Origin: a virus | Lineage: Duplodnaviria > Caudoviricetes | Strand: one strand, 5' to 3' | Length of the DNA stretch: 36,519 bases | IMG/VR virus record: IMGVR_UViG_3300031965_000090 | Span: 1 to 36,519 of that record | Shown: in pieces, positions 1-36,519 of the stretch | Position numbering within the stretch: position 1 is the stretch's first letter | Layout of the letters: every line of letters starts with the position of its first letter | Made by a program: the position numbers and the translations under genes | Notes under the pieces: model-generated | Database searches by the model: none | The model's input: the letters and a program-made list of their open reading frames with translations, nothing else | What the model was told of the DNA's origin: nothing

Positions 1-1
1 T

Positions 2-265
2 GATTTAAGTGGCTGTTTAGTTTTTGATGAAAATCTAAAAAGAACCCCTTTGTTTATAAATGGTTTGTTTTGGCCTGTGACTATTACAGACAGCTATTTA
101 AAAATAGGTTGTCAACTGCATAAAATTGACGATTGGTCTAGCTTTACAGACGATAAAATAAACTCAATGGACAGTAAAGCGCTTGAATTCTGGCATTTGT
201 GGAGCGGTGTTATTTTAAGAGCGTGTAAAACACATAATGAGGATTTAAATAAATGCAAACCATAA
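2..265 (+). CDS. C-terminal part of the pentapeptide-repeat protein, continued from the window end
   Basis: Frame is open from base 2 (DLSGCLVFDENLKRTPLFINGLFWPVTITDSYLKIGCQLH...W). It starts with a final DLSG repeat and has the IGCQxHxxxxW tail typical of phage pentapeptide proteins. Confidence 0.8.
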   Translation, partial: DLSGCLVFDENLKRTPLFINGLFWPVTITDSYLKIGCQLHKIDDWSSFTDDKINSMDSKALEFWHLWSGVILRACKTHNEDLNKCKP

Positions 266-549
266 ACACACAAGCGGTTATCCGGTTCGCTCAAATCACA
301 AAAGATGAAAATAAGTGGCTTTATAATTGCCTTAACGACGAATTAGACCTTAGTGGATTATTTGAGTCATTCGAGTCGAATTCGCAAGCTGATATGCAAA
401 TTGAAGTGTTAAAACTCAAGATTCAATGGCTTAGACTGTGGGCTGCTGCTTTTGATGATAGCCAGATATCTGATGATACGCAGGAAGAGCTCAGACAAGA
501 ATTCGAGGCAACTGAGGCAAGGGGTATTAATTCGGAGTTTGGATTATGA
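253..549 (+). CDS. hypothetical protein
   Basis: 98-aa ORF with GAGG SD that overlaps both neighbours. Confidence 0.7.
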   Translation: MQTINTQAVIRFAQITKDENKWLYNCLNDELDLSGLFESFESNSQADMQIEVLKLKIQWLRLWAAAFDDSQISDDTQEELRQEFEATEARGINSEFGL

Positions 550-944
550 GTGAATTAAAAAATGGTGTTATGGTTTGGGTTTCAGATGTTTCTGATTGTG
601 ACGCCGAGAAAAATAAAAGCCTCAGGCGATTTATTGGATTATCTGGCGATGGTCGATTCGTTTGTGAAATTTTAAATCATGATGTGCCTGCCGCATGGAA
701 TTTTGCCGTAAAAGTGCCCGAAAAAAAGCTGATGCCCTGGGATATTAACACCGTACCTATTCCGCCGTTTTGCATTAGATCAAAAGCTAATAAAAACAAG
801 CATGGCGTTGTTACTGGTATTAATACTACTCATGTAATTATAAATAATGACAATATATCATATAGAGATTTGCTTGATTATGGCGATCTCGTCTTATCTC
901 GCGACGATATTCAGCCCTGCGGAGTAGAAATTAAAGAAGATTAA
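546..944 (+). CDS. hypothetical protein
   Basis: 132-aa ORF with ATGA overlap and GGAG/GGA SD. Confidence 0.75.
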   Translation: MSELKNGVMVWVSDVSDCDAEKNKSLRRFIGLSGDGRFVCEILNHDVPAAWNFAVKVPEKKLMPWDINTVPIPPFCIRSKANKNKHGVVTGINTTHVIINNDNISYRDLLDYGDLVLSRDDIQPCGVEIKED

Positions 945-1003
945 TGCTATTTTAAAAAACATTTTAAAAAGACAAAGTCAATTAAAACTGAGGAATTATC
1001 AAA

Positions 1004-1726
1004 ATGAGCAAAGAAATAATTGTAGAGCCAGAAAAAGCGCTTGCCCAGGATTTCCCAATCATGAAAATGATGGAGATCGCGATAACAACAGACGGGGGGA
1101 TTGAAAAACTTGAAAAACTGATGGACTTGCAAGACCGCATGGAGAAAATAAAATCACGCCGTGCATATTTTGATGCTATGGCAAGATTTCAAGAGTCTAC
1201 GCCAAAAATCGAGAAGAAAGGCCGCGTCTCTTTTAATAAAACGGCTTACTCATACGCAAAGCTGGAAGATATCGCAGAGGCGATTAAAAAGCCGCTGGCT
1301 GAAAATGGACTGTCTTTCAGATTTGAACAGAAAACAGAGCAGATCCAATCAGGTATATTTTTAACTGTTAGTTGCATAATAACCCACTGTGATGGTCATT
1401 TCGAGTCTACGCTAATGAGCGGCTACCCTGACGCCAGTGGCGGTAAAAACCCAATCCAACAAATCGCTTCAACTGTCCAATATTTACGGAGATACACACT
1501 GACAGGGATTTTAGGAATTACCAGTTCAGACGAGGACAATGATTGCGGCGATCAAAAAATCCAACAAGCGCCAGAAAGACTGATTGTTACTCAAGAAAAT
1601 CACAACCTTTGGAACAGGGCTATTGCAGCATATAAACGTGATGGTAATTTTGACGCAGTTTTAAAGGGTGCAGATATCTCGATTGAAAACCAAAAATTAA
1701 TAGTGGAGCAATGCAAAAATGTTTAA
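1004..1726 (+). CDS. erf: ERF-family single-strand annealing protein
   Basis: YSYAKLEDI and QQIASTVQYLRRYTLTGILGI..DEDND motifs; adjacent to an exonuclease. Confidence 0.9.
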   Translation: MSKEIIVEPEKALAQDFPIMKMMEIAITTDGGIEKLEKLMDLQDRMEKIKSRRAYFDAMARFQESTPKIEKKGRVSFNKTAYSYAKLEDIAEAIKKPLAENGLSFRFEQKTEQIQSGIFLTVSCIITHCDGHFESTLMSGYPDASGGKNPIQQIASTVQYLRRYTLTGILGITSSDEDNDCGDQKIQQAPERLIVTQENHNLWNRAIAAYKRDGNFDAVLKGADISIENQKLIVEQCKNV

Positions 1727-2357
1727 TTTTATAGATGTGGAGCAAAACACTGACGAATGGCTGGCTTTAAGAGCTGGCAAGTTTACAAGCTCAAAAAATA
1801 ATTGCGTTATGGCGCATCTCGGCAAAGCGTTCGGCGAACCAGCTAAACAATACGCGGTAAATATTGCAATAGAACAAATAACAGGCCAGCCAATTTCCGG
1901 CGGTTACTCAAACTCTAATATGGAGCGAGGCCACGAACAAGAACAAGAAGCGCGAGAACTTTACGAGATAGAGACATTTTCGACTGTGACCAACGGCGGT
2001 TTTTTCGATTGTGGATTTGTCGGTTGCTCGCCAGATGGTCTTGTGGGTGACGATGGATTAATCGAAATAAAATCGGTTATTCCAAGCGTCCATTACAATA
2101 ATATTAAACGCGGCGGGTTAGATCCAGCTTATTCCTGGCAGTTTATCGGTAATTTAAAAGCCACAGGTCGAGAGTGGTTAGATTTTGTGAGTTATTGCGC
2201 CGATTTTCCCGAGGGCAAGAAACTGTTTATTCACCGAATTTATAGCAAAGATTACAAGGAAGAATTTAAACAATTAGACCAACGAACCGCTGAATTTAAA
2301 GCGCTTGTCGAATTAACAAAAAGAAAGATTTTAGAATCTAACTATTCAAATATTTAA
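1719..2357 (+). CDS. YqaJ/lambda-exonuclease-like recombination nuclease
   Basis: EWLALRAGKFTSS, RGHEQE, GCSPDGLV and GLIEIKS (PD-(D/E)XK) motifs. Confidence 0.92.
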   Translation: MFNFIDVEQNTDEWLALRAGKFTSSKNNCVMAHLGKAFGEPAKQYAVNIAIEQITGQPISGGYSNSNMERGHEQEQEARELYEIETFSTVTNGGFFDCGFVGCSPDGLVGDDGLIEIKSVIPSVHYNNIKRGGLDPAYSWQFIGNLKATGREWLDFVSYCADFPEGKKLFIHRIYSKDYKEEFKQLDQRTAEFKALVELTKRKILESNYSNI

Positions 2358-2375
2358 AACTGAGGAATTATTAAA

Positions 2376-3290
2376 ATGAGCAATGAATTAATTCAAATAC
2401 AACCCGAGCAGGCGATGGAAGTTTTCACCAAAGAAGACGGCTTAAGACCTTTTATTGATAAAATTATTAATGAAGTCAAAACCCATGTTTACGATCTGGA
2501 CACTGACAAAGGCCGCAAAGCAATCGCAAGTCTTGCGCGAAAAGTTGGATCTTCCAGAAATTACCTGGATGAATGCGGAAAAGAATTGGTGTCCGGCTGG
2601 AAATCAAAAGCTAAAATAGTTGATAACTCAAGAAAAGCAATGCGCGAAGAATTAACCGAATTGCAAGTTACTGCTCGATCACCGCTGACCGAATACGAAG
2701 AGGCCGAACACGCCAAACTAGTTGCAGCGGCGGCCAAAGCTCAACGACTCGAAGCGCTGGAAAAGCGAGAAAACGATCACGAATTCGCTTTGTTAATGAA
2801 TGATAAGTTTAACTCAGATAAAGCGGAAGCTGAGCGCGTAGCTATTGAATTAGCAATTGCTCAAGCAGAAGCGCAAAAGCTGAGAGAAGAGCAAATAGCG
2901 GCGAATGCTAAACTTGAAGCTGAAAGCCGAGCCAAGCAAGCTGAGTTAGACAAATTGGCCGCAGAACAGCGCGCAAAGGACGCTGAAGAACGCGAAATAC
3001 TGCAAGCCAAGCTAACTAAGGAACGTCAATCACAAGCTGAAATAGACGCTAAGCTGAGAGCTGACGAAGCCGCCGCCGAGGCAGTCAGGCAAGAGCAAGC
3101 ACGGCAGGAGCAAGCGGAAGCATATAAGATTGCAGCACAAGCAAAGATTGAAGCAAATAAGCAACACGTAGGATCGGTTCGCAAAGCTATCAAAGAGCAA
3201 TTAATGATTGATTGTCAAATTGACGAAGAACTGGCGGTTAGAATAGTTAAATCTCTGCTTAAAATTGACAGCGTTAAAATAATTTATTGA
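2376..3290 (+). CDS. phage coiled-coil protein, function unknown
   Basis: N-terminal D..T.KGRKAIASLA.KV motif followed by an Ala/Glu/Lys/Gln-rich helix; ACTGAGG RBS. Confidence 0.75.
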   Translation: MSNELIQIQPEQAMEVFTKEDGLRPFIDKIINEVKTHVYDLDTDKGRKAIASLARKVGSSRNYLDECGKELVSGWKSKAKIVDNSRKAMREELTELQVTARSPLTEYEEAEHAKLVAAAAKAQRLEALEKRENDHEFALLMNDKFNSDKAEAERVAIELAIAQAEAQKLREEQIAANAKLEAESRAKQAELDKLAAEQRAKDAEEREILQAKLTKERQSQAEIDAKLRADEAAAEAVRQEQARQEQAEAYKIAAQAKIEANKQHVGSVRKAIKEQLMIDCQIDEELAVRIVKSLLKIDSVKIIY

Positions 3291-3300
3291 TGAGTGAATT

Positions 3301-3654
3301 ATGAATATTGAACTTAAAAAAGTAGTTTCACAGAAAGAAATGTCAGCTAAGCTCGGCATCTCACCGGCGACTTTGTATAAGCTAATTGATGAATCTTTTC
3401 TAGTGAAACCGAAAAAGGCAAAAAACGGCCAAAATTACTGGTCAGAAATTGACGCGGCCAAAGCTGTTGAGAATTACACAAAGCACAAAGAAAAAGTAAA
3501 ACTTGAATCTGAAGCAAGAAAAAAAGCCAACGCTGAAAAAGCTAGAGAGGCGCGAAGACTAAACAAGGAAGATATTCGGGAGGATGAGTTTAAGCTGCCT
3601 AAATGTTTTATATTTGCGTCTCAATCTTTGAATTTAGTGGTTAGACGCGGTTAA
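3301..3654 (+). CDS. HTH DNA-binding protein (excisionase/AlpA-like N-terminus)
   Basis: SQKEMSAKLGISPATLYKLI...P...NYW. Confidence 0.65.
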   Translation: MNIELKKVVSQKEMSAKLGISPATLYKLIDESFLVKPKKAKNGQNYWSEIDAAKAVENYTKHKEKVKLESEARKKANAEKAREARRLNKEDIREDEFKLPKCFIFASQSLNLVVRRG

Positions 3655-3681
3655 CTAATTAATAACTGAGGAATTATCAAA

Positions 3682-4107
3682 GTGAACAGACAACAAGCAA
3701 AAATTTATGCAACACTAACACCAGAGCAAGTTAAAGTTTTATACCCTGATTTTAATATTGACTGTTTTGAAATTATGCAAAAATGGGCTAATGGATATGA
3801 TGTTACCGTTTTTGGAATAGCGCACAGAGAGTTAAATTTTAATTCCATCCCATGCGATTATAAATTCAAACCTAAAACACACATAGTTAACGGCATTGAA
3901 TGCCCTGCACCGTTTGATGTTATGCCTCAGATAAGGGAGTGTTTTTATATCATTGAATATAATGCGGATGTTGTGGATTATACTGTTAATGAAAATAATT
4001 TCTGGCAGTTAAGATTATTTGAAATAGGAAACTGTTTTAAATCAGAAGCGGACGCAAGATTAAACGCTCTTGCTCACTGGCCGAAACTTAAAGGTATATT
4101 AAAATGA
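3682..4107 (+). CDS. hypothetical protein
   Basis: GTG start after AACTGAGGAATTATCAAA. Confidence 0.75.
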   Translation: MNRQQAKIYATLTPEQVKVLYPDFNIDCFEIMQKWANGYDVTVFGIAHRELNFNSIPCDYKFKPKTHIVNGIECPAPFDVMPQIRECFYIIEYNADVVDYTVNENNFWQLRLFEIGNCFKSEADARLNALAHWPKLKGILK

Positions 4108-4304
4108 CTAAAAAACAGGAATTATTATACTGTCTTACAATCGGGTTGATTATTCCTAGTGTTTGTTTTTATTTTCTTTATATCGACATAAAAGAAAAAG
4201 AACAAATAATCGACTCGTGCGCCAAGGCCGGAATGGATTTTAAATTGTCAGTATTTGACGAAAAGAAAAACGAATTAAAAATAATTTGCGAGGAATCAAA
4301 ATGA
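4104..4304 (+). CDS. small single-TM hypothetical protein
   Basis: ATGA overlap and N-terminal hydrophobic stretch. Confidence 0.65.
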   Translation: MTKKQELLYCLTIGLIIPSVCFYFLYIDIKEKEQIIDSCAKAGMDFKLSVFDEKKNELKIICEESK

Positions 4305-4549
4305 ATTTATATTTAATATGGCAAGACGAGACAAAACATAATTATGATACGTTCGATCGTGCTGTTGTTGCAGCAGACGACGAAGAAACAGCAAGAAATA
4401 TTAACCCCAATGGCGGCGTTATGGATTGGCTAGACAGTCGCGTTCGGGATTGGTGCAAAAGTCCTACTCAAGTAAAAGTTAAGCTAATTGGAAAAGCAAT
4501 CGACGGAACTAAAATTGGCGTAGTATTGGCGTCATTTAACGCGGGTTAA
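4301..4549 (+). CDS. hypothetical protein
   Basis: ATG at 4301 (ATGA overlap, GAGGA SD); YDTFDRAVVAA...VVLASFNAG; last + strand gene before convergence with the late genes. Confidence 0.75.
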   Translation: MNLYLIWQDETKHNYDTFDRAVVAADDEETARNINPNGGVMDWLDSRVRDWCKSPTQVKVKLIGKAIDGTKIGVVLASFNAG

Positions 4550-4550
4550 T

Positions 4551-4880
4551 TCATAATCCGCAATGCTTTGGATCCCATGGTTCGACTAGTTTTTTGCAAA
4601 TAAAAATCGCAAAGTCGAGCCGCCAATCTTCCTTAGTGATTATGATCCTTCTCATTCTCCCTGTTAAAGTTAATTCTTGCGGAATATCCAAAAACATTAT
4701 CGTGCCAAAAATAATATTAAAAACAACGTCCCAAATATAAGCAATCGCGACGATAACATAAAGAGGATAAGTTAACCATTTTGGTATTTTATTCGCGTTC
4801 TTTTTCCACGTCATAACATTAATAAACAATATCCAAAGTCCGATAAAACCAACAATAAAAACCAGTAAAAAATAATTCAT
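4551..4880 (-). CDS. membrane hypothetical protein
   Basis: Two hydrophobic segments and a C-terminal PWDPKHC motif. Confidence 0.7.
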   Translation of the reverse strand: MNYFLLVFIVGFIGLWILFINVMTWKKNANKIPKWLTYPLYVIVAIAYIWDVVFNIIFGTIMFLDIPQELTLTGRMRRIIITKEDWRLDFAIFICKKLVEPWDPKHCGL

Positions 4881-5059
4881 TTAACATTGTCCTTTTCGTC
4901 TCTTGTTATCCACGGAAAAGCATTGACAAATAACTCTTCTCGGGTCAGTGCAAACCATAATAATCGTATTTTATTGATCCGGTTGCTAGTGTCTACTGGT
5001 TTATGTTGCTCTCGTAAAATATGAAAACAAATAAATAAACCGATCAAAGCGAACGGCAA
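4877..5059 (-). CDS. small hypothetical protein (start uncertain)
   Basis: ORF fills the gap and has an ATGA overlap with the next gene. Confidence 0.5.
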   Translation of the reverse strand: MPFALIGLFICFHILREQHKPVDTSNRINKIRLLWFALTREELFVNAFPWITRDEKDNVK

Positions 5060-5082
5060 AGTAAATCCTAATATAATTAAAA

Positions 5083-5520
5083 TTATCTGGTTAAAATGTA
5101 ACAGGCTGACACCCCTATTGATTTAGCGTGATGTTTTGGAAATATTTGTGAACAATGAGCGAGTAATTCGCTACAAAACCAGCGTTCTGCATCATCCCAT
5201 TTTCGCCCGATAAAGGGCAAGCCTAAACCTAAAGCGCCGGCATAATCATATTTTTTTCCAAGTTGATCATAAGCCAAATTATAAGAGGCCGATGGATCAA
5301 CACATGGAAAAAAACCTTCCTTAAATTTACTTGCTCTGGATTTAAAATCTTTGATATGCGTTAAAGAAACCCCATTTTTTGCGGTGGATTCAATGACAAA
5401 TTCACCGCATTTAGTGATTATCCCGACGTGCGAAAAGTCGCAATGGCCACAATCAAATAATCGAATCAAATGACTTGATAGTTTATTTGATGTGGAAAAT
5501 ATGACTGGCAAAAATTGCAT
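5083..5520 (-). CDS. permuted papain-like NlpC/P60 protein (YiiX/YebB-like)
   Basis: FSHVGI (His), LGKKYDY and WFCSEL (Cys), with His before Cys. Confidence 0.85.
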   Translation of the reverse strand: MQFLPVIFSTSNKLSSHLIRLFDCGHCDFSHVGIITKCGEFVIESTAKNGVSLTHIKDFKSRASKFKEGFFPCVDPSASYNLAYDQLGKKYDYAGALGLGLPFIGRKWDDAERWFCSELLAHCSQIFPKHHAKSIGVSACYILTR

Positions 5521-5534
5521 ATTATTTTAATATA

Positions 5535-5876
5535 CTAATTAGCTTTTAATAAAAAATTAGGCGAATAGGATAGATAATTATAAGGGCGATCTTCAAACAA
5601 AAAGCTCACTTTATAAAAAACGCCTGTTTGTAATGATCCTTGATCTACGCATCTATAATAAGTTTGATTATTAAAAACTACTTTGTTTGCGGGAATTGAA
5701 TAAACCCATGTACCCATGTTTATTTCACATTTATAATTTTCAAAACCAACGGCCTCGGCAAAATCAGAAAAGGTGATCTGAATAGCGCCATTTAAATTTT
5801 CCATTTTTGCCATCGGTGTGCTCGCTAAAAGTGATCCCGAAAATAAAATACACATTACAATTAAAATATTTTTCAT
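5535..5876 (-). CDS. exported hypothetical protein with signal peptide
   Basis: MKNILIVMCILFSGSLLA-S; GGAG SD. Confidence 0.7.
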   Translation of the reverse strand: MKNILIVMCILFSGSLLASTPMAKMENLNGAIQITFSDFAEAVGFENYKCEINMGTWVYSIPANKVVFNNQTYYRCVDQGSLQTGVFYKVSFLFEDRPYNYLSYSPNFLLKAN

Positions 5877-5936
5877 TCTATAATACTCCGTTTTTAATGT
5901 TCGAAATTGAACTCTTTTTTAAAATACTAACAATAA

Positions 5937-6458
5937 TTATGCCAGGATTGTTATATCGTCGGCTATCAATTTAAATCCCGCGCCGATCACTTTCAGCGCA
6001 TCGTTATTTCTATCAATCGATATTTTCCAATCTCCCGACCTCGGAATGACGCCTGCCAGCGTTAAAACGCCACTTGATACGTTGACATTCATATAAATTT
6101 CATCGTCTGTAGCGCGTCCATTGGCGTGTCTAATCAGGGGCATTTTAAGCGTCACCGGAAAAGAAATATTTTGGATGACATCATCAATCGTTAAATTCCC
6201 TGAAATGCTGACTGTGTCACCCACATTGCAGTAATACATTCCAGAAAACGGCTCTGTCTGAGCATTATTGATTTCTATTTCAATATCAGAAACGGTGATT
6301 TCTGGAAGTTGGTTTTCTGGCGTGACAGGATCGTTATATTGTTTTTTTTCCGTTAGACCATCTCCGTAATCAAAAAAAGCCCATTCTTTATTTAATGGCT
6401 GTCGTTGAGGTTCGACTGCGATATCCAACTCTTTATCCCATGCAATTATAATACTCAT
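5937..6458 (-). CDS. tail-tip/fibre-associated protein (putative)
   Basis: Position at the end of the tail cluster; beta-rich composition. Confidence 0.55.
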   Translation of the reverse strand: MSIIIAWDKELDIAVEPQRQPLNKEWAFFDYGDGLTEKKQYNDPVTPENQLPEITVSDIEIEINNAQTEPFSGMYYCNVGDTVSISGNLTIDDVIQNISFPVTLKMPLIRHANGRATDDEIYMNVNVSSGVLTLAGVIPRSGDWKISIDRNNDALKVIGAGFKLIADDITILA

Positions 6459-6459
6459 T

Positions 6460-7080
6460 TTATAAACCTTCTGGTATGTGATTTAAGTAGCATACGCACG
6501 ATTCTAATAATTGCGCGCTCGCACTCCACGCCACAGTTGATTGTATCGTTACTTTTAAAGACGTGGAAAACTTAATTCCAATGGGCATAGACATTGTCAA
6601 AATCGAAGCGACAGGCGTTAACATTGTCAGGGTGTGATATTGCGCAAGCCCGTAATCTGATCCTTCTCCACCAATCCCAACAACGCCAGTCGAGCCTGTA
6701 TTATATTCCCATGGCGCAAAACCACCAATCAATGCTCTATCTGCTGTCGCGCCAGTTGCAATAGTATATGTTTTTGGTATCCCATCTGCCGTGACAATAA
6801 TTGTAACAGTTGCAGAAGTTACCGACGGCGTCATGACATTTGTTAAAACGCCAGCACCCGAGATATCAATCATGGTTTGCTCGTTGGTGTCGCTTGTCGA
6901 GCTGTATTTGCTGGTCGTGTAGCCAGACTGCGTATGATCAACATCAATCGCAGTCCAAAACCCAATCCCAGCGCAATCTGATTGCGTGCTGTTTGACGTA
7001 TGAGCGCCAACATTTTGAGATAAGGCAACCAGTGACGGCATGATTAAACTACCGCTACTTTTTCCCACTGAAATAGTCAT
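6460..7080 (-). CDS. putative tail/receptor-binding structural protein
   Basis: Ser/Thr/Gly-rich ORF in the tail-tip cluster. Confidence 0.55.
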   Translation of the reverse strand: MTISVGKSSGSLIMPSLVALSQNVGAHTSNSTQSDCAGIGFWTAIDVDHTQSGYTTSKYSSTSDTNEQTMIDISGAGVLTNVMTPSVTSATVTIIVTADGIPKTYTIATGATADRALIGGFAPWEYNTGSTGVVGIGGEGSDYGLAQYHTLTMLTPVASILTMSMPIGIKFSTSLKVTIQSTVAWSASAQLLESCVCYLNHIPEGL

Positions 7081-7081
7081 A

Positions 7082-7753
7082 TTATAACGTCCATTCTGAC
7101 GATCCGTCAGAAGTTAAAGTAATTGATATTGAGCCTTCAAGCGTGATCGATGTGTCGCTTGTTAAGCCCTCGATTGTGTCGCTTCCTGATCGAGTTATTA
7201 CTGCGCCTGTGGCATATCGCATGGGTAAATTAATGGTGATTGTTTGATTAGCTGCTACGCTGTTTGCCAGCGGTAATAAATAACCTGAGTCATCATCTCT
7301 GATTTCATTAATTCTTAACGCTGTGAGAGTGCCGCCGCCGGTGTGCGGGATAACAATATTTGATTGATCAATCGCTACCCAATCCGCAGTTGCTCCAGGC
7401 TCGCTTGCTGTGACATCTGCAAGATTATTTAATAATTGCCAATTTAATAAGCTATGATAAACGCTGGCCGGAATATTTAAAGCACCTGTTAAGTTTGACC
7501 ACAAGCCTTTAAAGTTTGCGTTTGATTGCGATATTGTCGCGCTGGCTGCGGCTGCCGTTTCGCTTGCCGCTGCTGCTGTCTCACTTGTTGCCGCATCTAT
7601 GACCGCTTGATCAATATAAGCGCCAGCTGTGTTTTCTTCTGTGACCATTGTTGGCAGAGCGGTTAAAAAAGCATCGACTGCGTCAGAAAAAACGCTAGGC
7701 AATCCCAATCTATCGGGCGCATCTGGCAGTGGTGTAATCGTTGGAAAAGACAT
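7082..7753 (-). CDS. putative short tail fibre protein
   Basis: ITPLPDAPDR...F...DAFL N-terminus, AAASETAAAAS repeat, NFKGLW and a C-terminal SDGSSEW. Confidence 0.65.
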   Translation of the reverse strand: MSFPTITPLPDAPDRLGLPSVFSDAVDAFLTALPTMVTEENTAGAYIDQAVIDAATSETAAAASETAAAASATISQSNANFKGLWSNLTGALNIPASVYHSLLNWQLLNNLADVTASEPGATADWVAIDQSNIVIPHTGGGTLTALRINEIRDDDSGYLLPLANSVAANQTITINLPMRYATGAVITRSGSDTIEGLTSDTSITLEGSISITLTSDGSSEWTL

Positions 7754-7754
7754 T

Positions 7755-8663
7755 TTAAATTAATCCTTCAACTGTGATTGTGCAATCATTAAAAGTTGGA
7801 TTCGATATATTAATTTGAGAGTCTCTATAATATCCGAAAACTAAGCTGGCGTCATCAATATCATCAGAGCCTATCCAAACTGATGGAGTTGTTGTTAATG
7901 CTGACAAAGTATTAAATACAAATTTAGTTTTTTTAGCTGGGATAGCAACATCAAATTCAACCAGCTTAGATGTTCTACCCTGTGTTATTATAAAGTTTCC
8001 GAATTCGTCTTGTGTTTTTTTACTAAAATCTAAAAGCTTTAATGAGCCGCCGTATCTAGCAATACCTAGATTTATTTCTTTTCCGATCACCAAAGTCCCA
8101 ACTGAAATATCAGCATCACCAGCGAAATTAATTGATAAAGTGGCTTGATTATAAGCTGGGAGTCCGAGCAAAGAAAATTCTGTTTTATTAATAATCGGCT
8201 CGAAAAAATACTCCCAATAATCAAAAATATCAGAATTATCCACCATGTCAATCACTGTATTATAGACCTCACCATCGGCGGGATCGTCCATGATAACCGT
8301 CACAGTACTTGCGCCGGTAATGTTAAATCCTGAGACTGAATTGGCGACTTCTCCTGGGGTTATATCAACATCTAACGCGGTCGAATCTGTGGAGACTGTG
8401 CCGTTAACAGAATCAAACATGGCGTATTTGTTGGTCGGTGCAAAGTCGATCCAAGTCGGTGGATCTGACAATACACCGACTTCTGGATCTTCGTTTGTTG
8501 TTGACGTCGCTCGATAGTTTCGATGGGTGGTTGTTTTTATTCGCTCGTCGCCCGCGTTATAAGTTCCGGCAGTCCATAAAACTTCCGAAACCGACGCGTC
8601 CGGCTCGGGTATCGTGCTGACTAAAATGCTATCTGTCATTGTTATCGGCCTGACTACTCTCAC
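7755..8663 (-). CDS. tail-tip/baseplate protein following the tape measure
   Basis: Synteny; PTNKYAMFD and DFSKKTQDEFGN motifs. Confidence 0.65.
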   Translation of the reverse strand: MRVVRPITMTDSILVSTIPEPDASVSEVLWTAGTYNAGDERIKTTTHRNYRATSTTNEDPEVGVLSDPPTWIDFAPTNKYAMFDSVNGTVSTDSTALDVDITPGEVANSVSGFNITGASTVTVIMDDPADGEVYNTVIDMVDNSDIFDYWEYFFEPIINKTEFSLLGLPAYNQATLSINFAGDADISVGTLVIGKEINLGIARYGGSLKLLDFSKKTQDEFGNFIITQGRTSKLVEFDVAIPAKKTKFVFNTLSALTTTPSVWIGSDDIDDASLVFGYYRDSQINISNPTFNDCTITVEGLI

Positions 8664-11600
8664 ACTATAACCCTCGTATCTAATCCATCCAATTCTAAAC
8701 GCTGCAATATTTTCGCGGTGGTTTGCGAGCTTTTTGCGATAGCTAAATTGGCTGCTTGCGATTCGGATCTTAAGCTTCGCAATTCTGTTACTATCGGCTC
8801 CAAAGATTCATGATCAAATATTATCGGCGGAGTTTGGCCGGTCGGCGGTGGTCGATTTATGATTATTTGAATTGGCGCAATTGGTATTTCTGGTTCAACA
8901 ATTGGCTCAACAATTGGATTTAATATTTCGTTCAATGCGTTGACAGCTTCCAGCACAGATAAAACACTTGTATCAATTCCTAATGCTGCGTTTACTTGCG
9001 CTTGCATTAACTCTGATAGATTATTTAACCCGTCAATTTGAGATTGATAATCAGCCTCCAATAAATCATTTTGAGCTGATAAATATTCACTAATCGCATC
9101 ATTTAAAGCGACAACACTATCATCAATTTCTAATAGCTCGTTTAATTGATTATCTAAAACGTCAAGTTGTTGCTGTGTCGCTGTTTCTTCTGCCAAAATT
9201 TGATCGTTAATTAACTCTATTTGCTCGTCAAAATTTGATTGCTGTGACATCGCGTCATTATATTGCGCAATCGCTTGACTGATTGATAGTACACTCGTAT
9301 CTATGCCCAATATCGCGTTAAGTTGATCATCTAATGATTGAATTTCAGCGTCTGAATTTATTGCAGACTGTTCTTTGATCGATTCTAAACTAGCTATAGT
9401 TGCATCAAATCCCTCTGCTATTAATTGTTCAGAGGTTGCTTTGGTTTCTGTTAGTCCGGCGAGTTTAGATAATTGATGTTGAGTTTTTGCAACATCAAAA
9501 GCCAAATCTTCGGCACTTGAAAATAAGCCTGAAGTGTTGCTTAATGCTGACAGTGATGAGTCAATATTTAATGCGTTTGAAAAGTCACCCGATTGCGCTC
9601 TAGAGATCGCTAAGTCAATTTCATTTTGAGCCGATCGTCTACGCGCAAGTGTTAAGCGATCAGAACTAACGGCCATATTATCCACAGCGCTCATTATCGT
9701 ATTAGTCACATCAAACAAGCTCGCGGAAAATTCCCGGGAAGCTTGTGCCGCTTCTGTGAGTTTTTCAATTTGTAATTGTCGCGCTTCTGATTCTAATTTT
9801 GCCGCCTCTTCTGCTGCTTCTGCCGCCGATGTTATTTTGTTTTTTTCTGCTTCAAACGCTTTATTTAGATCGTCGGTAGCAGAAGATAAAAATTGTTGGG
9901 CGGCTGTTCGCGCTGACTCAAGTAATCTTATCTCTGATCGTAATCCCTCTATTCGAATATTAGACGCTTGTTTGATTTGATTTTTTTCAAATTCAAAACT
10001 CTTTTTTAATGCTTCGGTTGCTGATGTTAACCTTTCTTTTGCTTGCTTTTCTAACTCTTTGATTATTTCAATCTCAGCTCTGACAGCGTTGTTAATCATC
10101 GTCATTGCTGAGTTTATCGCTGATGTCCTTTCTGCTTCTGCCCGGGTTGCATCTTCTGCAGCGAATATTTGCAAAGCTATGGCGTGTAGAGATTCGTCCA
10201 GCGCGTCAAGCTCCATTTGCCGCTGTAAAGCAAGAGCTTCTTCGGATTGACCCAATGCCTTTAATAAATTAATCTGCAAGCTCTGACCCTGCTTAGCCAG
10301 CCTCTCGGCTTCTTTTTCTTTCAGTTCTGCTTCGCGCTCGATAGCTGATAAATATTGATCCATGGCTGGCGATAATTCCATCAACGCGGCGAAGGCTTCT
10401 TGACCTGCAAGCGTTGATAAATCCAAACTTTCGACAAGAGCCTTAAAACCTTCGCGTGTCATTGGCATGGAAAAATTCAGATCACCAAACACATCTGTTA
10501 ATGATCCAAGCAACACTTCCATTTTTTGTTCGTCAGTAAAAAACGCGTCAAAATAGCTGCCAACCGCGTCAGTAAAATTATCTAATCCACCGATCAAACC
10601 AATGATTGATTGAGCAACTTCTATCCGCATAAAGTTTGACATATCGCCCAGGGTCAAGCCTAAATTATCCAGCGTGTCATTAAATATCGCCTGCTCTCTG
10701 GCGAGTCTCATTAAAGTTTCAAATGAACCCTCGCCCATTTGTTGAAATTGCTCTAACGCTGGAAACATATACTCTGCCATTAAATCGGCTTGCTGACTAA
10801 ATATCGATTCCAGTTCGGCTTGAATTTCTTCGCCGCTTAAACCTTCAAAGGATACATCGCCGATATCAATCACAAAATTATCTAAAGAACGTTCCACGCC
10901 TTCGCCGATAGCGCCGCCTATCCCATCAAACGCGTCGCCAAAATCAAAATCTGTGAATATATCCTCATTGTCAAATCTACTTCGACCACGATTATTCGCG
11001 CTAGAATTTAAATCAATTATTGGATCGACTCCTAGAACATCGAGCGCGCCAGTTATTGCATCGCCAATGAACATAAATATTTTCCCAAACTCTTCTAATA
11101 TTGGTAGTTCAATATCGGAAAATTCAATGCTTGTGCTTGAGCTTCGGCTTAATCCCCAAAGTCTTTTCTTAACCGTTTTAATCACGTTAAAATAAGACGC
11201 GTCCATTAATCCGGTGGCGATTAAATCACCCATTTCCTGGGTGTTAAAACTTATCCCAGACGCGATCAAAGTTCTTGTTTTTTTGCTTATTCCACCGATA
11301 ATACTATCCATGATCCCGCCAACAAAACCCCCTGTCAATTTATCTATCGCAGTCCCCAACACTCCCATGGTTAATAGATCGGTTAATTCATTGCCTTCAA
11401 ATGATCTCGACGTGCCTAAGCTACCCGCATTTCCTCCGCCGAAATTTGGTGATCTAACCAGGCTAACAGCAAGATTAGCAATACCCGCAGATAAATTACT
11501 CATCGCGTTTCTAATTGCTCTTAATTCATGAAGTTGATCAATGGCTACGTCCTCAAAACTTTCCATTGCGTTAATAATGGATTCACTTTTTCCGGTTGGG

Positions 11601-14266
11601 TCGCCTAACACCGTACCAGTCCCCTGAGTTGCTTGCATATCTGCTGCGCTGGGAACGCTGCCACCACCGCCACCGCCGCCAAATAATCCTAGGCTTGCCA
11701 TGATGGCTATCATTGCCGCACCCGCCGCAAAGCCTACAGGAAAAGGCGCTGCAAAGGCCGAAGAGATTGCCGTTAAAGCATTGGCGCTGGCTTTTTGCAA
11801 AGCTAAACCGATTTCTATCGCGGTGAAAACTTGCTCCGCTTTATTCATGGCTTCGCGGCCTTTGGATTGTTCTTTGAACATCGATCCAAAAGTTTTTGAT
11901 ATTGCCGCCATACCCCCTAGCTGTGCGCTTGTAGATTTTTTATCTAAGTCCATCAGAGATTTTTCTATTTTTGATGTGTCTTGACCTGTCGCAATCGCTT
12001 TTTCTTTTTCCAAATTCAATTCTGTTTGCAATTTAATAATGGATTCCATTTCCATCCCGAAATCATTCAGCACATCTGCCATGGTGCCGAAGGCGTCCGT
12101 CATTTGTGATCCAGTCCTACTCCACGCGCCGCCAAAGTTTTCGACTGATTTTATTAATTCGTCGAGATCTTCTTTTTCTTGTTTTGCAGACTCTTCTTTT
12201 TTCAAAGTCATTTCTTTTTCAGCGCGTAAATTTTGATAAGCTTCTAGTTGAGCTTCAAGCGCTGAGATCATTTGCGGTGTTAAGTCGCTTGCTATCGCGT
12301 CCATCTGCAAACCGTAAAGCTCGTATTGTTCACGGGTTAAAGATAATTCCGTTATCATATCGGCTAAAGATTGCGTTTGGCCTTGAAAAGAGTCTTCTAT
12401 TTTTTGGGATGCCTCTGCTGATTTTTCACGCTCTTTTCTCATATCTATAGATTTTTTTGTATAAGCATCTAAAAGTTTTGTTATGTCACTCAATATAGCC
12501 TTTTCGCCGATTATTGTTTGTCTCAAAGCATCTTTAAGTTGAGAATCGGCTGCTGTTTCCTGCATTTTTATCAAAGCTTCTTCATGTTTTTTTAATGATA
12601 CTGTGGTCTGACTAAATGCTTTTTGAATTTCTGCTTGTGATTTACCTACTAGCTCAGCAGAAGCATCTCTTCTTATTTGATTCATGTGCAACATCCACAA
12701 AGTTTCATTATCAGATAAAACCTTATTTTGTTTTTCCAAAGTTCTTTTAACTTCGTCAGCTTCTTCTTTGAAATCAGAGTAAACAGAAATACCAATACCT
12801 ATAGCAGTTATAAGTAATCCAATAGGACCTAGTGCGAATTTCACTGCCGCGCCCAAAACATTAGTGGCAATCGCGGCTTTTCCTGCGGCCGCAGTTGAGA
12901 CAGTTAGCGCGCTAGCATAGGCTGTCTCCGCGGCTGTTAAAGCTGTCTTCGCCTGAATGTTTAGGTAAAACCCAGGCACACTAGCCGCCGCCGTTTGTAT
13001 TGCGATTAACTCTGCTCTTGTTGTTGCGGTGATTGCGGCCGTTCTGAGCATTTCAGCTTTTGCCGCTTGTTGAGTTGCCACAATCTGCAAAGCCATAGCG
13101 CCCAAACTTTTACCGATAGCGATCGTTAGACCAGCACCGATTACTATCCCCGCTGCTTTCGCACCCGCTGCAAGAGCGTCGAGATTATCTGTTAAAGTAT
13201 TTACGCCGCCTGTCGCTGCTTGCGCTAAACTTCGTGCGAGTCCGTCTACTTCGTTACCGAAAACGGCTATCTGCAATCCTTCAAGCGCTGAATTTAAAGC
13301 CAGCATGTCACCGGTTAAAGTATTCATCCTGATTTTTGCTTGCTCTGTCGCCGTAGCTGTGCCGCGTAAATTAACATTTAATTTTTCGACAATATCAGAT
13401 TGAGCTAGTAGAGATGTGGCTGCGGTAAAAGCCTCTTGACCAAATAATTTCATCAATTCTGTGTTATCTAAATTTCTACCTTTTAAAACATTTAATGATT
13501 TTGTTAGGCCATTAATTGATGGCATTAAATCCTTTTCGCCAGTCGCCTCTAGTCTTAACATGACTTGTCTCAATGCTGTACCTGCGTCTGATCCTTCGCG
13601 TCCTGCTGCGGCTAATGCTTGAATGCCTGCCACTGTTTCAGTGAGATCTATTCCTAAACTATTTGCTGCTGATCCAGCGTTGCGCATTGCCTCAGACACA
13701 CTAGCTACTGATGCCGTTCCGAGCTTGCTTGATGCGGCTAAAACATTAATGACTTCGTTTGCTTTGCTTGAGTCAAGCTGGAATTGATTCATTGCTGTAG
13801 CCATGGCGGTGGCCGCTTCGGGTAATGCCATGCCGGTTGCTTCTGCCAGTGTGACAGCTTCTCGGGTGACAGCGTTCAACGCCTCGGCTGATTCTAAAAG
13901 GTCTGGTTTTGCTGAAGCGATTAATTTAAAAGCGGTCGCGGCTTGTGATGCGGAAAGTGAAGTAGTGCGACCGATTTCTGCGGCGTTTTTTCGATAAAAT
14001 TCTAGATCTTTTCCGGCCGCTCCGGTGATAGCTGATAAGTCGGCAATTGATTGATTAAATTCTTTTGCTGCGGATATGGCTTTCCCGATCACAGCACCCG
14101 CACCGAGTAGCGCAAATGCCGCACCGAGTTTTCCGATAGTGCCAGTTAAACCGCGAACGTTTTGATCTAATTCGCCGCCTGTTCTGGCTAACATTTTCAT
14201 GCGTTGATCGGCTCGCAACAAATCGTTCGTGTCTGCTCTATAGCCTATATTGACTAGATCAACCAT
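8660..14266 (-). CDS. tail tape measure protein
   Basis: 1868 aa, Ala-rich helical, with a TP901-type N-terminal core (DLSAITGA...G..GSDAGTALR); follows the tail chaperones. Confidence 0.95.
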   Translation of the reverse strand: MVDLVNIGYRADTNDLLRADQRMKMLARTGGELDQNVRGLTGTIGKLGAAFALLGAGAVIGKAISAAKEFNQSIADLSAITGAAGKDLEFYRKNAAEIGRTTSLSASQAATAFKLIASAKPDLLESAEALNAVTREAVTLAEATGMALPEAATAMATAMNQFQLDSSKANEVINVLAASSKLGTASVASVSEAMRNAGSAANSLGIDLTETVAGIQALAAAGREGSDAGTALRQVMLRLEATGEKDLMPSINGLTKSLNVLKGRNLDNTELMKLFGQEAFTAATSLLAQSDIVEKLNVNLRGTATATEQAKIRMNTLTGDMLALNSALEGLQIAVFGNEVDGLARSLAQAATGGVNTLTDNLDALAAGAKAAGIVIGAGLTIAIGKSLGAMALQIVATQQAAKAEMLRTAAITATTRAELIAIQTAAASVPGFYLNIQAKTALTAAETAYASALTVSTAAAGKAAIATNVLGAAVKFALGPIGLLITAIGIGISVYSDFKEEADEVKRTLEKQNKVLSDNETLWMLHMNQIRRDASAELVGKSQAEIQKAFSQTTVSLKKHEEALIKMQETAADSQLKDALRQTIIGEKAILSDITKLLDAYTKKSIDMRKEREKSAEASQKIEDSFQGQTQSLADMITELSLTREQYELYGLQMDAIASDLTPQMISALEAQLEAYQNLRAEKEMTLKKEESAKQEKEDLDELIKSVENFGGAWSRTGSQMTDAFGTMADVLNDFGMEMESIIKLQTELNLEKEKAIATGQDTSKIEKSLMDLDKKSTSAQLGGMAAISKTFGSMFKEQSKGREAMNKAEQVFTAIEIGLALQKASANALTAISSAFAAPFPVGFAAGAAMIAIMASLGLFGGGGGGGSVPSAADMQATQGTGTVLGDPTGKSESIINAMESFEDVAIDQLHELRAIRNAMSNLSAGIANLAVSLVRSPNFGGGNAGSLGTSRSFEGNELTDLLTMGVLGTAIDKLTGGFVGGIMDSIIGGISKKTRTLIASGISFNTQEMGDLIATGLMDASYFNVIKTVKKRLWGLSRSSSTSIEFSDIELPILEEFGKIFMFIGDAITGALDVLGVDPIIDLNSSANNRGRSRFDNEDIFTDFDFGDAFDGIGGAIGEGVERSLDNFVIDIGDVSFEGLSGEEIQAELESIFSQQADLMAEYMFPALEQFQQMGEGSFETLMRLAREQAIFNDTLDNLGLTLGDMSNFMRIEVAQSIIGLIGGLDNFTDAVGSYFDAFFTDEQKMEVLLGSLTDVFGDLNFSMPMTREGFKALVESLDLSTLAGQEAFAALMELSPAMDQYLSAIEREAELKEKEAERLAKQGQSLQINLLKALGQSEEALALQRQMELDALDESLHAIALQIFAAEDATRAEAERTSAINSAMTMINNAVRAEIEIIKELEKQAKERLTSATEALKKSFEFEKNQIKQASNIRIEGLRSEIRLLESARTAAQQFLSSATDDLNKAFEAEKNKITSAAEAAEEAAKLESEARQLQIEKLTEAAQASREFSASLFDVTNTIMSAVDNMAVSSDRLTLARRRSAQNEIDLAISRAQSGDFSNALNIDSSLSALSNTSGLFSSAEDLAFDVAKTQHQLSKLAGLTETKATSEQLIAEGFDATIASLESIKEQSAINSDAEIQSLDDQLNAILGIDTSVLSISQAIAQYNDAMSQQSNFDEQIELINDQILAEETATQQQLDVLDNQLNELLEIDDSVVALNDAISEYLSAQNDLLEADYQSQIDGLNNLSELMQAQVNAALGIDTSVLSVLEAVNALNEILNPIVEPIVEPEIPIAPIQIIINRPPPTGQTPPIIFDHESLEPIVTELRSLRSESQAANLAIAKSSQTTAKILQRLELDGLDTRVIV

Positions 14267-14275
14267 TGCGCACCT

Positions 14276-14740
14276 TTATTTTTTCATTTTGATATTTTTT
14301 CGCTGCTCTTTCATTTCAGCGAGTTGTTTTCTAACTATGCCGCGTTGAAATTCCATCGCGTCTAAATCTTCATCAACTGTAAACGGTGCTATCATCAATG
14401 GATCTTCTGCTTTGCGATAATTACTAGCATAAGCCCGTGACATATCGATCACTGTTTCAGATTCCCAACCTGTCAAATAGTTTATAGTCATGCTGCAATA
14501 AGCTGATAATTCTAACCAGCTTATCGCAGACAATCCCATGCCGTTACTACTGACCATTCCACAGCCATGAAAAGCTGAAACAATATATTCAGCGTCTTCA
14601 ATTTCCGGAAGTTCTCGATAGATTGAGTCTTCCGGTAAGTCATCCATCCGTGGCCTTTCTTTTTTCTTTGGCGTCGCGTGTAGCCATGCCAAATGCTGAG
14701 CGTAAAGGATTAAATTATCTTTTACGCTGGCATAAAATTT
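14276..14740 (-). CDS. tail assembly chaperone, gpGT-like C-terminal part reached by -1 frameshift
   Basis: The -1 frame is open from slippery A AAT TTT (14740-14734) into AWLHATP...; no good ATG of its own. Confidence 0.8.
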   Translation of the reverse strand, partial: KFYASVKDNLILYAQHLAWLHATPKKKERPRMDDLPEDSIYRELPEIEDAEYIVSAFHGCGMVSSNGMGLSAISWLELSAYCSMTINYLTGWESETVIDMSRAYASNYRKAEDPLMIAPFTVDEDLDAMEFQRGIVRKQLAEMKEQRKNIKMKK

Positions 14741-15111
14741 GCGCGTTCGCCGATAAATTCCTCGACTTGTTCACGCAACCATCGATGCTCAAGATAAAGT
14801 TTTACAGCGTTTTCAAAAGTACATTCAATAGCCGTCTTGCCTTCGTCAATCCCTTTCCAACTGACTGTTAATCTTGCGAGCAATTGAGCGCCTTTTAATT
14901 CCGCTTCATCGAGATCTATTTTCTTGTTGCGTGATTTAGAATTTAAAGATTTTTCTGCTCGTTTTTTTATTTCTTTACGATAAACATCAGAGTCTGAACC
15001 CATTAATCTAATGGTACAACCTTCAATTTCCGAACCAGTGCCCGGGTGAATAACTTGCATCTCTGCACCGTTATTCGAGTCTTTCGCAATATCAAACTTT
15101 TTAAAATCCAT
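14722..15111 (-). CDS. tail assembly chaperone (gpG-like)
   Basis: HPGTG, GSDSDVYR, W.GI and WLREQVEEFIGERANF; GAGG SD before ATG 15111. Confidence 0.85.
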   Translation of the reverse strand: MDFKKFDIAKDSNNGAEMQVIHPGTGSEIEGCTIRLMGSDSDVYRKEIKKRAEKSLNSKSRNKKIDLDEAELKGAQLLARLTVSWKGIDEGKTAIECTFENAVKLYLEHRWLREQVEEFIGERANFMPA

Positions 15112-15217
15112 GATCATACCTCGTTCATTTTTATCATCCAAAATGGACGGGTGATGGTGGATGAGGCCATCGGCTTGCGCGAAGCTTTTACCCGCTTACT
15201 CTTTTTTACTACTGTAA

Positions 15218-15565
15218 TTAGTAGCCTAAAATTGTCGCTTCCATCGCGTCGCCGCCGGTTAGCGTGATTGTGCCTTGTAAATATTTATTGATGCTGTCCA
15301 ATGGGATCAATACGTAGTCACCAGCCGCAACTGATGCGAGTTGATAGCCTCCAGCTACGCTTACGTCGCCAATTCCAGCGACTGCGACCGTAGTTCCGCC
15401 AGCTCCGTCAATCAGCGGCGTAAGTGCTCCAACTGTGACATTATTTAACATTAAAACTTGATTTTTTCCGGCGGTGTAAACGAAAGTATCTGACGCGCCC
15501 AAAGTGGTGATAGTTGCGTCTCTTTCGCCTGATCCGGTGAGTGTTGTATGTGCTATAACTGCCAT
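15218..15565 (-). CDS. virion structural protein (tail-associated, putative)
   Basis: Gly/Ala/Thr/Val-rich; lies between the major tail protein and the chaperone; GGAG SD. Confidence 0.6.
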   Translation of the reverse strand: MAVIAHTTLTGSGERDATITTLGASDTFVYTAGKNQVLMLNNVTVGALTPLIDGAGGTTVAVAGIGDVSVAGGYQLASVAAGDYVLIPLDSINKYLQGTITLTGGDAMEATILGY

Positions 15566-15605
15566 GATTTAATTCTCCAATTTAATTAAAATAATTGCGT
15601 TTTGA

Positions 15606-16058
15606 TTAAGCCGCAACTTCGACAATAGTAGAATTGATTTCTACTTGAGCAGTTGAGCTTACAATCGAGTTAGCCGCGCCAGGATTTTTGGTGTAGCTGA
15701 AAAACTTACCTGTCCAGTAGTCAACGGCACCATCGGGATAAGTTAATTTAAAACTGTGCTCAACATTTTTATTGGCACCAGTCACACCAGCGGCAATAAT
15801 CACCTGACCCGCGTCGGTCGAATCGTGGCCTAATTCAATCGCCAATGATCCGTAATTGATAAAACCTTTGTATTTTTCTGTAATACCAGTTGCTAATGGT
15901 TCGTGTGTTACTACCTGAGCAGATGCGCCATATTCGGGCACGTTTACTACTTCGCCAATTGCGACAAACGTTAACGCGGCAAAACCAGCTGCGTCATGAG
16001 TTCCAGGTTCTGCGGCGACTACTGCTAGTAGAACACCTGTACTTGTTTGAACTGTCAT
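15606..16058 (-). CDS. major tail tube protein
   Basis: IGEVVNVPEYG, KYKGFINYGSL, DAGQ and FKLTYPDG pattern; synteny. Confidence 0.85.
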   Translation of the reverse strand: MTVQTSTGVLLAVVAAEPGTHDAAGFAALTFVAIGEVVNVPEYGASAQVVTHEPLATGITEKYKGFINYGSLAIELGHDSTDAGQVIIAAGVTGANKNVEHSFKLTYPDGAVDYWTGKFFSYTKNPGAANSIVSSTAQVEINSTIVEVAA

Positions 16059-16238
16059 AATTTTTTCCTCGAAGAAAAATAAAATTTAATAAATCGATTT
16101 CATCCGCCGATAATTTTAGCACTGTAAAAAGCAGTCTAAAAGGTAATTTAAAAAAGCGCTTGACATTTAGAATTTGTTTATTTGTGCTATTATGTGTTAT
16201 CATTTGCCATCTTAATTCAAGAGGTTTTAAAAATAATT

Positions 16239-16421
16239 ATGCAATTTTTATCAATAAAAAAAGTTTGTGAGCGTTATTCGATTTCTCGATCAACTGTTTT
16301 GCGATTAGTTGAATTAGGCAAGCTACCTCGACCGATCAAAATCGGTCTTGCTGCTCAGAGATGGGCAGTCGATGATCTAGAAAAATTTGAAATAAAAATG
16401 CGGGAAGAAACTATTTTTTAG
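16239..16421 (+). CDS. AlpA-family (excisionase-like) DNA-binding protein
   Basis: MQFLSIKKVCERYSISRSTVLRLVELGKLPRPIKIG...RW. Confidence 0.85.
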   Translation: MQFLSIKKVCERYSISRSTVLRLVELGKLPRPIKIGLAAQRWAVDDLEKFEIKMREETIF

Positions 16422-16509
16422 GTGTTTAGTTTGTCCGGTAAAGAATAGTTTCATTTTTAAATTTAATTCTTTACCGGATTTTAAGTTTTTATTTAATGAG
16501 GGTGTTAAC

Positions 16510-17103
16510 GTGAAAAAAAATAAGCTGGTTTGTGGCGTTGGGATTAATGACGCTGATTATTTGATTGAAAAAAAATCTAGAATCGATGGCAAGCAAAAGC
16601 AAGTTTGGATTTGTCCTTTTTATCGGGTATGGCAAAATATGCTTAGCCGCTGTTATTCGGATATAGTACAAGAAATACACCCTACATATATTGATTGTTT
16701 AGTGACTGAAGAATGGTTAATATTTTCAAATTTTCGAGAATGGATGATTACTCAAAATTGGGAAGGCAAACAGCTAGACAAGGATTTATTAATCCAAAGC
16801 AATAAAATCTATTCGCCAGAAACGTGTGTTTTTGTCGATAGAGTGACAAATATATTCATCACAGATTCAGGCGCAAGTCGAGGCGCTTGGTCTATAGGTG
16901 TGAGTTGGAATAAGCAAGCTAAGAAATTTAAATCAGGATGTAGTAATCCATTTATCAAAAAATATGAATATTTAGGATTATTCACCTGCCCCAACCAAGC
17001 CCATCAAGCTTGGCGCAAGAGAAAGCACGAACACGCCTGCCAACTAGCAGACTTGCAATCAGACCCGAGAGTTGCTCAAGCGTTAAGAATTAGATATGCG
17101 TGA
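16510..17103 (+). CDS. free-standing HNH-like homing endonuclease with C-terminal DNA-binding domain
   Basis: YRVWQNMLSRC, EWLIFSNF, QLDKDLL and YSPETCVFV; C-terminal YLGLF..P..AH.AW. Confidence 0.8.
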   Translation: MKKNKLVCGVGINDADYLIEKKSRIDGKQKQVWICPFYRVWQNMLSRCYSDIVQEIHPTYIDCLVTEEWLIFSNFREWMITQNWEGKQLDKDLLIQSNKIYSPETCVFVDRVTNIFITDSGASRGAWSIGVSWNKQAKKFKSGCSNPFIKKYEYLGLFTCPNQAHQAWRKRKHEHACQLADLQSDPRVAQALRIRYA

Positions 17104-17481
17104 TTATTTTTTAGCCATTGATTCGACAATCTGCCCAAACTCAGCAACTGATAATTTAACCATGCCGGCAGGCGCTTGCTCGCTTGATCCGTCCTCTAAT
17201 TTTTTGCCGTAAGGTAGGGGATTAGTAAAGAAAAAAGTCTGACCCAATGTTAAATTATCAAGCTGGACTTTTAGCTTGTTGGATGGATCTGTTTGCGTTG
17301 TGATAACTTCGTTTGTGGGTTGACCAGGTGCGCCCTGCCAATTTGATCTAAAACTTCCGGTGTCTACTGGGCTACGTGTAATGATCCGATTGCCGACCTC
17401 AAACAATGAAGCTCTGTTGACTTGCTCGACTGTGCGCTTTGTCTTCGCTGCTATCATGTTGAGCTGTTGTTGAATATTCAT
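17104..17481 (-). CDS. HK97 gp10-like neck/tail-completion protein
   Basis: SPVDTGSFRSNW and NPLPYGKKLEDGSSEQAPAGMV. Confidence 0.85.
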   Translation of the reverse strand: MNIQQQLNMIAAKTKRTVEQVNRASLFEVGNRIITRSPVDTGSFRSNWQGAPGQPTNEVITTQTDPSNKLKVQLDNLTLGQTFFFTNPLPYGKKLEDGSSEQAPAGMVKLSVAEFGQIVESMAKK

Positions 17482-17482
17482 T

Positions 17483-17890
17483 TTATTTTCTGGCTAAATA
17501 AATCTTAAAAGTTATTTCTATTTTATGCCGATACCAGTCTTTCTCATCTTGTCCATTACCTGCGCTAACCGATAACGTCCATAACTTATCATTGTTAACT
17601 AATATCGGTAATTTTTTAGTAAACAAATTTTCGATTGTGTTGGCTACCGTATAAGCCTCATTTCTGCCCGATAATTTTGGCTGATAGATATCAATCTGTA
17701 ATATCCCGGTGATAACGTCAGTCTCTGCTAGAGTCACGCTGTCACTGTTGCCTTGCATGATTGACACCATTAACCAAACGCTATTTTCCGGCTGAGTAAA
17801 TGGCGCGTTAGGCCATTTAATTGGTTGAGTTAAACTACCGTCTAATATTTTTTGAATCAATGCGTTGGTTATTTCTGCGCGTGTTGTCAT
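17483..17890 (-). CDS. tail terminator protein
   Basis: WPNAPFTQP..WL and GILQIDIY; likely start MTTRAEI after AAGGA. Confidence 0.75.
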   Translation of the reverse strand: MTTRAEITNALIQKILDGSLTQPIKWPNAPFTQPENSVWLMVSIMQGNSDSVTLAETDVITGILQIDIYQPKLSGRNEAYTVANTIENLFTKKLPILVNNDKLWTLSVSAGNGQDEKDWYRHKIEITFKIYLARK

Positions 17891-17942
17891 GTGTTTTTTT
17901 TCCTTTTTGTATTTTTTATGCTTTTTTTTCATTCATGATAGA

Positions 17943-18293
17943 TCATAATTTTCTTAAAATCACTTGTATTGCAGCGTCTGCGGCGTCTTGTTGTACGTTA
18001 ACGACTCTTACAGCCACACTATCATAAGTGCCAGTCTGTCCGATTTTAGGCGGCGTTCCGGCGGTGTAAGTTGCTGCAAAATCTGTCATCTGGATATCAT
18101 TCATTTGAGTTTCTTGATAACTTAATTTTCTTCTTATCGCTTGAACTGTCATTTGTGATCCGGCAATTTGAGTTTCAGAAATTGGATCATAAGTTGGCGC
18201 ATCATTAATAATTAATGTCCGGCGAAAGTCTTCGAATTCATCGTCGATTAATTCACTGGCTAAAGCAGTAAACTCTGATTTTAAAGTGCTCAC
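17943..18293 (-). CDS. head closure/stopper protein (putative)
   Basis: Synteny; YDP motif and C-terminal QDAADA...LR. Confidence 0.65.
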   Translation of the reverse strand: MSTLKSEFTALASELIDDEFEDFRRTLIINDAPTYDPISETQIAGSQMTVQAIRRKLSYQETQMNDIQMTDFAATYTAGTPPKIGQTGTYDSVAVRVVNVQQDAADAAIQVILRKL

Positions 18294-18724
18294 GATTTTT
18301 TCAGTCCGAGATTATTGTAAGCCAAAAAAGGCTTGATTAATAAATCTAACTCGGGGACTCTGGGTTTAAATGTGACATGTGAGCCTTTAAAATAACTCGT
18401 TGTTTTTCCGCCTACGCCTTCGAGGTTTTTTGATTCGCTAGATATCAAACCTCCAGCTAAAGTAGTAGCATCAAGCGTTAGTCGTCCGACTTGTTGGAGT
18501 TCTACCGCTTTCAATGCGGCTTTGGAAATATCTGCTACAGTGACTAAATCAGTAGGCAGTTTTCGCGCTTGCTCTTCATCGACCAGCTCACCTTTGAAAC
18601 TATAGTAAGTGTCGATAAAATCAGTTGCTAAAATAATATCAGCGTCCAATGTTGCAGTGACAATTGTTATGCCGCGATCATCGGCGTAAGTCGTGTAAGC
18701 TGCGGATGTGATGTAGTCTGCCAT
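18290..18724 (-). CDS. head-tail adaptor
   Basis: YIT..AY..YA..RG, ATDFID..FKG and LLIKPFL; follows the capsid gene. Confidence 0.75.
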   Translation of the reverse strand: MADYITSAAYTTYADDRGITIVTATLDADIILATDFIDTYYSFKGELVDEEQARKLPTDLVTVADISKAALKAVELQQVGRLTLDATTLAGGLISSESKNLEGVGGKTTSYFKGSHVTFKPRVPELDLLIKPFLAYNNLGLKKS

Positions 18725-18726
18725 TA

Positions 18727-18894
18727 TTACTTATCTTTCTTTTTTGATTTTTTTTGTTGTTGAATATCGAGATCATGATAGCTGTCTTTCTCATGATAGA
18801 TTTCATCTTGATCTTTTTTATCACAAAGATTAATCACTTTATAACCCCATTTGTTATCAGTTCTTACTCTAACCGTTTCAATATTTTGACTCAT
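18727..18894 (-). CDS. small capsid-adjacent protein
   Basis: IETVRV...GYKVIN..D; GGAG SD before ATG 18894. Confidence 0.6.
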   Translation of the reverse strand: MSQNIETVRVRTDNKWGYKVINLCDKKDQDEIYHEKDSYHDLDIQQQKKSKKKDK

Positions 18895-18907
18895 ATTTTT
18901 TCTCTCC

Positions 18908-18930
18908 AAAAAAAGGGAGCCGAAGCCCCC
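18908..18930 (-). terminator. intrinsic terminator after the major capsid gene
   Basis: GGGGGC-TTCG-GCTCCC followed by T7. Confidence 0.9.
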
Positions 18931-18944
18931 AATACCTAAGAAAA

Positions 18945-20108
18945 TTATCCCAGCAATAAAGCGGTGTGCTCTGGTTTAATGTTTTTAACACCCCATGCAA
19001 TTGAGATCTCGTATCGCACCATCCTGTTACCTGGATAGATCGCGATCTCAAAGGTTAATCCGGTGCGCGGGTCAGTGATGCTAGTCACGTCAAGCGCCAA
19101 GTCGCCTTCAACCGGACGTTCAGGCATACGAGTAGCCAGCACGATAGCTGATCGATTAAACAGCATATTTCTTGCCGCTGCTGCTACGACGGTGATCGCT
19201 GTGGCGCTGGCTGCTAATGCTACTCTAAGGCCTGGCTCTGCTAGTGTAATAGTCCCGCCGTTTGACACGTCAGCGTCACCAGATGCAATAACATATTTAT
19301 TGGTATCGCCTGCGATTGTGATAATATCACCAGCCAAAATCGTACCAGTTCCCGCCGAGGCCAATGTGATCACTGTATCGCCCACGGCATAGCCTGCGTT
19401 ATCAGTTGTCGCACTCGCACCAGTACCAGCCGTGTTTGTTTTAACCTGCGCTGATTGACGAACATCTAAACCGTCAATAGATCGAATGATCCCTTGTCGC
19501 ATTAAACCATTATCAAACTCAACCGCTGAACTAGACTGTTTACCCGCAAATTCAGCGGCCGCAGTCGTATCCAAAACAAGTTGATTGTCAGATACTGGCG
19601 CGCCATTATCTTTTAATATTTTATGCGCGTAGGTGGCTTGGGTAAAATTACCAGCAGTTTGGAATGGTGTAGTACCTGCGGTGCCAAATGCTCTGCTGGT
19701 GGTGATGTGTAAATCGGCTAAATCGGATTCAACCTCATTTACCAGTGCGCGCATTGCCTGTAACATTTGATTAGCTCGGATCGGAAAATACCCGGGGCCT
19801 TTACCATCACTATTTAAACTACCTTGCTCTAAACCGTTCCATGAGAAAGGGCGTCCGCGTGATTTTGTGATTTTGATTTTAGTATTGCCAATAGTTTGGT
19901 CAGCCGCTGCCGGAATGCTCATAGCCGGAGTAATATCAAAACCCGCATTTGCCGCAGGCGCGATAGGGACAACTACTTCTTGATCTTTGTGTGCTCGATT
20001 AACTCGGGCGTCTATTGTGACAGCCGGAATAAATCCAACTAGTTCTCGTGATACGATATCCAACGCGGCGTAAGCGTCTGGGATTAAATCGGTTAATGTA
20101 TTAGCCAT
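18945..20108 (-). CDS. major capsid protein, P22 gp5-like
   Basis: MANTLTDLIPD.Y.ALD.VSRELVGFIPAV...DPRTGLTFE...AWGVK.IKPEH; strong terminator downstream. Confidence 0.9.
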   Translation of the reverse strand: MANTLTDLIPDAYAALDIVSRELVGFIPAVTIDARVNRAHKDQEVVVPIAPAANAGFDITPAMSIPAAADQTIGNTKIKITKSRGRPFSWNGLEQGSLNSDGKGPGYFPIRANQMLQAMRALVNEVESDLADLHITTSRAFGTAGTTPFQTAGNFTQATYAHKILKDNGAPVSDNQLVLDTTAAAEFAGKQSSSAVEFDNGLMRQGIIRSIDGLDVRQSAQVKTNTAGTGASATTDNAGYAVGDTVITLASAGTGTILAGDIITIAGDTNKYVIASGDADVSNGGTITLAEPGLRVALAASATAITVVAAAARNMLFNRSAIVLATRMPERPVEGDLALDVTSITDPRTGLTFEIAIYPGNRMVRYEISIAWGVKNIKPEHTALLLG

Positions 20109-20121
20109 TTTTTAGTGCCTC

Positions 20122-20826
20122 TTAGTTTAGTCTGCCGCCGCTCAAAATGAACGCGGCTTGTGATTGGATCGGTAAAGCGTCATAAGCTTCCCGTTTCATT
20201 GTTTTAGCTTTAGCACTGCCGCCGCCCGAACCGTTAACACTGCCGCCGCCGTTGGTTACAACATCAGCTTTTAATAGTGGGCTGTAATTTTCATCAGCTA
20301 ATAATTCCGCTTTGAACCCAACTAAATCTAATGACGAGGCACTACCATCATCATTTAAAAAAGTTATCTTTCCGGTATCGATATCAACATCGACACGATT
20401 CGATAAAATTTGTTTAAATATTTTCTTACCCTTTTCAGTCGCCATTTCTGATAATTCAGAAACCACTAAACCGATTTTATCTTTTTTATAAGCGCTGGTT
20501 AATTTGTCAATTCTAGCCTCGTATTGCGCTTTGGTTTCGTTATTTCTTCGTTCGACATCTTCGAGTATCTCTTTCGTTTTACCCTCAGCCATCAACTTGT
20601 CCAGCGCCTTTTTTTCAGCTTCTGCCTGGCGCTCAGCTTGCCCTTTTTCATAATCTGATAACTTGCCTGTCGTTTCTTTCAGCTTGTGATCTAAATCATT
20701 TAATGAGCTTTTTAATTTTGCTGCTTTAAACTCGGATGAGTGCTTGAAAACTTCACCGTCTTGTTGATAATCGTTTTTAATAAATTCTGGCAATTCATCA
20801 AATTGCGCTTGGGTTAATTCACTCAT
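20122..20826 (-). CDS. capsid scaffolding protein
   Basis: Coiled-coil with a Gly-rich linker; lies between portal and capsid. Confidence 0.75.
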   Translation of the reverse strand: MSELTQAQFDELPEFIKNDYQQDGEVFKHSSEFKAAKLKSSLNDLDHKLKETTGKLSDYEKGQAERQAEAEKKALDKLMAEGKTKEILEDVERRNNETKAQYEARIDKLTSAYKKDKIGLVVSELSEMATEKGKKIFKQILSNRVDVDIDTGKITFLNDDGSASSLDLVGFKAELLADENYSPLLKADVVTNGGGSVNGSGGGSAKAKTMKREAYDALPIQSQAAFILSGGRLN

Positions 20827-22288
20827 CAGGCACGGCCTCTAGTTGTAGTTGTGCGCCATCGGCGCGGTTAATTAAATCTTCGGCGCTGCTCACTGACCAG
20901 CCACCTTGAACTAATAGTTTAATAATTTCATCGTCAGGATAAATCCCGCTCATGCGCAAATTGATCAAGGCAGTGACTTGTTGCTCATTCAGTTTCGATT
21001 GAGCGAAATCTTTATTCAGTGATAAGACTATTTCATCAATGTTTTTTTCTATATCATCATCAGACCATAGCCCTTCAAACATTCCACAATATAATAAGAC
21101 TCGTTTAAATCCAGACTCTAAAGCATCAGCCAACGTGATTAGTCGTGCTGTTTGTTCTGAGTTATCAATCAAAGACTTGGTGGCGGTTTGTTGTGCTTCG
21201 TTACTTGTTTTAAATGAGCCGCCCAACGCTCTGACTTTTCTTTCATTATCTTCAAAATATCTTTCAAAGCCGCCTAATTCTGCCGCTGAGCTAATAACTT
21301 GCATGGTCACGTCTTCGGGTAAATTATTAGTCCCGCCAGAGCCAGTAATAATGTAATCTCGGCCGCCGTTAATCTCCTGAAAGGTTTCCCATTTCATCGA
21401 GTCCCATCCGCTCGTGTTGACTGTTGGCGCAATTTTTCGCATGGTCTCTTTATATTCGGCGCTTTGTCGATAACGATAATAAGCCGCATCACAAATTGGA
21501 GCGAGATAACCTAAGTCGATAGGCAGTTTCCCTGATTCCAACTCTTCATCAGACACAATCTCAACCGGCAGCCATTTTAATCTCTGTCCGTTGATCGTCT
21601 GATAATTTAACTCCCCTGTTTCGCTAATCCCATCCGCTGATTTGATTATTTTTTGCTGATAATAATCTCCGCTTTCATCGAGCGCCAAAATTAACAGCGA
21701 TTCATATTTTTTATAAGTGACCGTTTCTCTATCGAATTTCAATACATTTTCGCAGAGCATTAAATAATTTAATTGATTAACACCGTTGACTATGCCGAAT
21801 GACCAATTGATGACAGATTCGCGGTTATACTGTTTAACCACAGCTCGTGGATTAATTCGTTTGGATTGTTCAAGAGATAATTCGGAACTAATCCCGCCCT
21901 TAAAATCTGCTATCAAAACGTGAAACTTTGCCGCCAGTATATTTTTAGCGGTGTTTTCAATCGCACCGACTAATGAGCTGCCGTCCCCATCGATATCATT
22001 AATTAAATATTCGAGTTTTGCGGGGAGTTCGATTTCTGCATTGTTGACTTTTAATTTACCTAATAAGCTTTTTTCAGTTTGCTTGGGGAATTCGTCGAAC
22101 TCAGCCCCGAATAAATAAACTTTATACCGTGCTTTGGCGTCTGCGCTGCTAGAGTCAATTTCCGAGGGGTGTGGTAAATATTCAAAACCTTTTGCTTTGA
22201 CAAAATGACTACCCATGATTGCATCCCGCACCGCTTGCACAGCCGGGAGCATGAAATCATAATCTGGATGGTTTTGGTTTTTAAACAT
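20819..22288 (-). CDS. portal protein (DUF4055-like)
   Basis: HPDY, YLPHP..D, RY..YL..A and YRQSAEY; 489 aa. Confidence 0.85.
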   Translation of the reverse strand: MFKNQNHPDYDFMLPAVQAVRDAIMGSHFVKAKGFEYLPHPSEIDSSSADAKARYKVYLFGAEFDEFPKQTEKSLLGKLKVNNAEIELPAKLEYLINDIDGDGSSLVGAIENTAKNILAAKFHVLIADFKGGISSELSLEQSKRINPRAVVKQYNRESVINWSFGIVNGVNQLNYLMLCENVLKFDRETVTYKKYESLLILALDESGDYYQQKIIKSADGISETGELNYQTINGQRLKWLPVEIVSDEELESGKLPIDLGYLAPICDAAYYRYRQSAEYKETMRKIAPTVNTSGWDSMKWETFQEINGGRDYIITGSGGTNNLPEDVTMQVISSAAELGGFERYFEDNERKVRALGGSFKTSNEAQQTATKSLIDNSEQTARLITLADALESGFKRVLLYCGMFEGLWSDDDIEKNIDEIVLSLNKDFAQSKLNEQQVTALINLRMSGIYPDDEIIKLLVQGGWSVSSAEDLINRADGAQLQLEAVPDE

Positions 22289-22348
22289 GAATTTTTATCA
22301 TAATAATATTTTGTATTAGTTTACCGATTTTTATTAATGTTTACAATA

Positions 22349-23473
22349 TTATAATCCTGCGCGCTTAAATGCTCTGGAGTTTAATAATCTTAATTCGTCC
22401 AGTGTTAATGTTCTTCCGGTCATGTCAGTGAATTTATCAATACTCATTTTGCCGTCAAAGAATAGTTTGGCTCGCGTTTTGCCCAGCGTATCTTCAACAA
22501 ACCAATCAGGTTGCTGTTTTAACCATGTTCCGTAACCGGTGCGCGCATTAATTTGACCAGCCTTAAATGTGGTCGCATCTTTACGACCTCGATATTTTAT
22601 TGTTCTATCTGTCCGTGATTTTCTCTTTTCAAAACTTTCTTTTGCTGCTTCGCCCTCTTGACCGCCGACCGATGATCGCGTCCCACCGATATTTTTTTGA
22701 CCCTTTGTCAGATAGATCCAAACGCTTCTCTCATTCCAGTGGAGCGGCAACTTAGGATAGTTATCATCGGTTAATAGCCATGTTTTACCGTGGTTTCCAG
22801 CGCAAACTAATGTGGTTCTGTTATCAAAAGTCGCATTAAAAAAACGCCTCTCTAAAATATCCAAGTTATCCTGCGCCATGGCTTCGCGTGCGTTTACTGT
22901 GTAATGACTCATCCCAGTTCTCGCCAAAGCTTCTAGTTCACGCCTTAAAAATCCGCTACTGGCTTGCTTGAGTCTTGCTATAGTCTGTCCGACTGTTTCT
23001 TGATTCACATAACCTGATTTGATCTCATTATCAAACGCTCGCCCGATTGAGTTTTGCTGATTGAGCACAAATTCAACCCAAGTGCCTGAGGTTGTTTTTT
23101 TTCCGCTGACTAATGACAATAAAGATTGGTCAATAAACTGTTTGATTTTTTTGTTTGCCGGAATGGTTAAAGTAGCTTGATTTAAAGAGCCAATCAAATT
23201 GGCATGAAAGTCGGCTTCATAATATGCGATTGATTCTAATTCTTTTCCAAACTCGTCAAACATTACTCTTGTTATTCGTCTTGTGCTTTTAGATACTTTT
23301 TTCAGTGCGTCCTGTAATTTTTTAGGCGTGTTTAAGCTTTCCATATCAAGCAAAATTAATCTGGCTGCTTTGTAAGCTTCTTCTAAACTGGGATAAATTT
23401 TTGAGTTGAGAAGTCCGCTAGCTAATCTCGCTAGATAAATTTCATGACGTGATGAATCATCAACCAAACTCAT
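22349..23473 (-). CDS. minor head morphogenesis protein (Mu gpF/SPP1 gp7-like)
   Basis: ALART, ATFDNRTTLVC, PLHWNERS and WLKQQP...LGKTRA. Confidence 0.85.
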   Translation of the reverse strand: MSLVDDSSRHEIYLARLASGLLNSKIYPSLEEAYKAARLILLDMESLNTPKKLQDALKKVSKSTRRITRVMFDEFGKELESIAYYEADFHANLIGSLNQATLTIPANKKIKQFIDQSLLSLVSGKKTTSGTWVEFVLNQQNSIGRAFDNEIKSGYVNQETVGQTIARLKQASSGFLRRELEALARTGMSHYTVNAREAMAQDNLDILERRFFNATFDNRTTLVCAGNHGKTWLLTDDNYPKLPLHWNERSVWIYLTKGQKNIGGTRSSVGGQEGEAAKESFEKRKSRTDRTIKYRGRKDATTFKAGQINARTGYGTWLKQQPDWFVEDTLGKTRAKLFFDGKMSIDKFTDMTGRTLTLDELRLLNSRAFKRAGL

Positions 23474-23648
23474 AATATACCCTGACCGCTTTTGCTAATA
23501 TTTTAATTAACTCATCTTTATTGCCTTTATATTCTGCGCCAGACGCTAATTTTCTGATGTCTGAAATATAGATTTCGTGCTGACTATCGTCATAAAAAAC
23601 CAATAATGTTTCTTGATTAATTCTAACGACCGACACGGATACCACCAT
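23460..23648 (-). CDS. small hypothetical protein
   Basis: Bridges terL and the minor head gene with overlaps. Confidence 0.5.
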   Translation of the reverse strand: MVVSVSVVRINQETLLVFYDDSQHEIYISDIRKLASGAEYKGNKDELIKILAKAVRVYYEFG

Positions 23649-24873
23649 GGCCAGGCTTGATTATTGGATAACGAGCATGGATAAAATAACCCGCCGAATC
23701 ATTATGATCGTCTATCGCGGGGTGCTCGTCAAATTTTTCCGGATTCCCTTTTTTATCGTAGCCCTGAGATTCTAAAGCGTTTGCCAACTCGGGGCATTTA
23801 TCGCTATTGACTTTAATATGATCATGAGCGAGTAGCGCGTTAAATGAGTTTATCCTATCTCTGACTGCGGGGTTTGATTTGGGACTACCCACATCATAAC
23901 CGCCGCTCTTGATCAATGACACGTCACTATGAGCCGCGTTTGTGTGTCGATTATCACCCGAGGCATCTGGATAAATAGTTATTTTATGATCTTTGTATCG
24001 TGATAAATTATTAATAAAATCTTGTGTGTCATAGCTGACAAATTCATCCACCGCCACCGGATAGCCCTTTTCGATTACCCAGGTATTAGCACAACAACCG
24101 CCTACATTAAAATCAACGCCGATAAATAATCTGTCACCAGCTTGGATCACTCTATCGCTGTGATGTTTTGCCCTATTGTAAAAATGATAGACTTTGTTTG
24201 CGGTGAGATTAACAAACTCACCCTCGATATATAATTGAGCCAGCAATGGATCATAGTTAGCGAGAATTTGTTCTATGTAACCATCTGGCAAACAGGGGTT
24301 TGAGCGGGTGGACGCTTTGATTAACTCATAGCCCGGTTGCCTTTGCTTAACCCATTTACTATAGATAAATCCATTAGTACCTTGGTCTGGCGTTGTTACT
24401 GCTGCTACTGTATTCGCTCTGTGTGTTTTTTGACGCGTTCGCTCTGACACTTTACGCCAGACCATTTCCGCTTTTTCTTTTGTTAACGTATCCAACTCGT
24501 CACATATAGAATGGGCACACTCAAATGCTACTATGCGCTGAGGATTGTCATAACTGCGGAAAAGCATTTTTCCAATTTTCCCAATCTCGATAGAATACTC
24601 TGATTTGTTAATTGCGTGACTGACGCCCATTTCACAAAGCAATGATTCTAATCCTGGCATAGCTCGCAGTCTTAATAAATCGTAGGTAGGCATTGTCATC
24701 AGTGTGTTAATACTGGATTTAGTCTGCTTATAGTTGTCGAGCATCAATAAATATAAACGTACTATTGCCGCGTGTGATTTACCTGCGCCCAATCCCGCCA
24801 CCATCGCCGGATGTGCTGCGTCAGAGAAAACAAATTCTTCTTGCGGCTCCGTCAGTCCAAGATTAAATTTCAT
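23623..24873 (-). CDS. terL: terminase large subunit
   Basis: Walker A AGLGAGKS, Walker B ICDELD, TTP coupling motif, nuclease GVDFN, YPDASG and DDHND. Confidence 0.95.
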   Translation of the reverse strand: MKFNLGLTEPQEEFVFSDAAHPAMVAGLGAGKSHAAIVRLYLLMLDNYKQTKSSINTLMTMPTYDLLRLRAMPGLESLLCEMGVSHAINKSEYSIEIGKIGKMLFRSYDNPQRIVAFECAHSICDELDTLTKEKAEMVWRKVSERTRQKTHRANTVAAVTTPDQGTNGFIYSKWVKQRQPGYELIKASTRSNPCLPDGYIEQILANYDPLLAQLYIEGEFVNLTANKVYHFYNRAKHHSDRVIQAGDRLFIGVDFNVGGCCANTWVIEKGYPVAVDEFVSYDTQDFINNLSRYKDHKITIYPDASGDNRHTNAAHSDVSLIKSGGYDVGSPKSNPAVRDRINSFNALLAHDHIKVNSDKCPELANALESQGYDKKGNPEKFDEHPAIDDHNDSAGYFIHARYPIIKPGHGGIRVGR

Positions 24874-25232
24874 TCAGGTTTTGTTGCTCGGGTGATTGTG
24901 ATTTCTATTTTGTCGTCAGTGCTCTGAGTTGGTTCTGTAGTCTCACGCCAGCCCATTTGGGTTTTTGCCCAGAACATTGCCGCTCTAACACTATCAGAAT
25001 AAGTGCCGCCATTTTCCATCGCTTGACCGCTGGCGGCTTGGAAAAGGAATTTACCTACAGACAGGTCCGCTTTTATTTTTGCCTGATTAAGCTCTTGCTT
25101 ATACCATTTAGTTAATGTCTTTTGAGTCAGACCAATATATGCGGCAATATCATGCTGAGGCACGCCAAAGCTTTTAAGTGCTGCGACCTCCGCTCTGGTT
25201 GTTTCCGTTGGTATGTGTGGAGGTTTAGCCAT
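24870..25232 (-). CDS. terS: terminase small subunit
   Basis: HTH (GVPQHDIAAYIGLTQKTL) and AAMFWAKTQMGWRE; ATGA overlap with terL. Confidence 0.85.
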   Translation of the reverse strand: MAKPPHIPTETTRAEVAALKSFGVPQHDIAAYIGLTQKTLTKWYKQELNQAKIKADLSVGKFLFQAASGQAMENGGTYSDSVRAAMFWAKTQMGWRETTEPTQSTDDKIEITITRATKPE

Positions 25233-25387
25233 TATTTATGGCCAGGTCTTTTTATAAGTGGGAAATATTTTCGTTTTCATTTTTTACTCATCATAAAATA
25301 CTATTTTAATGATAATCAGTCACAGACCAATTTGTATTATTTTGCTTTAATCTTATCTATTTACACGCGGTAGTATCAATTAAATTT

Positions 25388-25520
25388 TGGCGCTAACGTC
25401 CAGAGCGCGCCTGTCTCCTGAAAATAGTCTTTGGACTGTCCGATTGTGATATGCTCAACCCGCGACAAATAGAATAAGGATATTCTCAGCTAAGGTTGTA
25501 TCGCGCATCGGCATCAGCGC
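25388..25520 (-). ncRNA. candidate structured RNA with acceptor-like closing stem and 3' CCA
   Basis: 5' GCGCUGAUG pairs with 3' CGUUAGCGC(CA); several internal hairpins; GC-rich intergenic island. Confidence 0.5.
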
Positions 25521-25522
25521 AT

Positions 25523-25867
25523 TTAATCGTGTATTCTGCACGGCTCTGGATTTATATTAAATCTGACCGCTTTAATTGTCTCTTTGCCTTCGTGTAATGC
25601 TTTCATAATTCTATGCCTGCCGTCCATAATTGATCCGTTTTCATCCATGATGATCGGGTAATTTAAATCAGCATTTAATACTCTTTGCATGTGAGCTGCA
25701 AATTCCCTTAACGTGTATCTTTTATCAAATGATAAATCTAAGTGATCTAGTGGAATGTCCAAAACTTTTAGGTTTTTAGATAATATTATTAGCCTGGCAA
25801 CTGACCATTCGTGACCATTAATAAATGCACCTTGTTCATCGAATGCTGGTAGTTCAGGTAGTTTCAT
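25523..25867 (-). CDS. ParB/sulfiredoxin N-terminal-like domain protein
   Basis: YPII...IMDGRHRIMKA...G. Confidence 0.8.
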   Translation of the reverse strand: MKLPELPAFDEQGAFINGHEWSVARLIILSKNLKVLDIPLDHLDLSFDKRYTLREFAAHMQRVLNADLNYPIIMDENGSIMDGRHRIMKALHEGKETIKAVRFNINPEPCRIHD

Positions 25868-25869
25868 AT

Positions 25870-26262
25870 TTATTTACTCACAGCATAAAAGGCAATGCCA
25901 GCGGCGGATAGTACGCTGGTTACAATGCCAGTTAATATTTTATAGATTGTTCCCCTACTTTCTCTATATCGCTCTACGTCTCCACTCATTACTAAAACAG
26001 TATCGCTTAATACTTTAACTGTTCGCCCGAGTTGTTTTTGGTTTTCTTCGAGCCTGTCGAATCGTTTGTCGGATTCTTCGTGTCTTGATTCAGATTTCGC
26101 TGTGACTGTGACTAGCTGATTGACAGCGTTATAAAGCTCCTTGATCGATTGATTGATCTGCTCGTTCTGTCGGTTCGTCTGCTCGTTTTGGTGCGTCATT
26201 AACCGCGCGTAACCGTCCAACGCTTGCTCTAGAGTTGAGCTTGCTGGTCTGCTCTCGCTCAT
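25870..26262 (-). CDS. coiled-coil protein with C-terminal TM helix (possible lysis accessory)
   Basis: ATGA overlap at 26262; heptads followed by ILTGIVTSVLSAAGIAFYAV. Confidence 0.65.
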   Translation of the reverse strand: MSESRPASSTLEQALDGYARLMTHQNEQTNRQNEQINQSIKELYNAVNQLVTVTAKSESRHEESDKRFDRLEENQKQLGRTVKVLSDTVLVMSGDVERYRESRGTIYKILTGIVTSVLSAAGIAFYAVSK

Positions 26263-26714
26263 AATAGATCCCCACAATAAAACTGACTATTGCTATTATC
26301 ACTATTACAATCATCAATGTGATCAATTGATAAACTGTCATAAATCCCTTTTCCGTAAATTATTAAAATTAGTGAGGATATTAATAATTGCATGACGATT
26401 TGATAAAAATCATATATTAAATAAAACGGGGTGTCATACTCTAAATAACTGACAACATTATAGAGCGTAATCAATAGCAGTGTTACAACAAGATAGCGAT
26501 TAATTTTTAGTAAAACTGCATTTAAAATAAATAAGCTGTTTATCATTGCGATAATCAGATAATAAAACTGATTAAATTCGGTAATGTCAATCACAGATAC
26601 AATGCCATGGAAACCTAGGAGAGCCGCTACGAATAGCGAGTCTCTTCGGTATTTGCTGAATATGACAGAAGCGCATATAGCACACGCTAGCGCGCCAATA
26701 TCAAAGCTATTCAC
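26259..26714 (-). CDS. polytopic membrane protein (about 5 TM)
   Basis: Successive hydrophobic segments. Confidence 0.7.
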   Translation of the reverse strand: MNSFDIGALACAICASVIFSKYRRDSLFVAALLGFHGIVSVIDITEFNQFYYLIIAMINSLFILNAVLLKINRYLVVTLLLITLYNVVSYLEYDTPFYLIYDFYQIVMQLLISSLILIIYGKGIYDSLSIDHIDDCNSDNSNSQFYCGDLL

Positions 26715-26716
26715 AA

Positions 26717-26794
26717 TTATTTAGCTTTTGTCTTGTTAGTGGTTTTCTTGGGTTTTGGTTTTTCTGGCTGAGTCGTCGTAGCGTTTAATATCAT
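26717..26794 (-). CDS. 25-aa basic peptide (not in ORF track)
   Basis: MILNATTTQPEKPKPKKTTNKTKAK*; AGAGAG SD; stop 2 nt before the next start. Confidence 0.55.
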   Translation of the reverse strand: MILNATTTQPEKPKPKKTTNKTKAK

Positions 26795-26854
26795 TTTATT
26801 TCTCTCTTAGATTAATAAAGTTTATTTAATTAACATCGTCAATTTTCATACTTA

Positions 26855-27448
26855 TCAATTGTATCTAATTCTTAAAGCTTCAGCAACTCTTTGATCAGTT
26901 TGTAAATCTGCCAGTTGGCATGCTAATTCATGTTTTCTTTTTCTCCAAGCTTCATGGGCTTGATTGGGACAAGTAAAGTAGCCGAGGTGTTCTGACTTTT
27001 TTGTGAATGGGTTGTTACATAGCGCGTGAAATTTATTCTGTCGTTTATTCCAGTAAAATCCGACAGGATGTTCTTCGCCAGAAGTTGTGCAGTTATTATT
27101 AAATGTGTTTATTTGACTATCAACAAAAACACAAGTTTCAGCCGAATATATTTTATTATCAGGTAGTAATAGATTTTTATCCAGCTGCTTATTTTCCCAA
27201 TCCTGTCTGATCATCCATTTTCTGTAATTTGAAAATGTTAGCCATTCTTCACTAATTGAGCATCCTAGATACCTTGGGTTGTCTTCTTTATATTTGTCTG
27301 AGCATCTACGCAACATGGCTTTCCAAGATCTATAAAAAGGGCATTCCCAGACTTGTTTTAGCTTACCGTTTACGATTTCGCTAGTTGTAACAACATAATT
27401 TGCGTCGTTGATGCCAACGCCCTGAACTAATCTTTTTTTTCTACCCAT
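26855..27448 (-). CDS. second HNH-like homing endonuclease, paralog of 16510..17103
   Basis: GVGINDA, CPFYRSWKAMLRRC, QLDKNLL and YSAETCVFV; same C-terminus. Confidence 0.8.
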   Translation of the reverse strand: MGRKKRLVQGVGINDANYVVTTSEIVNGKLKQVWECPFYRSWKAMLRRCSDKYKEDNPRYLGCSISEEWLTFSNYRKWMIRQDWENKQLDKNLLLPDNKIYSAETCVFVDSQINTFNNNCTTSGEEHPVGFYWNKRQNKFHALCNNPFTKKSEHLGYFTCPNQAHEAWRKRKHELACQLADLQTDQRVAEALRIRYN

Positions 27449-27585
27449 TTTTTCACCGCCAATAAAAAAATCAATGTACTTTTGATCTGGTTAGAGTAGG
27501 CGCAAATGACCTCAGATCTAAATACATTGATTGTTTTACACTTGCTTTTTCGACCTCTAACAGTCAATTTTAATTATAACACTGG

Positions 27586-27840
27586 CTATTGATTATTTAA
27601 AGCTCTGATATCCTGAATATCGTCATTGCATCTGTCAATTTCTTTTTGTAATTCGAGAGAATATTCTGTTAATTCGATGATAGCCTTTTTTATATTTGAG
27701 CTATCTAGCTTGACATAATCATAATTGCATCCAACCAGCAAAGCATCAGGGATTTTTAACTTTACTATCTCTGACCCTTTCATTGAGCAACAACTGCAAA
27801 TCGTTAATAAGATCATCATTACTATGATCATGCGCTTCAT
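27586..27840 (-). CDS. o-spanin (Rz1-like lipoprotein)
   Basis: Signal peptide with lipobox-like ICSC; IPDALLVGC and IDRCN; overlaps the i-spanin end. Confidence 0.8.
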   Translation of the reverse strand: MKRMIIVMMILLTICSCCSMKGSEIVKLKIPDALLVGCNYDYVKLDSSNIKKAIIELTEYSLELQKEIDRCNDDIQDIRALNNQ

Positions 27841-28090
27841 TTTTCAACACCTCTATTTTTTTCATAACTCGGTTGTGTGTTATGTTGCGATCTTTTTCTT
27901 TGTCTGCCCTTAATGCGGCTATTTCATTGATTAGTTTTTGACGCTGAACAATAGCTTCTACATTTTCAATTTCTTTTTTCAATTCAGCTTCGGCTTTTTT
28001 TCTTTTTTTAGCTTCATTGTTAAATAACATAAAAAGCGCTGCTGATACCAGACCAAGAAAAGCGGCTATTTTGCTAAAAATACTACCCAT
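27746..28090 (-). CDS. i-spanin (Rz-like)
   Basis: N-terminal TM (IAAFLGLVSAALFMLF) followed by a coiled-coil. Confidence 0.75.
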   Translation of the reverse strand: MGSIFSKIAAFLGLVSAALFMLFNNEAKKRKKAEAELKKEIENVEAIVQRQKLINEIAALRADKEKDRNITHNRVMKKIEVLKNEAHDHSNDDLINDLQLLLNERVRDSKVKNP

Positions 28091-28277
28091 GGGTATTGGC
28101 CTTTGTGTGACTCCTGCCAAAATAAATAGCGCCTACCGAACCTATTAAAACTCCCATCCCCGAATAATCAGGCGTGTCTGAGATGATTATCTTAGCCAAA
28201 CAGGTTACGAGTGTTAGCATAAATGCCACTTTAGCAGCGCAGAGCTTGTCGTTTTTATCTGCTATAAGTTGATTCAT
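28083..28277 (-). CDS. putative holin (2 TM)
   Basis: 64 aa with two hydrophobic helices, in the lysis cassette. Confidence 0.7.
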   Translation of the reverse strand: MNQLIADKNDKLCAAKVAFMLTLVTCLAKIIISDTPDYSGMGVLIGSVGAIYFGRSHTKANTHG

Positions 28278-28663
28278 AATATTTGGATCACTCCGTGTTT
28301 GGGGATTGAGTCGATTAGTTTTTTTAGCGTGACGCCGGAATTTGTGATATCTAATATCCCATCGTGATCGAGGTATTTGATTGAGTCGCCGACCAAAATA
28401 CAGCCCTTTATTTGTCTTGTATAATTACCAGCATGGATTTGAATATGCGATCTATCAGGCACGTTCTCGAGCCACAAAACCAAGTCGCCAGATCTCGGGC
28501 TTTTTGCAATATTATAATTATATGTCCCAGCCGGTATACAGCTAACACCTTTACAATTATCAAGCCAGGGCAATTCGAGCGTTAAACATCTAAACCCTGG
28601 CGTCTCTAATCTGCCGATGGTGCAGTCATCATAATATCGTCGGTTAATTGTTATCGTCATCAT
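28274..28663 (-). CDS. DUF5675-family protein, putative endolysin
   Basis: TIGRL, TLELPW.DN...SCIPAGTY and VPDRSHIQIHAGN...GCILVG. Confidence 0.8.
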   Translation of the reverse strand: MMTITINRRYYDDCTIGRLETPGFRCLTLELPWLDNCKGVSCIPAGTYNYNIAKSPRSGDLVLWLENVPDRSHIQIHAGNYTRQIKGCILVGDSIKYLDHDGILDITNSGVTLKKLIDSIPKHGVIQIL

Positions 28664-28733
28664 AGCGCCTGGTAATTTTTGATAATTATAGCTATTATTT
28701 ATTCAATTTGCCAGCGACCGATTTTTAGCGCTA

Positions 28734-28928
28734 CTACTCTAATTCTTTTTTTATTTCGTCCAGCAACTGAATTGATTTTCTGAGCGAATAAAAAAGGCTG
28801 AAATCGCTATGAGTCATGACAGAGGTTGTCGGGTTATCGTAGTCAAGATCGTATGAGTCTAATAGTATTTTAAGTTGTGTTTTTAAAAGACCAGCAACCC
28901 CATCTAATCTATTTTTTGTGATTTGCAT
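28734..28928 (-). CDS. hypothetical protein
   Basis: GGAG SD; operonic. Confidence 0.6.
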   Translation of the reverse strand: MQITKNRLDGVAGLLKTQLKILLDSYDLDYDNPTTSVMTHSDFSLFYSLRKSIQLLDEIKKELE

Positions 28929-28929
28929 T

Positions 28930-29115
28930 TTACTCTCCCTGGATCTGATTGATATATTTACCTGTGCTTTTTAGCGCCGCCTTTTCAGTTTTAAAAAACC
29001 GTGGCTTGTAATTGCCGACGACTATTAGCTCAACTCCGCCAAACGAATTATTTTCATCTCTGACTACTAACGCGTAAAAAGTGCCGTCTTTTTGCTGTTC
29101 AATTAATGCTCTCAT
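28930..29115 (-). CDS. hypothetical protein
   Basis: AAACTGAGG RBS. Confidence 0.7.
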   Translation of the reverse strand: MRALIEQQKDGTFYALVVRDENNSFGGVELIVVGNYKPRFFKTEKAALKSTGKYINQIQGE

Positions 29116-29148
29116 CAGTTTAAATCCTCAGTTTTTGCCATTAGTTAA

Positions 29149-29352
29149 TTATTGATCTTTTAATATTTCGCTTAATAAAACTTCCCAAATTGTCACTAAG
29201 CAGCCTTGAAGAATCGTTTTAAATTGAATGCCTGATTCGATCTCAAAACATGGTCTACCGTTTATTGTATTAACTCGTTCACTCCTGCGAAAAGTTAAAT
29301 TTTGAGCGTTTGCTAATTCACAGCATTCTTTTATAATTTTATCGTTAGTCAT
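29149..29352 (-). CDS. hypothetical protein
   Basis: AAACTGAGG RBS; first gene after the promoter. Confidence 0.7.
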   Translation of the reverse strand: MTNDKIIKECCELANAQNLTFRRSERVNTINGRPCFEIESGIQFKTILQGCLVTIWEVLLSEILKDQ

Positions 29353-29399
29353 CGCCCTATCCTCAGTTTTGTTAGTTGCTTATCAACTAACCATGACTA

Positions 29400-29428
29400 A
29401 TTGTAACTCTGCATGGTTACATTGTCAA
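29400..29428 (-). promoter_or_regulatory. sigma70-type promoter (leftward)
   Basis: TTGACA-17 nt-TACAAT. Confidence 0.85.
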
Positions 29429-29483
29429 GCATTACAACAACAAATAAGCAAAAATATTATTTTAATTTATTTTGCATTATCTA

Positions 29484-29512
29484 TTGACAATGTTATATCA
29501 AAGTATTACTAT
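29484..29512 (+). promoter_or_regulatory. sigma70-type promoter (rightward)
   Basis: TTGACA-17 nt-TACTAT. Confidence 0.85.
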
Positions 29513-29560
29513 GTGTATAAGCAATTGATGAGCAGTTGCTAAAACTGAGGCAAATTAAAA

Positions 29561-29905
29561 ATGAAAACACAAAAATTAAGGATCACAGCAAAATCCGATA
29601 ATCATAGAAGATATTCCGTTGATTTTATGGGCGTTAAGGTTGCTGTTGCATTCAACAGAGACAGCGGAGCAAGAGTTGGATATAACGCACGTTTAATTTC
29701 TGGTGATATTGATTCAGGCGGCAGTCGAGCAAATTGGTACTGTTCAGTTTCCCAGGGCGCAGTGTTTGAGCTTGAGGTTGATGCTGAATTTTACCAAAAA
29801 AACAAAAACAGAATCAAAAAATGGGACATCGAAGAACTTGAAGAGTTTTCAATATCAAAAGAGCGAGGTGATCAACTCAAAAAAATGGCTGATAACTTAG
29901 AGTAA
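29561..29905 (+). CDS. hypothetical protein
   Basis: AAACTGAGG RBS; SGGSRANW motif. Confidence 0.75.
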   Translation: MKTQKLRITAKSDNHRRYSVDFMGVKVAVAFNRDSGARVGYNARLISGDIDSGGSRANWYCSVSQGAVFELEVDAEFYQKNKNRIKKWDIEELEEFSISKERGDQLKKMADNLE

Positions 29906-30015
29906 TTAGCATAAATGAATAAAAATTGGCTATATCAAGGTTTATATTTTAAAACTTTACCAGGTCTTTTAGAATATTTATCTATTATTAAATTTAATCA
30001 AAACGAGGATTTATC

Positions 30016-30219
30016 ATGCAAATATCACAATACTACTCACTAGACGAGTATTTAAAAGAGCATCATCGCTATAACAATGCATCTTTTGGTCGCGAAATCG
30101 GGAGAACCAGGCAAGCTGTCGGCAAAATGCTTCAAAGCAAAGATCGCTGGGCTGTTGTAGTTACTAGCGATAAAAAAGATCTGGTTGAAATTAAAAAAAC
30201 CATTGAAAATATTCATTAA
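30016..30219 (+). CDS. small Cro-like HTH protein (putative)
   Basis: NNASFGREIGRTRQAVGKML; GAGG SD. Confidence 0.6.
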   Translation: MQISQYYSLDEYLKEHHRYNNASFGREIGRTRQAVGKMLQSKDRWAVVVTSDKKDLVEIKKTIENIH

Positions 30220-30242
30220 TTTTTAAAAACTGAGGTGATAAA

Positions 30243-30593
30243 TTGAAACCATCTGAAATATTAAAAATAATTAAATCTGGGGATATCGACGAGTCTCGCG
30301 GCATTTGCGATAATTTCGTTAGGATAATGAGTGGAAAAACTGGCTGTAAAATAGGCGATGGGTTATCGCCGAACGCACTTAACAATCTTATAAATTCTAA
30401 CAAGATCATTCTTGATGACTGGCACTTATATTCTGGATTCGCGCCCTACCCAGTACCATCATTTGTCGAAAGTCACAGCGATTTGCGAGCGTTTGTATCA
30501 TTTAAAAAATGGTCTAAGCACACAAAATACGGTAGGGCAAGGTGGGAGTTTCTGGATTGGCTTATCGAACAGTTTGAAAATAAAGGATTGTGA
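30243..30593 (+). CDS. hypothetical protein
   Basis: TTG start after AAACTGAGGTG. Confidence 0.7.
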   Translation: MKPSEILKIIKSGDIDESRGICDNFVRIMSGKTGCKIGDGLSPNALNNLINSNKIILDDWHLYSGFAPYPVPSFVESHSDLRAFVSFKKWSKHTKYGRARWEFLDWLIEQFENKGL

Positions 30594-30611
30594 CTTACTG
30601 CCGAGCTGTCA

Positions 30612-31250
30612 TCAACTTTTTGACAGCTCATTTATTAGTCTTTTTATTTCTTTGTTAAAATCGGCTCTCTTTTTGATCAACTCTTCGCCAGTCCATTTTC
30701 TAACCTGTGTGTTTGTCTCGCAGTAGTCGATTATTTCTTGAGCTTTGTCATTGCCGAACCTGTCTTTTAACCCCTGAATATAACCCCTGGTATTTTTACA
30801 GCCGTAAATATTGCCGCTTTTTGCCTTGTTGCAGTATCGATTACACTGTAAGTAAGTATTTTTAGCATCGTATCTAAGCGCACCCTGGGAGCCGACCGTT
30901 TTAAAGTGACCGCAACAAAAATCCATATTGGTTTTTCCGCACGATATACATTCAGGTTCTTGATTTAGCGACTTAAACAAGACTAATTCTTGCAGCCTCC
31001 GCATTTTATTAAATACGGTTTGAGTTAATTTATGTTGCTGCGGAACGTCATTTGCATTAAAAGCTTTTTTAACTTGCGTATCTTTAGCTTTCTGCTCTTT
31101 CTTTAGATGATTTCTTATTTTTTCATAGTGATTAAGAGCTAAATCTTTTCGACAAATATCACCACAAATTGCGCCAATTCGAGCAATTATCATGGTTTCG
31201 ACACGCTCAAATTTGCCGCAGTTGATACATTTCTTTTTTGCATTGGCCAT
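30612..31250 (-). CDS. ninG: NinG/Rap-like recombination endonuclease
   Basis: N-terminal CxxC..C..C; CISCG, GHFKTVG and LQCNRYCN. Confidence 0.9.
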   Translation of the reverse strand: MANAKKKCINCGKFERVETMIIARIGAICGDICRKDLALNHYEKIRNHLKKEQKAKDTQVKKAFNANDVPQQHKLTQTVFNKMRRLQELVLFKSLNQEPECISCGKTNMDFCCGHFKTVGSQGALRYDAKNTYLQCNRYCNKAKSGNIYGCKNTRGYIQGLKDRFGNDKAQEIIDYCETNTQVRKWTGEELIKKRADFNKEIKRLINELSKS

Positions 31251-31504
31251 TAAATCTTTTCAAACCCGATTATAAATAAATACCCGCTTTGCTCGATATA
31301 AGTTATTTTCGCGACTATTTTATTATCTGTGTATTGGTGAGTTAAAAAATCGAACTCTTCCAAAGAAATTTCCAACCCGACATTAAAATCACGATAAAAA
31401 TTAATGGTTTTTTGGTTTTGATATGTAACAAATTTCTTAATATCATCGTTGATTAACTGAAATTCACGTGGGAAAACTTTGAATTTATTGTTCATTGAGT
31501 TCAT
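31250..31504 (-). CDS. hypothetical protein
   Basis: Overlapping operonic ORF. Confidence 0.6.
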   Translation of the reverse strand: MNSMNNKFKVFPREFQLINDDIKKFVTYQNQKTINFYRDFNVGLEISLEEFDFLTHQYTDNKIVAKITYIEQSGYLFIIGFEKI

Positions 31505-31695
31505 TCACCCTTCAATAACTCGCTGCCGAATGATGTTTTAAAATTGTTATCTAAGTAAAACACGTAGCCATTTTGATCTTCGAACATGTATTGATATTGA
31601 TCATCTTGCGTGATTGAACGACCTATGTAAATAGCTTTATGTATTTTGCCGCTCTCATTTTTAATTTTATACTCCTTACCTATTTCTAATTTCAT
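31501..31695 (-). CDS. hypothetical protein
   Basis: ATGA overlaps; GGAG SD. Confidence 0.65.
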   Translation of the reverse strand: MKLEIGKEYKIKNESGKIHKAIYIGRSITQDDQYQYMFEDQNGYVFYLDNNFKTSFGSELLKGE

Positions 31696-32108
31696 TTGAT
31701 TTTCTCCGGCAATTTTTTATCAGAAAAATGATTAAGTATCTCGTTTATGTACTGTGACATTTGATCAACTGTAAAAGTTGAGGTCACATCGACGAACATC
31801 ATTGATTTAATCCGGTTTTCATAAGTTAAACTTTGTAGCATTGGTTTTAATAGTTCTGCAAATTCCGGATCTGATGCGGCTCTGATTGACAATCCAAAAT
31901 TATATTTACAGTAATTTCTACATTCTGACTGCGTTAAATCGCCCTGGACTGATAGCATTTTATAAGCTTGAAAACACCAGGCATTTTGATCAAGGGTTCT
32001 TGAATTTTCCTTGATCGTTAGTCTTAAATAATGGTGTTTTTCAAATAGCTCCATGATTTTAATGTAAGCTAAATCAATAGATTGCTTGGAATTTATTTTT
32101 AGTATCAT
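31692..32108 (-). CDS. ninB: NinB/Orf-like recombination protein
   Basis: RTLDQNA...TSTFTVDQMSQYINEI; near ninG. Confidence 0.7.
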   Translation of the reverse strand: MILKINSKQSIDLAYIKIMELFEKHHYLRLTIKENSRTLDQNAWCFQAYKMLSVQGDLTQSECRNYCKYNFGLSIRAASDPEFAELLKPMLQSLTYENRIKSMMFVDVTSTFTVDQMSQYINEILNHFSDKKLPEKIK

Positions 32109-32380
32109 TTTATCTTGCTGCTTGGCTTTTGGCGAAAAATACCACCCGGCCTCAGGTTTTTATTAAATCTTGGCGCATCGATCCATTTTTCTTCATAAAC
32201 ATAATAAAATTGAAAATCAACTTCGTCTAAAATAATCGCGGCCAATAATTCTTTGGCAGTTTCGCGATCTAGGTCTTTAAGCGGCTTATCAATCTTTGTT
32301 AAATCTTTCATTTGAAACCTCAATTTATCCTCAGTTGATTTTTGATGTTTTGGAAATGGTAATAATTCAAGACCGTACAT
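32105..32380 (-). CDS. hypothetical protein (alternative start at 32311)
   Basis: SD before 32380; an internal ACTGAGG..GAGG RBS before ATG 32311. Confidence 0.6.
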   Translation of the reverse strand: MYGLELLPFPKHQKSTEDKLRFQMKDLTKIDKPLKDLDRETAKELLAAIILDEVDFQFYYVYEEKWIDAPRFNKNLRPGGIFRQKPSSKIK

Positions 32381-32397
32381 ATTAACCTACCTTATTT

Positions 32398-32796
32398 TTA
32401 AAATGGAATAATTTCAAACTCATCATAATCAATCGCATTTCTATAATTTTCAATTTTTCCATAGGTGCCGACATTGAAAATTATATAATCGCCATAACCT
32501 TGATCGCCGTGACACAAGCCAGATGGGACATAATTATTAAAACGAGATGCAATTTTTTTATTGTTTTCATCGAGCAAAAAATAACTTCCAGCATCGCAAA
32601 CCTTAAAATGAAAACTTGCTTTAGTGTCTTTTGGCCAATCCATAACCTCACCAGTCTCAATATTAATAACTGGAACCCAAACATCGTTAAACTTAAACGG
32701 TACATGATCGCCGGATTCACTTCTTTCTCCGTTTATTTCTGCGTCATCCCAGTATCTAACTTGCGCTTCAACCATTAAATATTTTGCGCTTTTCAT
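32398..32796 (-). CDS. phage hypothetical protein
   Basis: GAGGTG SD; VRYWDDAEING, FKVCDAG and GYGDYI. Confidence 0.75.
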   Translation of the reverse strand: MKSAKYLMVEAQVRYWDDAEINGERSESGDHVPFKFNDVWVPVINIETGEVMDWPKDTKASFHFKVCDAGSYFLLDENNKKIASRFNNYVPSGLCHGDQGYGDYIIFNVGTYGKIENYRNAIDYDEFEIIPF

Positions 32797-32805
32797 TTTA
32801 TCACC

Positions 32806-33006
32806 TCATTTTTTTAATTTAACATATTCTGCATTTTTATGATGTTCATTCTTGATCCAATGTGTAAAAACTTTTTCAGCCGAATAAAATTTATTAAACG
32901 GTGAAAAAATCAAATAATTATAAAAATACTCCCCAGTTTTTTCATTGTGCGCCAAAAATTTAATGTATGGTGGCGGTCGTTCGTCGCTCAACTTAACAAG
33001 CTGCAT
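32806..33006 (-). CDS. hypothetical protein
   Basis: Overlaps the helicase end; likely ATG at 33006. Confidence 0.55.
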   Translation of the reverse strand: MQLVKLSDERPPPYIKFLAHNEKTGEYFYNYLIFSPFNKFYSAEKVFTHWIKNEHHKNAEYVKLKK

Positions 33007-34468
33007 TTTTCTTTTCCAAAGATTTGGCATAAGCAATCTGTTTGTATTTGATAAACCCCAGCGTTGCCTCTGATGGTTCGCAACTCATATCATCACGCAA
33101 ACCGCGCGGCCAAACGCCAGTTATATCTCTATAAGTGTGGCTCATCCAACCGTCTGAAATATGTCTGCCAATAAATTGCTGAGCGATTTTATACCCGACC
33201 AATTCAGACCAGAGCTGTTGTTTATCGACCTTTGTTTTCTTACCCTTCATCTGGACTAGTTCACCTGCCAAAACTTCCACGTCTTTAGTTTTACGAGGTT
33301 TAAAACCGCACTTGCTGCACTCATGCTCACCTGCTGGTTTCAAATAATCGCATGACTGGCATTTTTTAGGTAATTTTTCGTATTTTTCTTTTGCTTTGGC
33401 GGGTGAGACTTCTTTTTTCTCGTCAGTGTCTAGTTCGTCATAATCAATCTCGTCAGGATACCCTAGCTCTATCATCGTGCCAGAATGGTCTAAAATAATT
33501 AAATATTCTTTACCGTCAGCAGTTCTTAATCCTCTCCCAAGCATTTGGACAAGTTTTATTTCTGATTTAGTTCTGCAAGCTAATATAATACATCTAACGT
33601 CTAAATCTAACCCTGCGATTAGAGTCCCAACATTAATTAGTATCGATATTTTTAATTCAGAAAACAATTTAAAATATTGCTCTCTCTCGTCAATCGGTGT
33701 TTTTGATGTGATCACATGATTAGATATTCCTAATTTGTCAAACTCTGAGCCTATAAAATTTGCGTGAGCCACGTTTTGAGCAAAACAAATTGTTGGTAAA
33801 TTTTCAGCTTTTTTCATCCAAGTTTCTGTAATCGATCCAACTATTTTTGGCGTGCTCATTCGCTCTGCTGTTTCTGATTCGTGATAATCACCTTTGACTA
33901 TTCTCACCCCGTCCATATCAGGTGAAACTGGCGCATAAGCGATATATTCAGATAGGAAATTCTGATCGATTAATTCGGTCATTGAAATGGGTTTTAGTAA
34001 AGTATCGTAGTGTTTGCCTATTCCCTTTGACCAGGGTGTCGCTGTAAACCCAATAACCGGAGTATTGCTTTTATCAATGTGCGACAAAAAAGTTTTGAAA
34101 AGAAGATGACATTCATCAACTAAAATCAAATCGAAGTCTTGAAATTTCCGGCGGATTAAAGTTTGTACGCTGGCAATTTGCAATCGACGGCTTGAATCTG
34201 TCCACGGATGATCAGCTTGGATTATCCCTGGCTTTGGCAATCCCTGAGCCATAAAGCTTTTTGCTGTTTGGTTAATCAATGCCGTGTAGGGTGCAACAAA
34301 CAATACTCGCTTACCCTTATCTAACGCGCCGCTGACTATGTGCGCCATGGTAACAGTTTTGCCGCTTCCAGTTGCGCATTGATAAAGTGGTCTTGTATAT
34401 TTGTTTCTGAATGCCTGCTTGAGCATTTCTAAACCAGAATTTTGATATGATCTTAATTTATATAACAT
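32993..34468 (-). CDS. SF2 DExH helicase with C-terminal Zn ribbon
   Basis: LRSYQ, TGSGKT, DECH, TAT, QMLGRGLR and CxxC..CxxC. Confidence 0.95.
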   Translation of the reverse strand: MLYKLRSYQNSGLEMLKQAFRNKYTRPLYQCATGSGKTVTMAHIVSGALDKGKRVLFVAPYTALINQTAKSFMAQGLPKPGIIQADHPWTDSSRRLQIASVQTLIRRKFQDFDLILVDECHLLFKTFLSHIDKSNTPVIGFTATPWSKGIGKHYDTLLKPISMTELIDQNFLSEYIAYAPVSPDMDGVRIVKGDYHESETAERMSTPKIVGSITETWMKKAENLPTICFAQNVAHANFIGSEFDKLGISNHVITSKTPIDEREQYFKLFSELKISILINVGTLIAGLDLDVRCIILACRTKSEIKLVQMLGRGLRTADGKEYLIILDHSGTMIELGYPDEIDYDELDTDEKKEVSPAKAKEKYEKLPKKCQSCDYLKPAGEHECSKCGFKPRKTKDVEVLAGELVQMKGKKTKVDKQQLWSELVGYKIAQQFIGRHISDGWMSHTYRDITGVWPRGLRDDMSCEPSEATLGFIKYKQIAYAKSLEKKNAAC

Positions 34469-34569
34469 TTGAAACCTCGTCTTATCTCAGTTTTTAAAAA
34501 TTTATGCCAGCGCACGGAGACTGAGGAACCTAATATTGTGGATCAATACAATATCGCGCTGGTTTAACA

Positions 34570-34598
34570 ATATTAAATCATTCTAAAATGTTTAACAA
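34570..34598 (-). promoter_or_regulatory. putative promoter for the helicase leader
   Basis: TTGTTA-17 nt-TAATAT, starting just before the CCAGCGC stem. Confidence 0.55.
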
Positions 34599-34607
34599 GT
34601 GTTTTAT

Positions 34608-34844
34608 TTAGAATGGTAATAAATTGTTGTCCACTGCTTTGTGTTTATCTACAAATTTTCTTAACCAAATATTTGCACGTTGCCTGCTTCTATGCGGATC
34701 TATTTCTAAAAGTTCTCGATAAATTTCGCCGTATCGAGTGAGCGTTTTTTTCTGTAACGATATCGGCAATTTATCAATCTCTATTTTTATAAAATTCCAG
34801 TCACCATATCGGTGTCCGTGGATCCCGCCGTCATAATAATTCAA
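34608..34844 (-). CDS. hypothetical protein (replication region)
   Basis: 78 aa with R.RANIWLR; ATGA overlap. Confidence 0.7.
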   Translation of the reverse strand: MNYYDGGIHGHRYGDWNFIKIEIDKLPISLQKKTLTRYGEIYRELLEIDPHRSRQRANIWLRKFVDKHKAVDNNLLPF

Positions 34845-35140
34845 AATGATTTCTTGGCGTTGTATTCGGCTATTTTTTTCTCTCTAATAATAGATTTTAA
34901 TTCAGGAGACATATTTTCTTTTGAGCGTTTACTAAAAAAGTTATCAGGAAGAGCGTCTTTTATAACTTCTTCGGTTTTATTTTGCTTAGCTCCGTGTTTT
35001 TTTGCTGCGATCTTCACAGCTAGTTTGAGCGGTGAGTTTTTATCAACAATTAACCACATTGCTAGTTTTACAGAGTTTCTAGTCTCTTCATCTAATTCCC
35101 AAATATTAACTTTTTGTAAATAATCATTAGAATTTTTCAT
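34841..35140 (-). CDS. hypothetical basic protein
   Basis: ACTGAGG RBS; directly downstream of the structured region. Confidence 0.7.
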   Translation of the reverse strand: MKNSNDYLQKVNIWELDEETRNSVKLAMWLIVDKNSPLKLAVKIAAKKHGAKQNKTEEVIKDALPDNFFSKRSKENMSPELKSIIREKKIAEYNAKKSF

Positions 35141-35159
35141 AAAAACCTCAGTATTAAAA

Positions 35160-35585
35160 CAAAATTAACAGCGTTTAGTTTCCGACCACACTTCAACCCC
35201 CGATTATACGGGTTTATTTCATAGGGAGTATATTCACTCGACTATGGTCATAAACTTACCCGGCAATTATCACTATCTCTAGCCAGGCTATCAGCCTGGG
35301 ATCTGTGTTTATCCGTTACCGCTTTGACTAATGCGCGATCGGCGACTGGGGGCAAATACTGGTTCTTCAGCTCTCGGGTAGTATCCCGAGATTAAGTCGC
35401 GCTGGGTAGTTTTTTTGTGCTGCTGCTGAGTTTTATTGAGGCATAAAAAAAGACCTTTAGAGAAAACCCAGTTTGAAACAAGCTTGTTCTAGTTACAAAC
35501 CAACGTGATACAACTAGGCTTCTGGGATTCTCTCTAAAAGTCTTTCTTTGTTGGCTTGGTGATTGGCTGTGTTTCAATGCAGCAC
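35160..35585 (-). ncRNA. candidate large structured non-coding RNA or origin region
   Basis: No credible ORF; many nested inverted repeats; own promoter; upstream terminator. Confidence 0.6.
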
Positions 35586-35590
35586 CTTAA

Positions 35591-35618
35591 ATTTTACGCT
35601 AACTTTCAAAAATTGCAA
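35591..35618 (-). promoter_or_regulatory. putative sigma70 promoter for the structured region
   Basis: TTGCAA-16 nt-TAAAAT. Confidence 0.6.
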
Positions 35619-35630
35619 GTATTGAGACGT

Positions 35631-35654
35631 AAAAAAAGGGTATTTCTACCCTTT
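35631..35654 (-). terminator. intrinsic terminator
   Basis: AAAGGGTA-GAAA-TACCCTTTTTTT. Confidence 0.8.
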
Positions 35655-35881
35655 TAATCGCTCCACGAATCCTCAAGCATTTTCTTATAACTTCGGTCGT
35701 TATGCTCTCGACGCGACAAATTATCAAAATCATGGCGCTCAATAAAGCTCTTGATATGCTGTATTTTGCCGCCCCTGGCTAAGAACTCTTCAACGGTTTC
35801 CTGGTCAGATTTCTGCTCTTTTTTGGCCGCTCTTAATAAATCAGAGCGGTGATTGATTAAGTCAGATTTACTTACTTGCAT
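35654..35881 (-). CDS. hypothetical protein
   Basis: AAGGAG SD; VEEFLARGGKIQ motif. Confidence 0.75.
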   Translation of the reverse strand: MQVSKSDLINHRSDLLRAAKKEQKSDQETVEEFLARGGKIQHIKSFIERHDFDNLSRREHNDRSYKKMLEDSWSD

Positions 35882-36038
35882 TATTTTTTAGCTCCTTGAG
35901 ATACGCGTCTCTGATTAGTTCGGCCAAAACCCCTTTTAATGTGTGCAGCGGATGACCATCCAGCTTTCGATAATGTATTAAATAACCTAGTTGATCTCGC
36001 GTTTGTCGTGTGATCTGAACAGTAAATTGCTTATCCAT
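35868..36038 (-). CDS. 56-aa ribbon-helix-helix-like regulator (not in ORF track)
   Basis: MDKQFTVQITRQTRDQLGYLIHYRKLDGHPLHTLKGVLAELIRDAYLKELKNNASK; GGGGA SD; first gene after the leftward promoter. Confidence 0.6.
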   Translation of the reverse strand: MDKQFTVQITRQTRDQLGYLIHYRKLDGHPLHTLKGVLAELIRDAYLKELKNNASK

Positions 36039-36069
36039 TTATTTCCCCGATTTTTTATGTGTCAAGCTT

Positions 36070-36162
36070 TAATTTAGCATTATTAAAGTATAATGTAAAG
36101 TTTTAGTATATTTAAAATAAACATTAATTAAAGTTGCATTTGCTGAATTTTTGGTTTATCTT
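36070..36162. promoter_or_regulatory. divergent early promoter pair
   Basis: Minus strand TTTACA-17-TAAATT (about 36099-36071); plus strand TTGCAT-17-TATCTT (36134-36162). Confidence 0.65.
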
Positions 36163-36210
36163 TGATCATGAAAAGCAATTAAATAAATTAATTAACTGAG
36201 GATTAAATAA

Positions 36211-36519
36211 GTGAAATTAAAAATACAAATTAAAAATCGTTTTACTGGGAGTGTTATGTTTGAATTTGAATCAGAAAATAACTCGATGAAAAAAACATTG
36301 GAGGCCGCGATAAAAAACGGCTCTGATTTAAGCAACTCTAATTTACGCAACTCTGATTTACGCAACTCTAATTTACGCAACTCTAATTTAAGCAACTCTG
36401 ATTTAAGCAACTCTGATTTAAGCAGCTCTAATTTACGCGGCTCTGATTTACGCAACTCTAATTTAAGCAACTCTAATTTAAGCAACTCTAATTTAAGCAG
36501 CTCTAATTTACGCGGCTCT
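36211..36519 (+). CDS. pentapeptide-repeat protein, N-terminal part (runs off the end, continues at base 2)
   Basis: GTG after AACTGAGG; MKLKIQIKNRFTGSVMFE...EAAIKNG followed by S(D/N)L(S/R)(N/S/G) x13. Confidence 0.9.
   Translation, partial: MKLKIQIKNRFTGSVMFEFESENNSMKKTLEAAIKNGSDLSNSNLRNSDLRNSNLRNSNLSNSDLSNSDLSSSNLRGSDLRNSNLSNSNLSNSNLSSSNLRGS
36322..36519 (+). repeat. 15-nt coding tandem repeat, about 13 copies
   Basis: TCT(G/A)ATTTA(A/C)GC(A/G)(A/G)C units. Confidence 0.95.

Follow-up and report, generated by a model that had tools for sequence, protein, structure and literature searches.

What does the non-coding DNA in front of the helicase gene of this phage specify: a leader RNA that controls only the gene behind it, or a small RNA that reaches a whole class of genes? 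The window, by which we mean the whole stretch of DNA analyzed (36,519 nt), is a 36.5-kb phage record with an estimated completeness of 92% (CheckV). It carries erf, exonuclease, NinB/NinG, and superfamily II helicase genes, together with a head-tail block at approximately 4551-28800. Its protein relatives belong to phages of Gammaproteobacteria. The helicase (491 aa, DEAD/ResIII type; phrog_16, PF04851, PF00270, PF00271) is encoded on the minus strand at 34468-32993, downstream of a gene for a 78-aa protein (34844-34608, minus strand) whose homologues precede the element in relatives, which fixes the synteny. The 139-nt gap between these two genes is the site of a predicted leader RNA. A sequence-only reading of the gap had proposed at least a cis switch for the helicase and possibly a trans-acting RNA of about 60 nt that shuts down genes with an ACTGAGG ribosome-binding site (RBS).

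Folding predicts a structured RNA of 56 nt on the minus strand (34562-34507). Its closing stem, P1, joins 34562-34555 to 34514-34507; CCAGCGC (34562-34556) and GCGCTGG (34513-34507) form 7 bp to which an inner G-U is added, while the outer A.C of the 8-mers first read as the stem is a mismatch. The inner hairpin, P2 (34554-34533), is present as described, with ATATTGT (34554-34548) facing ACAATAT (34539-34533) around the loop ATTGATCC, which holds the 4-nt palindrome GATC, a length that chance could give. Also present is the segment GGTTCCTCAGTCTCC (34530-34516, minus strand), which is mostly unpaired in the ensemble. It falls at the position of a third stem, P3, that is nearly lost (34531-34516, minus strand): P1 and P2 are predicted firmly, whereas P3 has only 2 to 3 bp and is mostly open. 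The seed within it, TTCCTCAGT (34528-34520), is mostly open in ensemble folding both in the free RNA and within the full leader. P1 (7 to 8 bp) is GC-rich inside an AT-rich spacer, and P2 is perfect. The fold of a 62-nt interval has a predicted energy of -17.5 kcal/mol (z = -3.03; 1 of 200 shuffles was equally good), an interval picked after the fold was seen, with longer intervals giving z values of -2.15, -1.64, and -0.51. One DNA run, possibly from the source sample, contained no sequence variants over the element (34507-34562).

The promoter claimed for this RNA fared worse. The weak sigma70-like candidate on the minus strand, TTGTTA (34598-34593) and TAATAT (34575-34570) separated by 17 nt, scores a sub-threshold 8/12 and is absent from the 14 sites listed by the promoter scan. 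It ends 7 nt before the stem, and relatives have a -10-like box there, as judged by eye. A terminator scan of the window found no intrinsic terminator after the stem of the element. Overlapping the promoter candidate, at 34566-34628, are an AT-rich inverted repeat (22-nt arms, 77%) and a direct repeat of TTGTTAAAC; judging by their sequence, these repeats are a possible operator.

Downstream of the stem, the two cis pairing sites that had been noted are both present. Box a1, ACTGAG (34491-34486, minus strand), is preceded by an A/U tract and forms 6 bp with the seed; box a2, AGACGAGG (34482-34475, minus strand), includes the helicase Shine-Dalgarno (SD) sequence GAGG and forms 4+4 bp with one bulge. 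The predicted pairing energy in the window is stronger for a2 (-10.6) than for a1 (-7.3). The seed is, in addition, the exact complement of ACTGAGGAA at 987, 2359, and 3665, the RBSs of erf and of the genes at 2376 and 3682, as the sequence-only reading had stated.

To see how such elements are distributed, we read the upstream DNA at 31 close helicase loci, some of which are duplicate records. Most have no gap or element in this slot. Six of the 31 (L027, L030, L034, L035, L036, and L042) carry an element directly before the helicase, in a gap of 135 to 142 nt holding a 45- to 52-nt three-way junction, and these six show four different loop/box sets. At three loci (L001, identical to L015; L040; and L022, partial), an inserted HNH_3 gene precedes the helicase, and the element lies in front of that gene. 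The syntenic elements lie behind homologues of the window's 78-aa gene, with L022 too short to show this. Pattern and blastn searches gave members in other phages; the gene behind the element is mostly an annotated or apparent HNH gene and in one case a winged-HTH gene.

We tabulated 25 members, in which the last loop pairs with a1 approximately 7 to 14 nt past the stem and with a2 at the SD; two rows lack a clear a1, namely L268 and L030, the latter mis-windowed on an upstream ATG. Examples are the loop TTCGTTAC with a1 GTAACGA and a2 TAACGAGG, the loop AACTCAGA with TCTGAG and ACTGAGG, and the loop AACTCTGAA with TTCAGAG and TCAGAGG. The longest match of a loop to its own boxes averages 5.6 (a1) and 5.2 (a2), versus 3.2 and 3.6 for non-cognate pairs, and the cognate means were reached by none of 20,000 permutations over 17 loop classes; the loops were delimited by hand, which favors this result somewhat. 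The match is longer to a1 than to a2 in 15 of the 25 members, equal in 4, and shorter in 6 (one of them the mis-windowed L030), and by energy a1 is the stronger partner in only 14 of 25. The stems co-vary as well, with 97% of cells paired and double changes at 8 of 12 pairs, versus 30 to 44% in slid controls, as computed on an alignment fitted to the structure. This same-slot family, with its co-varying loop, a1, and a2, supports the proposed cis switch for the helicase, and on these sequence comparisons the loop tracks the cis boxes only.

Three records carry two leaders each: L001 (5270-5316 and 9025-9070), BA3 (22820-22885 and 36065-36130), and phage 1.210.O (10137-10203 and 43425-43493). 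The loops differ between both copies in all three, as expected if cross-talk is avoided, which is weak evidence given 17 loop classes. In Vibrio phage 41E34.2 (MW824394.1; L246, approximately 1090-1660), an unannotated 190-aa ORF behind an int-alpA-type leader is 40% identical to the HNH protein of the window. The window itself contains a second structured leader, at 27575-27449 on the minus strand before the HNH gene 27448-26855. It lies upstream of a GGCGG RBS and has a long AT-rich stem with an inner region that contains TCTGAGG and TTTGCGCCT; GTTAGAG and CTCTAAC could pair as an alternative, and the search of this leader against Rfam gave no convincing match.

The family to which these leaders point is int-alpA (Rfam RF02996, typed Gene; sRNA; cut-off 35.8 bits), a motif that reportedly comes from a survey of 224 motifs. 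RF02996 matches 12 of the 15 member records, three of them above the cut-off; the leaders of syntenic relatives, like related leaders in phages, are scored as RF02996 or close to it, and the element of Shewanella phage ZP9 is annotated as int-alpA. Cultured phages with a canonical member include BA3, ZP9, vB_ValP_FGH, and 207E29.1. A gathering-threshold scan of 15 loci gave no match, yet the second L001 copy scored 37.6 bits in a later RF02996 search. Members of the int-alpA type are found mostly in front of HNH-type genes.

By position and layout, the window copy resembles these members. It occupies the same intergenic slot, between the 78-aa gene homologue and the helicase; it lies just 5' of a phage gene and is followed by a U/A tract and an RBS; and its last loop has complements in two boxes downstream, of which the second lies at the SD. 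Its core measures 50 nt with the ATG 41 nt beyond, compared to 45 to 52 nt and 33 to 46 nt in other members (the L030 row left out). By model score it does not: RF02996 had no match at E <= 10 in the whole window genome, including 34440-34620, and an Rfam search of the window element matched no family. We also built two covariance models, R1 and R2, from 12 and 23 relatives with the window copy excluded (alignment A5 and R2 include L205:3008-3093, which is probably spurious). R1 misses the window copy, and R2 gives only a 2.9-bit partial overlap (E 8). Direct sequence likeness to eight syntenic members is marginal (best uncorrected p 0.008 to 0.05; 16 of 24 comparisons not significant), the common GCUUAGC/GAAA features are missing from P2, and P3 is almost absent. 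Because all three models miss it and the direct likeness is marginal, we do not file the window copy in the int-alpA family. Its predicted fold is likely a diverged int-alpA-type leader RNA; it probably descends from an int-alpA leader and works like one, with formal family membership unproven.

Direct searches for close copies gave no further members. The exact 16-mer of the segment has eight matches in viral contigs; each lies in a long open frame and lacks this fold, and we treated them as chance. The loop+a1+a2 pattern has 17 matches, none scored by R2, of which 11 are an unrelated family. Those 11 (L282-L286, L288, L289, L291, L294, L296, and L298) are a conserved non-coding inverted-repeat array, rich in CCTCAGT/TGAGG, in viral contigs of 54 to 57% GC; from its sequence it is possibly an origin with iterons. 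A blastn search of the window element against cultured phages returned short chance pieces only, and one of a relative's element against plasmids returned no match.

Taken together, these data lead us to favor, with somewhat better than even confidence, a leader RNA that controls its own helicase operon. The helicase (34468-32993) would be the gene directly controlled, with the exposed loop pairing with one of two boxes before the start codon and thereby setting the level of helicase translation. On the nascent transcript, the loop would first meet a1, which lies 15 nt past the stem and would act as a decoy; while the loop is held there, a2 and the GAGG SD would be free, permitting an early burst. 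Later pairing with a2, via refolding or via accumulated free RNA copies acting on their own mRNA, would block the ribosome. The burst would thus limit itself, a behavior that suits a nuclease and that in this phage would serve the helicase operon. The predicted fold, the complementarity, the synteny, and the family co-variation are observed, whereas the decoy role of a1, the switch role of a2, and the origin of the element are inferences; an HNH endonuclease cassette that inserted before the helicase may have brought the element in as its leader, which was then kept after loss of the nuclease. Counting against this explanation are the misses by RF02996, R1, and R2, the marginal likeness, the sub-threshold promoter, and the greater strength of a2 than a1 in the window. 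The co-variation of loop, a1, and a2 in cultured Vibrio, Shewanella, and Thalassomonas phages offers a concrete, cheaply testable mechanism for int-alpA, and the syntenic elements exemplify nuclease leaders inherited by a core replication gene.

The main rival to self-control of the helicase operon comes from the rest of the genome. ACTGAGG occurs 12 times in the window against 1.64 expected, a count reached in none of 100 shuffles. Ten copies stand before start codons; of the other two, the one at 511 falls within an ORF and the last is the complement of the loop itself. On the plus strand, these ten RBSs include those of erf (987-993, start 1004; predicted to pair with the segment over 11 bp), the 304-aa gene at 2376 (2359-2365), and the genes starting at 3682 (3665-3671), 29561 (29544-29550), and 30243 (30229-30235), as well as a repeat-protein gene starting at 36211 (36195-36201). 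On the minus strand they belong to the genes starting at 29115 (29132-29126) and 29352 (29367-29361), a 99-aa gene starting at 35140 (35152-35146), and the gene at ATG 32311, which is preceded by a tandem ACTGAGG + TGAGG (32335-32309), an a1-a2-like cassette without a leader RNA of its own.

A domesticated trans regulator would make sense of this class: a stable RNA of about 56 nt would be released and block both its own operon and the ten early ACTGAGG RBSs, serving as an RNA timer for early shut-off. ACTGAGG marks 10 of the 28 early genes and none of the 29 late ones (p = 3e-4, with the early/late split drawn post hoc at the structural block), or 10 of 14 early and 0 of 6 late genes among those with a GAGG SD (p = 0.011). 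The window has 10 RBS-like ACTGAGG sites versus 0 to 2 in 18 other phage records, 15 of which have a member, and across 130 loci of at least 15 kb, which overlap and are not independent, the maximum for any NNNGAGG 7-mer is 4. When 66 start regions are ranked by pairing with the 9-nt loop, the ten RBSs take the first ten places, and three form 11-bp duplexes. Loss of the P3 stem leaves the open seed longer than in relatives, and the cassette of gene 32311 offers paired boxes without an RNA beside them.

Against trans control, the result expected of it in relatives, namely a loop that co-varies with the genome-wide RBS motif, was not obtained, and the proposal of an RNA for the ACTGAGG class fails on this point. 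Four records share the CTCAG loop core, and ACTGAGG stands at 1, 1, 1, and 2 RBS-like sites in them; GC-containing complements of other loops stand at 1 to 4 such sites in their records. Short AT-rich or SD-like loop complements are commoner, mostly as a low share of copies (TGATAA 7/69, GAGGT 7/32 in BA3). Nor does the loop itself need distant targets: in the window its bases are all covered by a family-like 5' GTTC and the complements of a1 and a2, and the C after CCTCAGT mismatches the A located 5' of ACTGAGG in nine of the ten distal sites. A second contact is not apparent, since matches to the P2 loop are not enriched at the ten targets (mean 4.9 nt versus 4.7 nt in 44 controls), and several coding-sequence or antisense sites equal or surpass seven of the RBSs in pairing with the loop. 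The missing terminator and a copied block that has drifted to AATGAGG likewise speak against trans control. We rejected one strong-looking site, at 24859-24844 on the minus strand, 15 nt inside terL; its 13-bp bulged complement to the loop (-21 kcal/mol) is at chance level, reached in 4 of 60 random genomes.

The RBS blocks resemble each other over 21 to 40 nt in repeat analysis and are copied well beyond the pairing bases: 982-1021 and 2354-2393 are 93% alike over 40 nt, and 30222-30248 and 32791-32817 are 89% alike over 27 nt, the latter being the AATGAGG copy. The 21-nt context of a1 is 95% like the leader at 30214-30234 (gene 30243), and that of a2 is 86% like 32309-32329 in the leader of gene 32311. 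From these likenesses, the match of ten RBSs to the loop most likely arises from copying among RBS blocks and the a1/a2 cassette. Such copying would explain the match without selection for pairing and without trans control, and the copied blocks would be ready targets if free RNA accumulates. A pattern search for the RBS block had no matches, and viral contigs gave no relative of the 2376 protein, so that no close genome was found for comparing the spread of the ACTGAGG class with that of the RNA. The nearest early-region relatives, L025 and L039, both under 6 kb, have neither the element nor ACTGAGG RBSs. At title and abstract-start level, the literature on ACTGAGG phage RBSs and on phage small RNAs acting on early-gene SDs yielded nothing relevant.

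On this balance, we regard the trans regulator as unlikely. We hold to be equally improbable its fuller form, in which the leader of a selfish endonuclease cassette would have turned master timer after loss of the nuclease and opening of the seed loop; it would be the RNA equivalent of T4 RegB, with a regulon enlarged through copies of the target box. Repression of the ten ACTGAGG genes by a free RNA would mean that a phage small RNA governs a whole temporal class via a shared RBS, and that a regulon was born from the target box of a mobile element.

The scaffold-position gene at 20826 and the major capsid gene at 20108, both on the minus strand, have the near variants ACTAGAGG and ACTAAGAGG, which would break seed pairing. 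Between 29352 and 29561 lie divergent strong sigma70-like promoters, identified by eye (TTGACA-17-TACAAT and TTGACA-17-TACTAT), and the leaders of this pair are 26-nt inverted copies, 77% alike, ending in ACTGAGG. An ORF of 15-nt tandem repeats (pentapeptide-like) leaves the right end of the window on the plus strand (36211-36519); it probably continues at the left end (2-265), because both parts match phrog_31567, and the record may be a circle broken within the repeat. An altered host anti-SD was considered as a cause of the ACTGAGG class, and the absence of the class from late genes argues against this.

It is also possible, in our judgment quite doubtfully so, that the element has no present role and is either what remains of a nuclease cassette since lost or an unrelated hairpin. 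ACTGAGG would then be a strong AACU+GAGG ribosome site spread among early genes by recombination, or the target of a phage protein such as a RegB-like nuclease or a translational repressor. The failure of three covariance models agrees with this, as do the lack of any element in this slot in most helicase relatives, which marks it as dispensable in the family, the extension of RBS-block copying well past the seed, and the near variants at the capsid and scaffold genes. Passages of PMC2839356 and PMC3014915 moreover document repeated early promoter/SD cassettes and protein-driven, SD-targeted early shut-off, respectively. Decay or coincidence does not, however, readily account for a GC-rich P1 in an AT-rich spacer, a perfect P2, and two cis boxes that still match the loop, or for its retention ahead of the helicase in six relatives, whose loop/box sets are of four kinds. 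A plus-strand reading, in which the loop complement is an eleventh ACTGAGG RBS for an antisense peptide of 16 aa (TTG 34536, at a 9-nt spacing that resembles other sites) or 9 aa (GTG 34538), has existing ORFs in its favor and is very improbable given that the nearest plus-strand promoter-like site listed upstream is at 33064, that the GC-rich, structured context is unlike the A-rich RBS class, and that relatives' loops here are unrelated in sequence and track minus-strand boxes.

Self-control of the helicase operon can be set beside several known systems, of which int-alpA is the nearest. RF02996 describes a three-way junction of about 50 nt with a U/A tract and then an RBS behind it, a size and order that the window copy shares. 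The window copy differs in having no RF02996 match, a P2 that is a long AU-rich hairpin, and a P3 that is nearly gone; in having a core helicase, not a nuclease, behind it; and in a loop complement that is found again at ten other RBSs. In the two papers that use the term int-alpA, the passages on it describe no function. The main text of PMC5737381, the 224-motif survey, does not name it, and its supplement may already record the loop/RBS pairing.

The logic of the proposed leader is close to that of the C4 RNA of phages P1/P7 (RF01695), the P4 CI RNA, and IsrK of Gifsy-1. As portrayed in passages of PMC5320573 and PMC4825925, these are small multi-stem RNAs, each made from the 5' portion of its own target transcript, cut from it or overlapping it, with variable loops that give target specificity and occlude the RBS; Salmonella Gifsy-1 IsrK controls its own mRNA by both cis and trans action. 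The passages of PMC2864571 that bear on this, supplement included, name C4 alone. The Rfam C4 model has no match in the window or five relatives, and the C4-type pairing of two loops with two boxes is not seen, the P2 loop having no enriched partner near the ten RBSs. A further mark of the C4/CI class is processing by RNase P to a stable RNA that acts in trans. Compared with C4, CI, and IsrK, the window element is smaller, only one of its loops pairs with targets, and both boxes lie downstream.

Other comparisons concern phage RBSs. T-even homing endonuclease genes with RNA-blocked RBSs, the subject of titles cited in PMC3014915, have hairpins that are simple local stems, unlike the window leader. 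For T4 RegB, a shared SD motif marks early mRNAs for class-wide silencing, according to parts of PMC3014915; RegB is a protein that cleaves GGAG, whereas the candidate effector in the window is an antisense loop. Finally, the PeSL cassettes of T4-type phages, presented in sections of PMC2839356 as repeated promoter/SD blocks before early ORFans and as recombination points, are an analogue for the copied ACTGAGG blocks, with the difference that PeSLs span about 100 bp with a promoter and a stem-loop, while the blocks of the window cover 20 to 40 nt around the RBS.

Follow-up and report, generated by a model that had tools for sequence, protein, structure and literature searches.

How does a tailed phage with its own SF2 helicase, and with no recognizable primase, initiator gene, or iterons, begin to copy its DNA, and does the large folded region upstream of that helicase take part? 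The locus lies in IMG/VR record IMGVR_UViG_3300031965_000090 (Caudoviricetes), which was analyzed over its whole length of 36,519 nucleotides (the window). The initial annotation had proposed, from the letters of the sequence, that positions 35160..35440 on the minus strand hold a multi-domain structured element in the replication slot, either a functional RNA (a replication primer, ribozyme, or RNP scaffold) or a structured single-stranded DNA origin. We find that the element is real and uncatalogued, and we tentatively read it as the RNA of an attenuator-gated cassette that primes or scaffolds phage replication.

Genome setting of the element

The window is the whole virus record (completeness rating, 92%) and encodes siphovirus head, tail, and lysis genes together with Erf, an exonuclease, NinB, and NinG. 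Both contig ends are parts of one pentapeptide-protein gene (positions 6-71 and 73-140 of phrog_31567), so little of the genome should be missing; judged by these ends it is probably nearly complete, the missing part being a few pentapeptide repeats. A 15-bp tandem repeat at 36321-36510 and 2-265 is the coding repeat of this end-split protein, and it was rejected as an iteron array for that reason. Two related HNH endonuclease genes (phrog_953) lie at 16510-17103 and 26855-27448, one of them opposite to the head-tail operon. A divergent promoter gap of 172 nt and 20% GC at 36039-36210 is an alternative site for an origin or unwinding element. GC skew tracks gene direction and therefore cannot place the origin.

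On the minus strand the order is a 56-aa gene, a 75-aa gene, a small terminator, a promoter-like site, the leader, the 280-nt element, a 99-aa gene, a phrog_852 gene, a gap, and the helicase. The 75-aa gene (35654-35881), just upstream of the attenuator, encodes a weak SutA RNA-polymerase-binding motif (E value of 1.5e-5, below the Pfam cutoff), and a motif like it is visible in locus L018; the protein could influence read-through. The 99-aa orphan (34841..35140, minus strand) has two homologs (90% and 66%) and gave no TM above 0.5; it is likely cargo, since slot-mates vary from relative to relative. The 78-aa gene of the phrog_852 family (34608..34844, minus strand) is a near-constant neighbor of this helicase, and Atlas searches gave neither small protein a family. 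A 139-nt gap (34469..34607, minus strand) containing a second small hairpin, read from the sequence, precedes the DEAH, ResIII-type SF2 helicase (phrog_16; 32993..34468, minus strand), after which no primase follows; a similar hairpin also precedes phrog_852 in L037 and in the type A loci described below. The nearest helicases among cultured phages are those of Pseudoalteromonas and Vibrio phages (45-49% identity).

No primase was found in the window, tblastn with three primases included, and the full set of 12 tblastn queries (seven initiator-type or slot proteins, a P-like loader, the three primases, and CI) gave no match at E ≤0.05. Iterons were likewise absent from 33000-36320 in a search that recovered repeats in the HS5 and 1.233.A controls. 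The slot holds neither the direct repeats nor the adjacent initiator of an iteron origin with a RepL/O-like protein, and the window has the combination of no initiator gene and no iterons that marks ColE1/MRB-like origins, remote homologs being possible among its unassigned ORFs.

A folded element outside known RNA families

All of the helices named in the initial annotation were recovered on the minus strand, with every arm at or consistent with its proposed place. The element (~280 nt; predicted closing helix, 35427-35422 with 35172-35167) contains two domains. Domain 1 (35257..35408, minus strand) consists of an outer helix, TACCCAGC (35408-35401) with GCCGGGTA (35264-35257), around a multi-hairpin junction formed by GCGACT/AGTCGC (35400-35395 and 35347-35342), TCTCGGG/CCCGAGA (35391-35385 and 35378-35372), GCTG/CAGT (35371-35368 and 35361-35358), and CCAGGCT/AGCCTGG (35299-35293 and 35289-35283), with mean pair probabilities of 0.60-0.98. 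Domain 2 (35182..35250, minus strand) carries the G5 arm and offers alternative pairings: GACCA/TGGTC (35249-35245 and 35188-35184), CATAG/CTATG (35246-35242 and 35224-35220), GAGT/ACTC (within 35239-35226), and CCCG/CGGG (35212-35209 and 35202-35199). A candidate long-range pseudoknot (35196..35353, minus strand) joins GCCCCC (35353-35348) to GGGGGT (35201-35196); it is the sole GC-rich 6-bp candidate in the element, and any such pairing arose in only 1 of 150 dinucleotide shuffles. Positions 35246-35245 belong to both the GACCA and the CATAG arm, and three Gs of CGGG are also part of the pseudoknot arm. The helices of domain 2 therefore cannot all exist together, the pseudoknot and the CCCG/CGGG hairpin being in competition, and domain 2 is less certain than domain 1.

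The element has a minimum free energy of -80.5 kcal/mol (z score, -3.0; 2 of 200 shuffles as good). Its description as GC-rich holds in a modest sense (46%, versus 39% for the genome and 20-37% in seven other gaps), and its description as ORF-free holds for its interior, which contains no ORF of ≥50 aa and has stop codons in all six frames, while a 61-aa TTG ORF (35392-35577), which matched no PHROG or Pfam family, overlaps the 5' end. Folding is about as favorable for one strand as for the other (-83.4 and -82.1); the strand was assigned from the promoter, the terminator, and the relatives.

Sequence relatives of the element are scarce. None was found in cultured phages or plasmids, none in viral contigs reached through the 99-aa or 78-aa proteins, and no alignable full-length relative in ~1.03 Mb of related loci. 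The sole partial relative is a 151-nt contig (depth of 2.2) from another sequencing run, one of four 151-nt contigs from that run; it covers 35263-35412 with 10 differing letters and one gap, five of the changes falling in one cluster. Two of its nine listed substitutions lie within the 64 named helix positions, both turning G-U into Watson-Crick pairs, and one of the two, at 35353, gives A-U in the pseudoknot; none of the nine breaks a named helix, and none is part of a two-sided change. These substitutions weakly back the fold predicted from the window. With this one partial relative, the fold itself has no compensatory proof; covariation in relatives backs the structure of the leader.

Could a decayed gene or neutral spacer have folded this way by chance? 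The lack of compensatory changes would fit, as would the 7 of 129 tiled 281-nt windows of the genome that match the element in absolute folding energy. The z score, the rarity of the pseudoknot in shuffles, the stops in six frames (which also speak against a decayed protein gene), the substitutions that spare every named helix, and the clear covariation of positional counterparts in relatives all point the other way, and we consider chance folding highly improbable.

Comparison with Rfam 15 returned no covariance-model match at the gathering threshold anywhere in the window, the best subthreshold match being to a plant miRNA model (E value of 0.54); scans of eight related loci gave no matches, and 16 further locus scans gave nothing relevant at E ≤5. 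The P4 CI, C4, and IsrK family models matched neither the window nor the scanned relatives, and ARAGORN called no tRNA or tmRNA in the element. Likenesses to a group I intron, RNase P, a cobalamin riboswitch, and HEARO were dropped because none had an Rfam match. No support was found for the ribozyme reading beyond that of an unknown RNA, and no Rfam ribozyme model matched the window. A likeness to ColE1 RNA II was rejected when nhmmer searches in both directions against NC_001371 gave no match at E ≤10 for any payload, as was a likeness to the T5 leader, for which nhmmer gave no match with any payload type or the alpha model (see below). The element therefore stands much as first described: folded, outside Rfam, ORF-free, and placed in the replication slot behind an attenuator-like leader.

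An attenuator-like leader

After the 75-aa gene, a hairpin with a U-run (35631..35654, minus strand) was read from the sequence as a predicted insulating terminator; the terminator scan did not flag it. Next comes a sigma70-like promoter with 9/12 consensus matches (35591..35618, minus strand; predicted start near 35585), and a promoter-like hexamer pair occupies the equivalent place in relatives. Leader hairpin SL1 (35566..35586, minus strand) exposes a loop (35579-35570) with 8 bp of complementarity to the 3' bulge (35480-35473) of a long branched terminator hairpin (35445..35545, minus strand) that ends in a U7 tail. In the window the loop-bulge duplex has an energy of -7.9 kcal/mol, with a chance of 3e-4 for a preset loop and bulge, and the 148 nt upstream of the element fold with a z score of -4.5 (0 of 200 shuffles as good). 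The terminator tails at 35434-35452 and 35620-35638 share a 19-nt repeat (89% identical).

In 15 related leaders, every one of the 105 cells of the loop-bulge helix is paired, and 5 of its 7 pairs show two-sided changes; relatedness inflates these counts, and slid controls were 34-52% paired over the whole structure. In sequence comparison, a helix that varies yet stays paired behaves as expected of a specificity determinant. A leader model built from these 15 relatives, excluding the window and L002, ranked the leader first in both (35441-35564 with an E value of about 0.006 in the window, and 0.004 in L002, both values being rough); the next independent match in the window had an E value of 0.043, and the loop-bulge match in L002 spans only 6 bp. 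The window leader has the same design, and these matches make it plausible that it descends from the same family. The model had no match in 12 loci whose payload is alpha, beta, or T5 or is absent, indicating that leader and payload are separable. With its U7 terminator, its loop-bulge complement, and a design that covaries in relatives, the attenuator-like leader of the initial annotation is borne out, and it is likely to be a functional attenuator.

A functional attenuator would also suit a different interpretation, in which the region as a whole acts in cis as a regulatory 5' leader for read-through and translation of the phrog_852-helicase operon, with feedback perhaps by the helicase or the phrog_852 protein, as in IsrK/Gifsy-1. 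Between the terminator and the helicase the window has a single, weak promoter-like site (35294-35266), so the operon likely relies on read-through; the 5' arm of SL1 could pair with the complementary segment 35423-35417, immediately beyond the terminator, which, with the competition between pseudoknot and hairpin, suits a switch. IsrK provides a precedent, as outlined in PMC4825925, and in L057, L059, L063, and L067 alpha or beta RNAs directly adjoin the start codons of helicase genes. Against it, complementarity between leader and downstream sequence, start codons included, never exceeds 7 bp, and the second target expected over the start of the next gene was not found. The layout in relatives also weighs against it: type B loci have their own promoter before phrog_852, the gene 3' of the payload differs among loci, and the cassette of L028 points away from the operon (in one contig, with the assembly as deposited). 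We hold this interpretation to be somewhat unlikely.

The cassette recurs beside related helicases

The helicase search set comprised 32 loci at 51-61% identity (12, plus 18 after removing the window, plus 2), including at least four duplicate records. In 27 of them a promoter, a leader, and a 250-430-nt ORF-free payload lie near phrog_852, a recurrence that supports the replication-slot placement beside phrog_852 and an SF2 helicase. Two loci were cut off (L012 and L033), and three had no cassette: L036 and L038, which have little upstream DNA, and L037, in which it is absent within 2.6 kb upstream. Nineteen of the 27 payloads are of type A, six of type B, and two of type D; that of the window is type C, and a fifth, type E, was reached through the leader pattern in L115, whose phage encodes a lambda P-like loader. 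No two of the five types can be aligned. The presence of G-runs on the RNA strand was dropped as a shared trait because 6 of 8 payloads have them but L028 and L063 do not.

The gene after the payload may be the 99-aa orphan, a 118-aa orphan, phrog_852, or an endonuclease (L115), and no partner gene besides phrog_852 and the helicase is conserved. In L028 (one contig, assembly as deposited) the cassette is inverted relative to phrog_852 and the helicase (480-1040, minus strand) and lies between outward promoter-like sites, which suggests a stand-alone unit. Together with the separate promoter-like site before phrog_852 in type B loci, this inversion indicates that the cassette is not necessarily a 5' UTR.

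The type A cassette of L022 lies at 3190-3770. Among 13 type A payload sequences, 14 of the 77 predicted pairs have changed on both sides; one loop varies among GAAA, UUCG, and UAAC, and many one-sided changes yield G-U pairs on the promoter strand. Tetraloop swaps of this kind and G-U pairs are signatures of RNA. They bear on the proposal that the hairpins work as single-stranded DNA, as a priming signal for primase or RNA polymerase, a role that would suit a phage without a primase and an element whose two strands fold equally well. Because of these swaps and G-U pairs, which come from relatives and not from the payload type of the window, the structured DNA origin offered in the initial annotation is disfavored, and we judge it improbable.

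Initiators and iterons in helicase relatives

More distant relatives (HS5, 1.233.A, L019, L020, and L021; 41-49% helicase identity) carry a RepL/wHTH or YdaU-like gene in this region, that of L019 having no PHROG match and being assigned by eye. None of the five has a leader match, and both of the initiator-carrying distant relatives tested, HS5 and 1.233.A, have iterons. The complete relative G001 encodes a helicase and a primase, with no gap between phrog_852 and the helicase; a scan of 27 of its 47 listed ORFs and a tblastn search of the entire record found no initiator, integrase, or repressor. Relative G004 has the leader, and also a lambda P-like loader and an O-like protein whose family match is confined to positions 96-203. 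This protein (L132:8078-9251) matches only the C-terminal half of the family and has a short N terminus that looks ribbon-helix-helix-like by eye; its gene is next to the loader and about 1 kb from the leader cassette.

Alpha and beta RNA families

Type A belongs to an uncatalogued RNA family, here called alpha, with invariant unpaired bases and a hairpin-loop pseudoknot whose arms covary through six different sequences; several members end in a CACCA-like stretch. Alpha RNAs abut 33-34% identical helicases in L057 (3720-3985) and L059 (3700-3960) and also occur at L189:2198-2450, L200:2198-2440, and L136:2500-2700, in L167, L227, L235, L243, and L256, and in the type A loci. A pattern scan covering 25 of 64 parts gave 120 pattern loci, of which nine were alpha (two of these being the seeds); the other 111 had no alpha profile match and were dropped as likely chance. 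Several alpha loci lie behind their own promoter, including that of the cultured Pseudomonas phage ventosus (MG018930, near 77960-78060), which lacks a leader, as does L167, where the RNA is near a cluster of six tRNAs. Of three new alpha loci with full flanks, only one has the helicase within 2.2 kb. The window payload is not alpha: the descriptor was negative, and model R2, which has 7 base pairs and is therefore mostly a sequence test, found the held-out L243 and L235 and not L001.

A second uncatalogued RNA, beta, lies directly before 30-31% identical helicases (L063:3700-3998, L064, L066:3692-3995, and L067:3655-3998). Three sequences show two-sided changes at 16 of 75 predicted pairs, and the beta RNAs of L063 and L067 have no Rfam match.

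Alpha shows that such payloads are real RNAs, yet not bound to this helicase, which supports another reading: the payload as an exchangeable trans-acting RNA unrelated to replication (a protein scaffold, anti-defense decoy, or ribozyme) behind a strong, early, attenuated promoter. One leader design serving five unalignable payload types would fit such a role, as would alpha RNAs that stand alone in larger phages or beside tRNAs, and the complex pseudoknotted cores with invariant unpaired bases suggest a tertiary fold. This reading offers no account of the association between the cassette and the phrog_852-helicase module (27 of 32 loci) or of its absence where initiators occur, and only phrog_852 and the helicase are conserved as partner genes. 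We think it rather unlikely; it and the regulatory-leader interpretation remain close to the replication role that we prefer.

Comparison with known systems

A literature search found no description of the cassette, with the qualification that large supplementary candidate tables (PMC10690425, 10.64898/2026.10.21.760802, and PMC5737381) could hold one of these RNAs. The main text of PMC10690425 does not contain the word "helicase," and the subject of 10.64898/2026.10.21.760802, as presented there, is a PhoH2-linked RNA rather than this cassette. GOLLD, ROOL, raiA, HEARO, and the T5 leader, which lies before an origin-binding helicase, are large, multistem, and phage-borne like the payload, which has no Rfam match.

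The anatomy of P4 CI includes a downstream seqC target and the kil and icd genes. In P4 CI/seqA, P1 C4, and Gifsy-1 IsrK, a promoter, a short RNA, and a read-through transcript lie on one strand, and these systems control replication or lytic genes, as described for them in PMC4825925; the cassette shares this arrangement and an upstream loop complementary to a downstream bulge (8 bp in the window, covarying in relatives). It differs in three respects: the bulged hairpin has its own terminal U-run, neither a downstream target like seqC nor a kil/icd gene was seen, and the place of a short ORF is taken by a large folded RNA. The RNA-based plasmid origins of ColE1 (RNA II/RNA I) and of the marine RNA-based (MRB) type, as characterized in PMC3035462, resemble the cassette in having an ORF-free, iteron-free transcribed region of several hundred bases with a small, variable-loop RNA at its 5' end. 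Unlike them, the cassette has no sequence match to the ColE1 origin or any plasmid, its small RNA would be a same-strand terminated leader and not an antisense transcript, and it sits in a tailed phage beside its own helicase, where an origin role is predicted. By analogy, the mechanism would resemble a ColE1/MRB origin gated like P4 CI or IsrK, and it fails the sequence or model tests for each. In phage T4 the UvsW protein is an SF2 helicase. The R-loops of T4 oriF are a phage precedent for R-loop priming, and T4 oriF/oriG resemble our proposal in having a promoter-driven RNA primer without an initiator and an SF2 helicase in the system (PMC3016281). A promoter and an unwinding element suffice at T4 origins, with no specific sequence, and UvsW removes R-loops; T4 also has its own replisome, whereas this phage has none.

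A proposed model for RNA-based initiation

We prefer a role in replication, which accounts better than its rivals for the position in the slot, the lack of an initiator and a primase, the orientation as a stand-alone unit, and the variability of the specificity helix. From the sequence features, folding statistics, covariation in relatives, and gene content described above, we would predict the following course of transcription, termination, switching, and replication, in which a read-through RNA takes the place of an initiator protein in starting phage DNA synthesis. Host RNA polymerase would start near 35585 and mostly stop at the U7 terminator, giving a leader RNA of ~140 nt. Pairing of the SL1 loop with the terminator bulge, seen as covariation in relatives, would promote read-through when it occurs in cis; completed leader RNAs, acting in trans, would be competitors, and the resulting feedback would be sequence specific in the manner of P4 CI/seqA. 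Read-through would then yield the folded RNA together with mRNA for the 99-aa, phrog_852, and helicase genes. In the least certain step, the folded RNA would either maintain a lasting RNA-DNA hybrid or offer a site for loading, its 3' end might prime the leading strand, and the phage SF2 helicase and host replisome, including host primase, would take over. Several findings count against this role: the payload lacks an alignable full-length relative, alpha, the best-sampled payload type, also occurs without the leader, and a simple consensus scan of 35140-35600 showed no plus-strand promoter-like site from which an antisense, RNA I-like inhibitor could arise.

A broader proposal, which we regard as speculative and rather doubtful, is that a group of small tailed phages has replaced initiator and iterons with a modular RNA origin in which the attenuator sets specificity and dose and unrelated folded RNAs prime replication or load the SF2 helicase. 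If it were true, one RNA and one helicase would make up the whole phage-encoded initiation machine in this genome. Many SF2-helicase phages have no O-like initiator or mapped origin, and for these the cassette offers a clonable candidate of 600 bases whose built-in specificity code could be probed by exchanging 7-8 bases. Should it prove not to be an origin, the cassette would still contribute a new, strongly covarying attenuator motif and several structured RNAs that are in no catalogue; one of these (alpha) occurs in a cultured Pseudomonas phage.

Relation to Eru1 phages

The Eru1 unit of Stx phages (an SF2 helicase with a Toprim primase) has a helicase of the same family, 43% identical to that of the window, and also an upstream phrog_852-like gene. 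Eru1 is described in PMC8044961 as a replication unit without O or P, and the main text of that article does not contain the phrase "origin of replication." Unlike the window, Eru1 phages keep a primase and a CI repressor and have no cassette. The temperate phages PSTCR3 and TL-2011c encode a helicase and a primase and have neither an annotated initiator nor a cassette; with L037, they indicate that an initiator can be absent without this RNA. In Providencia phage PSTCR3, a G-rich 260-nt noncoding gap with an inverted repeat (L006:3714-3974) lies between an unannotated phrog_852-like gene and the helicase, and this gap is a candidate origin for Eru1-type phages.
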